Source of the DNA: Lytechinus pictus
Lineage: Eukaryota
Reading direction: 5' to 3'
NCBI RefSeq assembly: GCF_037042905.1
Contig: NC_087249.1
Location: 18,786,001-18,850,000 of the forward strand
DNA: 64,000 nt
In this document: positions 1 through 64,000 of the stretch, one piece after another
Layout: every line of letters begins with the position of its first letter
How positions within the stretch are numbered: the first letter of the stretch is position 1
Translations under genes and position numbers: made by a program
Notes under the pieces: generated by a model
Seen by the model: only the letters and a program-made list of their open reading frames with translations
Databases searched by the model: none
What the model was told of the DNA's origin: nothing

Positions 1-45
1 ACAGATTTGGCCTGTCGCTTTACCACTAGACCACAAGCACTTGAT
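1..45 (-). mobile_element. tRNA-like / SINE 5' head cut by the window edge
   Basis: Minus strand GTGCTTGTGGTCTAGTGGTAAAGCG contains an A box; the rest lies outside the window. Confidence 0.4.
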
Positions 46-265
46 GGCAAAATATATGCTCTAAAGGCTATACCTCCTCTCTAGAGCAGTTCTATCATTT
101 CACTTCACTTTATATTTTATCAGTATCCTAGGTAAGATTCTTGTCAACTTAAGGCTCATGCGTAGTGTTATCTTCTTCTTTGCCATGGAAATCTTCAGAA
201 GTTACAATTTTAGGCTTAACTATTTTGGAATTGCACAATTTCCAATTACAGAAATGTCAACTTAC

Positions 266-3200
266 CCCTTGATGAGGATAAGTTCATCGTCTGAGACGCG
301 CTCCTGGACAACCTCCTCAGCCTGTCCCAGCATACTAGCTTCAAATGTTTCTTCACCTTCTAAATTAGCCAAGGTGACTATCAATTGCGCTACAAGGCAA
401 ATAAACAACAACATATAACTTAATTAGGAAAGTTGTTTTCACTGCATTGATAAGTAGGAAATAAGTAAGGGCGATGGCAAGTTTCAATCTCATGAAGCCA
501 CAAGCAGTCCTAAAACTTGCATTATTGAAGGATTTGGGGCGATCATCTTTTCTAAAGTTGCCAAATATCTGGCACGAGCAATATTCAAGAAAGTTTAGAA
601 AATCATTTTTTCTTAAATACAGCAGAAAAATGAGAAATGCGTTTTACAGCATAACTGCTTGTTGAGCAAGAATGTAGCCCTTGAAATGAAAGAAATGGCC
701 CCCAAATTTAGCAATTGCTCCAAGGTACTGTAAAAAATAATAACAGCCCCTAAAAAGTATTTTTTTTTAATTCCTAAATGTAACATCATTTCTACTTTCA
801 TGCTAAGATACCTTCAGAATCAATGCCCTTTTTTTTAATTTGTTATAACTGTTGATCATTACTGCTGGAAGTGAAATATTTCCTGCTATTCTTGATTTAC
901 TCTTAATACTCTGGAAATTTATGGATGAAATTCATAAGATCATAAGGAATTATCATGCACATTTACAGAAAAAAATCCTACAATTTTCTTCATGATTTTT
1001 TATATTTTTTCCTTAATGCCGGCTTGAATAAATTCCATAAATTCAAAGTTTTCAATGGAACATAATGAATAGATATATTCTTTTCATAGAATGGGTAATG
1101 ATGTTTATATCACACAACATAAGGAGTAGCTGCTCGTCTGTGACCTCACCGAGTCAAATAAAAAATAAAAAAATTTCTGTTACTCTTTGATGGATTCTTC
1201 TATGTTTCTCAAATTTGTCCTGCTTTTATCAAAAACAACTTATCGACAAAGGGAACTTCCCCTTTAACAACGTTTCTTACCTCCCGTTGACTTGGCAATC
1301 CTCTTCAGGTCCTGTTTCTTGCACCTCCTTACAGCCATCGCTCCGGCTTCTACGAAGTACTTGAGACAGAGATCATCGATACCACCGGTGGTCAGAATCA
1401 CATTGGCCCCAGCATCCAAGATTTTCTGAATCCTCTCCTTGGTGATGTCAGACTCTCTGTAAAGTTACCAGGATCATCAATAAGTTAATTTCTTCTTCAT
1501 TTTTTTTGTAAAGAAAGAATTCAACTTTTGCAAGCATAAAATCGTCACCTTCCCGGACCAAGGCCATTAGCGCGCACTTCACACTGCCATCCCGTTATCA
1601 TGCAGTGAACAGTACATGCTAACTGCCTTTGTGCGGGAAGGCGACACGCAGTCAACGCTAACGGCTCTTTCGCCATAAGGCGACACGCAGTGCGCGCTAA
1701 CGGCCTTTGTGCGGGAAGGTGACGAAATGTTACATTCCGTGAATTCAGCGGTATTATGATATCATATTGTTTGCATTAACAGTAATTCCTACAAGAAGCG
1801 AGTAGATAAGTATGGATCTTGATTTTTATGGTTTTATGGATTCATAAGTATTTTTGTTATATATAACAGAGCCAAACTAGCTTTAATCTAGCATCTGCAC
1901 AGTCATATACAATCATGACCAGTACTGTAAATGTATGGTGTACCGTTGTGCTCTTGCCCTAATATACATACATGTGAACACAACACGCTGATTCGGACAC
2001 ACAGTCCTGCATGATCACACTTCAGGTTGACCTTTTGCCATCTGGAGGAAATTGGGACAGTTTACAGTTCATTCAAGAAAGTTGCAAAGGCAAAGACAAA
2101 GAAAGTTATATTAAAAACAAATAGTCTTTTCCCTAGCTTCTAATGCTTCCCACTTTTTTATCATAACATGCTTTATGAACAAGACCCAGGCCTGCCCTCC
2201 AGCAACTACATTACCCTTGGATAGACCTTTTGCATTGATGTCATCACGTCACCACCTTAGAGGTTGAAGCCATTGCCTTGCATGCATTGGTGATCTGCAG
2301 CTGGCGCATCTCTAATAACTCCGTTTACACGTGTTCCTATATCCTCTGAGGGAGGGCGCTATGATATTATGACATCCTATGCAAAAGGTCTACTGGTATT
2401 TGCAACTTCATAAAAATCCAATCTTTGGAATCAATTTGCACCCACCTTTGACGGATGGCATCAAGTTTCTCAGGGTCGTCTACGATGACATGGATACCTA
2501 GATGCATCTTGGTCTTCTGAAGGCTGAAGTCCAGACATGCAATCTTTGCACCTGTAATTCTCTTGGTCATTGCTACCGGGGGGAGGGAATATATAAATTA
2601 AATATTTCAACATTTCAGATCTTGATAATAAAATCTGGTTGCATTTACTGATTATAAATGGGATGCAATGGATTTAAGGATAATTTTGTATTGTGTGACT
2701 CTACCGTATGAACAAGAGGGGGGATCGGGGTGGAAGCACCCCTTAAAAATATATATACATTAAGTAAAACAAAGATATAAAAAGGATTTCTAAAAATTAA
2801 GGAGAGTACTACAAAGAGAATGATGGGTTGTACAGCTACACATACATAGTGCCCCTCTTTCTGCATCAAGAAACAATGATAAACATTACACCAACTTGGC
2901 CCTTCTCCTAAATCAGATTACTCTGCCCCGCTGCCCCTAGTTAACATTAATCAGGTTTGTACACAAGATAAAGATGAGCTTACCTTGTGATGCTACAGTA
3001 CAGTTAAGAGCATATCCTGGAACAAGGACAGTTTCTTTCGAACTCTTCCCATGAGCCTTCAGGAGATTGATAGCCTTAACGGGACACTTGATGGCGCCCT
3101 TCGCATCTGTGATCTTGACGGCCTGAGCAGCCTCGTAGATCATCTCTGACCAGAACTCGGGATCCCTGAAAATAACAAATATTATGATGATTAGACTGTA

Positions 3201-6200
3201 TCAAAAGCTTTGGCTAGCTTCTTTCCTACCATTCCAAATTGTATGAAAGTGTTCTGATCATTAAAGACAAAAGTTAATTGCGGTAAGGATTTGAACATGA
3301 GTATTATGTACAGAATCCAATAAAATGACTATCCAAATGTCTGTATGTATCAAATATAATTTTAAAAAAATAGGTGCCAAAGGATTCTGGAAAAAAATTG
3401 AATTGCTGAAAAATGAGTAAAATAAGCATCGCATTCTAGCCTGATGTTGGGTCTTTTTCCAATCAATACTAATATTATCAATAACATACTGTCCCACATG
3501 TGCTTATCTGTGCTGTCAATCTTCAGTAGGATCATTTTTCAGCAAAGATTTCACAATTTTATAAACTTCAGTCTGTGTAGCTGTACCAGATTAAGATCCA
3601 TGATTAGTAGTGACAATTGTCCTTGGTTTAACCGCCTCCATGGTTTTACAGACTTTGTCATGAAATCAGTATGTTTACTGAAACTACATGTACATTTTTT
3701 TATAATAATAATAATGATAAAGATTGATTTATTAAGCGCATAATAGAAAAAGCTCTTTGCACTTTACAGTGTAAGACATGAATATTAACATAGTATAAAA
3801 AAAAGTAATTGTGTAAGAATGCAAACTAACTAAAGGGTACAAATTACTGATACACCATAAAAGTAAAACCAAGCATAATTAAATCAAAGTTAAACATAAG
3901 ACATTTGTCAATGAGGATATGTAAATATTTATTAATTACTGTAAAATCGGAATAAACCAGCGATATATGGAATTATTTCAACATGTTAAATACAAATAAT
4001 ACAAGGATTTAGGAAAGAAACAGGCAAGTTTTAAGAAAAGATTTAAAGGACTGGATCATCAGGAAGCCTGGCGGATGTAAAGAGGGATTGAATTTCAGAG
4101 TGTTGGGACTGCTACGTCAAAGGATCTTTGGCCGTAGTAGGATTGAGTTGAGTGACGTAGAACATGTAGGGAATGTTGCTCTGAAGATCTGAGTCTGTGT
4201 GGAGGAACATAGGGTGTAATCATGTTGGAGACGTAGGAGGGACTCGTTTATCTTTTAACTATTACTTGAAATACTAGACAGTTCAAAACCTACCTTCCTA
4301 TAAGCTTTGACGACATTGATGTCTTTGCGGCATTGATGATGCTCTCCTTGCCTAAATCATCTGTGCTTATTGTTAAGTGTTCCTGGATGTATCGACATGC
4401 TTCCCTTTAAACCGACAAGAAAGAAAAGAAGATTAAAACAGATCTTCAGCCGAAGGTCTAGTCAGGTGCCATAGCTCAGTTCGTAGCAGAGAAAAAAGTA
4501 CCAGGTTACTTAGCGCGATTTCGCCTACGAAATGCTCAAAAGAGCAAATAAAAAAGAGCAATAAAAAAAGGGCCTCAGAAAATGCCCAAAGGCTGAAAAG
4601 ACATATTTATCTTTCTCTCTCTCTCAATGAAATACATGTAATAGGGTATATGACTTCTATACCTAAGTCACAATTCCCCTACGGCCGCTGTACGGCAAGT
4701 CGAAAACAGTTGTTGTATCTTATTTTATTCAAACCATGCATCCATATATGTAGCTGGTACAAAAAAAAACGTTAGAACGGCTGCTTTCGACTCACCGTAT
4801 GTGACTGAGTTATCAGTCGCATCTTTTTTGTTCCTTAATATCCTGTTCTATTTTTTTCCATATCCTCTTTCTCTACTTTCTTGAGTAATTGACAAGTTTA
4901 TGGAAAATAAGACCCAGGTTTTTGAAGCCCGCCCTCTAGTGACTTACTTGCAGGCTAATCTGTATCCACTTATGATTGTTGTAGGGTGAATCTTCTGTTT
5001 GACAAGCTCATCTGCCATCTTGAGAAGCTCAGCTGCAATGATGACCTGTGTAATGTGTAGAAATAAAAATAAATAAATGTACAGTAGAAACACAAATGGC
5101 TAGCTTGTTTGGTAGAGCAATAATCATAATCTGATGACCCGGTTTTGAACGAAGTACAAGACGATATGCTTTTAGGTTGATTCAAATTAATAACTTTTTA
5201 GTTTTGCGGTTGATTCCAGAAAGAGTTCAGTTTTAGCACAACCAATATGCCAGTTACAAATGCATGTGCTTCTGATTGGGTCAAATAAAGTTTTACTTGA
5301 TTGCAATTCTTCTTGCAAACACCCCCCCCCCCTCAACCGGCCACACCCAGTCTTGTTTAATTGGAAAAGAACATTAGTTTAAGGGAAAGAGCAACGTCAA
5401 TCTGTTGCTGCACAGTGGCTGCAAGGCTCATGATCAATTTGGCAAAACAAATTTTTGGAGTATTTCTGTTTCAGATTCCAATTTCAAACAATAAAATATG
5501 GATTTTCATGGATTTTTTTCATGAATTTTAAACTCTACTTACCACTGATGTTGTTCCATCTCCAACTTCTTGGTCCTGGAGATCAGCAAGTTCTACCAAA
5601 ATCTTAGCAGCTGGATGTTCTACTTCAAGAAGTTTGAGGATGGTCGCACCATCGTTAGTTACTGTTACATCCTGTCAAAGCACAAAATGAAGATAATGAC
5701 AACAGAGGTGATGACAATTATAGGTGGTGGTGATGGTAGGGGTGCCCGTGGTGATGTTCATGGTGGTGGTTGTGGTGATGATATTGATGATGGTAGAGGT
5801 GGTGGTAGCAGACTAGCAATGGTGATGATATTGATGATGTTGATGGTCGAGATGTTGATTGTGGTGGCGGCATTTGTAATATTGGTGGTGATGGTGTTGG
5901 AAGTAACAATGAAGATCTGATGAGGTACATGTACATGTATGATGGTGGTAGAGGTGGTGGTGGTGGTGTTTATGAAGGTGATTGGAGACTAATATAGTAG
6001 CAGTAGTTGGTAGTGAGGAATATGCAGAATTTGCATGGTACCATAGACACAAGTGTACAGAACATTCTATAATCTGGGCAATTCCATAAAATGATAAATC
6101 TTTTTGTATGTCCGACCCCCATTTTTCTTAAGGTTTATTTCATTTCATAAACTGACCAAGTCATGGTCATGTACAGAGTTGCAGACTGTCAAAAGAACAA

Positions 6201-9200
6201 GAAATCAGATACAGAAAATTTCAGGTCCCACATATAGGGGGTCGGATGTACATACATGTATTATGGAATTGCCCATCTTTGAATCAGCTTTCACTTCTAA
6301 ACTTGAACAATAATTTCTTAAAGGACAAGTCCACCCCAACAAAAAGTTGATTCAAATAAAAAGAGAAAAATCCAAAAAGCATAACACTGAAAATTTCTTG
6401 AAAATTGGATGTAAAGAAAGTTATGACATTTTAAAGTTTCGCTTAATTTCACAAAACAGTTATATTCACATCCTTGTCGGTATGCAAATGAGGAGACTGA
6501 TGACATCACTCACTTACTATTTCTTTTGCATTTTATTATATGAAATATGAAAATTCAAATTTTCTCCCTGTTTTGTGAAACAACGATTAATTCCTCCCTA
6601 AGCATTGATTAATACTTTATGATTCAATCAAGTTGGTCCTTATTGTCAAATCTGTTAAAAATGAAATATTGTATAATTCAAACAATAAAAAACAAAAGAA
6701 TTAGTGAGTGATGGCCATCATCGACTGTCTCATTTGCATGTCACTGAGTTGTGCATATCACTTCTTTTGTGAAAAATAAGCGAAAATTTAAAATGTCATA
6801 ACTTTCTTATTTGACATCCTATTTTGATAAAAATTTTCAGCATAATGATTGTTTGATTTTTCTCTATTTATTCAAATCAACATTTTTCAGGGGTCGACTT
6901 GACCTTTAAACCTTCTTACATAGTTTGAAATAAAAATTGTGTTGATAAAGGGTTAAAATAATTAAATAAATGATATGTTTATGTGCAGTAGGCTTATTGG
7001 GTTTAGCAATTAAACAGCTAGCTGTAACTAGATAAATGTTGAGTTTGGTAAATTATTTAAATTACATGTAGGTACATAGCTTTGCTCACTCTAATAATCT
7101 TGTGGACATATCAACATGTCTCATAAAATACCATAGTAGATTACAAGTTTCATTTTGATTTTTAGAAAAAGAATAGACTAACTTGAGCAAAATGAAACTA
7201 TAAAACTTTAAAGTCTGTAGAAGAGTTTTATCAAATGTCATTCCACCATTTGACAAGAAACAAGCTAATTTCTTTCAAATCATGCTAAGACTGTGCATCT
7301 CATCCAACACCTTTTTAACTATAAACAGAAAGAGTTCCTTTTGCGACAGCCAACCCTAGCCCTAACCCTAGTAAATACAACATTTGAATGCATATTAATA
7401 CATGTATACATGTATATATATATATATTTTTTTATTTGGGTAGGTGGCTGTCACAAAAGCAACTCTTCCAGAGAAAACTAATTCCCAGAGTATATATATT
7501 TTGTACAACTTACCCCCACATCATCAACCAACATTTTATCCAATCCTACAGGACCAAGAGAGCTTTTGACGATGTTGGCTATTGCAGCTGCAGCCATTAC
7601 TGTTAAGGGAAAAGAAAAAAAAAATTAACATAAGTGCTATAATTCCCATATATACACACACAATTATATTTTTTAACTAGATCTAAAAAATATCATCAAT
7701 TAAATCTAGTCTAGTATTAAAGTCTACCAATTGAGCATGTTGATTTTATACAGAATTTGAGTATTCTGACAGAGTCTGAACTTCCGAAGAATTAACAGCC
7801 ATTGATCACATCTGCCGCCCTCTATATGCGTGTTGTAGCTTAGCTACTAACAAAGAGGACAAGATGGTGATGCAAACATCGGTAAGAAAATCACATCCTC
7901 TCATAATAAATTTCTGGGGTTTTTTTTACGTATATTTATATCAATAATGAATAAAAGACGGAAATGAATTTCTACCCCATTAACCTATTACCTACATGTA
8001 TTACTGGATTTACTGGAAAAATGCAGAGGTCTGCAGTCGAGTTTCCAGGTCTATCTTTCATTCAAAGTATTTGTATCTTCCTCCTCAAAGTTTGCTCGAA
8101 CAGTGTCAGTGCCCAGTGTGCATGAAGGACAGTATGGCTAATAAAAATTCTTATCCTACATGTATCATTCCCAAGGATGACAGTAGTTAGACAATTCCAC
8201 TCTGCATTCCAGAATTTATCAAGCCTGGCTTTGAAGGAGTTTACAGATGGAACAGAGACAACTTCATTAGGTAGTGAGTTCCAGTCATGAACTACTCTAA
8301 CTCTGAACGCATTTGTTCTAACATCCAATCTGCTTTTATTCTGGAAGAGTATGAAGGGATGACCTCGAGTTGCCTCAACAGCATAGATGAAAAGAACATA
8401 TCCTTTTCAAACCTGTCTATTCCATGCACTATTTTATAAGTCTGAATCATGTCACCTCTTCTCATTCTGTATTTTTAGAGGGATAGTACATGTAGTTTTA
8501 GGGCTCGAAGTCTGTCCCCATGACCATAGTCTAGCATTGCCAAGGAATTTATAAGTTTTGTTGCTCTTCTTTGTGATAATTTAGGGCTAGAACTTTTACA
8601 GAGAAAGTAGAAATCTTGGGGGTAAAAGTTTCAATTTTTCCCATCCTAGCTATACATAGATTCTACATGTAGGCACAATCTCTGGCTCCGTGGAGGGTAA
8701 GCAAATGCGAGTGAATGAGTTTTACTCTCTAGGAGCTCCCTGGCTAGTTTTAATTAGGGGACTCTATTATTTGCATCCATAAGTGACCGCTACATGTAAC
8801 TTCAGCAAACTTTAATGCCATTATTATGGATAGCCCCTCCCAGATCCCACCTCCCTAGTCCCTACCCTGGCAGAGAGGAGGCTGCAGGAATGGGGAGGGC
8901 CATTAATCAATTAGTTCTAGTCTAGATCTATTTCATTTACGTTAGAAGGTCCAAATGCTGGGACGAGTTGGGTGAAGTTAGTGACCACTTTTGTGTGCAA
9001 ATTATTTACAAATAGGGCATGTTTATGTTTCCACTTTTCAGACCAGAAATCCAGAATCACCCTTTTCATATGTGATTACCGGTAGTCCAAAACACGGTTG
9101 CATCCATGCTTACTTTCATTTAAACGACGACGTTTAACTGTAGGCTACGATAAAAAAAGATGGCAAAATGACAACAATAACAGACTGTAAGTAAATGCTT

Positions 9201-12200
9201 GTGCTCTTAATTATTTTTCGCATTTTTTTCTATTTGAATATTAAAATATGCGCACCAATAGTGCATGCGAGGGGTTAATAAAGTTTTAGCCCATTTACAT
9301 AAGTTTGGGCTCAAAACTAACCCTAAAGAAAATGAGTATTTTGGAGCAACATTGTTGTCTCCAAGATACTCCGTATGTGTGGAGCAATGGCTCCGTGGAG
9401 AGAAAGCCTACGTGAGTAGAATGATTTTTACTCTCCAGGAGCCTCCTGGCTAGTCACGATCCGACTGACTCTTCTTAGTACAGTATGGCAAGTTCCCCCT
9501 AGTCTGCGCAGTCCCCCTTGTCTGCGCACACGTGTATCTGAGCGATTCTAAGAAGATACGCAACGAACACAAACTTTACACATGCAATACATAAACAGAT
9601 ATTCATTAAAAAATCTGACTCATAATGGTGGAAAAATAATTAATTTGGGCATGTGACCTTTCCATGAGCCTTTCTCATCAAAATCCCCAAATCGTGTGCA
9701 AAGTGAATGGGTTCGCAGACATGGGGTAGTCTAGACCAAAAGCTTCGGACTCTGTTCTATTGGTTGTTCCCCTGAACTCTATTGGCTCCACTCACCAATT
9801 ACAGAGACCGAAGTTCTAACTTCTAACTTGATCTGTAAAGGGACTCAATCATGTCAATGGCCATGTTTAAATGTGGGCAAGTCCAAGAAAAGGTCACCCT
9901 AGAAGGCAAAATTTCATCTTTGATTTAAGAAGTTATCTTTGGTGGGGTAAGAAAGCCCAAATGTTGAATTTTCAAATATCATTAAGAAAATTTTGATAAC
10001 ATGCATATTTATGCTAATTTGGGGCACCTAATTTGCATAATTGGTAAAATGGGCGTTACGTATGGGACAATTATAAAAACTCATAAAATATCAAAACAAA
10101 ACTTGTGAGATTTAGTCATAGGTGGGACATGGACCCCCTAACATCTTATTGCTTTTGGGGGAAGAAAGTGGTGTCATCTAATCAAATATGCAAATTAGGT
10201 CTTGTCCAAGGATGGAATGTCCCATACAAGATGAAAACATGAAAATGAGAGATTTCCAGCTTATTCCAATTCACAGAGTTTTAATGACAAACTTTTTTTC
10301 AAAAAAATCAGCTTTTTTCTGGTCCCGTACGTCACAGCGCATATTAATTAAAATATTACATCGTTAATGGAATTGTGGATCACTAATTTTTTTACTGAAT
10401 AAAGAGGGCACAACTGGCCTTCCAAAATCCATGAAAGATTCTCTGTTGCGCATTTATTTTTTATGTTACACAACTTTAAAGTCTCTAAATGTCCCGTACG
10501 TCACAAGTCAAATAGCTTGGACCTGCCCCAATTCAAAGCATACTCCCAACACGGCCAGAGTTCATTGACCTATAAATGACCTTTGATCTTGGCCATGTTC
10601 CTGAAACGTGCACAGGGTATTCAGAGACATTGCTGCTCTTATGTCCAAGTTTCATGAACTAGGTCAATATACTTTCTAAGTTATGATGACATTTGAAAAA
10701 CTTAACCTTGGTTCAGATTTCAATGTTGACGACGACGCTGTCGCCGCTGCCGTCAGAAAAGCGGCGCCTATATAGTCTCGCTCTGCTATGCAGGCGAGAC
10801 AAAAACTCTTTTGTTATTTCCATATTTTAAATTATTCTAATTTTTGAAATTATGGGGAAAATTGTGTACGTTCTCTTATTTCTCTTGGTAGGACAACGAA
10901 AAAAACGAAACAGCATTTCTACTAAAAAGCATTATCTTGATATATTCTTTATTAATAGCATTATTGTCAAAAATATTGCTCAAAACTTACCATAAAATTT
11001 CCTTAATAGTGAAAATAAAGGCTTAAATTCTCCATAAAATGTAATGCATACAACATTTTGGCCCATCCCCATAGGCTATACTGTGTGGGCTAGTGGCGCG
11101 CGGTTTGCATGCTGTCGCCAAGCGAAAGACAAAGAAATCAAGATGGCGACGTAAACACGGCCGTAAGCTCTTCCCGTCTTTTCATAACATTTTTCTCGTT
11201 TTTTTATGAATTCTTGTTTAAAAATGAAATCAATATTGTAGAAATGTCGGAAATGAAGTTGTACCCCATGTACACAATTTAGGGCTAGATCTTTTAGAGG
11301 GAAAGTAGAAATCTCGGGGGGCGAAAGTTTCAGGTTTTGGGACGGTATGTGTAGCTGTATGGGAAGCAATTCCAGGCTTCATGGGGAGTAAGCCTACGTA
11401 TAGTAGACTGATTTTTACTCTCCAGGAGCCTCCAGGCTACATGTATGTACAAGGAGAACATTTTTTTTAATGTTAAAAAACTCGAAGCAGATGCAGGCCT
11501 CTCAATTAACTTTAATTTTTGGAAGTCAGCCGGGTACCCTGGACTGAACTTTAGGTGGTCAAATGGCAGTTTAGGTGGTCATCACATGCATATTGTATCA
11601 TGACAAATTGTAAAGTGTATCAACTCTGTATGTGTAAGTTTGCTGCGAAACACTACATTACTGGTGGAACCTTTCTGTGGATTAAAAAGGACAAACTCAA
11701 GCCTTTGTTTCAAAGGAGATTTAAAAAATTACTCATGATCCTTTTCACACCTTTGTTTACTTGACACTTGTTCATTTTTAGACTTAAAGTTAGAGGTACG
11801 TTTTAAAATGAACAAGTGTCAATGAAATTTCCTGAAATAAAAGCATGATCATGGTTATGATAAATTTATTGTCAAAACATCACATCAAGTTAACAGTCGT
11901 TGCCACGGAAAAGTTGAAGTGCACTCACTCCATAAAGTGAATAAAGTGTGATAAAATATTATCAAACCAAGACTTGTTGTCATGATTTGGTCCGTCACAT
12001 ATGTAAACTATTTTTTTCCTTTTTTTACCCCCAATACTAAATGTACTTGGATGAGGCAAAACATAAACAAGTGATCATGATTGTCGATGTCCATTTCCCA
12101 ACATCACAAAATGTGTCCTCAATCACCAAATTATACACAACAAGCTCACCACACGATGAATTTGATACTATAATGAAAGGACTTAACTTTTATTTCAAGT

Positions 12201-14232
12201 TCAATAGGCCGATCAATGAAAAAAAAAAAACTTAAATCAGCCGATGAATATCATGAATTGTAAAATACTTGAATTAGCCAATAAATATTTATGGGCTAAT
12301 GCAAGTATTTTACAATTCACGATATTCATCGGCCAATTGAATTTTTTTTTTTTTTTAATTGGCACTGCTCATATCGTCGCCCTCTCTTATACGCGTCTTG
12401 TAACTAGGCTACGAACAAAGACGGAAATATGGCGTCAAGATCATCGGTGAGTATCTGCTCATCTTCTTACATGATTTTTCTTAATATTTGTATAATTATT
12501 CTTGAGAAAAAAAACGTTATGAGTGCCTAATGGGGGGAAATGAACTTCTTTTCCATTTACGAAATTGTGTGATAAGCAAGTTAAACAAATCAAGTATTTT
12601 GGAGCAACATTGTTGTCTCCAAATACTCTCCTTCGTGTGGGCCTATGCTCATGATGCTTTGCCATGCCAGGCTTCATAGGAGTAAGCCTACGTATAGTTA
12701 ATAGTAGATCATAGATGACTTTTACTCCCCAGAAGCCTCCCTGGGCCTGTTGCATGACGAGATGAGCGATACGTAAGAATGTCCTAGGACCATTCTTCCG
12801 AGATAGGAAGATTGGCGACAAATCAGCGCTTTCCATTTCACGAAGGCAATTTTGTCTTTCAAGTCCACGACATCGTTTGATATCGATAGTATCGGAAAAA
12901 TATTTAGTCTTCATCGTCACCTGAACCTTTTATTTCGGAATGACGACTTTTCATAAAATCATATATTTCAATAAAAGGGGATCAAATAATGTTTTATTTA
13001 TTACTGATTGTAGAATTGATCTATGGAGCGTACTTTATGAGGTAAAAAGATAAATTTAAAAACTTTCAAGATTCACAAACATAACTGGATAAAATCGAAA
13101 TTTTCATTATGTCCCTTATTTAGAACATGGTGACCTTTTAGAGACACCTTTCATTGATATTTCAACGAAAGAGACCCTTGTCTGACATAAAAATTGAGTT
13201 AACTAAGTAATTTCGACATTTTATTAGTTCAATATACTGATTTTTTATTGAATACATATATATAATGATGATTTTGCAAATTACGCGTTAATATATTATC
13301 TGTTGAGGTAGAAATAGGGTTTGAATGGAGTAAACAAAATCAAGTGTCTGATTGTATGAGACTAAAATGAAAAATATGAGAGGCTGCCTGGAAAAAAAAA
13401 CGCGTTTTAAAACACACCGTTTAAAACGCGCCAACCCTGCTTGCCGTAAACGCATTTTCTCTTAATGCCGACAGTGGCGGGCGGTGTGCAAAGAAGATCA
13501 TGCCTACGTAGGACATGTCTGGAGGTGTCTTTCCAAGGACCATTCTTCGTATCGCCCAAATCGGCTTCGTGAAACTTTGTGAAACAGTTGAGCGATATCT
13601 CGTTCTTACGTAGAATGGTTCTACGAAAGACCCTTTCATGCAACAGGCCCCCTGCTAAGCCCGGGCACTATTAGTATTACCTGACTTTTAGGGTGCCCGA
13701 CGGAGCTTTAACGTTAGGCGGTCAATGGCCCCCAGACCGCGCCGCCACCAATTTCGAGCCCTGCCGATGGCTGCCAGCTGTCTAAGTTTTACTAAGTATA
13801 GTCTACCATTTTTTTTTTCAATCTGAAAATGAGTGCCCGAGCATGCCGAGGTTTCATCCAACTCCAAGAAAATCCTATTTCTTTCAAATCTTTACATGCT
13901 TTATGATCAATTTGGTACACTGACTTACTCATAATAATTTAAGGAACTCTTTATTATCTGAAAGATTTTGTGAAATTAAAAGAAATTCATGTTAAATATG
14001 ACCTCAAATTGTTAGGCCTAACGAAATAACGTTAGGTCATGTAAGTAATGTGCGCAGACTTTTTGGCACCACCATTCATACAAAATTACAATTTCTTACA
14101 AAATGTCAATCTTTTCGTCTCGACTCGTCTTGATACTCACTGATTAATTACATAAAACTCACCATTTTGTGTCCTCACTGTATCTCCCGATGTCCTCTCC
14201 CCACTGACAGTCAACTGTTTTAGGGTAGACAT
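266..14232 (-). CDS. TCP1: T-complex protein 1 subunit alpha (CCT1), exons 1-9; the 3' exons lie left of the window
   Basis: Coding exons (minus): 14163-14232, 7514-7599, 5543-5671, 4948-5045, 4294-4404, 2984-3165, 2446-2572, 1281-1456, 266-389. All junctions are GT-AG and phases are consistent. Translation: [104 protein letters not shown]... It contains the chaperonin GDGTT motif and the CCT-alpha-type [14 protein letters not shown]. Confidence 0.97.
1542..1725. mobile_element. GC-rich MITE with a ~37 bp TIR
   Basis: TCGTCACCTTCCCGGACCAAGGCCATTAGCGCGCACT versus AGTGCGCGCTAACGGCCTTTGTGCGGGAAGGTGACGA. Confidence 0.7.
2222..2392. mobile_element. MITE with TAGACCTTTTGCAT TIR
   Basis: TAGACCTTTTGCATTGATGTCAT ... 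ATGACATCCTATGCAAAAGGTCTA. Confidence 0.7.
3705..4245 (-). mobile_element. L2-type LINE 3' end
   Basis: Degenerate ...YVPPHRLRS...YGQRSF....P.LW.. FKSFLKT.LF C-terminus, then a 3' UTR ending GCGCTTAATAAAT and an (ATT)n tail. Confidence 0.7.
5705..5985. repeat. Degenerate (GGT/GAT)n microsatellite
   Basis: Low-complexity trinucleotide tract that generates spurious His/Gly-rich ORFs. Confidence 0.85.
6076..6274. mobile_element. Short MITE with GGGCAATTCCATA TIR
   Basis: GGGCAATTCCATA...TATGGAATTGCCC, with an inner inverted pair TCCGACCCC / GGGGTCGGA. Confidence 0.65.
6322..6905. mobile_element. Kolobok-like MITE (AGG...CCT ends, TTAA flanks)
   Basis: TTAA at 6318-6321 and 6906-6909; long imperfect TIRs AGGACAAGTCCACCCC...GGGGTCGACTTGACCT. 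Related copies at about 28072-28561 and 52740-53343. Confidence 0.75.
7990..8578 (-). mobile_element. CR1 LINE 3' fragment inserted into module copy 1 of TCP1 intron 1
   Basis: Minus-strand RRATKL...[16 protein letters not shown]...[30 protein letters not shown] is the typical CR1 ORF2 end. The left (3' UTR) boundary is approximate. Confidence 0.85.
9875..10529. mobile_element. MITE with GGGCAAGTCCAAG TIR
   Basis: GGGCAAGTCCAAG ... CTTGGACCTGCCC; internal repeated GTCCCGTACGTCACA. Confidence 0.6.
10530..10806 (-). mobile_element. Diverged partial HINE-like copy
   Basis: Shares GTCTCGCTCTGCTATGCAGGCGAGACAAAAA, the GCC/GAC microsatellite and one repeat unit with the 41.6 kb and 61.2 kb copies. 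Confidence 0.7.
12236..12340. repeat. Near-perfect ~100 bp palindrome (fold-back element core)
   Basis: GCCGATGAATATCATGAATTGTAAAATACTTG...CAAGTATTTTACAATTCACGATATTCATCGGC. Confidence 0.75.
12743..13651. mobile_element. PIF/Harbinger-like MITE interrupting the end of module copy 4
   Basis: TIR GGGCCTGTTGCATGA / TCATGCAACAGGCCC with CTG flanks; internal direct repeat AGGACCATTCTTC. Confidence 0.7.
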
Positions 14233-14924
14233 GATATAAGCTTTATATTACCATTAATTAAACGACGAAAAAATTACTGTACTTCGGCAGTAGATCCAAC
14301 GTTACCGGGTTCGTTTCCATGCACAATTTCGATTAGATGGGATCGATCTGCTGTACAATTTCCCATAGAGAAAATTATGCTCAAGCGATCGCGAGCATGC
14401 TTCTGTATTAATAATTGGTCGTTGATGGCGGTTTATAGCACATGAGCAACGTACTATAAATGATACTGATATCAAAGAAGTGCTCTTTCAAAAGCGTATT
14501 ACTAGGTCAGCGTAAAATGGTGATTAATTTACCCTTTTTATGACTTGCCAGTCATCATCGTCATAAGATTATTTGATTAATACTATATGAGAAATATTTC
14601 AGGTGTTTTATTAACTTAATTTATGATAATTATCAAGTTAAAGCCGAGAGTGCCGAACTCATTTGAACCTCTTCAGTACTACATGGGAAACAGCTAGACT
14701 TTTGTATCTTTGAATGATCAGTCTTTGTAGACCTACTAGAATTTTCTATAATACTGTAATGATTGAGAAGAACTGTGAGTCAGTGTGAAAAGTTTTTAAA
14801 AAAATACATAAATTTGTGTTTTGAATTCAAAAGTAGGATTTTGTTACTGAGGTGGCAAGTTAATTCTTTGTTAAATCCTTAAAATATAAGAATAAATTTA
14901 TTTTTACTTGTTTATTTTACAATT

Positions 14925-15025
14925 ATGGTTATTATTTCATTATCATTATTATTGTTGTTATTATTATTATTATTATTATTATTGTTGTTGTTATTATCAT
15001 CTTCATCATTATTATCATCATCATT
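14925..15025. repeat. (TTA/TCA)n microsatellite
   Basis: Direct inspection. Confidence 0.85.
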
Positions 15026-15779
15026 TCATACACATGACACAACCTTTCTCTCTTGTATTTCTTCACACTCCCCTTAATTATTATTTTTTCTTTCTTTTTC
15101 GGTATCGCGTTGTCAATGGGGGGGGGGGTGTCTACTTCGGCCCCAACCCGGATCCACCTATGAAAACTACATTAACTCATTTAATTTCTCTCTTAAACAA
15201 GATATTGTTCCAGGTACAGGAATAATTTTATTCGGACACCAAGGGAAATAATTTAGGCGTATTAATTTCTACTTAAAAATTGTTGTGTATCTTGTTACAC
15301 AAATATTACCTTGTAGGGGGCATATAAGCAACCTTTTCCCGCAGTTGGTGAAAGAACTTATAAAAGTTAATCAGGAAATATGAGTTTGTGGCTCCCGTTA
15401 GCGTGATACACATGGATCCTGAAAGTGCTTAGAGTCATTACCGGACGGAATGTAAAAAATATTCACCACTCGCGCTATACACTCGCATGTTTTTATTTGT
15501 GATATATGTATCATATACATTAGTAACTGCAAGCATTTACAGGTCCCTTTTCAGCTAGGTCAGTATATGAAGAAAAAAAACTTTAGTAAAATACACATCT
15601 TGTTCATGAATACAAAACTCCTCAGAATGATTAATTTCGGTCTAAATTCAAGGTAATAACTTGATCAAACGTGACTCTCGATGAATTTTAAATGATTTTT
15701 GTCTTCTTTCCACTCTCAATCCCCCCCCCCCCCCCTCTGCTTTTCATTCTCTTCTACCCTTTACATGTATGTTTGTACT

Positions 15780-16628
15780 GGGTTTGTCTTGGTACCGGTG
15801 CAAGACGCAATTCATTTTTATTTACTGAATATTTACTGAATTTGTTATCCGCTTTTATTAATTGATCAAATCTTATGTTATTAAGGGAGCTGTCTTGGCA
15901 AGACCTTTATGGTTTTTTACAGCTATACCTAATTTCAATACTTTTTCTATTCAATATGTATGTACATACCATTGAACTACTTTATTTTATCTTGAATTGC
16001 ATTTTTTATCCAACAGTGTTGTTAAATGTTTTTAATATTGGAATTGAATAAAGTTGAACTGAACTGAATAATCAACAGTTTGAGCTCGCGCTTCGCGCAT
16101 GCAATTATGTAGGCATTATGATGAGATATATTATGAGCTTAGGTCTACTTAAAACTTCCATCCTCATATGCCCCTAAAAATCAATAACAAAATTATTTTT
16201 TAATAGCTGCCGATCTTGGAAAATGTGGATTGCCTAAAAATTCCGTCTGGCCACCATTTGACAAAAATTGAACCAGCCCCTGCACATATTTTGTTATCTT
16301 CATGTATTCCTTTACGTATATTTCAATATTCTTTGTATCTAACTTTTTGAGAGGTCCACATTCTACAAGCTTTGCTTTTCAGTGGACCCCTCCATTCTTC
16401 TCATGATATATAATTATATTGATATAATTATATTTAATTATATTGATTATATTGATTTAAACTTGACATGCACGTTAATTTATATTTGAATCAATTATTG
16501 AATATGTATATCATTTATTCAATGTTGAATTTTGTTCATGCTTTTATTTAAATTGAATCAATTTATCTTGTACTTATTTGTATTATGTTGGAGAATGAAA
16601 AATAAATTGAATTGAATTGAATTGAATT
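15780..16628 (+). mobile_element. Two LINE 3'-UTR remnants with (TTGAA/CTGAA)n tails
   Basis: AATAAAGTTGAACTGAACTGAA near 16047-16068 and AATAAATTGAATTGAATTGAATTGAATT near 16601-16628, each preceded by a stem-loop-like 3' UTR. Confidence 0.5.
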
Positions 16629-17956
16629 ATGCATGGAGCTAACAAACTCCAAGGTTTATGTATTCTATTTTTTAAAGTTCTCGTTAAGTGATAAAAAATA
16701 TCTTTCGTAAGGAGCTAGGTTTTCCTGCAGTCACTTTTTTATTTAACAAACATAATTTAGTTCGTAATCATCGCCAGAATATATACGGTACCACATAGCG
16801 AGTTTTACAACTTAAAATTTCCCAAGTCTTCCAAACAATCAAACAGCTATTTAAAATGGTTTTGCTCAACTTATAGGCCACTAGTATACGAAACACAAAA
16901 CTACTTCAGACACAAACTTATTTTTATCTCTTTGCACTTGGCATAGTTTGCACCCAAATGCACATTTTGACATAATAAGAAAGTACCATTTTGTGTGTCC
17001 GCAGTATAACTGACCGTGGGCAGATGGGACGTTTGGGAGAATGCCGTAAGTGATTATAGGCCTAGCCCTTTTGCATGTTTATACCTCGCCATGGAGGGTT
17101 GTTATGTACATTGTTACCAGGGTTCCGAACAAAATCATAAAGTACCAATTCAAAATTCGTTCCGACGGGCATGTACCCCCATATTTCAGTATCCATAAAA
17201 AAGGATAGGACATATTCATGGTGGCCGTAATTCAGTTGGACGATTTTGTGTGTGTGGGGGTGAGTGAGCGTGTGTGTGTGAGTGTGTGTGTCCCCCGGCC
17301 ACCATACCAACCCCTCCACCGTCCACGGCTCCCTTTCCATCACCGTGGAAGGCGCCAAAATATCTTGGCGATATATAATAGTCATTATTCATGTTATTAG
17401 TCATTATTATGGTGAACTATAAAATTTTTTTCAAATGGTTGTTTTTATTTGCTTATCAACCGATCCGTGTCTTATGGTGAATGCTCATCTCTATATAATT
17501 AATCAACCATCCATAACAACAGGGAAGAATAGTGTGACAGCAAATATTGAATAAGTTCACCAGGGGCGGCGCCAGGATGGTTTGTACAAGGAGTAAGACG
17601 ATCTATAAATGGCGTCATATTTTAACAGACGTAATCATGGTAATATATAGTTACACGGCTCAGACCTCTCATTCTTATCGGCCCCAACCATTTAAAAAGA
17701 AATTCTTCTCCTTTTCCTCCCTTTTTTCCCTAGAAAAATACAGGGGCGGTCGTCCCCATGCCTCCACCCTCACGCACGCACACAGGCACCGTGGCGCCAC
17801 GACCTCTCAATTTCACATGTTTGGATTGAGCGTAACAGACATATCATTTGGGTGAATATATCTGCCCTGCTTAGACATTGCTTTACCATCAACAGCAGAA
17901 CATCTGTGTTGATAATTGTCTCACTTGAAGAATATATATTTTTTTAATCGTCCACA

Positions 17957-20900
17957 ATGATCCGGAGCACCAATATGTCTCTGGCAATAACTATTTTCCT
18001 CATGCTCTTTGCTCATGTAACTGGGAACGATGGCACACCCGATCCTACCAAATATTGCTTACCGCATGAATACAGGTCCACTCAAGGTGAGATAAAACAT
18101 TGCCTAGCTTTATATATTTCTATGTGTTATAGTATGTTTTGTAACTAGTTCAAAGATAAGTACTTTCTATAATATTTCACATACTAAAAATGTTGATGTC
18201 CGATTGATGGAAAGTGAAATCACGTGCAGGGGCCGCGGAACGGTTTTCAAAGTGGAGGGCTGACCATGCTAAAAATCACAATCATATGGTCATTTTCACA
18301 TTATTGTACACGGTTTTGGAAAAAAGTGGGGGGCTGAAGCCCCCCCCCCCCCCCCAGCCCCCCGGTTCCGCGGCCCCTGACGTGATTGATTGGCCATCAA
18401 ACACTAAGCGATGTTCTGCTGTTAGCTGATCTCCCAGGTTATTCCACCTTTGATTAAAAAAAGTTATTACCCCGAGAATTGCAACGGACTTTATCCCTAT
18501 AGGGATGTTTCACAAAGTTTAAGTGCGACTTTATGCAATCAATTGCGAATTTAATTTGTAAATTCAAAAGTGATAGATTGGTTTTAACTAAAACAACTTG
18601 ATCCAAGAAGCACACTTGGCGTGCTTCTATAGGGCAAACTGCAAAATTGCAATTAATCAAAATACCTGTGCTTGATTGTAAATAGACCTTAGCTTACAAT
18701 CGATTGTAAGTTTCTTTGTGAAACACTACCTGGGGTAAGCCGAAGCCCAAAATGAAAGTATACTACTCGTTCTACACGGTGGACTATATTTTATCTAAAA
18801 TATAGCTAATTCCGATGAGGAATATAATTTATAAAGCAAGCTGCTGATCACTTGGATTCATCAGGGAATGTGGCGAGTATCACTTTCTCGGCGATATAAT
18901 GTATAGCTGTCACTTTTCCTCTGCTTCGCTACGAAATATATTGTTTTAATATGATAACCATCTTCATTTTGGCAAAACATCGGAATTTTCTGTGGGGGGG
19001 GTGGTGTAATAACAAGTACATCTGAGGAATGAAAAATAATAACACGTAGTCGATGTACATTCCCTACTCCCTGCGGATTATTCCTTACTCGACTTATTTG
19101 ATTTTTTTTTCCTCAGTTGGTGTTGAAGACATCATGATGGGAGGGAAGCCTGTGGGGGGCAAGCATCGTATCTTCTCTGCTGTGGACTTTGTCCATGATA
19201 AGTTCTACACCAACAAAACACTAACGACTCTCGATGCAAGTGGACAACCGAGAGTGGACGAAAGGCAAGATATCATCGACAGAGCAAATGTAGGTTCAGG
19301 GTATATTTTCTCTACGAAAGCCCACCTGACACTTTTTCGTTCTGGACCCGCCATTCGAATTGGAAATAACTAAATTATTGTGATTCATAAACAATACTAT
19401 AAAAGCGGGGAAAACATGGATTTTCTGAGTAGTAATTCTGGGACTGTGTTTCCGAAATCATGGTGATGTATTTCTAGTTTGGGAAAATGAGCATTTATCG
19501 GTTTACAGGGGTGGAGCCAGGGTACATTGATAAGAGAGGCGCGGGGCAAGAGGATCTATTTTTGCTCAATTAATGGGTAATATGCTCCAAATTAACAATG
19601 AAGGGAAGGGAAATACACACTGGACACCTTGGCAGTATATGAGCGTTCAGATTGTTAATGGACGAAAAGTATATCTATGCAGAATTTTAAGGCCTTTTGC
19701 AGTGAATTTCAAAAAATAAAGATAAAAAGAGATTATGAGACATGGAGAAGTGATTGATGTTCTTCTTAATGACTTTCGTTTTTAATTGTTCATTGTGTCC
19801 ACTGTCAGTATGTGCTGAACATGATCATACTAAATTGCTTGTTCAGTCGATCACTGTGTTTAATGTTCAGTCACTTTGTGGCGTGATTTTATTTAGATTC
19901 ACCCTAATGGTATAACAGTACCATGTATTTTATTGTAACCAACTTTATATTTTCATCAGGAAAATATATTTAAGTTTTACTTATAAATGAAAGACTCCCC
20001 CCCCCAAAAAAAAAAAATGGCGTTTATGTTTTATTCAACTACAGAATGCTCATTACGTGGTAACGAACGGAGAATGTAAGAAATACCCAGTCACTACAGT
20101 TCCAGAAAGATGTTTGAATGGTAAGTTTTAATCATAATATGTGATATCCTTGATTTTAATGTATTTTCTGAAATATTTTCTTTCATTTTCCATAAGTAGA
20201 AGGTTTTCAACAATTTATTACAATCTCTCTTAGGTTGCTGCTTATTCCCACCAAATTAGTATTAACTACTCGAGCCTATTACTACAAAAATGTTTGTCCT
20301 CAATCTGTTTTAGAGTGGATTATTATTTTTTTCAAGAATGTCCTTTGTAATGATAATCAATATAGGGCATTTCAACATTCACTTTGCAGACACTTTCTAT
20401 ACGGTAGATAATCTTTTGTCCAAAGCCCTTCATAACAAAGCAACCTTTGTCGAAAATGTGTGAATAAAAACAGCAGTGTCGTTCTGGACAAACGACATAT
20501 TAATTTTGCATTTGTTTTGCCCTGTCCGAATCTTAAGATGATGTGCTGGCCCGGTCCACCAACTTTCGACAATGGCCTCTAATCTGTCCATTGTGATTTG
20601 ACGGGCATTTTCAATAGATTCTCAACGTTGCAGAAAGCGTCTGCGAAATGGATTATAAAATAGGCTAATGTCCTTTTTTTCGAAGACAAAATGAAGTACA
20701 CAGGTACATGGGATATCACAGCATACGGGCAACTACCTGATGACGGCCTACAAGCCGTGACATTCACCGTGGACCTTGAACTGCCCGATATGGGTATGAC
20801 TGGACAACGAGTGGTGACCTTCGTTCAGGAACCAAATCCAGAATTTAAACCGGATTCTTACCATTTGCTCCGGGAAGAGATAACTATGGTGTCGAAGACA

Positions 20901-22446
20901 GGTATTGCTAGCAATGTTGCCGTTTAAGTAGATGACACAAGTGTTGTAGTCTAGGCCCAAACCCTCAAGGCCCAGGCCAAGGGTGCAGTACCCAAGGGCA
21001 AATCATGGAAACCCAAGGCAAAGGCTTGAAAATCCATGCAAGGCCAAGGTTTTTAAAGAGTGCATGGGTCTTAAGGCGCCTTAAGGCCAAGACTGAGCAT
21101 CCAGGCACTACAACACCGGATATAAAACCCTGGAAACAAGACAGTTAACTTGTGTGGGGAAGAAATAAAAGAAGCAAAATCAATGAGAGTTTGAGATAAA
21201 TTCAACAAAATAACAAGAAAAGCTATGAGCATTTGAATGTTGAGATCACTAACGATTTGAATATCTTCTCATTGGCAATGCCACCAACTTTTGTGATGTC
21301 ACAAATTCCCAATTATTTTTTTTTTTACATTATTTTACTTTACTTGAATATAATTATCACTTTTATCAAAGCTATCCACAGGCAGATTTTTCTATGAGCA
21401 ATTATGTTTTGGGGAATATTTCAGTGTACCTACTACCAAGGGGATAGTTGGACTTGCATTCCTCATACTTTTTTATAATGGTGATGGATCCTTGTCATAT
21501 GATTGGCTTAAATCCCTTCTGTCACGTGACCAGACATTTATTTAAGCTAACAGAAAAGGTTGCCAGTGACTAGTTGGCCTACTCATGATAGTTCCATTGA
21601 CCGGTGATGGTTTTGAGATGAGGATGGTGCTGCTTCGCAAGCAGGGTATAAGATCATCTGCCAGAGCCTTGACGAGAGGCTATACTTATCCGCGATTATT
21701 TCTATCCCTTGCCAGGATCGTCTGTGTTTAGCTCCTTCTTCAATGGCTACGAACCATTGGACGAACATGGAACATATTTCAATGCTCCCCAAGACTGCTC
21801 AGAAGACGATCAGGTACTGAATTCTAGTCCGTTTGTATATGTGTGCGTGTTGTTTGTTGTGTCATTGTATGACTTGCGTATGCCGGACACATTCCACTGA
21901 AAGTATTTTAATAGTTCTCAAAAAAGGGGGGGCAGCTGTGCCCCTGGTATGAAAAATCGTCCTCATCATGCAGTTTAGTTGTCAGTTAACCTTCGTTCCC
22001 AAATGGCCAAGATTGAAGTTGAAACCTCAACCATTCGTTGGAGCGAAAGATTTTCATGTATCGGCTTTTATAACCCTAATGACTTCTGTTACCTTTTGAC
22101 CTTTTAGACTTTGATGTCGTGACCCCAGCTCTATAGGCCTACAAGGTCGGATATAATATTTGGTAAAGGTTGTCACTCCTGCAACCTTTAAAATGTTGAT
22201 TTAACATCTCATTTTTAGAGTGCATCGTCGTTCATAATTGACCCGAGTCTGAAAAGTTGGTCCTTAACGATATTTCGCAATCTGACCATCAAATATCCAT
22301 CAGTGACTGAAAATGGTAACCAAATGAAGATGAATCTTTATTTTTCTCAATGACTGCTGCAGACGGATGACTCGAGAAGACAAAGACGGGCATCCGGGGA
22401 TTTCCCAGCAAGGCAGTTCTTACTGGATCAGTTCAGAGGCTTGTAA
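17957..22446 (+). CDS. Secreted ependymin-related protein (EPDR / LvN1.2-like), 258 aa, 6 exons
   Basis: Exons 17957-18086, 19117-19289, 20045-20120, 20686-20901, 21716-21813, 22363-22446 join in frame (777 nt) with GT-AG junctions. Hydrophobic signal peptide MSLAITIFLMLFAHVTG, N-terminal C-x-P-x-x-Y (YCLPHEY), central Cys pair (GECKK...ERCLN) and C-terminal F-x-x-P-x-x-C (FNAPQDC), as in ependymin-family proteins. AATAAA at 22616. The gene model is solid; the family call rests on motif recognition only. Confidence 0.78.
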
Positions 22447-23950
22447 ACTTTATACCCTATATGATCTGATATGCTACTTCATGCATAGGCGAACGACGAA
22501 ATAGGGGCCTACGAAAAGAAGAACAATCATCAGAATCATAATCCTATAATATTGTTTGTTCAAACATAACAATGTTTCTAAAAATTTGTATGAAAACTTA
22601 AAAATAATAATATTGAATAAAGAAGATTATTCTCACAAATTAATTTGTTATTGCTTTAAACTATATATCGTATTTTAAACAAATATATGTGATTCCATGG
22701 TTGACAGCTTTTGTTAGGGATGAATGGTGGCTTTTTGTATTAATGTACCCAAATCAAACCTGCATAATTCATCATAAATTATGACAGATTTGTATATTCT
22801 AAATGTAATTTTACCATATCATACTACCATAGCGGCGTTCGAATTAAAGTACGATAATGTGGAATGCTAGCTTGCTATGTATTGTGTTGCCACTTGTATG
22901 CCACTTAATTTAAAATTATATCAAATCGTGTAATACTCCGGGGAAATCGTTCAAAAGCACAGATCAACATAATTTTAACGTGAAAAAAGTGGCAGTGTCA
23001 TATTAAATGAAGGTTTCTGATTAAAGTCCTCGTACAAAATAGCCATGTCACGGAATGATCTTTCCACGAGGCCGATGACAAAGTTTGTCATCTCAAAACT
23101 ATTTTCTGCTTAGCCTATATGCTCTATCCTTATAAACCCTGCTTTCAGTTTAAAAAATATTCCACGGAGGTGCATATATATCATTTTATACTTGGTTTAA
23201 AATGATTATGTTGTTTCTAGAGGGTATAATTATTTCAGTATACATTGAATATCAGGCTAAGCGGAACAGCTGTTGATGTATCATGGTACGTTATACTCGA
23301 CCTCGTGGATTCTCCATGGTGCAACGATTATAAATTATACAAATTTTATAAGTAAATGGAGATGTATTATTTCGTGTACCAAAGCCGGAGCGTTATCAAA
23401 TTGTCTTTTTTTCAGTTTCGTTTATTCGTCTATTTCAATTTTCAAATATTCAATATTATAATAAACCATTATACATGCTCCAGTTAGAAAATAATATCGA
23501 TTTTCAACTCTTATCGATCTATTTAGTCTTATATTTCTTTAAGTAACAAATTTGTATAATTTAAAAGAAGACAGAAGAGCGTTATTCGTTTGGAGAATTA
23601 TTTTCATTACCACGTTCTAATTATAGTCAAACGATATCTTTGCTGTGTTCTTGTTTATGTTATGCATCGAAATAATGCACTATTTTATATTTCGAGTGTC
23701 GAAATTCGATGGAAAAGAGATGATATGATAAAAGAAAAAAGAAGATATCACGGAAATGTGCATTATCTGCGTGTTTGGATGTGTGATGAAAGGAAATCAC
23801 AAGTTCTTTCACAACCATGACAATAAGTACTGGTCATCCATGTGAAAATAAGGCAAATGATAGTGACATTTATTGTGTAACGGAAGTGACCAAAGAGTGA
23901 CTGATACTGACCTATACAAAGGGCAGTGAATGTGTGTTGAAAAGAAATGA

Positions 23951-24132
23951 TACACAGTAAAAAAAATTATACAACGCTGTTTACTATATGAACCTTACAG
24001 TAATTGTTTAAACAGTTTAAATCTAATCTTCAATAAATTGAACATGATTGTTTAAACGGTTAAACAGATACTGTAAGGTTCATATAGTAAACAGCGTTGT
24101 ATAAAATCTTAAACAGCGTTTTCACTTTGTAA
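23951..24132. mobile_element. Fold-back MITE
   Basis: Long inverted arms TATACAACGCTGTTTACTATATGAACCTTACAGT / ACTGTAAGGTTCATATAGTAAACAGCGTTGTATA. Confidence 0.7.
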
Positions 24133-24932
24133 GTTCTGTCACAATCGTGAAGATCTGATAAGGCATGGCCTATACGTACCATGTGGAAATGAAGCATGAC
24201 GTGATAGTGACGTATATTTTTGCAACGAAAGTGACAAAACAGTAACAAATTCTGAGACCTATGTACAAGCCTAGAGTGGGAGAAGGGAGAAAGTGACGAA
24301 CATAATATTTCTTAACGTGGAGTTTACGGTTCACCATGTGTAATATGAAGAAGGGAAGGAAATACAGGCAGACAGATTGAAATTGAAAGACGAGATAGGA
24401 CTTCATCCTTCTTCTACTCAAACCATCGCTACTCAAGCCATATTCAGCTTATCTCATCTGGTTTACAGTGCTTTTCAGGACTTCACTCACTTTCAAGAAA
24501 GAATACTTCTAATTTCCTCTTTTCATCCTATCTCGTCTTTCAATTTCAATCTTTCTGCCTGTATTTCCTTCCATTACACACGGTGAACCGTAAACCTTCT
24601 CCACGTTATAAACTCCATCATGCAAACCTACAAAGATCATATCATTTCTTTTTGTACAATTTTCTTAAAACACGTGATAATATTTCAATTTATGAAACAT
24701 AACGTATAAACTTGTACATTAGTGGCCTACAGTTGGGAAATGAAGCAAACGAAAATAATGGCATTTATTGCACTAGAAGTTACAGTCTTCTGAAAGATAT
24801 ATGTACGTATTTATTATCCATTATATGAAGAAAAAAATTAAAAATGTAAGGATATCTGACCAGCCCATTGGCAAAATTTTCTAATCCACCCCCACCCCAG
24901 CCCACCACCGTTGCAAATTTCTACTGTTCTTT

Positions 24933-27900
24933 TTATTCACGAGTCCTGCGTTGTTGACTAATCAACTTGAATATGACCAGATCGATTGTAATGATGACGA
25001 GAAGCACCCCGTAAAGCGTAAACAAAGTTCTTAACGATGATGTGACGTCGTAGATATAACCTGGAATGAAGAAAGAAGACAAAGCTCCGATTTGACTGAT
25101 GTGGAAAAAAAATATTCAACAATATTGCATTTTGCCTTAATGTTTGGTGTTAGTGCTCGAGATATATGACTTTTATTTGGGGATGACAGTCATTATTGCC
25201 GATCTCCATGATTGAATTTCACTTCTCTTTCAATGATTCTTTTTAAAAATTCTTTCAGTGGTATCCCCAAGAATTAAGAGACTGTTGAAAGATCAATGAA
25301 AGGCTAGACCCCGTTCCACCGGACGGGGACCCTTGAAAGATCACCGGAAAATGTTAAAATAATCTTTCAGCACTCCTCAAGATCACTGAAATTTGTGGTA
25401 TCTGTGAAATGGCGCCAAAAACCCCTAAAAGAACTGTGGAAGTGTCTGATACGTCTTGTCGTAGTGAAGTTAAACTAGTCCTGCGGTGATCCTTAAGTTA
25501 GTTATTTCAATAGTCTTTCGCAAATTTTAGGCAACAAAATGATCTTTCAGCAATCTTTCTGAGGAATTCCACTTGCCTTTCAATGACCTTTCAGGAGATA
25601 AGTGGTATCTGCAAAAAAGAGGTACTGACGAAATGACCAAAGAAGATTAATCACGTTAATAAGACTTTTGAAAGTGCATGTTGGGATGCAAAATGATTAA
25701 AGAATGTGATAGACCACTCAAGAATGTTATTCCTGAATGGCCGCTGGTCACCGAAAGATCGCTCAAGAGTGACAGTGCAAAATCTTAGAAATGATGGAAA
25801 GTTCAATGAAGGCCATTGGCAGATTATGCAAATCTCATGTTCTTTCGATAAGCATATTTCAGCGGTCTTGCTCTGTGACATGTCTAAAGAGGTAAAAAAA
25901 AATGCACTACAAAATGGGGAGACCCCTCTTTTAGCCGATAATATTGGTATCAATTACGAAATATCCGTCTAGGAATTCCTCCGTAAAAGAGTTAAGAAAG
26001 ACAACTACGTGGTATTGGCGGATGCAGGGGCGTAGGGGAGGGGGTTGATAGGGAACAAGGCCACTTAAAGGTGGCGTCACATTTTCATCAATCGAATTAT
26101 AGGGGTGTTATGGCCGATCCTTCTCTTTTCCTTTTTTCTCCCTCTTTTTATGTTGAAACTGCCTTCTTTTTGAGTTTACTAAGATTGCTTGCCTTCAGGT
26201 CTTCATTGTCACTGACACTCATATATCTTTTTCATAACTTTTAGTTTACGTTTTCTCTATACAATCTGTATAATCACAATCTTTATCGCATCATGGTTAA
26301 ATTGACTATAACTTTGATTTCATACCAGATACGTAGTCTCCCGTTACAATAGCTGCTCCGCCTAGGAAAGGAGTTGCTGCAAGTGCTCCAGGAATATTTT
26401 CTTCGTTCCGAATTGAAAGCTTCATCATCGCATGTGGAATGGAGTCTAATATGAACAAGGTAAAGCCTTGAGCGCCAGCCATTGCTGCTAGGAAAATGTA
26501 GCTTGAACTGACAAAATCGATGAAGAACGTGCAAGCACTTATCATGCAAGCGATACAGAAAATAACTGTGTTGTCATAGTCGAAGTACAAAAGCACCAGG
26601 TACAGGATGCGACCGAATATCCCGCTAATGCCTGCAATACTTGACAGAAAGACAGCATTCGATCTGTCGATTCCGGCTCCTACCGCATGGGGTACAAGAA
26701 ACAGCATCCAGCCGGCCATCATGAAAAATTGCAGGATTATGGCGAGAGCAACAAGGGTGTAGAGGGGCTCTTGTAAGAACACGACTGATTTAAGTTTGGT
26801 CGTGAATGAAGCACATGAACACCAAGAACTTTTGCCATCTGATGACATCATTTCATTATTTGATTGCGAGTTTTGCCCCGACAGCTGCGCTGACAAAAGT
26901 TTTGATGTCTCACTCTCATCTTTTCCTGGATGGTGATGGTGTTGATCTCCACGTTTGTCGACTGGCTCAGACGTTGGAGTGTCAACCAGTGGGTCTTTTC
27001 CCCCATCGTCTGTGGATTTTACGCAGTCGTGTCTTCTCCTGTCTCGAGGTGGTCTGACGACAGCACCACAAACAACAATATGGGAAGCGATACCACCGAG
27101 AATGAGAAAGCTACCAGTGTATCCGTAGGCTTCTAGAGACCTCTCAACGATGATAGGAACTAGGAAAGCACCGCACGTCCACCCGAAGAAGGTCAGCGCG
27201 TTTGAAAAGATGAAGGACTTGGAAAAGTAGACGTTGAAATACAGCAGTAATGGATAAAACGTCAGAGCCATGCCGTAACCTTTAAAAAAAACGGAAAAAA
27301 ATTACATGATAAAATTCAGGAAATGACCAGTCGTGACATGCTATTGAAGGTCTCCGACACTCAAAAAGAGTTGAATTTCCACCTTTATTTCAAGTATGGG
27401 TCTAAAGTATAGGCTTAGGTTAAATTTCAAGTCATGTTCAAGTGTATACGTAAATAACATGCTCATGTTCAACATGCTCCCGCCTTCATTCCACAATTTT
27501 TATACTAAGAACACATCTATTCATTCATACCCTACCCGTAACTCTTCAAATTTTTATTTAATAAACCCAAAATTGCTTATTGACCATGGTCCCGATTTAT
27601 GGAACTCTCTGCCAGAGCCTATAATAAACGCTCTTCTCCTTACTCATTTAAGGCTAACGTTAAATCCATGTTATTATCAGAATATTTGAAATAAATTTTC
27701 TGTATCAACATAATCATCACCATTTAATAGCTCCACCATCACCGTCATCATCATCCTCATCATCTGCATCTTCATTATTCAAATTATGAACTGATATTAC
27801 CATTCTGCTGTATAAAGGTATGATTGATTTTATTGAGTTTTAAATCTGGGGTTGTCATTCTTCTTTCAAGCAATCTGCTTATGATGACAATCCTCCTGCA

Positions 27901-29703
27901 AACTGTGCTTGTTGTAATTTGGTAGCAGATATTTATATAGAATTATTCTCTGTTTTCAAAATTTTTCTTTATGATTCATGCCAAAAACAGTTTTAATATA
28001 TCATGTTTGTTATGTTATGAAAAAATGTATTATACGAATGATATGAATGCAGAAAAAATAATCAAATCAAATTAAGTCCACCACAGAAAAATTATTTGAA
28101 ACAATTGACGAAAATCAAACCAGCTAGCATAACGCTGAAAATTTCAACAAAATCGGATGTAAGATAAGTAAGTTATGACATTTCAAACTTTCGGCTTTTT
28201 TCACAAAACATACACAAGTCAGTGATATGAGAGAGAAGATGATGTCCCTCACTCACTATTTATTTTGTTTTATTTTTTTCGATTGTTATATTATATTGAA
28301 TTATACATTTCCATTTTTACAGCATAATTAATGTCATATAATAAAATAAAAAAGAAATAGTGAGTGGATGACGCCATCGCCAGTCTCCTCATTTGCATAC
28401 CAACCAGGATGTGCATATAACTGTTTTGTGAAATTAAGCGAAACTTTAAAGTATCATAACTTTCTTATTTTACATCCGATTTTGATGAAATTTTCAGTGT
28501 CATGCTTGTTGGATTTTTCTCTTTTGGTTTAAATCAACTTTTTGTTGGGATGGACTTGTCTTTAACATGTTTAAGCATCCCCCGTTGCTCTTATTCTAGT
28601 ATAATTCTGAGTTTGAGCTTCGTTATAGAGATCTGAAATGATGGGTGTATTAAGACATTCTGGCATATATATGAAGGAAAGCCAAAGTGGCTGGTCTCGC
28701 AAGGCCAGACCACTTTTTCAGATATCGATTACACAATGCATCTAGTAACTTTAAATGGTGTGTGTGGGTTTGAGGGTGTGTGGGTGTGTATGTAGATGTA
28801 TATCTATCGACGGGGTGCATCTAGATTTTATTCGCGTAGTGGATAGGCGAAACTATAGGTTTTGTTAGGAAATTTTGAAGAATTGTTACGAATGAAAGAT
28901 CTCTTCACGACCGACTAGAATCACTATATTGACCTGAAAAAAATACTCATGAATAAAAGAGATGAGCAAAAAAAAATGTAGAATTACTTCAACGAAAAAG
29001 GCGGAGACAAAATATACCTGTTACAGAGAGCACTATACCAAGTATATGGATAGATGGAGCCCAAGGGGCGTATATCATTGGAAGGGCACATAATAGTCCA
29101 CTGACCATCCCCATTGTCCGGGGTGTTGTCAATTTCAGCAATAACATCGTGATGGGAACTTGAAAGAGAAAAGACAAATTGATTTATTTTTAGTCATTAT
29201 CTCAGACCTGGTTTATGATAATGTCAATCATGTTATGTTTGGCATATTTGTAGCAAATCCAATCGATTCTATCCGAACAGCAAGTTGACTTGAATCGAAA
29301 TATAGGATATATTAATTGCAATTGCTTATTTCCTCGCTCGCTGAGTTTGCTCGTATATTCATACACACCTGCACACATGGCAGATCGAAGTTTATCATTA
29401 AATTACAAGTAGAGTTCTGACCCACCCCCCATTAAAATTTCTTTGCGATACCCCGAACGTACGTGTAGGCTATTGTGGTGTTACCCATTTTCTGTACTCA
29501 CCAGCGAAATACATCATCGTGCTGGGAAGACTCAAAACAAAGGCTGCAGTCTTGTAGTCGCTGTCGTACAGGACAACGACGTCGGGGATGAGTACTCCGA
29601 ATGACTTGGTAATCCCGCCGTCGATAAATAGAAGCAGAAACTTACTCATAAAGATGAAATATTTCCAGGGATCGGAAGAATCTTCATGCATAGTTTCCGC
29701 CAT
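24933..29703 (-). CDS. Monocarboxylate transporter family (SLC16/MCT-like) MFS transporter, 474 aa, 4 coding exons
   Basis: Exons (minus) 29502-29703, 29018-29158, 26326-27279, 24933-25060 join in frame (1425 nt). Hydrophobic MFS helices, TM1 GITKSFGVL, YGYTGSFLILGG..H..VCG..VRP, a long central loop, FLVPHA...GI and a terminal GYIYDVTSS, all typical of SLC16 proteins. Confidence 0.9.
27470..28072 (+). mobile_element. L2/Crack-group LINE 3' fragment in the MCT intron
   Basis: LPPSFHNFY...HSYPTRNSS...GPDLWNSLP remnant, then a 3' UTR ending in AATCAAATCAAA. Confidence 0.65.
28072..28561. mobile_element. Kolobok-like MITE, same family as 6322-6905
   Basis: Shared TIR segments (AAATCGGATGTAAGATAAG / CTTATTTTACATCCGATTT); ends in GGACTTGTCTTTAA. 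Confidence 0.7.
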
Positions 29704-29752
29704 TTTTTTCCGGGTTGCATGAATAGTAAGCAAGCAGCATATGGAATAAATA

Positions 29753-30397
29753 CAGAGTGAGTCAGAAAAAATGTCCCATCAGTTTGAAGTTTTCTTTTCT
29801 GAAGTATGATTTATTTATTGATATGTCTTTGGGCCTGTTGCATAAAACTTTTGCCATAAAAAAACTCTGGCAAATTTTAGTACCATTTTCATGTGGATCT
29901 TTGCATGCGTGACTGACTATGAGACAATCTCCTGGACAGGTCGCAAAATCTCACTTGTGCCAAGTTGTTGGGTGCGTGTGTGTGAGTTTGTTTTGTGAGA
30001 TCGAGCGCCTTTGTAATGTTGATTTATGACTCATGATTTTGCCCCCCCCCCCCCACTCTGAAAGATCGACGCCCCTGTGTGGTGGTGGCGTGTGTGTGTG
30101 TGTGTGTGTGCGTGTGAGGGTGTAGAGGTGCGTGTGCGTCTGTGTGTTGAAGGATGGGTAGCTTTCTGCATGCACAGAAGTTATAACTTTATCTATCTGC
30201 CTTTTCACCCATCAACTTGGCGGAACTGAAATTTTACAACCTTCAGGAGATTGTCTCATACCAAATGAAAATGGTACCAAAATAAGCGGAGAGAATAGCT
30301 CTATCAGGACATATCAAGAAATTAATATTTAATTGTTCGTAAATTCATATTTCAGAAAAGACATCTGATGGGACATTTTTTTCTGACTCGCTCTGTT
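29753..30397. mobile_element. Tc1-like MITE with nested pieces, immediately upstream of the MCT start codon
   Basis: TA|CAGAGTGAGTCAGAAAAAATGTCCCATCAG ... CTGATGGGACATTTTTTTCTGACTCGCTCTG. Confidence 0.7.
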
Positions 30398-31519
30398 TAT
30401 TACAACATAATTATATTTATGCATTCATCTATATACCATTAGCAAAGATTGTATTAATATTATGTATGGGAATAGAATGAAAGAGAAGAAAAAAAATTTG
30501 CCAAAGGAAACCGTTGATACAATAAAGTAACGGAGTACAAGAATTTCTAGGCACTTTACAAATTCATAACCCCGTGACGATCCATTTTCTTCATACGGTT
30601 TGATAATATGTCTTCAGCACAAGCACTAGACAATAATGAACGGGGCAGAACATTTCTACACACATGCATGAATTTATTCTCTAATATTCAACACAAAATA
30701 AGTACTTTACATCTATAAAATCAAATCAAATATATGTATATACTGTATTATGACTGTAATAAGTGGCTCTACCATGAATAAACATAATTTGAAGGATCAG
30801 TGGTAATTAGATTTGAATTCATTTTCAGCTTTAAAGCCTTTAGGGGTATCAGGACCAATTAGCCACTTTTTGCCTCCTGTACTGACGGACAGAAACATGA
30901 TGCAAAAACCAAGAATCGTCACTACTACTCATGGTAACGGAATACACGCAATATAGGCATTCGCGTGTACATTTAGGAATTTAACAAAAACTGAGAAGAG
31001 TATGCGATCCGTTCAGATATGTGCATATTTAGTCAAAACTCTAAATATTCAAAGGAAACATAGTTTTATATACAATTGGCATTTTAAAGGGGAATCCAAC
31101 CCAATTAAAAAGATCTTTTTACAGGAAAAAAAAAAATCAGTCAAGTTGATATACTTGAAAGTTTGAGCAATATCGGACCCCGGGGGCCACTTAATTCCAT
31201 TGACGAGTGGATACCATGCGTGACCATGGGGTTTCCAAAAGCACCCTACATAAGTATTTTCCATGTTCTGAAAATGCACCCCTTAACAAGTATTGGAAAC
31301 AAAACGGTACCCTTGACAAGTAATCCATGAAGTGCCCCCCCCCCCGGATTATGTCTAGTAATGTAAGGTAAGGACTACTCTCCTACTTACCTCAGTATAT
31401 AAAATGGCTAGAATGTTTTTTCCCCCGATTTGTTTTTATTATTTTTTTAAACAAGTGCACACCAAGTTACCAATAATGCCTATAGCATTTCCATTTATTT
31501 TAAAGCAGTATAAAAGAGC

Positions 31520-31629
31520 ATAGCACATTAAATGCCTTGCTCACAGGCATAGGTGCCGCGGCCGGGGATCGAACCCCGGACTTTTTATGTATAGCCAGGC
31601 GCCTTAGACCACTCGGCTACGGCACCTCC
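31520..31629 (-). mobile_element. tRNA-derived SINE head (3'-truncated)
   Basis: Minus strand GGTGCCGTAGCCGAGTGGTCTAAGGCG...GGTTCGATCCCCGGCCGCGGCACC has A and B boxes. The anticodon arm does not pair, and it is followed by the SINE-body motif GCCTGTGAGCAAGGCATTT. Confidence 0.75.
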
Positions 31630-31859
31630 ACTCACCCACATAGCATGCTTACCCCCTCATCTGTTTTTAATCTCATTATGATTTTGTTATCAACATATTT
31701 TGTTATTTATGCTGAGAATAATATAAACAAGTAAAGTGATGAAAGATATGGTGATCTATTTTATCACAAATCTATGTCAAAATCTATTTTAAAATTTTGT
31801 TTTTATTTAATTTAAGTGCTTGACCTATTAAAAAGGCATCTGCCTGTGTAACAATAATA

Positions 31860-33062
31860 TTTAGATTTAGATTTATTCATTTTCCGTTCACAAAGCACAA
31901 ACAAAATCAAAGTAACAATACATAGTCAAATTTAAAGTACAATGTCACTCGGAATAATGCATAAGAATTAGAAGGTATAAACAATGAGAACTAATGAGAA
32001 CTAAAGTAATTTTGACTAATAACTATATAAAACAGAACGGAGGGGCTTGCCAAGAAAAGCGAAGCTTGTATGGAAGGCAAGCCCCTGTAACTTAGTTTCA
32101 ATACGTAACTTAGAGACAACATTACAAAATTATAGTATAAAGGAGAGACGGAAGACAGTTTAAAAGGATGCTATACAAAATATCGAAGGTAACAACGAAA
32201 GAGTGACACAAATTAGAATAAATGATAATAGTAATAATTAAAAAATAAATAAATAAAATAATAATAATATGGTTACAATAATTGTGATAATGAGGGAGAA
32301 ACAGAGAGGCAAATGTAGGGAGAGAGGAGGGGTGCAGGTACAATTGGAGGTGCAATGAGGAGCATGGCATGTGCGGGAACAGGTCGGCAGGCAAGTTTCC
32401 TGGGAGGTTAAAAAAGAGGGGTTTTTTAGTAGTTTTTGTTGCAGTTTAAGTTATATGGAAGATTGACTTGTTTGTGTAAAGTATTGGCAAATAAGCATCT
32501 TTTTAAGGTTATGTTTAAAAATAGTGATGTTGGGGATTCCTTGAAGTCGTTGGGCAAGGAATTCCAATATACGGGACCAGAAAAGACAAAAGAATTTTTT
32601 GCAAGTAAAGTTCGGGTTGGAGGTAGGTGATAAGAGTTTCGTTGTCTATAGGATAATCGTGTACAGAGAAGTTTTTGCAGAACATAATTGAAAAAATTGC
32701 GGGGAGATCATCTTTATTTAGTTTTTGTACATAAATTGGCCTAGTTGGAACAGATATATATAATTAACTTTAAGGATTTTATTTTCAAAAATTAATTTAT
32801 CTGTGTGACATCTGAAATGTGTATGAAATATTATCCTAAGTGTTTTTTTCTGTAACAAAAGTATCCTATGTAATTGTGTTTGAATTGCACAACCCCATGT
32901 CAAAATACCGTAATTAATGTATGGTAATATTAAGGTGTGATATAGTGTAAGTAGTGTACGAGATGGAAGAAAAAAATTTGAGCTTGTTGATAATTCCAAT
33001 ATTTCTTGAAATTGTTTTGCATATATTGTCGATGTGTGCTTTCCATGATAATTTATTAGTAT
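31860..33062 (-). mobile_element. 3' fragment of an L2-group (Crack/Daphne-like) LINE with a (TAAATC)-type tail
   Basis: Frameshifted ORF2 C-terminus LSWKAHIDNICKTISRNIGII / LYHTLILPYINYGILTWG / LLLQKKTLRII...WNSLP, followed by a 3' UTR ending AATAAATCTAAATCTAA. Confidence 0.85.
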
Positions 33063-33274
33063 ACCTATCCTGACCTCTCGAAAAGCGCAATATAAATCTA
33101 ATCATCATCATAATTATTATTCAAGCTCGTATTCGGGGGGGGCGGGTACGCGAAAAAGTGGGCGCCAAAAAGAGGAAGAAAGAAATGTAAAAAGGAAAAG
33201 GGGGAGAAAAAAGGAGGGAAAGAAGAAGAGAAAGAGAAAAACCGGGAAAAGAAAGAGAGAAGGAAAAAAAGGGA

Positions 33275-33672
33275 AGGGGGACGCCGAATCGATGTTCGAC
33301 CTAGGGGGCGCCGAATTAATGTTCAACCTACGGGCGTCAAATTTATTTTTGACCTAGGGGGACCAAATTGATGTTCAACATAGGGGAGGCGCTGAATTCA
33401 TGTTTTTCTTAGGGGCGGCGAATCTATGTTCGACCTGGGAACGCCGACGTGATGTTTGAAAAAGGGGGCGCCGAATTGATGTTCAACCTATATAGGGGGT
33501 GCCGAATTGATGTTCGACATACGGGTGCCAAATTGATGTTTGTCCTGAGGCGCGAAATTTATGTACCTAGGGAGGGGGTTCCAAATTCATATAAGACCTT
33601 TGGGGCACTGCGTTTGATGCTTGACCCGGGGCGCCAAATTCATGTTTCACATGGGGCGCCAAACTCATGTTT
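33275..33672. repeat. ~29-31 bp GC-rich minisatellite
   Basis: About 13 diverged tandem units of GGGGCGCCGAATTGATGTTCGACCTA. Confidence 0.85.
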
Positions 33673-34084
33673 GCTCGCATCAAAATAATGCTTAGTTAGA
33701 TGCCCATCCTGTTCACGATTACCAAAAGTGCTTAGAAAGTCTAAATTTTAGGTCAGAATATCAAAAGATTTCATGTCGCTCTTCGCGCTCGCATCAAAAT
33801 TTGTTTAGTAAGGTGACGAACCTGTTCAAGTGCTTAGAATGTCCAACTTTTTTTAATGTATACCATTTTAATGAGGAAAATTTAAAACCTTGCCAGCTGT
33901 AACTTTCAGAGTTCTTTTTATTTTTACAAAGCGTATGGTTATAGGGGTGTTTACATGGTGCAATGAGGCAAGACAAAAAGAAAGAAAAAGAAAATGGGTG
34001 CATTATTTCTGAAACAATGTAAGAAAGCAAAGCGAAAAAGAAATCAGAATGAACTAGGGTAAAACATATTCTTCTTCCTTAACA

Positions 34085-34215
34085 TTCTCCTCCCCCTCCT
34101 TCTTCTTCTTTTCCTAAATCTTCTTCTTCTTCAGTCTTTTTCTTCTTCTTCCTCTTCTTCTCCTTCTTCTTCTTTTTCTTCTTCCTCTTCTTCTTCTTCA
34201 TCTTCTTCTTCTTCA
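34085..34215. repeat. (TTC)n polypyrimidine tract upstream of Pygopus
   Basis: Direct inspection. Confidence 0.85.
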
Positions 34216-34325
34216 GAAGCCCAAGTTTGAACTTCTTGGCTTTTATATAGTTTCGCTCGTCACTGTTACTTCTGCGTCATGCATTTATCTGAATTCAGAG
34301 AATTACTTTGATCTAATTAGATTAC

Positions 34326-34340
34326 TAGCGCCATCTACTG
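34326..34340 (-). promoter_or_regulatory. Candidate CTCF site about 290 bp upstream of the Pygopus ATG
   Basis: Minus strand CAGTAGATGGCGCTA matches the CTCF core CCASYAGRKGGCGC; motif match only. Confidence 0.4.
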
Positions 34341-34616
34341 TTACATCCACTGTAGTTTTCGACGCGGATATTTTCCAGGCACCGGATAAGGTTAAATGAT
34401 GCTTGTAAACGCTTAAATTATGAGCTTAACGTCCACAATTGCCCAGCATCATTTCTGCAACTAGCTGCCTGATGCCAAGAGAAAAAAAGACTACCAAAAG
34501 ACTCCGCAGTAAGTATCTCGTATCTCCTAAAAATGATTTTGATTAATGAACTGCAGCAGTGTAGGTTTCTTGAGCGGCAGATCGATTCGGAGCCCGCGGA
34601 GGCCTGTTCCGCTGCC

Positions 34617-37600
34617 ATGCCCGGCCGCGTAGACGTTAGTGAGTGTATCGCTATGCGGCTACTGAAGTCTTTGATTTGATGGAATGTCGCAGTAAACTAC
34701 ATGTAAAACCAAATCTCGCGCTTTAGTTTAGCCTTACTTGTCACGAGTCTCGTGCTTATCCCCCTATATGTTCCCTTCGTCTCGCGATTCTATTTCTAAT
34801 GCCCCGAGTCTTGGAAATGACTCACACTCGACTGAATACTGTTCCTACTCCTAGGACCTAGCTGGATTGAAATTGAACTTCAGTCTCAGATGTTGTGGTT
34901 CTGATATTTTTATGAATGGATGAATGAATGAAGACTGAAGTAGATAGAGGTCTAGTCAGATGAAACTTAAAGTTAGATGTGTACAGTCCAGTACGGTATG
35001 ATTCCACTATCTTTTTTTTAGCATTATTTGTTGTAAATTATGTTGAGTTAGAATAAATTTCCTGAGACTCTTGAGTTTAACCTAGGCCCCCTGGAGATTC
35101 AACCACGTTTAGTTTGCTCAGTCAGTCAAGATCGAGTGAAGTAAAGAGATAAGTCACTCGGACTCACTCCTATCACAGATAAAAAGCAACTTGGGTGTGG
35201 GTCTTCTTGCGATTCACTGCCACAAAAAGGTATAAAGTGTAAAGCAAATTCATCAGCTTATCCAAGGGCAAGGTAGGTATTAACCCAGGGAGCTCCGGCC
35301 CGCTGTGCAGGCCGGAGCCCAGGGGCTTACCGTGTAATTCCCCATACCCACGGTAGTAGCGTGAAGTATGGTCTAAATAATTTTAAGAATAAATAGTTAA
35401 AACAGAAATTAAGCACTTACCACGATTATATGGATGAAGGTCTAACGAGTGGCAGCTTCCTGACATCGAGGCACAGACTGGAACCTCAAAAAACGAAAAG
35501 TTCTGTCGTGGTAGCTCTCCTTCTTTCAGAATTCAAAACAAAATGGCCGATCGAGACCGAGGCTATATAGCACTAGCGCATATAGACGTTGTCAAATTCG
35601 CGCATGCGCCCTACACCCTCGGTACCGGTCTCGAACGGCCATTTTGCTACGAATTCTGAAAGAAGAGGCGATGGTCGGACAGCGCTCTGCGGCCGCGGAT
35701 TTCTTCTTTTTTCTCGATAAGAAGAAAATGCTATGCTTTGGAGCGGATTTCTTTATTCTTTTTCTCAATAAGACAAAAATTATATGCCTTGGAACGGAAA
35801 TTTGAGTGTAAAAATGGGGGTCCCCTCCACGGCACATACCCACTATGCATTATATAGGGTAAGGCGGGGTAAGTTGTGACACTTTTTGCATTTTGCATGT
35901 TAGAATTGATATGACTACCCGGTAATAATATTGTAGTATTAAGTACCTTGCCTATAAATTTGATTCTTGGGTTGGGAAATATTTTTCACCTATATATAAC
36001 TTTCTACCCACACACTGAAAGTCATAGTGACCTTTGAAAAAACAATGTCAAATGGCTCAACTTGCCCCATCTGTGGGGTAAGTTGTGCCACCTTCTGGGT
36101 TAAGTTGAGCCACAACAAATATGTACAAAATGTATGCGGGAAGAACCGCATGTCCATTTTTTATTTAAAGTTTTTTTTAATTTGCTAATTCTCTATAAAT
36201 ACTAACATCCTCTAAAAGTAAAAGAATTGTCATGTGAATTTTCTCTGTTCTCCCTGCATATCAATGGCTTTTTAAGGTTTGCTTGTTTTTTATTACACAT
36301 TACCACAAGAATTACCATGGCTCAACTTGCCCCATGTTGGCTGGCACAAATTACCCCAGTCCGAACTTAATGCGATATTTTCATATCCATTTCTAATGCA
36401 TCCATCATGTAAAAGACTATGACAAGGATGATAATCCATACCTGGACTAACGATATTGTTCTTATTTCTTTATTACATTGAAAGATGTGTGTGGGTAAAA
36501 AGCACTTATGGGCTTTTCCACGGTTACCCACGTTACATTTGGAGACACCTTGACTCATACTTGGAGCTGTAACTCCATTATTATTGATAGGAACTAAACA
36601 TCTCTTTATCACAACAAATCACACAGTCTGACTATCCTTTGTATAAAAACAAAACTTGGGAAATTTTATTATGCTCCTGTCAAATCTTTGAAATGTGTCG
36701 GTTACTCACGTTACACAAGGCTCCACATTAACTTTTTTTGGTGGTGGCCCGTTTGGGCCACCAAAACCTTCAAATAATTTTTTTTGGTGGCCCGATATTA
36801 AAGTTTGGTGGCCTGAAAAATATAAAGAAAAACATTAAAATGAATAAATGGGTATAAATGGTTTAACCACGGTAAAAAAAAAATGAAAGAAAATAATAAA
36901 ACGGCAAAAGAAAGTGTGAGAAAATTCCTTCCCTATATTTGCCAAAATGTTGGAAAAATTCACATTTCATATTAATGAAATGCCTTCCCAAATATTTACT
37001 TTCTCAAGAGTTGTTTAAGAAGTCATTTATAAACAAGAAAGAAAGTAACTGTCTGTTTATTTTTGGCTAGAAAAGACCGGAAAAGACACAGCTTCGAAAG
37101 AAACCAAGTAACAACATACATATAAATGCACACGTGGGACTGTGATGTACTCACCTATGTGTTTTTATGTGTATTATTTTCATTTGGAAATCGGTCTTTT
37201 TAAGTCAAAAGAGAGGTCATGATTCCTCTTTTTAATGCTTGCAAATAATCAGGATACACCAGATTTTAGCAAAAAGGTCTGTAGAAGGGCATTTCATTGG
37301 TGTAAAATGTGACTTTGACTTGGATTTTCACAGTTCTGTGAAAGATTTCTTACTAGCAGCAACATTTCGTATTGCAGCTCCCTGAGTCTGAATAGGCTGC
37401 TAACGCACAGCTGCTTCAAGCATGCAAAGCTCACGCCAGCCGGCTGGCGCGGCCGGCTGGATAAAAGCTACTTAATGCTATAGCGGTAGGCCAACTTTGT
37501 GTGTGTGTTTGTGTGTTGATCAACAAAAAGGGCGCATGACGAACTGACTTGCAATTTGAACTGTAGAAAGTTGATAAATGCGTGCAAAATGGGGAGAAAA

Positions 37601-40600
37601 ATTGTGCTATTCTGAAAACTATTGGTTGCCCGATTCGGGCCACCAAAACTTAATATTTTTTCAATAATGGTTGCCCGAGGTGAATTTCTGGTGGCCCCGG
37701 GCCACCGGGCCTCCGCTAATGTCGAGCCTTGCGTTACATGATTTGGACATGCATAAAATGAAAAGTCGACATAAGCGAAAAGTGTCCTCATACAAAGCTT
37801 TTATGAAAGTTGATTATATCAATTTCAAAGAAGTATATTAGGGAGACAAACTTTGTATATAATTAAAAAAATTAAGAACACATGGTTTTTACTAGGGGTG
37901 CAGATAAAGTGGTTACTCACGTTACGGTTACTCACGTTACATTTTGTCCATGTATGGTCAACAACATAAATGTCACTAAAAATTCAATAATGTGTGTAAA
38001 ATTCATGTTTCTGTTTCTGTAATAATATGAGTAGGATTTCAGACACCAGTTTATGTTTAAAGTTAACATTCTAAATAAGTTTTCTCCTCTCTTTTACTTA
38101 TTGGTCAGTATGTTGGTAATGTATTCACTAAACTGTACGAGATCTGGCTTGGGCTGTGTAAATAAAAAAATGTAAAACCCTCAACATCAATTGAAGAACC
38201 AGCTATAAGTATAAGTAAGGCAAACACAATTAAAATGTACAGTTCAGATGGGCTATACAGTACAAAGACACATTGAGCTTCCATTTCTTGATACTCTCTG
38301 TGTCATTTTAACCTGCATTTTTACTGTAATATACAGCTGATTAAAATGTGTCTGTGAATTTAAAGTGTCCGCTATTATTAGCAATAGACGGTGGATCTAG
38401 TTTCTTTGACATGAAGAGTGTCAGTAATATTGATCCTTGCAGAATGACTGTCAAAGTAAAAATGAGATCCCGATACATGTACATCAACTATGGTAAATGA
38501 AAAAAAAGCTAGAAACTGATCAACCAATCACACCATCATATCAGGATTAGAAAAGGAGCAGGTTCTTCAAAGTCAATGCAAATTCTGTTTTCAACCAAAA
38601 ATCATAAATGTATGATTATTTTTAGTTTTGCTGGTCTAAATGTATTTATTTTATGCCGTTTATAATCTCAGAAGAGTCACCAACAAATTTCATTGAAAAA
38701 ACAATGAAAAACAAAAGGTCCAAAAAACAAGGAAATACATAATTGCAAAAAAACAATAAAATAAATAAGAAATTGATCTGATATCGCATTTTTTTTTCAA
38801 GTACACTTGCTAGGGACACCAAAAAGAGTTTTTATACCAAAAATTTGAACAATTGGAGCTTTATTTAGGGAGTAAGAGGGAAAAGTATGATTTCGCGTAC
38901 TAATTACGCATAAATTAGCATAACCGCTTAATACCAATTTGCATGAATTAAATTACTGTACAGTTTTGTAGATTATGTCCAAGACAACCTGCATGCCAAT
39001 TCTCGACGCGATCGCGCGGCCAATGGCCGAGATCTGAAGGGGGGGGGGGCCTGGGAGGCCACCCCCCCCCCGGCCATATGAACTCCCAAAATACCCCGGC
39101 CTAGATAGGGTTAAGGGCATTCAATGTATTGTTCGAACACTCTTTAAAGTTTGGTTAATCTTAGAAACTTTGAGTCTTACTAATGCACTCTCGCATTGTG
39201 AATACCTCTACTACAGTAGTATTCCATTTTTTGTGTGATTGTATGACCACTGATATTTTGATGAAAAAAGAGTCACATCAAAGAGGTGTACCCTCATTTT
39301 GCTTTTAATTAATCAAAAATAACTTCACAACTCACCATGAGACTTAAACCTTGACATCCCACAGAAAATGTTACCTAACTTCATAATTTTTACTGGTTAC
39401 TCACGTTACATGATGGTTACTCACGCTACACAGTTACGTTACAGTTTTTCTTCATCATTTTTAAAAAAATTTGTATTTTTTAATGATTTTGATAGTCATC
39501 ACCGTGTCAAAGATTGTTTGAAGGAAGAGAATTTAAAATCCCACCAATTGTGAAGAATTTTTCTCTCAGAAAACAAAGTCATTTTTTTGGTTATTCACGT
39601 TACATCACCTGAGCAGGTTGCAATATTTATTTTTGAATGAGTACTACAAACTAACTTGAAAAGCTGTTGTGTACTTTAAGTAATTTGACTCTTCTAAGCT
39701 TCAGAAATATATAAAGTGGTATGATGTTTCAATAACAAAATGGTAATAAGGCATATTTCATTTTTCACTATTTTCTTGTATTTTGGTACAGAATGAAAGA
39801 CACAACTTTTGACCATTTTTTTCCAAAGTATACATATGAAAATAAACTTTTTATTTTTTGTTTCTGAAACTATCATGTATGAAGGACTTAAAGTGTTTAA
39901 AATTCAAGAAAATATTGAATTTGAATTTTTAAGCTCATGTCCACCAACCTATGGAATTGCCCTTATCCTTTTTACTTTTTTGGCTGAAATTTGTATTTTC
40001 CCTCTAAAAAAGTACTTTTTGTTTCAAAGTTGAAAACAATGTGGTGGGGTTAAGGGTTATGTAATGGGTCATCAATGCATGACAGTGATGACACCACCAC
40101 AATGTCTGACTCATTCATTATTGGCCTGGGGGTGGTGGCTCAACTTGCCCCGCCTTCCCCTACTGAGTGCCCCCCCCCCCCCAGGACTTAAACATATGGC
40201 CATTGAGTCCCTGTACAGATCGAGTGAGAACTTCAGTCTCTGTAATTGGTGAGTGGAGCCAACAGAGTTCAGCGGAACAGCCAACATAACAGAGACCGAA
40301 GCTTTTGGTCTAATCCAAGGCTAGAACTGTATCCCAAAAATTTTACTGATAATTTTTTATTTTTTTTATTCAACAGCTAAATTCCAGTGATATTGAGCTT
40401 GTTTTTCATTGAATCACAAAATCTTACTCTCTGAATAACATCAATCTCAACCCAACTATAAATTTTACTATGTATCGTTCCTAAGGATATTGATGATGGA
40501 ACCATATTGAAATCATCAAATAGCCTATGTCATTACATCTACTATGAATAAAGAATAATAGCTTCTTTGATATGAGCTAAATTTACAATTCACATGAGAG

Positions 40601-43600
40601 ATAGCTATGGAGGGATAATTTTCTTTTCACACAATTATCATGGTCTGAGCAATTGTACCCTGCCCGGGCTCACTTTGAGAGTACAAGTATTAAACAGTCT
40701 CTTGATTTCAAATTCATGTGTATAAAATTACTTTTTTTCATTTATGTGATATTCTAGGGCCTAGATACTTTCTCCCAGCAAATTTGGGTTAGTGAGCTAC
40801 AAGGTAAGAGTTCCATATGCACCCCCCACTAAAATAGAAAATAAAAATATGGAGAAGGTTCAGAATAATATATCTAGCCCTAATATAGAACTTATATGAT
40901 GGGAGAGTGGAAATACAGTATACCAAAATATGGCTTAATTCCATCAAATTTCGAGCAAGATCTAGTGCGTGTAATTGTCCATAAACATCGGTTTAGTTAG
41001 TCAGTAAAGGGTCTGTGAGTATGGACGAGTCGAACTATTGGCTGATAATCGTTAATTTACTCCTTCCGGTATCAGCGCTTCTCGCTAGCATAGCGGGAAG
41101 AAGTCTTGACTGCAGATAAAACGAGGTGAGTTCGATTCCCAACTAAGGTAAGCAAGAGTGAAAAAATCATAGAGAAATCTGAAGTGAACAAACCGGAAGT
41201 CTCAACAATCTTTTGTTATTTTTGGTGGGGGGTGCAAATGGAACTCTTTCCAGCTACAACACCTAGCCATAAAAAAAAAATTATAGACCAGACGTCCCGT
41301 ATTTTGCTCCTTTGTCCTTGCATCCCGACAAACCCTTCCCGGGACGCCTATTTGTCCCATATTTCAGAATATTGAACAAAATGTAATTGATACATAGAAA
41401 AGTGAAGAATTTTCATCAAATAACCAACGGATGAAGCAGAGACAGCAATAAAATTGATTACTCTAAACTTTTGCAAGTTCTGCGGTGATTTTCTTGCTAC
41501 CCAATATTTACTAGGGCAGTTATCTTTGAGAAAATTCTCTGTCGATATCTCGCTAAAAATATCTTACCGATATCGATAACTATTGTCAAAAGAACGATCA
41601 ATACACATTTTTGTCTCACCTGCATAGCAGAGTGAGACTATAGGCGCCGCTTTTCCGACGGCGACGGCGGCGGCGGCGACGGCGGCGTCAACACCAAATC
41701 TTAACCTGAGGTTAAGTTTTTGAAATGACAGCATAACTTAGAAAGTATATGGACCTAGTTCATGAAACTTGGCCATAAGGTTAATCAAGTATTACTGAAC
41801 ATCCTGCCTGAGTTTCATGTCACATGACCAAGGTCAAAGGTCATTTAGGGTCAATGAACTTAGACCATGTTGGGGGAATCAACATCAAAATCTTAACCTA
41901 AGGTTAAGTTTTTGAAATTTCATCATAACTTAGAAAATATATGGACCTAGTTCATGAAACTTATACATAAGGTTAATCAAGTATCACTGAACATCCTGCT
42001 TGAGTTTCACATCACATGACCAAGGTCAAAGGTCATTTAGGGTCAATGAACTTTGGCCGAATTGGGGGTATCTGTTGAATTACCATCATAACTTTGAAAG
42101 TTTATGGATCTGATTCATGAAACTTGGACATAATAGTAATCAAGTATTACTGAACATCCTGTGCAAGTTTCAGGTCACATGATCAAGGTCAAAGGTCATT
42201 TAGGGTCAATGAACTTTGGCCAAATTGGGGTATTTGTTGAATTACAGCCATAAATTTGAAAGTGTGTTGGTCTAGTTCATAAAACTTGGACATAATAGTA
42301 ATCAAGTATTACTGAACATCCTGTGCGAGTTTCAGGTCACATGATCAAGGTCAAAGGTCATGTAAGGTCAAAGAACTTTGGCCACGTTGGGGGTATTTGT
42401 TGAATTGACATCATATCTCTATAAGTGTATTGGTCTAGTTCATAAAACGTGGAAATAAGAGTAACCAAGTATCACTGAACATCTTGTGCGAGTTATAGTA
42501 GTTTTCAAAATCAGCACTGCTGCTATATTGAATCGCGTGATGCAGGTGAGACGGCCAGAGGCATTCCACTTGTTTATGCATTACAGCGATGTCACATACT
42601 CGCATTGGTCAAAATTTTTATCTGCCACTGTACCAAGAACGCTTTAAAATCCGCGTTCATCGGATGTAAATGATTACATAACACCTTTTAACAAACGTAT
42701 TTAGCATAAATACATCCTCTCCTTTCACGTCATTAGCATTATTTTAGGGTTTATCGATAATTTGGGGGCTTTTTAGACATTGTTCTGAGCAGTCAATGTC
42801 TTTCGCCTATTTTCCATTTTGATATCGTGCTGTATCATCTTCGAACGTAAAGGGCAGCAACACACGGCTGTGTGCTACCTTCTACGTTAGTTTGGTACTT
42901 TGCTAAAATTGAGCTTGCGCTTGTGATGTTTTCGATTTGATCGAATGGAGTCGAGTGCAGTTACGATGTTTGGATTGTCATGATTATAGCGAAATGGGGA
43001 TGAAATTGTGTTTTGTGGCTAGTAAGTATTCGTATTTTGTTGCGATTTTAGAGTAATTTCTGTTGCTGTTCTGTGAAGTTTGAGGAAAAATATGTTTTCC
43101 GTGATTTTCTGTTTGAAAAGCCACTTTCAAAAGGCTGTTTCCCTGAATTCCTTTGAAATCGGGGAAAATCACTGTGTCCCTACATAATAGTGCATATTAT
43201 CGACAACGAGAGAAAGGGTATCGATATCGCAAAGTGGCAAAAAACAAGCGATTATCGTCAAGACTAGTGATAAAGATGATATCAATAACAGCCCTAATAC
43301 TACTATTGTGTAGCCTTCTTTGTTTTTTTATTAAGACCTGGTTCGGCCAATCTGGCTTGGTTGATCTGCTCGGGGATCGTGCTTTGTCCCGTATTTCATT
43401 TTGTGAAATTCGGTCACCCTGATTATAGACCCTCTAATTATTTCCAATTGTACATGTTTATACGTTTATACTGCATCTACCGGAAAAACACAGTTGTTCC
43501 TGTAGTCAAGTTTCCAGGTCTATCTTGTTGTCTTCCTAGCTTGGATAAATTCGAAACTGACATTGTGCTATGTGCTGTACCAATTAAAGGAAAAGGCACT

Positions 43601-46600
43601 ATTCCCATGCATGAACATAATACCACGCAGACTAGAACTTGTCTAGCTTTGTCTTGAAGCCATTGATCAGCGGGCAAAGAGTTCCAGTCATTTTTCTCTC
43701 TATAAACACTGAAGGTGTTTTGTCTTACACTCTTTCTCCTCCTTTTCAGAAATAGCTTATGGATGGCCACGCGTTGCTTGAGTGGTGGCTGATGAAGAAT
43801 AGGTCTCTATTCAAATCATCAATGCCATAAGTTATTTTATTTGTATACATGTATAACATGGATCCTTACAAAATGGTTGGATGAACCATCTTATCATTAA
43901 CGGTCATTTTTTAGATAACAGGCACTGATGACTAGTTCTATCAACCAGTCATGGTTTTGAGATGAGGATGGTACACAATGATCCATGTCACTATTTTATT
44001 CAACATTTAATGATACACATCATTCTGCTTTGGCATTGGAATAGTTACACTTTTTACAACAGTCCAAATGTCCTCAGTTTTGCTTCAGGCGAGTTAGAAC
44101 TGTTCTAAAAGTACCTTGTGTGCATAATTCTGACTTATACCCTTTACCCTTAATATACACTGTAGTAGGCCTATTATGCATTGTTGTCTTTTTTTATGAT
44201 CCTTCTCCTTCTGTACCAGCTGCATCAACAGACAGTGAACGTGAGAACACTGATAGCAGTAAGGGGTCGTCCACAAGCCAGCCACCAAGCCCCACCAAGA
44301 AACGCAAGAAACCTCCCGGCCTAAAGGTAATCTCTATTGATCCCTGAAGAAAGTTACATGTAGCTATTCTGTCCATGTGTACGTCCATTAATTTTCAACT
44401 TACGGGGAGGTTAGCAGGGAATAATTTTCCTGGTAAGGCATCGCAATTATGCTCCATATTTTTGAAAGACTGCTACAAAAAAAACTCTCTCTTTTTTTTA
44501 CATAAGACTGTTCAGAACTTAAATGAGAGCTCTTCTTTTATGACCAAAGTGCTAATCAAATTTTGGTATGCAAAATAATTCCCTGGTTAGGCCTCTTTAC
44601 ATAAGTCTGCACCGCTTTTGGCAGGAATCCCACTCACTATAATTAATATTGGCTTCGCTACATTTCTGATGTATTTCTAAGAGGGGAATCCAACCCAAAT
44701 AAAAACTTCTAGAGGAAAAAGAAAAATCAGACAAGTTGATATATGAAAGTTTGAAGTAACAATATCGGATAAACAATAAGAAGTAATATGAATTTTTATA
44801 AGTTGTAAATATTGGTAATCACTACACACATGGAGACTTCAAATTGGCTTTGTCATGTCATAGTGATGTAAGGCAAGGACTACTTTTCCATGTACTCCAA
44901 TACTAGTACATAAAATGGCTAAAATGTCATTTTATTTTACTTCAAATTGTATATTTCTTTCATGAGGACATAAAACAATAGACTGCCTGGGTTATATTTT
45001 ATAGATTACTGCCCCAGGGTAACAGGTACTTTAGGAGAAAACCACAAATCCCTGATAATTGAGTACATGGCCTATAGGAAAGTTGTCTTTTGCCATTTGT
45101 CATAGTACTTTTAATGTATCCAGTTGCTGATTTGAAATCTACATAGTCTTTATAGGGATCTCAATTTTAAAACGGCCATAATTTTCTTATTGCTTGTCTG
45201 ACTTCTGTCAAAGTTTTATCATTCTGTCTTATTTATTTCTCCATTCCAAAACAACATTTTATGATCAAGGCTAGATTCCCCTAATAGGTACATGTCGAAC
45301 TATTGGTAAGAAAGGTACTGAGCACAAACTCCCTGCTAAAACATACAGAGCTCCGACTTTTGTTATAAAAGTACTGACTAGCAATGAAATAAGGAATGGG
45401 TAAAAGAGAGACGACTTTTCCATTCTATAAGCACATTTTTCTGGATACCCTTCATACGGTAGGAAATCTGGAATATGATCAAGGAAAATCTTGGAACCTG
45501 CTGGAGCGACAGTAATCCTGTCAGCAGGGTTTCAATTCTCGCTACCCCAAATAGCGATTTCGCCGAGATCCGGGAAAATCCCTGTAACGTGCATTGCATT
45601 ATGGGATAGCTTTTTCGGTATTACAACTTCCTGTTCGGAAGTCCAACGCACTGCATTTGCCATTTAGATCAACAGTGCCGTCATGCACAACAACACAACG
45701 TAGCTTTCGCTCGGAAAGTTCGTGATCACAACCCTCTCTTACACTAACAGTTTTACAGCCTTTTCTGCTAAAGTCACTAATTCTGCCTGACGCTTTCCAT
45801 TGCATGGTATTCATCTGTCAGTTAAGATTTTTTTAAGTTCCGAAACTGATTTTTATCCATTTTGTGGTCGACGAAAAATTGAACGAAATGAATGCTGAAT
45901 ATATTTAGTGTCTAGTTGAATACGATCGTGATGTCAGGCCGGTCGCTAAATGCAAAATTTTAAGATATTCATTATTTGTTTGATTTTTTTATAACCAAAT
46001 AAAAGCATGAATAAAAATTATTCTCACGTGAAATATATATTTTTTTTTTATTTATAATTCAAATGGAATCAAAACTGACCAAATGTAATAAAAAGTATTA
46101 TACTCTGTACATATATTACGCTGATTGGCATCGATTTCAGCGTGGTGGAAAACTCAGTATCGCGAACCTCGCGCGAGCATGACTCTAAACCGGAAGTGGT
46201 GATGACGACCCGACGGGGTGAAAATTATCTCGTCTCGCGCATTATGAGATTTTTGTTCCTATTTGGGGTAGCGAGAATTAATCCAAAGCCATAGAAGACC
46301 ATGGTCTCGGATGCTCTGTTTTGGCATTGGTGCCCCTCTCATTGGCTATGGAGATTTGTTGTGCCCTTTTTTATATTTCTTATTTGTGCTGTAACATTAA
46401 AATGTGCAATCTAGGAAAGTGGCATTGCCCTTCAAGGCCTGTGTCAGGAGCTTGCCAGGCATGCCGGTCCATGACACAGTCATCATGAACTGGAAACAAT
46501 TACTTCAGCTTCCCTTCTCCTCTTTACTAGGTGAAAGTTAGAAATAATAATGCAACTTCCTCGGGAAACATTTAAAATTCTATTAATAGAGCCATTCATT

Positions 46601-48217
46601 GTTCACTAGGTTTATAGTGTCACTGTACATGTAGATTGACTGCTCACAACATCACTTTTTGTTCTTTTTTTTATGAGTATACAGATAATACTAATAATAG
46701 GGCTTAAGTAAGAATTATCCACCTCAGTTACTATTGGAAGTGTGGAACCCACACCCACAGGCTAGTTTATAAAGCTGATCGTACTTTACACATGAGTTTA
46801 CACAAGACTGGTGACCCTTTCTTGTGCTAAATGATGTATCCCTATGCTGCAAACTTGTCCATAATCTTTAGTCATGCATAAAGTCATGCATAGAGTCTGC
46901 ATATCTTTATGAGTAAATTACAATTCACCAGAATGAGGCAATGGCTGTTTTGAAAGTACTGAGTGTGTTTAAAGGGATGCTCTGGGCTGAAAATGATTTG
47001 ATTTAAACAGATAAAGAAAAATCAGACAAACAAAACACTGAAAATTTGATCAAAATTGGACGAGGAATAACAAAGTTATGGCATTTTAAAGATTTGCATT
47101 ACCGGTATTCCGGTGAAACTGTTCTAGGCATGTCTTCATGAATATTCAATGAGCAAATTGATGATGTCATATCCCCACTTGTTCTTTTGGATTTTATTAT
47201 ATATATGAAATTAGGTTTATGCAAATTTTTTCTACCAAGAACTGAAAGCTGATAGTGCATTAGATATTCATTTGCTGCAACCTTTATCATTATAAAGGAG
47301 ACACATTATTCACACATGTATGAAAAAAAGAAACAATTATGATTTCATGTAATAACATAAGAAAAATTAAAGTGGGGATGTGACATCATCAGCCAATTCA
47401 GCCCACCTAATGAATATTCATGATGACTTGCATATAATTATTTTCACAAAATATTACTAAACTTTAAATCAAATAACTTAGTTATTTGTTATCCGATTTT
47501 GATGAAATTTTCAGCGTTTTGCTTTGTAAATTTTACTCTGATTTATTTAGATATAATAAATATTTTCAGCCCGGAGTACACCTTTAATTACACTAATGCC
47601 CAAACAACTTTGATTTGGGATATTGTTGTTAATTGTAAGTATTTATTGGATGTTTTTTTGACCTACAGGGGCCCGGGAGTGGTTCTGGAGGTGGCAACCT
47701 GGCTCCCCCACCTACCCCTAGTGGTGACAACATCGTAGCCTCCAACCCATTTGAGGACGACCCGAGCGGCGCCACTGCAACCGCTCGGGGTCTCAACCTA
47801 CTAACGCGCCGCCTCGGCCGCACAGCGGCCATGAACAATCAGTTTGGACCTTACGGCAACTCATTTCATCACCAACATGGTATGCCACCAGGTGGTGGCG
47901 GCGGTGGTGGTGGTGGGCCTTACCCTAACAACATGGCCAACAGTCACAACTCCAATGGCCCCATGCCTCCCATGATGTACAATAACCCTCAGACTCTTTT
48001 CCCTTGTGGGATCTGCCATCAGCAGGTCCAGGATTCGGAAGACGCGGTGATCTGCGTCAGTAGCTGCCATACGTGGTTCCATCGCATCTGCACGGGTATG
48101 ACGACAACGGCCTACACGCTCCTCAACTCCGAGCATGCGGCAGAATGGGTTTGCGATCGGTGCGTACGGGAGAAGAAGATTCCCTTGGTCCGGCTGAAGA
48201 CACAGCCAATCACGTAG
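34617..48217 (+). CDS. PYGO: Pygopus (Wnt/beta-catenin nuclear co-factor), about 225 aa, 3 coding exons
   Basis: Exon 47669-48217 carries the NHD motif DNIVASNPFEDD and the PHD finger CGICHQQVQDSEDAVICVSSCHTWFHRICTGMT...EWVCDRC. Exon 44220-44326 carries the NLS SPTKKRKK. The putative first exon 34617-34638 (GCCATG, MPGRVDV, phase-1 donor GTGAGT) matches the phase of exon 2; it is less certain (about 0.7). Confidence 0.93.
35857..40160. mobile_element. Tc1/pogo-like non-autonomous DNA transposon (TA duplication) containing nested insertions
   Basis: TA|GGGTAAGGCGGGGTAAGTTG ... CAACTTGCCCCGCCTTCCCC|TA. It splits what reads as the end of another MITE (GCACATACCCACTATGCATTATATA / CTGAGTGCCCCCCC). 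Confidence 0.75.
36716..37731. mobile_element. P-superfamily-like MITE with a 7-bp TSD
   Basis: TIR CAAGGCTCCACATT / AATGTCGAGCCTTG flanked on both sides by CGTTACA. Confidence 0.7.
41608..42575 (+). mobile_element. Helentron-associated non-autonomous element (HINE/DINE-like) with four internal 162-192 bp repeats
   Basis: T-run start, subterminal inverted repeat TGTCTCACCTGCA...TGCAGGTGAGAC, (GGC)n microsatellite, four tandem units and a short 3' end GGCCAGAGGCATTCCACTTGTT. Confidence 0.8.
44682..45282. mobile_element. Kolobok-like MITE (GGGGAATCCAACCC family)
   Basis: AGGGGAATCCAACCC...CTAGATTCCCCT ends; a partial sister copy begins near 31088. Confidence 0.6.
45534..46279. mobile_element. 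MITE with a perfect 21-bp TIR
   Basis: AATTCTCGCTACCCCAAATAG ... CTATTTGGGGTAGCGAGAATT. Confidence 0.75.
46973..47583. mobile_element. Kolobok-like MITE
   Basis: TTAA|AGGGATGCTCTGGGCTGAAAAT...ATTTTCAGCCCGGAGTACACCT|TTAA. Confidence 0.75.
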
Positions 48218-50625
48218 ATCTACGCTTTCTTGCTTATGTTTTGTATATATTGGATTATCACCAGAGGCATTGTTCATATCAGAATGCACTGATCTGTTAA
48301 TGCCCATTGCACATAGGTAATATGAATTTTATATCCTCTGTGTGTATGCTTGCATTCTTTGAAAGCAATTGTTTTTACCAACAATATTTCAAAGGAATTC
48401 CCACACCTTCCTCTGCTTTGTCAAGTTAGACAAGTAGCATTTGAAGTTACATTATTGGCAAAGGATTCTTCTTGGGCATTGATTAGTGGAGGACATAATG
48501 TAAATTCTAATGATTTATGGTATTAATTGATAGAGTGTAATTATGTTGAAATTTGTAGGGTCATCAAATTTCTTTTAAACAACCGAATAGATGTCGTGCA
48601 AACTCCTCTTTAAAAAAAAAGTATACATGTATTGTTTATTTATTGTAGTTTTGTGACTTGGTGGTGAATAAAGAGGCTCTCCACATCGCTCTTTATACTC
48701 CATCATCATCTATAGAGTGATTTCAGAAGGGCTGTAATAAGAGTGTATGGAAGAACCTCTAAACGTGCATTTACAATGATCAAGTTCTTTGGGCGAGGAT
48801 CAGCATTTTGAAATATGTTTACTGGTAGTTCATATATGGATACATCCTTGAGCCTTGGAACATTTTGTCTAAACACTGATCTGGGCCCCATAACACAAAG
48901 GTTAGCGATATTAATCCGATCGCCAATTTGAAATAACAATTCTTATTGGTTCCTAGTCAATGTACTGAGCGAAATGCACATGCAACGATGGTGTTAATAG
49001 GCCATTTCATTTAGTGATTAATCGCTTGCCTTTGCGGGCCCTGGATTGGTTGTAAATGAAACAAATCTAATCGCTTTCACATTTGAGCTAAATATTAAAA
49101 AAAAAACAATCAAATTGCCTTGAAATATAGGCATGAATGTAGCCTTGCTAATGACCTTCTGACTTAAAAATCAAGTAAGATATCTCATCTAAGAAATAGA
49201 TATTTTCTCTATCATTTTACAGTACGCGTGAACCTAATACACGCACTTGTAGTTTAAGGTCGAGGCCATCTCAACATTAAGATGATTTGAATAACTAGAG
49301 AAAACTCAATCATTACACATCACAGAATGCAGTGATTGTACAAATAAAGTGAACCCATTTACATTGCAGTATTGTGTCTAAGAGTCCTATCCTTGAAATA
49401 ACCGCAAAATCGGACTTGAAAGGAGAAAATTACCCCCCCCCCTTCCAGTAAAGGATTAGATATGCTTCAGGTATATGTTTAATCGATATTCATTTTTTTA
49501 TGTATTCTTGTGATTTAGAATGTTAAGCTCTTATTTATTTCAAGTCATTGTTAATAACTCTTATGGTACGACTGTAATTGAAATTAGGCAAACTAATTAA
49601 TATGGGTTTGTTTGGACAGGAGCCAAAAGACAGAACTTATGTAACAATTTAGGTGTGATCAGTAAGTCTTACATGAGAGACACTTGAAACAAATAATAAA
49701 ATCAAATGCATTGTTCAAATTTTAAAAAGAAACAAGCAGTGGTCAGTATTGTACTTATAACTGAAATAATTTTGATAATGTCATATTATTGTAAATTAAT
49801 ATTTTCTTTTGTAAGCATTGAACCCTATCCATTTCTTCCACTCATTCATTGGAAGTAAAAATTAATATTTGAAATATACTGTAATAAATGCCAAATTAAA
49901 GTGTCTTCCCACAACAATGTAAAGAGGATTTATTGTGAACAAGTTACAAGAATGTATTTAGCTTTTAGTAGTGAGGCATAGCCAATTAGCCACATTGCAG
50001 TATATGTTTGTTTTGAAGTAAATTTGTCTTTTATACTGTGAGCATTTTTCTTATCAGAAATTTAAAAAAGCGACACAAATATCATGTTCTGTAATATTTG
50101 TCATTACATTTTTCTATAATCTGAAAAAAAATGTCTAGATATTTTATGAAAAGGATTGTCTCAAAATGTTGACTGATGATATTTATATTTTGTCTTAACA
50201 GTTTTGAACTCCCAAACCACAAGAGGTTGCACTGTATAAAGATTCTTTGTAATATGGTCAAATACATGTAGTTTAAACTGCACTATGAAACTGAGGATTA
50301 AAATATCTTAACAATGTTAAGCAAATCTTCACCTGCCTACTGTCAAAATATGCCATGAAAAGCATTTGTATTCCAATGGTCTATATTAAAGTACTTCTCA
50401 GATAGTTTAATACCACATGGGTCATTTGGTCCACTATTAATTTGGTCTAATTGTCGTTTAGTCTAATTCTCAAATGGTTAATTTAATTTAATCATAAAGA
50501 CTAGTTAGAACAAGTGGGTTATAGACAAAATTGAGAATGGGCTAAATGGCACTTTGACTAAGTGGTTAGGAAATGAACTGGTTACAATAGAGGAAATGGG
50601 TTTAGACCAAGTGGGATCAGATCTG

Positions 50626-50896
50626 GGGCCCGTCTTACAAAGAGTTGCGATTGATCCGATCAATCTCAAGTAAATGGAAATCCATGAATGTCATAATTTT
50701 TTCTCTAGGAAATTTGCTCATTCTCCTTTGAAAATCAAAGAGTAGCACCTTGAATTATCAAGAAAATAGTGAATATATGAATTAACCTCATTTCTGCAAA
50801 ATATTTGAACAAACATATAATTTTAGATGTTGACGTTGCTGGCTTTCCATAGTTGCGATTGATCGGATCGATCGTAACTCTTTGTAAGATGGGCCC
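50626..50896. mobile_element. PIF/Harbinger-like MITE (CTG TSD); relatives at about 48881-49044 and 58259-58537
   Basis: CTG|GGGCCCGTCTTACAAAGAGTT...AACTCTTTGTAAGATGGGCCC|CTG. Confidence 0.75.
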
Positions 50897-52739
50897 CTGA
50901 TGAAATGTAGGCCATTAAAGTGATTAAATTTACCCATGAAAACGTACCAATGGTCATTTATGAACTTAGAATGGTTTGAGTCACCTTTGAAAAGACCACT
51001 TTGGCAGAAGAGAATATCATATCTGTACAAATAAGGCAGTAAACGCAAATCAAACTTCCCAGCATTTATTCTACACACACCAGAGCAGGTGCATTATTTG
51101 TTTTATCAAATAGTTGCCCAGAACACAGGTCTTCAAAGGGTCTTATAGTTTATTTTTTTGGTATTCTGTCTGCTGGAGCATGCATGTCACTTTCCGGGGC
51201 ACACCTGTTTGCAATGTACAAATTAATTTGAATGTCCAGTGTTTCAACAATTTGCAATGCTCAAGATAATATGCCTTATATAATTAATAATGCACCTCTT
51301 GCTGGTTTTACTTCCAGTTTGCACAGTAATGATAAAGCATATTGATGCACTGTGCATTCAAGCAGAACTTAATTTTCATCTAACTGGAATTTACCTTTGC
51401 AAGAGATAGCCGTTTCATTACTGATTCACGAGTAAGGATTTTACTTTAATATTATTGTTGATTTGCCTGATATGAAATGTTCTGATTCACTTTTTCTGGA
51501 AAATAGGATTTTGGACGATATTTCTCATTGTATATTTAAGTTTTATTTACTGTTGGCCTATGGAATATTTATTGTAATTTAGGGAACTGTAAATTAAATT
51601 AATGATGAAATTATATTGACATTTTGTTTCATTGCTTTCCTCTAATAATATGAAAATATCAAATCATGGAAGTTTTTGCATGGTTTTTGTATTCAATATG
51701 AAATAAAGTAGTGAAATCCTCAATATTTTGGAGCCCTTGTACGTGTATGTAGAGTGCTTAAGTGAAGTGGATCAGCACATATTTTTGTTTTGTGTGTGTC
51801 TGTGTCACAACATATTTATGATCATATTTTTTGGTAGCAAATGATGACACCAAATTTGACATAAGGCATGGGGACCTATTACAGGCATGGTTCAGAACTA
51901 TTCTTGTAACCAGGCCAAAATACACCAGTTTCATTGGGACCAAGTACTTGTAGGTATGCTTGTGGCATATCCCTGGGCCCAGGCCCCCAGGAACCAGTTC
52001 CTACCAAATATGGGACATTGGTTGTTTTCTCATGCCAAAATGTGATGTCCAAAGCACAGAAATATAAAAGAAAAGTGTTCTAGAGCATCATCGTTTGAAT
52101 ACTCTATTTAAAGGACTTTCACAATTAGTTGTGCAACCATTTGCTACAATGCTACCATTCACCTGTATATTTTGTACATGATCACAACCATCGCAAATAG
52201 TTGCACGACAGATTGCGAGACCCCCTTTAGAATCAATAAACACATACAGTATTTATTATATTTGTGTTGATGAGATCATGTTAGTTTCATGTTACATTTA
52301 CATTTGCCAATGTTGAAAACATCCCCTTTCATTTCATTTTTTAAGGCTATACATGTTGTATTTATAATCATGGAACCAACAATTTTGAAGAAAAACGTTC
52401 AAATGCAAATTTGTCAGTCGTGACTGTCTAACTTATCTTTGTATATTGTACAGAGTACTTATTGAAATTCTTATGAGGTTTTAAAATTACAACTTTGACA
52501 ACTAAGATTACCCAACTTCACTGCATTCATGTCTCATTATTTGTTGTTTGAAATGATTTGTACGCAATATATATGGAGTTGTATGTAAGAACCATAGTCA
52601 TATGAAACAATAGGGGGTCAAATTGACCCCCACCGCCATTAAAGTAGACGTATAGTCCACCCAGCAAAACGTTTATTGTTCCAAATAAAAAGAGGAAAAA
52701 TCAAACAAGCATAATTAAATTTAATCAAAATCAGATTAA

Positions 52740-53343
52740 AGGTCCACCTCAGAAAAATGTTGATTTAAATCAATAGGGAAAATCAGACAAGCATAATGCT
52801 GAAAATTTCATCAAAATGGGATGTAAAATAAGAAAGCTATGACATTTTAAAGTTTCGCTTATTTTTCACAAAATAGTTATATGCACAGTTTAGTCACATG
52901 CAAATAAGAGAATCGATGATGTCCCTCACGCACTATTTCTTTAGTTTTTTATTGTTTGAATTACGGTATACAATATTTCAATTTTTACAGATTTGACAGT
53001 AAAGATCAACTTGACTGAACAGTATATGTTTAACAATGGTAATTCCACATGTTCAGGGAGAAATATTTGTTTCACAGGACAATGAGGAGAAAACAATATT
53101 TCATGTTTCATATAATAAAATACAAGAGAAATAAAGAGTGATGTCATCAGTTCCCTCATTTGCATACCGACCGGGATGTGCATACATTGTATTTTGTAAA
53201 ACTAAGCGAAACATTAAAAATGTTTTATCTTTCTTATTTTACATCCGATTTTGATGAAATTTTCAGTGTTATGCGTGGCTTTTTTTAATTTTAATTTTTC
53301 TCTTTTAATTCAAATCAACTTTTTGTTGGGGTGAACTTGTCCT
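52740..53343. mobile_element. Kolobok-like MITE, nested among further relics of the family (about 52640-54063)
   Basis: TTAA|AGGTCCACC... and ...GGGGTGAACTTGTCCT|TTA; interior homologous to 6322-6905. Confidence 0.7.
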
Positions 53344-55880
53344 TTAGATATAAAAATTTCATGACTATTTCAAGTTTTGCTTATTTTTTTACGAAATAGT
53401 TATATGCAAAACACAGTGACATGCAAATGTCATCTCTGACTTACCACCACTTATTTCATTTCTTTACAGTATGAGTCATAGAATATTGATTTTTGTAGAG
53501 CCGACGGTATTGAACCTATTCATACGTTACAATAAAGACAACTCCACGTGTTCATGGAGAAATGAACCTTATTTAACATTCTGGTAAAGAAAAAATGCAA
53601 TATTCCATATAATAGATTGAAAAAGAAAACGTGAGTGGGCGACATCATCAGTTACCTTATTTACATATTAATCAGGATATTCATGTTCTAGTAATTTTTT
53701 TGGGTGATATTCTGCAAAACTTTTAATGTCTTCATCCTGACGAGACGTTTGTTGTAATAAAAGCAGAGAAATTAGAGGGGAAAAATGTAAAGGTTTGATT
53801 AAACCCATCAAAGAATAAGACAAAATCACAAAATTTCAATTCTTTTTTATTTGTGATGTCTTATGCGAGCCATTCCCCCATTATGTCATGTACATGCAAT
53901 ATACATTCCATCAATTTAAAAAAATGATGTGTCTGATATATTCCACCCTATTAAATAAAATCACTTTCAGTTTCTAAAAAAATGACATTTTGGGGAACTT
54001 TTCTTTCATTTTTTTTCCTGCTCTAATTCACACCAACTTTTTGTCAGAGGGATCTTCCCCTTTAACTTATGGTTAATGGCGTCTCAAGGAAAACATAAGA
54101 ATTGGATAGGAATATCAACTCTCATTTTGACAACTGATCATGAAATAATTTGAAGAGAATCTGATGCAATGACAACCCCCAAGTGTTTGTATCTGTTCAC
54201 CAGAATTAATCTTTGGCCAATCGCTTGAAAGGATCTTGCAAGGACGGTCTTTCATGTCACCACTCATGAGACACCGTACAAGCCTTTTGATCAACTTCTT
54301 TGCAAAAAATCCATAATTTATAAAAGTGAATGAAAACCATCGTTTACAAATAAATTTCATGCCATTATGAAAATATTATTTTAAAAGAAAACTGAATGAT
54401 TTTAAAACTTGATTCTAACTTAAATTTACAACTGATTCATCATAATAAAGTTGGAGAGAAAAAGGATTTGAGATCCTCATCAAATGTATGGAGGCCTTAC
54501 ATGGATATCTTCATATTGCTCATCAATGTGATGTAAATGAGCTATACTTTTCAGTTGCCACAAAACCAAAAATTAAAGAGAATTACAGGATAATATTGCT
54601 GTACAGCATCCCACTATGAGCTTTCTTTTTTGGGCCACGACATCAGCCAATACTATTTTACTAGTTTTGAGATCCAAAGATATTAGAGAGAACATTATCA
54701 CTAATAAATCACACCACATCAAATTAGCATTAAATTAGTATTATATTATACTCATCAATGTAATGTGATCATGTTAGCAATAAAACTTTCTGATGGGAAA
54801 ACGCAACAGTTACTAAAATATTTCAGAGATTTTTTTTACCTCTGATACACGGCATATATGTCTCATTATCTATTTGTTTTTAAATTAAAGTGCAAATATA
54901 TAATACTGGAAAACAATAAATTTGAAAATAACACAAGAAAATTTATATACTTTTATTTATTACACAGTATCAATCAAAATTGTAAAACATAACTAGGCAA
55001 TTTTGAGACAAAGTTCCCTGGTAACTTCAAGTTCTGCAGAAATATAAATATCTTATTTTATCAATACAGGATTATTTTTTGTTGATATCCTCATATCATT
55101 GATCAAATTAAATGTGCCTCCTCAACATAACCTGTCCGTGTTTGACACAAACAAAAAGTACTCTGTGAATGTGAAGTGTGGAATTTCGTCAGAAAAAATT
55201 TAACCAGAAATCTTGTCAGCTTCATTCTCTACAGTCACTTTATTCTTCTTCTGTACTCTACACAAAACCACCAGTATCATCATCCTACGATCTCTTTATA
55301 GTAGAAACTGAATGTCATATGGGTCCAAGTAGCATAGAGCTTAGAAACTGTTTGTGGGATTGCTTTATGGGGTTGATTGCACCGATTACTGTGAGTGATC
55401 TATCACAGTTATCTGCCCCACTATCAATCACTAAGCTTTATATTACAGGGCCCTGTTCACTCTGTTTTGAGTTTTCATGGTGTTTAAAATGGCAATTTGC
55501 TAAAACCAGGCGCTGTCATAATCCATGGAATCCCTCTGATATCGCTGCATCTACGAGACTGACTCGGGGGGACTGAACCTCGGAATCGGATCACAGACAT
55601 TCCTTTGCTTGACTCAGGCAATGTCCGAACAGGGATGACTAGGTGATGATTTTTCCATAGGGGGGGGGGGGGCGGCGAGCACAAGATAACAAATGCACAG
55701 CATCTATGGGATAATAGATGCTTGATTCGCCCCTGGGTGAGAAGACAGCACCTATTGCTGCATTAACACTGCATAGAAATCAAATCCCTCCATAAAAGCT
55801 TACACTGGGAAGTCTTTATTGGCATTGTCTATCTCAGCTCGGAGTTCCAAATCCTCTCATCCATGGGACTACAAAGGTCC

Positions 55881-58800
55881 TCAATACCAGTAAGTCTTGC
55901 CACGTTTCCTTGTTTCTTTGATATCATATGCTTCCATGAGCTCCTCTTCGACCGTCTTCAATGAGGGTTCAAATGTTCTTTTACACACGTCCTCTGCAAC
56001 AGAGTCTTTGGGTTGCTCTGAAATTCAAGAATACAAAATGGATATAGTTTGATCATCATGGTAATCTGCCACTTGGTTTACTCTACAGTCTACACCAAAT
56101 TTGTCTAATTACCGTTTGCTATTAACTCATCAGGTGGGGGTTTCATAGAGCTGTTCATAAGTCAAGCGCGACAAGCGACTTTATGAATGATAGGTGATGC
56201 GTTCTTGGACATTAAATTAACACCAATGAAAATTTGGTGTACATCATTTAGCAAATTAGTCATAAGAGCGTTGAGAGTGTTGTTGGCTCAGTCCGTAACG
56301 CGTCTGCCCGTCAAACCAAAGATTGTGGGTTCGAGTCCACCCCGAGGCGGATGACTGAATCCAGTGCGTTGTCTGTAAACGTCTCTCCCATGTTTCATAG
56401 ATGCAGGCTATGTTACAATCGAAAACAATCCATCCCTCGGATAGGATGTTAAATGGAGGCCCTGTGTAGAGGAGAGTCACCACCTTTGCACGTTAAGAAC
56501 CCACTGCACTATTCGTATAAGAGTAGGAGGAAACCCCGGTGTAGTGGTCCACCTGCACTCCCCCCCAATCAGTTATATCAGGAGAAGAGACCTGCGGGTC
56601 ATAGTGATTCAGTTCGCTTTTCGCCTCCCAGGCACAGGTGACACCAAACAAATAATAATGATAATAATAAATAACTTACAGAGACCTTTATGAAACACCT
56701 ACCTGGACAACAACCAGATTGTGTACCTACCATTTGGTCCAACTGTCACTTACTAGTATAATATAGTAATATAGTATGGACTGTTTTCATCTAATACTGG
56801 TTCCTACTTTGTCTAATATAAACTTGGTCTATCTGATTAGATGAGCTGTTGATGAACCAAATCAGTAGCGTACGCAGGGGATGGTTACAGGGGTTCAACC
56901 CCCCCCCCCCCTTTAATTTTTTTGTGCTACCCAAAACCCCTCCCTAAGATTTCAACCCCCCCCCTAATAAAAAAATTCAAAAACTTTATTCATTTTTTGT
57001 TTGCTTTTCAAATTTTCGGTCGTACAAAACGACTTAAAATTTGTAGTGAAGACCTGGTTACAGGGGTTCGACCCCCCCTTTAATTTGCTTGCTACCCAAA
57101 ACCCCTCCCTAAGATTTTGTAGTGAAGACCTTTTTGTTTTTTTTGGGGGGGGGCTTGTCAATATTTCATTCAGCTTGAAAACCCTCCCCTTTTAAAAATC
57201 CATATGCTACTGAACCAAATATTCATTTGGTCTTCAACCAATTGCCTGCAAACCATTTGGCCTACTTGCCATTTGGCCCATCAACCATTTTTTTTTTCTT
57301 CCAAAATTAGGCAATTCCCATTTCATCTAATATCCATTTAATCTATTCAGCATTTAGTCTATATGATTACAAAAAAAAATGATCATGAATCCAAATTTCA
57401 TTTGACAAAGCACAAAAAAGTGGAAATTGGAAAATATGGGTAATAGACTACCTGAATGTAAATGATAATTAGACTAAGTGGGCATCAGACTAGGTGTAGT
57501 GTTAGAACAAATTGATAGCAAAACAAATGGGTTTAGCCCATGTGGTATTAGAGTCCAGGGATTACAAACTAGTAAAACATCTTCAGAATTTCTAGGGATA
57601 AAATAAAGGAATTTGGATGGAAAAACACTGTTTTCAAATTTTCTGTCATGGACATGTGCTATAATTATGATTTGGGGTAAAAAAGTATTTTCCATGAAAC
57701 ATGCAGCATTTACATTAAAATACAGCATAAAATCTGCCAAAAATGAACAGTTGGAATAACTGAAAGTAGACCAAGTGAGACCAAGAGTATTGTATATAAA
57801 CCGGGGTACTTTGGCATACGTTGTTTCCCTATAACAATACAATAAGGACACAATGAAAGTGTTTCCTTGTTCTTACCGACATAGCTTTCCTTGCTCTTGT
57901 AATCTCTGGAATCAGAGTCTACTATTGGTATGGGGATGATTCTCCCCGTCCGTCTGGAAACCCGTACCTTCTCTCCTGCTTCCGTGTACCGGAAATCAAT
58001 GTCCGTTGGTTTGCTAGTAATAAGCACAGTTAAACATTATCAGCTAAGCTTTGAGCAATTATCATCACCAATCACATATATTGTCTTGCCAATCACATAC
58101 ACGTAGTTAAATAAACACAGAATGTGTTAAAATGCCAGCATGAAATGACAAGGAAAAAATTGAGAATTAAATTAGCTTCAAAGAATTATTTGATTTATGT
58201 TATCTTTGTCATGAAAACTTATAACATAAAACCCAGCATTCCAAAGACATCAGACATCTGGGTCCTGCCTTACAAAGAGTTGTGATCAATCCAATCCACC
58301 CAAACTATATAGAAATCCTTCATTATTGTCATAATTCTTCTTTCAGAAAATTTGCACAATGTCCTTTGTATTAAAGTCGAGCACACTGAATTGTCAAAAG
58401 AATGATGTATAAATAAATATATAAGTATACGTCATGTTTTTTAAAACAAAAATGCATTTTAGATGTGCTGGCATTGCAGGCTTTCCATAGTTGTGGTTGA
58501 TTGACTCCATTACCATTCTTTGTAAGATAAGGCCCTGATTCCTGTCTTAAAAACAAAACCATGATTTACTTACACAGGTAAGATATACCTCCAGGGGGGG
58601 GATATAATAATTTTTTTACCAGGGCTACCTTTTGAGCTCACAGCCCAAATTTTGCTACATTAGATAAGAGTTTATACTAAACCCTATGGGAATTTCAGGA
58701 GCTTTTTATTAGTTTTCCCGGGCTTTGTAATGCATTTCAGGGATGGATTTGCCAGAGCCCCCATGTAAATTTGTTTCCCTATAGCATTCAAGATCTTCAG

Positions 58801-60818
58801 TCCTCATATTTTATATCTTTAAGGACCAAGAATTATTAAAACTGAGGATTTGGAAATAAACACTTAGTATGAAAAAGTATTTCTGAACTCACTTGTCTGA
58901 AGGGTCCACAAGTGCAACTTCCCTAACATCCAAGGGTCCTTCACTTTTGACCATTGTCCCAGAGTATCCTGGCATTCTCCCTATCCTCCTATAATGCTGG
59001 AAAATTCATCGCGAACAAGAAATTGGCAACAAATTCTATCAACTTGCTTCAAGTCAGATCTAAGGTGAAGAGTTAAACTGGAAGATCCCATTCTGTACAA
59101 GATGTCCACCAGTTGTGTGGAAAATCAAGTGTTTGTAACCTTACATGTAAGAAATATACAAGGTGCAATATGGGTTGGACAGAGGTTGGAACACTAACAC
59201 TTGTTCATAATCATTGCAAAAACATCTCTAAACACTTTACATTTACATTAAAAAATGAAAATTCTGATATACTTACACAATTCAAGCCTTCAACGATGAC
59301 CCAATTTCTCTGCTTAACAATATCTAGGACAAGTCCAAGTTTGCTTGTATCTCTCCCCTTCAAGACCTGAACCTAAACAGGCAAGACAAGATAGATGGGA
59401 TGAATAAAAGTAGCATTATTGTATGTATACCCATCCCCCTGCCCCACCCATTGAATGAAAATAATCAGACACAGTCACGTCATTTGATTATAATTTACAC
59501 AGACATAAGCAACCCAAAACAACAGAGAATCCATATAAAAAAATAAAACATGGCTACTCAACCGTTTTTACTATTGTCCTTGCGGACTGTGAGTTTAAGT
59601 CGAGTGAAGACCTCTGTCAAAGAACGCTCACTCGGGAGTGTCCGCTATCAAATTTGCAAGATCTAATGGGGCTTGTTTTAGCTGTTGTAAGCCAATGTAT
59701 GAAGGGTAAATTGCCAATTCGTCCATTTGGTCTAATGCCATTCCGTCCATCAACATTTCGTCTAACAACCATTTGGTCCAATAACCATTTGTTCCAATCA
59801 TCACTTCATCTAATCACCAGTTGGTCTATGACCATTTCGTCTCATAACCAGTTGGTCTAATATTCGTTTTATTTTCATTCACTATGCCCAATTAACACAG
59901 TCTAATTAGATCAAATGGTATAAGGACTAATTGGCGATTGGACCAACTGGTTATTAGACGAAATGGTGAGTGGACGAAATGGCAATTAGACCATGTTGAT
60001 ATTGGACGAATTGTTGGTAGACCAAATGATAGTAGACGAGTTGGCAATTGGACGAACTGTGGCATTGGACCAAATGAAAATAAACCTGCACAAAGGCTAT
60101 GGCCAGCAACTTTCTTTATCCCATTTCTTGATACTAAGAAGAATCTTCTGTTAACAGCACAGTGATTATGTTGATGTAAAATTTCAATTTTTGATATTTC
60201 AGGTTGTTAAACAAATTGCAATTCTTTACATTACAAAAATGACATTCTTGAGATCAAAAAGTGGGGAATGCAGAAGAAAAAGGCTTGCTACAAAGTATGT
60301 CAGCATATGCTGGTCAAAACATCTATGTCTGACAGCTACTTTATCACTAATATTTTGCAAGAGAAGAAACATTTCCTTTATAAACTTCAGCATTTTTTTA
60401 TTCATAGCTTCACCCCTCCCCCCCAAAAAAAAAATCAAACATGATGTTTTTAAATAAAGTTGGCGGAGTACAAGACAAGACAAGACATGACTCTGCTGAT
60501 GTCAGTCTACATTTATATATGTAGGCAAAAGAGAGAAACACTGTTATCTTTTACAGAAAATGTTTAATCTTGTCACTTCTTTAGTTTTCAAAATGCGTCA
60601 CATTTTAGGATATCTATACTTACCAAGTCACCTCTAAAGATCTTCCATTCGTTGATTGGTTCCACCTGGACCTTAGGACGATCCCTCCCGGGAAGGTTCT
60701 GTATCTGGGCCTGGATGGTCCAGGGCCTTGACATGGTATAGCGGTAGTGTCGATTGACCTTCTTCCAGGCAGGGATCTGCTTCCTTGCCATGAGCAGGAG
60801 ATCCGTCAGGCGCACCAT
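55881..60818 (-). CDS. MRPL24: Mitochondrial ribosomal protein L24 (uL24m), 222 aa, 5 coding exons
   Basis: Exons (minus) 60624-60818, 59277-59372, 58893-58996, 57877-58013, 55881-56017 join in frame (669 nt). KOW region [40 protein letters not shown] and terminal TYWY. An acceptor at 60841 implies an unidentified upstream non-coding exon. Confidence 0.96.
56270..56673 (+). mobile_element. tRNA-derived SINE with a Deu/Nin-type conserved central domain
   Basis: A box TGGCTCAGT, B box GGTTCGAGTCC, central GGATGTTAAATGGAGGCCCTGT...GCACGTTAAGAACCCACTGCACTATTCG..AAGAGTAGG resembling the Deu domain, and an (AAT)n tail. Confidence 0.8.
59705..60085. repeat. Palindromic element built from ~20 bp TTGGTCTA/TAGACCAA subrepeats; relics at about 50420-50620 and 57210-57570
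   Basis: The left half repeats CATTTGGTCTAA-like units and the right half their inverse (TTAGACCA.ATGG). Confidence 0.6.
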
Positions 60819-61199
60819 GGTAATTTGCTGCGTTTAGAATCTGGATGGTTTTCAGAGAGAAATTGTGACAAATTATGGAATTTTATTTTGAATCTGTTCT
60901 CAGGCAATCACAATTGAGTTCATAACGGAAGGTATATAAAATATGTTTTTACTTGTTAGCACCTAAAAACAACTTTAAATGTTCCTGATCGTCCATTCAG
61001 TAATCAGATATAAAAAACTTATACGACACCATGTGCATAATCTCTCAAATAAAGAAAAGGAGAGGATAAAGACAAGAAGAAATTTAGAGACAAAAAAGAA
61101 GGAAGGAAGAAAAATGACGAAAAAGAAAAAAAAATGAGAAAAAAGAGCAAAAGGCAAAAGAGAAGAATGAAAAAGGGAAGAAAGAAAAAAAAAACCGAC

Positions 61200-61988
61200 A
61201 AACAAGTGGAATGCCTCTGGCCGTCTCACCTGCATCACGCGATTCAATATAGCAGCAGTGCTGATTTTGAAAACTACTATAACTCGCACAAGATGTTCAG
61301 TGATACTTGGTTACTCTTATTTCCACGTTTTATGAACTAGACCAATACACTTTCAAATTTATGGCTGTAATTCAACAAATACCCCAATTTGGCCAAAGTT
61401 CATTGACCCTAAATGACCTTTGACCTTGATCATGTGACCTTAAACTTGCACAGGATGTTCAGTAATACTTGATTACTATTATGTCCAAGTTTCATGAATC
61501 AGATCCATAAACTTTCAAAGTTATGATGGTAATTCAACAGATACCCCCATTCGGCCAAAGTTCATTGACCCTAAATGACCTTTGACCTTGGTCATGTGAT
61601 GTGAAACTCATGCAGGATGTTCAGTGATACTTGATTAACCTTATGTATAAGTTTCATGAACTAGGTCCATATATTTTCTAAGTTATGATGACATTTCAAA
61701 AACTTAACCTTAGGTTAAGATTTTGATGTTGATTCCCCCAACATGGTCTAAGTTCATTGACCCTAAATGACCTTTGACCTTGGTCATGTGACATGATACT
61801 CAGGCAGGATGTTAAGTAATACTTGATTAACCTTATGGCCAAGTTTCATGAACTAGGTCCATATACTTTCTAAGTTATGCTGTCATTTCAAAAACTTAAC
61901 CTCAGGTTAAGATTTGGTGTTGACGCCGCCGCCGCCGTCGGAAAAGCGGCGCCTATAGTCTCACTCTGCTATGCAGGTGAGACAAAAA
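61200..61988 (-). mobile_element. Second, near-identical HINE-like copy with three internal repeats
   Basis: Reverse complement of 41608-42575 with very few differences; it lacks one ~162 bp unit and has a shorter (GGC)n tract. Confidence 0.8.
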
Positions 61989-62759
61989 TGAAAAGAAGGT
62001 AGAGGAACAAAATAAGAAGAATAAAAAAAGGGGAAAAAGAACAAGGAAATAGAATAGAATAGAAGAAAAGAATGAAGGAGAAAGAAAGAATTAAGCAAAT
62101 AATTCAAACGAAAATAACTTATTTCTTTCAAAGAAAAAACCAAACCCGTTGCTAAAATAGTCATCTTGACTGGTTACCAGACAAACCAAACGAAGGAAGA
62201 AGCAAGAAGAATTTACGGAACTAGACTCATGAATATTAACAACATCTTTCTCCGATGCATCAAATAATAGCCTTTTGTCAGGGCCTTCTGTTGTATTTTC
62301 TATATGGACTTTAGTGGTATTGGCAAGATCTGATGATAACATGAACGTACTAAAATCGCGTAATATTATTTTTCAATTTCTTATAAGTATGCTTTTATTC
62401 TCTTACATTTTTTCTTTTCTCTTTTTTTTCTGTTTTTGTCCGTTTGGTGATAAAAATTGATTTATCTTGTGTGCCTCGTCTAAAGGCTATATCGATCCTT
62501 AATTGCTTCCTGTATGAACTACTTTTAACGCACACCAGCTAATTTTTCCGACGTTTTTGCCTAGTTTTGAGGAACGGCTATAGTGCGGCTAAATTTATGA
62601 GTATATAGATTTCCTTTGTTACATTTTCTTTCCAATTTTATTCTTTTAAGTGTGATTACAGATAAGCCTGAGTCTAATCGATTTTAAAATCAGTGTTCGA
62701 TCGATGTCTTCGAGCGCCGGTGCAGATTTTGCAAAATCGGTGCATCGAAAAAAAGAATA

Positions 62760-63970
62760 GAGTGCATCATAGTGTTGAAACTTTGCTTGTCAATCTATCT
62801 AATGACATCTTGAAAGACATGGATAATGGAAAAATTACTGTTCTCTCACTTCTTGACTTATCTTCAGCATTTGACACTGTCAATCATACAATCATGCTAA
62901 ATACTCTGAGATCCCTTGGGGTTGATGGGATAGCTCTAGAGTGGTTTAAGTCATACCTATCTGAAAGGTTTCAAGTAGTCTGTATTAATAATTCAAAGAG
63001 AGATCCTGCTGAATTAGTTCATGGTGTACCGCAGGGATCAGTCGGAGGCCCGACCCTTTTCTCATTGTACTTGGGTGGTCTTAAACAGATTTTAAGATGC
63101 CATTGTTTTAAATATCATTGTTATGCAGATGATATCCAACTGTACACATCATTCCTACCTAACCAGACCAATGCCATTCATACTGTAAAAAGTCTTGAGG
63201 CTTGTGTTCACGATATCAATAGGTGGATGAGCTGCAATTCTTTAAAATTAAATGAAGATAAATCTGAGCTGCTGTTTATTGGCTCTAAAGCTGCACTAGA
63301 TAAGATAATACTTCCCTCTTTGAGAATAGGTAATGCTAATGTTATGCCATCAAAATCATGCAGGAATCTTGGAGTTTTGTTTGACTCAACAATGTCTATG
63401 TCTGCCCAGATCACTGCCGTGTGTAAATCAGTCAGGTATCAATTGCGTAATTTAGGCATCATTCGCAAGTATTTAACCCGCTCCGCTACAGAAAAGATAA
63501 TACATGCTCTGATATCATCTTGACTTGATTTTGGCAATTCTCTTTTGTTTCAGCTTCCACAATCCCAACTCTCACGCTTACAAAAATTACAGAATTCTGC
63601 AGCCCGTATTGTTACCCTTATCAGACGCTCTACTCACATAACTCCAGTTCTGTCCTCACTGCATTGGTTTCCCATCGAGTACCATATTGCATTTAAGTTA
63701 TTATTGTTAGTTTTTTACTGTATCCATGGATCTGCCCCAGAATATAATGTTAATTTGTTGATGCCATACAATCCTCCTCGACGTTTAAGATCTTCTGATT
63801 CAAATTGCTTACAGTTCCTAAATCCAAGAAATCATGGGGGGATCGGTCATTTGCACATGCTGGGCCATCCTTGTGGAATCAGTTGCCATATTTCAATCGT
63901 AGTATTTCAAATATCGATAATTTCAAAATTGCTCTAAAAACCCATTTGTTTAAAATTGCCTTCCAGTAGT
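62760..63970 (+). mobile_element. 5'-truncated L2/CR1-group LINE, degenerate reverse transcriptase
   Basis: HSVET, LLDLSSAFDTVNH, GVPQGSVGGPTLF, YADDIQLY, NLGVLFDS, LQKLQNSAAR, LHWFP. In-frame TGA at 63521 and a frameshift near 63810; the other frame ends ...FKIALKTHLF. Confidence 0.93.
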
Positions 63971-64000
63971 TTCCTTTCATTGTCATGACTGTGCTTCTGT

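What the first reader, a model, noticed from the sequence alone, without database searches (positions are those of the whole stretch)
7807..12745. Four-copy array of a transcript-like module antisense to TCP1 in intron 1
Seen: four co-oriented + strand copies, each about 300 bp from the ATGG core to the end once the CR1 insertion in copy 1 is removed. They alternate between two subtypes (A: copies 1 and 3; B: copies 2 and 4). Most of the body is strongly diverged, yet every copy keeps three things: (i) an AAGATGG/ATATGGCG core (7861, 9157, 11140, ATG at 12429), which is a YY1-type motif and start-codon context; (ii) a GTAAG/GTGAG 5' splice donor about 20-30 nt later (7882, 9187, 11163, 12447); (iii) a terminal hairpin overlapping a TTTTACTCYCYAG acceptor-like site. 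I found no clear TIRs or TSDs and no convincing copy elsewhere in the window. Inference: either a cluster of small spliced or structured non-coding RNA genes antisense to TCP1, or an unclassified non-autonomous element that repeatedly targets or duplicates within this intron. No peptide is conserved (copies 2 and 3 stop within 4 codons).
Basis: partly seen in the sequence, partly recalled or inferred. Interest (0 to 1): 0.7.

Follow-up and report, generated by a model that had tools for sequence, protein, structure and literature searches.

The report
Four transposon copies in TCP1 intron
The four "transcript-like modules" are real, but they are four separate insertions of a small non-coding mobile element with well over a thousand copies across this sea urchin genome, so this is ordinary repeat DNA and not a cluster of RNA genes.

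Summary
Four co-oriented + strand modules lie in intron 1 of TCP1, which is on the - strand. Each has the ATGG core, a GTRAG about 20 nt later, and a terminal hairpin over TTTTACTCYCYAG.

They are not a local array. Each copy is most similar to copies on other chromosomes: up to 94% for copy 3, 90-92% for copy 4, 82% for copy 2 and 78-89% for copy 1. The four are only about 60-71% alike to each other. The 26-nt tail motif occurs 1,192 times genome-wide, and 0 times for the reversed control.

Copies elsewhere show the following:
- a fixed 5' end, with 5' truncation more common than 3' truncation;
- short inverted duplications of the 5' end;
- frequent head-to-head units, in which an inverted 5'-truncated copy abuts a full copy, flanked by exact 8-bp target duplications, one with paralogous empty sites.

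Single copies lack target duplications. The 3' hairpin is 96.7% paired, and 6 pairs show compensatory changes. These features match published Penelope-like-element insertions. No autonomous partner was found, and about six Penelope families tested do not share the tail.

Stranded RNA-seq shows almost no + strand RNA over copies 1, 2 and 4. No splice joints over the modules appeared among the 15 joints the tool listed.

Best reading: a non-autonomous retroelement family. Interest is low.

The parts
7808..7984 (+). Copy 1, 5' part: head, ATGG core at 7863, GTAAG at about 7882, T-rich stretch, CCCAT block.
   Evidence: Dispersed relatives are 72-89% identical and begin at query positions 29-34 of the 7780-7990 query.
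7985..8575 (-). Secondary insertion that splits copy 1. It is a 5'-truncated LINE 3' fragment with a CR1/L2-like C-terminal motif.
   Evidence: Copy 1 aligns to the other copies only once this stretch is removed. The LINE type was judged by eye from the translation and was not tested against a library.
8576..8746 (+). Copy 1, 3' part: subtype-A middle block and the terminal hairpin (arms 8684-8700 / 8722-8737), ending in CCCTGGCTA.
9135..9452 (+). Copy 2, an old copy of the C-type subfamily. ATGG is at 9160, GTAAG at 9187, and the hairpin arms are 9389-9405 / 9428-9443.
   Evidence: 1,089 first-look candidates, best relatives 70-82% identical. Also.
11097..11440 (+). Copy 3, A-type, full length with the canonical 5' end CGCGCGGTTTGC. 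ATGG is at 11143, GTAAG at 11163, and the hairpin arms are 11375-11391 / 11415-11430.
   Evidence: 1,795 first-look candidates, and all 40 scored match at 85-94% identity on many contigs. Also.
12208..12286 (-). Inverted duplication of copy 4's own 5' end, forming a head-to-head palindrome with 12287-12363.
   Evidence: I1 has 68-nt arms, 90% complementary, with 0 nt between them; see also I13; other B-type loci carry only one arm.
12287..12746 (+). Copy 4, B-type, with an extra 85-nt leader. ATGG is at 12429, GTGAG at 12447, the hairpin arms are about 12670-12685 / 12722-12737, there is a 13-nt insertion at 12699-12711, and the terminus is degenerate.
   Evidence: 286 first-look candidates, best relatives 90-92% identical. 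Also.
7513..7602 (-). TCP1 (CCT-alpha) exon 2, the lower boundary of intron 1.
   Evidence: the translation reads [29 protein letters not shown]; reads lie with first mate on + only, which calibrates library strandedness.
14163..14234 (-). TCP1 exon 1 coding part ([23 protein letters not shown]), the upper boundary of intron 1.

Best explanation
The four modules are four independent, differently aged insertions of distinct subfamilies of one dispersed, non-coding mobile-element superfamily. Elements are 345-435 bp, and at least 1,200 well-preserved tails occur genome-wide. This part is shown.

The most likely mechanism is retrotransposition by a reverse transcriptase supplied in trans. This part is inferred.
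1. The element is transcribed from its own 5' end. An internal promoter that includes the conserved AAGATGGCG box is plausible.
2. The conserved, covarying 3' stem-loop ending in ...CCWGGCTA is the recognition and priming site.
3. A partner endonuclease nicks the target with an 8-bp stagger, and cDNA is primed at the nick.
4. When both nicks prime, the result is a full copy joined head-to-head to an inverted 5'-truncated copy, flanked by an 8-bp duplication.
5. When only one nick primes, the 5' end is joined without a duplication, often after snap-back copying that leaves a short palindrome.

This signature is the one published for Penelope-like elements. The modules therefore behave like pseudo-LTR-only, non-autonomous Penelope-dependent units that lack a hammerhead ribozyme. 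The conserved ATG mini-exon, GTRAG donor and polypyrimidine-AG near the end would be element-borne, like the retained intron in the Penelope pseudo-LTR, and not a host gene.

In the TCP1 intron the copies are passengers. The antisense orientation is what selection tolerates for an element that carries strong splice signals.
For: Dispersed family:
- Searches give 1,795, 286, 1,089 and 133 first-look candidates. All scored candidates match, on many contigs.
- One search finds 1,192 tail-pattern matches against 0 for the reversed control.

Independent insertions:
- Each copy's best relatives lie elsewhere, while the window copies are about 60-71% alike to each other.

RNA-mediated signature:
- The 5' end is fixed whatever lies upstream.
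- Among bystander copies, about 16 independent 5'-truncated copies keep the 3' end, against about 5 of the reverse kind.
- Inverted duplications of the 5' head occur in L003, L010, L027, window copy 4 and the copy-1 family.
- In head-to-head units the inverted arm always keeps the terminal TAGCCTGG, while its inner end varies from query position 110 to 333.
- These units carry 8-bp duplications, exact in four of five: GTCTAGGC, CCCAGACA, GGCACAGC and, with one mismatch, (C/T)GTAAGGG, plus GTCATGAC with paralogous empty sites.
- Among the first 100 tails listed there are 10 head-to-head pairs and 0 tail-to-tail pairs.
- L002 has an 8-bp duplication lying 32 nt beyond the end. A poly-C run follows the 3' end in three independent loci: L002, L004/L005 (a segmental duplicate pair) and L011.
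- Partial tandems occur in L008, L013 and L018.

Functional 3' structure:
- 16 pairs are 96.7% paired, 6 pairs show changes on both sides, and 0 of 500 shuffles reach the observed score.
- G-U cells number 32 against 12 A-C cells, which favours the + strand.

Published parallels for Penelope-like elements:
- 5' truncation, an inverted 5'-truncated copy at the 5' end, and an optional 30-40 bp tail (PMC8557442).
- 8-10 bp duplications with inverted pseudo-LTRs; insertions with no duplication; 18- and 38-bp 5' palindromes; solo pseudo-LTRs; trans-mobilisation by pseudo-LTRs alone (PMC3846280).
- Cleavage and extension of both DNA strands in vitro (PMC11167929).

Penelope-like ORFs with GIY-YIG domains, up to 1,026 aa, exist in this genome.
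Against: - No autonomous partner was found. The 3' flanks of 15 GIY-YIG loci, about six Penelope families, share nothing with the module tail. One 4.3-kb candidate bounded by outward-facing tails has no long ORF.
- There is no hammerhead ribozyme, unlike canonical Penelope pseudo-LTRs and animal retrozymes.
- A uniform 8-bp duplication with terminal inverted repeats starting TAG is also the hAT hallmark.
- RNA-seq showed no transcripts starting at the canonical 5' end. No donor-to-acceptor joints appeared among those listed, so the promoter and intron are untested.
Confidence: 0.6

Rival explanations
1. The element is a SINE-like retroposon mobilised by a stringent-type LINE (for example CR1, L2 or Rex1) whose reverse transcriptase recognises the 3' stem-loop. 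It is not mobilised by a Penelope-like element.
For: The RNA-mediated signature is the same: a fixed 5' end, 5' truncation, and a covarying 3' stem-loop. LINEs are abundant here, with a LINE fragment inside copy 1 and an RVT_1 ORF at 62693-63523. No tested Penelope family shares the tail.
Against: There is no tRNA, 5S or 7SL head, no poly-A and no microsatellite tail. Head-to-head units in which both arms start at the extreme 3' terminus, palindromes at the junction, and 8-bp duplications are the published Penelope pattern (PMC3846280, PMC8557442); from general knowledge, L1 twin priming does not produce this pattern. The LINE fragment in copy 1 has an unrelated tail.
Confidence: 0.15
2. The element is a cut-and-paste DNA transposon derivative, a hAT-like or Mutator-like MITE. 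The head-to-head units are the mobile form, and the single copies are deletion products.
For: Exact 8-bp duplications occur in four of five two-ended units, with one mismatch in the fifth, and one unit has paralogous empty sites. The terminal inverted repeats begin TAGCC. One duplication, GTCATGAC, fits the hAT nTnnnnAn pattern.
Against: - Most copies have only one end (about 80% of tails are unpaired), yet they are the youngest and most abundant, at 94% identity.
- The length of the left arm varies from 51 to 253 nt, while the right copy always starts at the same 5' base. Deletions would not do that.
- Four of the five duplications do not fit nTnnnnAn.
- 5' truncation predominates.
Confidence: 0.15
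3. The element is a non-autonomous Helitron or Helentron, of the HINE kind (DINE-1/Tsp-like) described from sea urchin. It would move by rolling-circle transposition, with the 3' hairpin acting as terminator.
For: Single copies lack target duplications. The 5' flank often reads A|TC. There is a hairpin next to a terminal CTA(G). DINE-1-like elements are reported in sea urchin (PMC4067079).
Against: - The base after GGCTA is C, G, A or T in similar numbers, not T.
- There are no subterminal inverted repeats matching the 5' end.
- There are no T strings at the boundaries.
- Two-ended units carry 8-bp duplications, which rolling-circle insertion does not make.
Confidence: 0.04
4. The modules are functional small RNA genes, spliced-leader-like or snRNA-like: a short exon, a GU donor, a U-rich site and a 3' hairpin, clustered antisense to TCP1.
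For: The ATGG core, the GTRAG and the 3' hairpin are conserved across subfamilies that are otherwise about 60% alike. The hairpin covaries.
Against: - More than a thousand dispersed, decaying, truncated and inverted copies exist.
- No RNA family matches.
- + strand RNA depth is 0-1.3 over copies 1, 2 and 4, with no read starts or ends piling up.
- Whole-element folding is no better than shuffled sequence, z = -1.2.
Confidence: 0.02

Closest known systems
Penelope-like element pseudo-LTRs and non-autonomous Penelope-dependent units (solo or trans-acting pseudo-LTRs in Adineta vaga, MRC1 in Chlamydomonas, animal non-LTR retrozymes)
   Same: - 5' truncation.
- An inverted 5'-truncated copy abutting the 5' end.
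- Palindromes at that junction.
- 8-10 bp duplications, or none.
- An occasional extension of about 30 nt beyond the end.
- Partial tandems.
- Association with (C)n.
- An element-borne start, donor and acceptor like the intron in the Penelope pseudo-LTR.
- No coding capacity.
   Different: There is no hammerhead ribozyme. The tail is not shared with any of the roughly six Penelope families tested here. Copies are mostly dispersed singles and not tandem arrays. The partner is unidentified.
SINEs that depend on stringent-type LINEs through a shared 3' stem-loop
   Same: Short, non-coding and high in copy number, with variable heads on a common, structurally conserved 3' end and frequent 5' truncation.
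   Different: There is no pol III-type head (tRNA, 5S or 7SL) and no A-rich or microsatellite tail. Head-to-head double-ended insertions are not typical of these SINEs.
hAT-type MITEs
   Same: The two-ended form has 8-bp target duplications and inverted termini beginning TAG.
   Different: Most copies have one end only. Arm length is variable. A fixed 5' end with snap-back palindromes is not a MITE feature.
Helentron-derived HINEs (DINE-1 / Tsp)
   Same: Non-coding, with a 3' stem-loop. Reported in sea urchin. Single copies lack duplications.
   Different: There are no subterminal inverted repeats, no TT target and no T strings. Two-ended units carry 8-bp duplications.
Spliced-leader RNA genes
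   Same: A superficial layout of short exon, GU donor, U-rich tract and 3' hairpin.
   Different: The module is three times longer than an SL RNA gene, is dispersed and decaying, is not expressed from these loci, and matches no RNA family.

Membership tests
Interspersed repeat / transposable element | Many dispersed copies with unrelated flanks. | tested here: met
   (1,192 tails, control 0). Flanks differ between loci.
Retroelement inserted by target-primed reverse transcription | A constant 3' end with frequent 5' truncation. | tested here: met
   about 16 independent 5'-truncated copies keep the 3' end, against about 5 of the reverse kind.
Retroelement inserted by target-primed reverse transcription | An RNA intermediate: transcripts starting at the canonical 5' end. 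| tested here: inconclusive
   no read-start pile-ups. Only family-level reads on both strands over copy 3. Each run was sampled at about 6%.
Penelope-like element (or dependent on one) | An inverted 5'-truncated copy adjacent to the 5' end, partial tandems, and junction palindromes. | tested here: met
   10 head-to-head pairs against 0 tail-to-tail pairs.
Penelope-like element (or dependent on one) | Short target duplications with inverted ends, and other insertions with none. | tested here: met
   8-bp duplications in all five two-ended units, exact in four of them. None in most single copies.
Penelope-like element (or dependent on one) | 3' sequence shared with an autonomous element encoding RT plus a GIY-YIG endonuclease. 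| tested here: not met
   15 GIY-YIG 3' flanks, about six families, show no similarity.
Penelope-like element (or dependent on one) | A hammerhead ribozyme in the pseudo-LTR (canonical clades and retrozymes). | tested here: not met
   Searches found no hammerhead at E <= 1 and E <= 0.1. Naiad and Chlamys clades also lack one (PMC8557442).
hAT MITE | Terminal inverted repeats at both ends of essentially all copies, with 8-bp duplications. | tested here: not met
   About 80% of tails are unpaired. Single copies lack duplications.
Helitron / Helentron non-autonomous | Insertion at A^T or within TT without duplication, with a fixed flank base after the 3' end. | tested here: not met
   The base after GGCTA varies. 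Two-ended units carry 8-bp duplications.
tRNA/5S/7SL-derived SINE | A head derived from a pol III gene. | tested here: not met
   ARAGORN found 0 genes. Rfam found nothing.
Small ncRNA gene cluster (snRNA / SL RNA) | Discrete + strand transcripts from the loci, and an RNA family match. | tested here: not met
   + strand depth 0-1.3 over copies 1, 2 and 4, with no starts or ends; no family match.

The most novel reading that the evidence does not exclude
The modules may represent a ribozyme-less superfamily of pseudo-LTR-like non-autonomous retroelements in echinoids. Their conserved ATG mini-exon, GTRAG donor and terminal polypyrimidine-AG would form a genuinely retained, functional intron, as in Penelope. 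The elements would also home to the neighbourhood of older copies, or to promoter-proximal introns of active genes. That would explain four independent hits in 5 kb, where roughly 0.02-0.06 copies are expected by chance.
Probability: 0.3. Interest if true: 0.4.

Novelty: new member of a known kind. Interest (0 to 1): 0.2.

Why it matters
For genome annotation, this shows that conserved start-like, splice-like and hairpin motifs in an intron can belong to a mobile element and need not mark a hidden gene. The stretch should be masked as repeat.

For transposon biology the family is a modestly useful case. Its insertion signature matches the Penelope-like one very closely, yet it has no ribozyme and no identified partner. 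It also has a 3' stem-loop with clear compensatory changes, and it tends to land near older copies. Finding its partner would show which reverse transcriptase reads that stem-loop.

Tried and rejected
- Rfam at permissive thresholds on the region and on 20 related loci gave only weak miRNA-like hits on palindromes. ARAGORN found nothing.
- Whole-element folds on either strand are no better than shuffled sequence, z = -1.2 and -1.45.
- The search for target duplications around single copies (exact 7-8-mers, one mismatch allowed, up to 400 nt upstream) found none beyond chance, except in L002.
- The search for an autonomous partner led nowhere:
  - ORFs next to copies are unrelated LINE or LTR fragments.
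  - 15 GIY-YIG 3' flanks do not share the tail.
  - One 4.3-kb interval between outward-facing tails has no long ORF.
- The 1985 Tsp transposon paper is not held, and literature searches found no description of this family.
- Earlier scan notes by sequence were blank.
- The read-laying output lists only the 15 best-supported joints, all from the repeat at 10.5-10.8 kb, so donor-to-acceptor joints over the modules could not be inspected.
Exons were read separately.

Full report
**Observation**

The region was read directly. A repeat search found four co-oriented copies sharing a 38-nt terminal block, a 41-nt internal block and subtype-specific blocks.
- an ATGG core;
- GTAAG or GTGAG about 20 nt later;
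- a terminal hairpin over TTTTACTCYCYAG.

The A/B alternation of the middle block is real, but copies 1 and 4 share their 5' head, so the copies are mosaics. No further copy lies elsewhere in the window.

TCP1 is on the - strand. The exon 1 coding part is 14163-14234 and exon 2 is 7513-7602, so all four copies lie antisense in intron 1, 7603-14162.

**Not a local array**

Each copy, searched against the window's own genome (812 Mb), has many dispersed relatives.

| Copy | First-look candidates | Best relatives elsewhere |
|---|---|---|
| 3 | 1,795 (all 40 scored match) | 85-94% |
| 4 | 286 | 84-92% |
| 2 | 1,089 | 70-82% |
| 1 (5' half) | 133 | 72-89% |

The window copies are only about 60-71% alike to each other outside the tail. 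They are therefore four independent insertions of different subfamilies and ages, not duplicates.

A 26-nt degenerate tail pattern with at most one mismatch occurs 620 + 572 = 1,192 times genome-wide. The reversed control occurs 0 times. In the loci I hold, this pattern catches about half to two thirds of recognisable tails. The family therefore has a few thousand recognisable copies at least.

**Anatomy of copies elsewhere**

For the copy-3 type, the element starts at a fixed base (…AAAT|CGCGCGGTTTGCGTGCTGTCGCC) and ends at …CCAGGAGCCTCCAGGCTA. The flanks are unrelated between loci, and the next base is C, G, A or T. Three structural classes appear.

1. Single copies have no target duplication. 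The exception is L002, where an 8-bp TATATAAT repeat lies 32 nt beyond the end, after a poly-C run. A poly-C run also follows the end in L004/L005 and L011.
2. Some copies have their 5' end preceded by an inverted duplicate of their own first 8-86 nt (L003, L010, L027). Window copy 4 is one of these: 12208-12286 mirrors 12287-12363. The copy-1 family shows the same.
3. Head-to-head units have an inverted copy that always keeps the extreme terminus TAGCCTGG. It is truncated internally at varying points and abuts the canonical 5' end of a full copy. All five such units examined carry 8-bp duplications, exact in four of them:
   - GTCTAGGC, CCCAGACA, GGCACAGC and, with one mismatch, (C/T)GTAAGGG;
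   - GTCATGAC, for a B-type unit nested in a longer repeat whose other copies provide empty sites.

Among the first 100 tails listed genome-wide there are 10 head-to-head pairs within 1.4 kb and no tail-to-tail pair.

Among bystander copies in the fetched loci, 5'-truncated copies that keep the 3' end outnumber the reverse by about 16 to 5 independent cases. Partial tandems also occur.

**The hairpin**

Across 64 tails from several subfamilies, a 16-pair stem is 96.7% paired. The stem pairs GGCTYC-(N)-TGGGGAGTAA with TTACTCYCCA-GRAGCC. When partners are slid, pairing falls to about 50%. Six pairs show changes on both sides, for example U-A/G-C 46/15, U-A/C-G 35/28 and G-C/A-U 30/21. No shuffle out of 500 reaches the observed covariation.

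These counts reflect a handful of subfamily-level events. They do show that master copies were selected for the structure. G-U cells outnumber A-C cells 32 to 12, which favours the + strand as the folded strand. Apart from this stem, the element folds no better than shuffled sequence.

This agrees with the companion first-stage note on the hairpin.

**What it is not**

- No Rfam family reaches even permissive thresholds in the region or in 20 loci: no hammerhead, tRNA, 5S, 7SL or snRNA.
- ARAGORN finds no tRNA.
- In three stranded, rRNA-depleted RNA-seq runs of the same species, TCP1 exon 2 is covered only by pairs whose first mate lies on +. This fixes the library polarity.
- Module-sense reads have mean depth 0-1.3 over copies 1, 2 and 4.
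- The reads over copy 3 lie on both strands and mostly over the subtype-A block. They carry fixed differences at 11275, 11276 and 11316, so they come from other family members.
- No read starts or ends pile up.
- The 15 joints the tool listed all come from a different repeat at 10.5-10.8 kb. Joints over the modules could not be inspected further.

The ncRNA-gene-cluster reading is therefore not supported.

**Mechanism**

Several features point to a cDNA copied from an RNA whose 5' end is the canonical start:
- the fixed 5' end regardless of what lies upstream;
- the predominance of 5' truncation;
- snap-back palindromes at the 5' end;
- double-ended units in which both arms begin at the extreme 3' terminus.

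Priming would occur at one or at both staggered nicks.

This is the pattern published for Penelope-like elements:
- 5' truncation, an inverted 5'-truncated copy at the 5' end, an optional 30-40 bp tail, microsatellite or (C)n targets, and a transcription start plus intron inside the pseudo-LTR (PMC8557442);
- 8-, 9- and 10-bp duplications when inverted pseudo-LTRs flank the insert, other insertions with none, 18- and 38-bp palindromes at the pseudo-LTR 5' end, solo pseudo-LTRs, and trans-mobilisation by pseudo-LTRs alone (PMC3846280);
- cleavage and extension of both strands in vitro (PMC11167929).

Across eight subfamily representatives that are otherwise about 60% alike, AAGATGGCG, the GTRAG 18-22 nt later and the terminal polypyrimidine-AG are conserved. 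The best explanation is element-borne promoter, first-exon and intron signals. This is inferred and not shown.

**Limits**

Penelope-like ORFs with GIY-YIG domains are present in the genome, with at least 59 matches and ORFs up to 1,026 aa, several in inverted pairs. The 3' flanks of 15 of them, about six families and some with canonical hammerhead cores, share nothing with the module tail. A 4.3-kb interval between outward-facing tails has no long ORF.

A LINE partner or a hAT-like origin cannot be excluded.

The hAT-like rival is weakened by three findings:
- most copies are single-ended, and these include the youngest;
- arm length is variable while the right-hand breakpoint is constant;
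- four of the five duplications do not fit the hAT target pattern.

**Why four in one intron**

With a few thousand copies in 812 Mb, about 0.02-0.06 copies are expected in 5 kb, so four is not chance. In the fetched loci, at least 12 of about 70 independent loci carry a further independent copy, often of another subfamily, within 1.5 kb. About 1-3% would be expected.

The family therefore tends to land near older copies or in the same permissive neighbourhoods. Shared orientation of four copies has a 1-in-8 chance and is not significant on its own. An antisense orientation is what selection would tolerate for an element that carries a strong donor and acceptor.

**Verdict**

The feature is an ordinary non-autonomous mobile-element family, most likely retrotransposed with a Penelope-like signature. 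Interest is low.

Noticed in passing
window 10528-10805: RNA reads pile up here at mean depth about 1,470-1,940 in three stranded runs. Almost all come from - strand RNA. Hundreds of reads join 10709 back to 10573, a 137-nt period, which suggests a tandem unit in other copies of this repeat or a circular RNA. No Rfam family matches.
   Followed up: no
window 9567-9960: Another repeat is covered on both strands at about 30-40x, with fixed mismatches, so the reads come from other copies.
   Followed up: no
window 7985-8575 (- strand): A 5'-truncated LINE 3' fragment with a CR1/L2-like C-terminal motif is inserted into copy 1. Its tail is unrelated to the module tail.
   Followed up: partly
window 12208-12363: A near-perfect palindrome gave weak miRNA-like Rfam hits (MIR6145 at 39.7 bits, below the gathering score). 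It is the inverted duplication of copy 4's own 5' end and not a miRNA gene.
   Followed up: yes
window 62693-63523 (+ strand): An ORF with a reverse transcriptase domain (RVT_1, E = 5e-25). It is a LINE-type element near the window end.
   Followed up: no
L046, L054, L044, L039, L059, L058 and others (whole loci): A repeat family longer than 3.3 kb, 92-97% alike between loci, carries a B-type module as a nested insertion with the 8-bp duplication GTCATGAC. The repeat contains an internal inverted unit of about 230 nt. Its nature is unknown.
   Followed up: partly
L083:526, L085:321, L092:535(-), L094:204: Penelope-like 3' regions downstream of GIY-YIG domains carry the canonical hammerhead core (CTGATGA...GAAA). 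Canonical ribozyme-bearing Penelope families therefore coexist with the ribozyme-less modules.
   Followed up: partly
window 7520, 7550, 7589 (TCP1 exon 2): Run X24 (organism B) differs from the window at all three sites in every read, while runs X21-X23 (organism A) match. The window therefore comes from organism A, and the module family is also present in organism B's RNA.
   Followed up: no
window 12719-12915: Read depth is about 9-21, higher than over TCP1 exon 2, with fixed differences at 12776 and 12780. This is probably yet another repeat just beyond copy 4.
   Followed up: no
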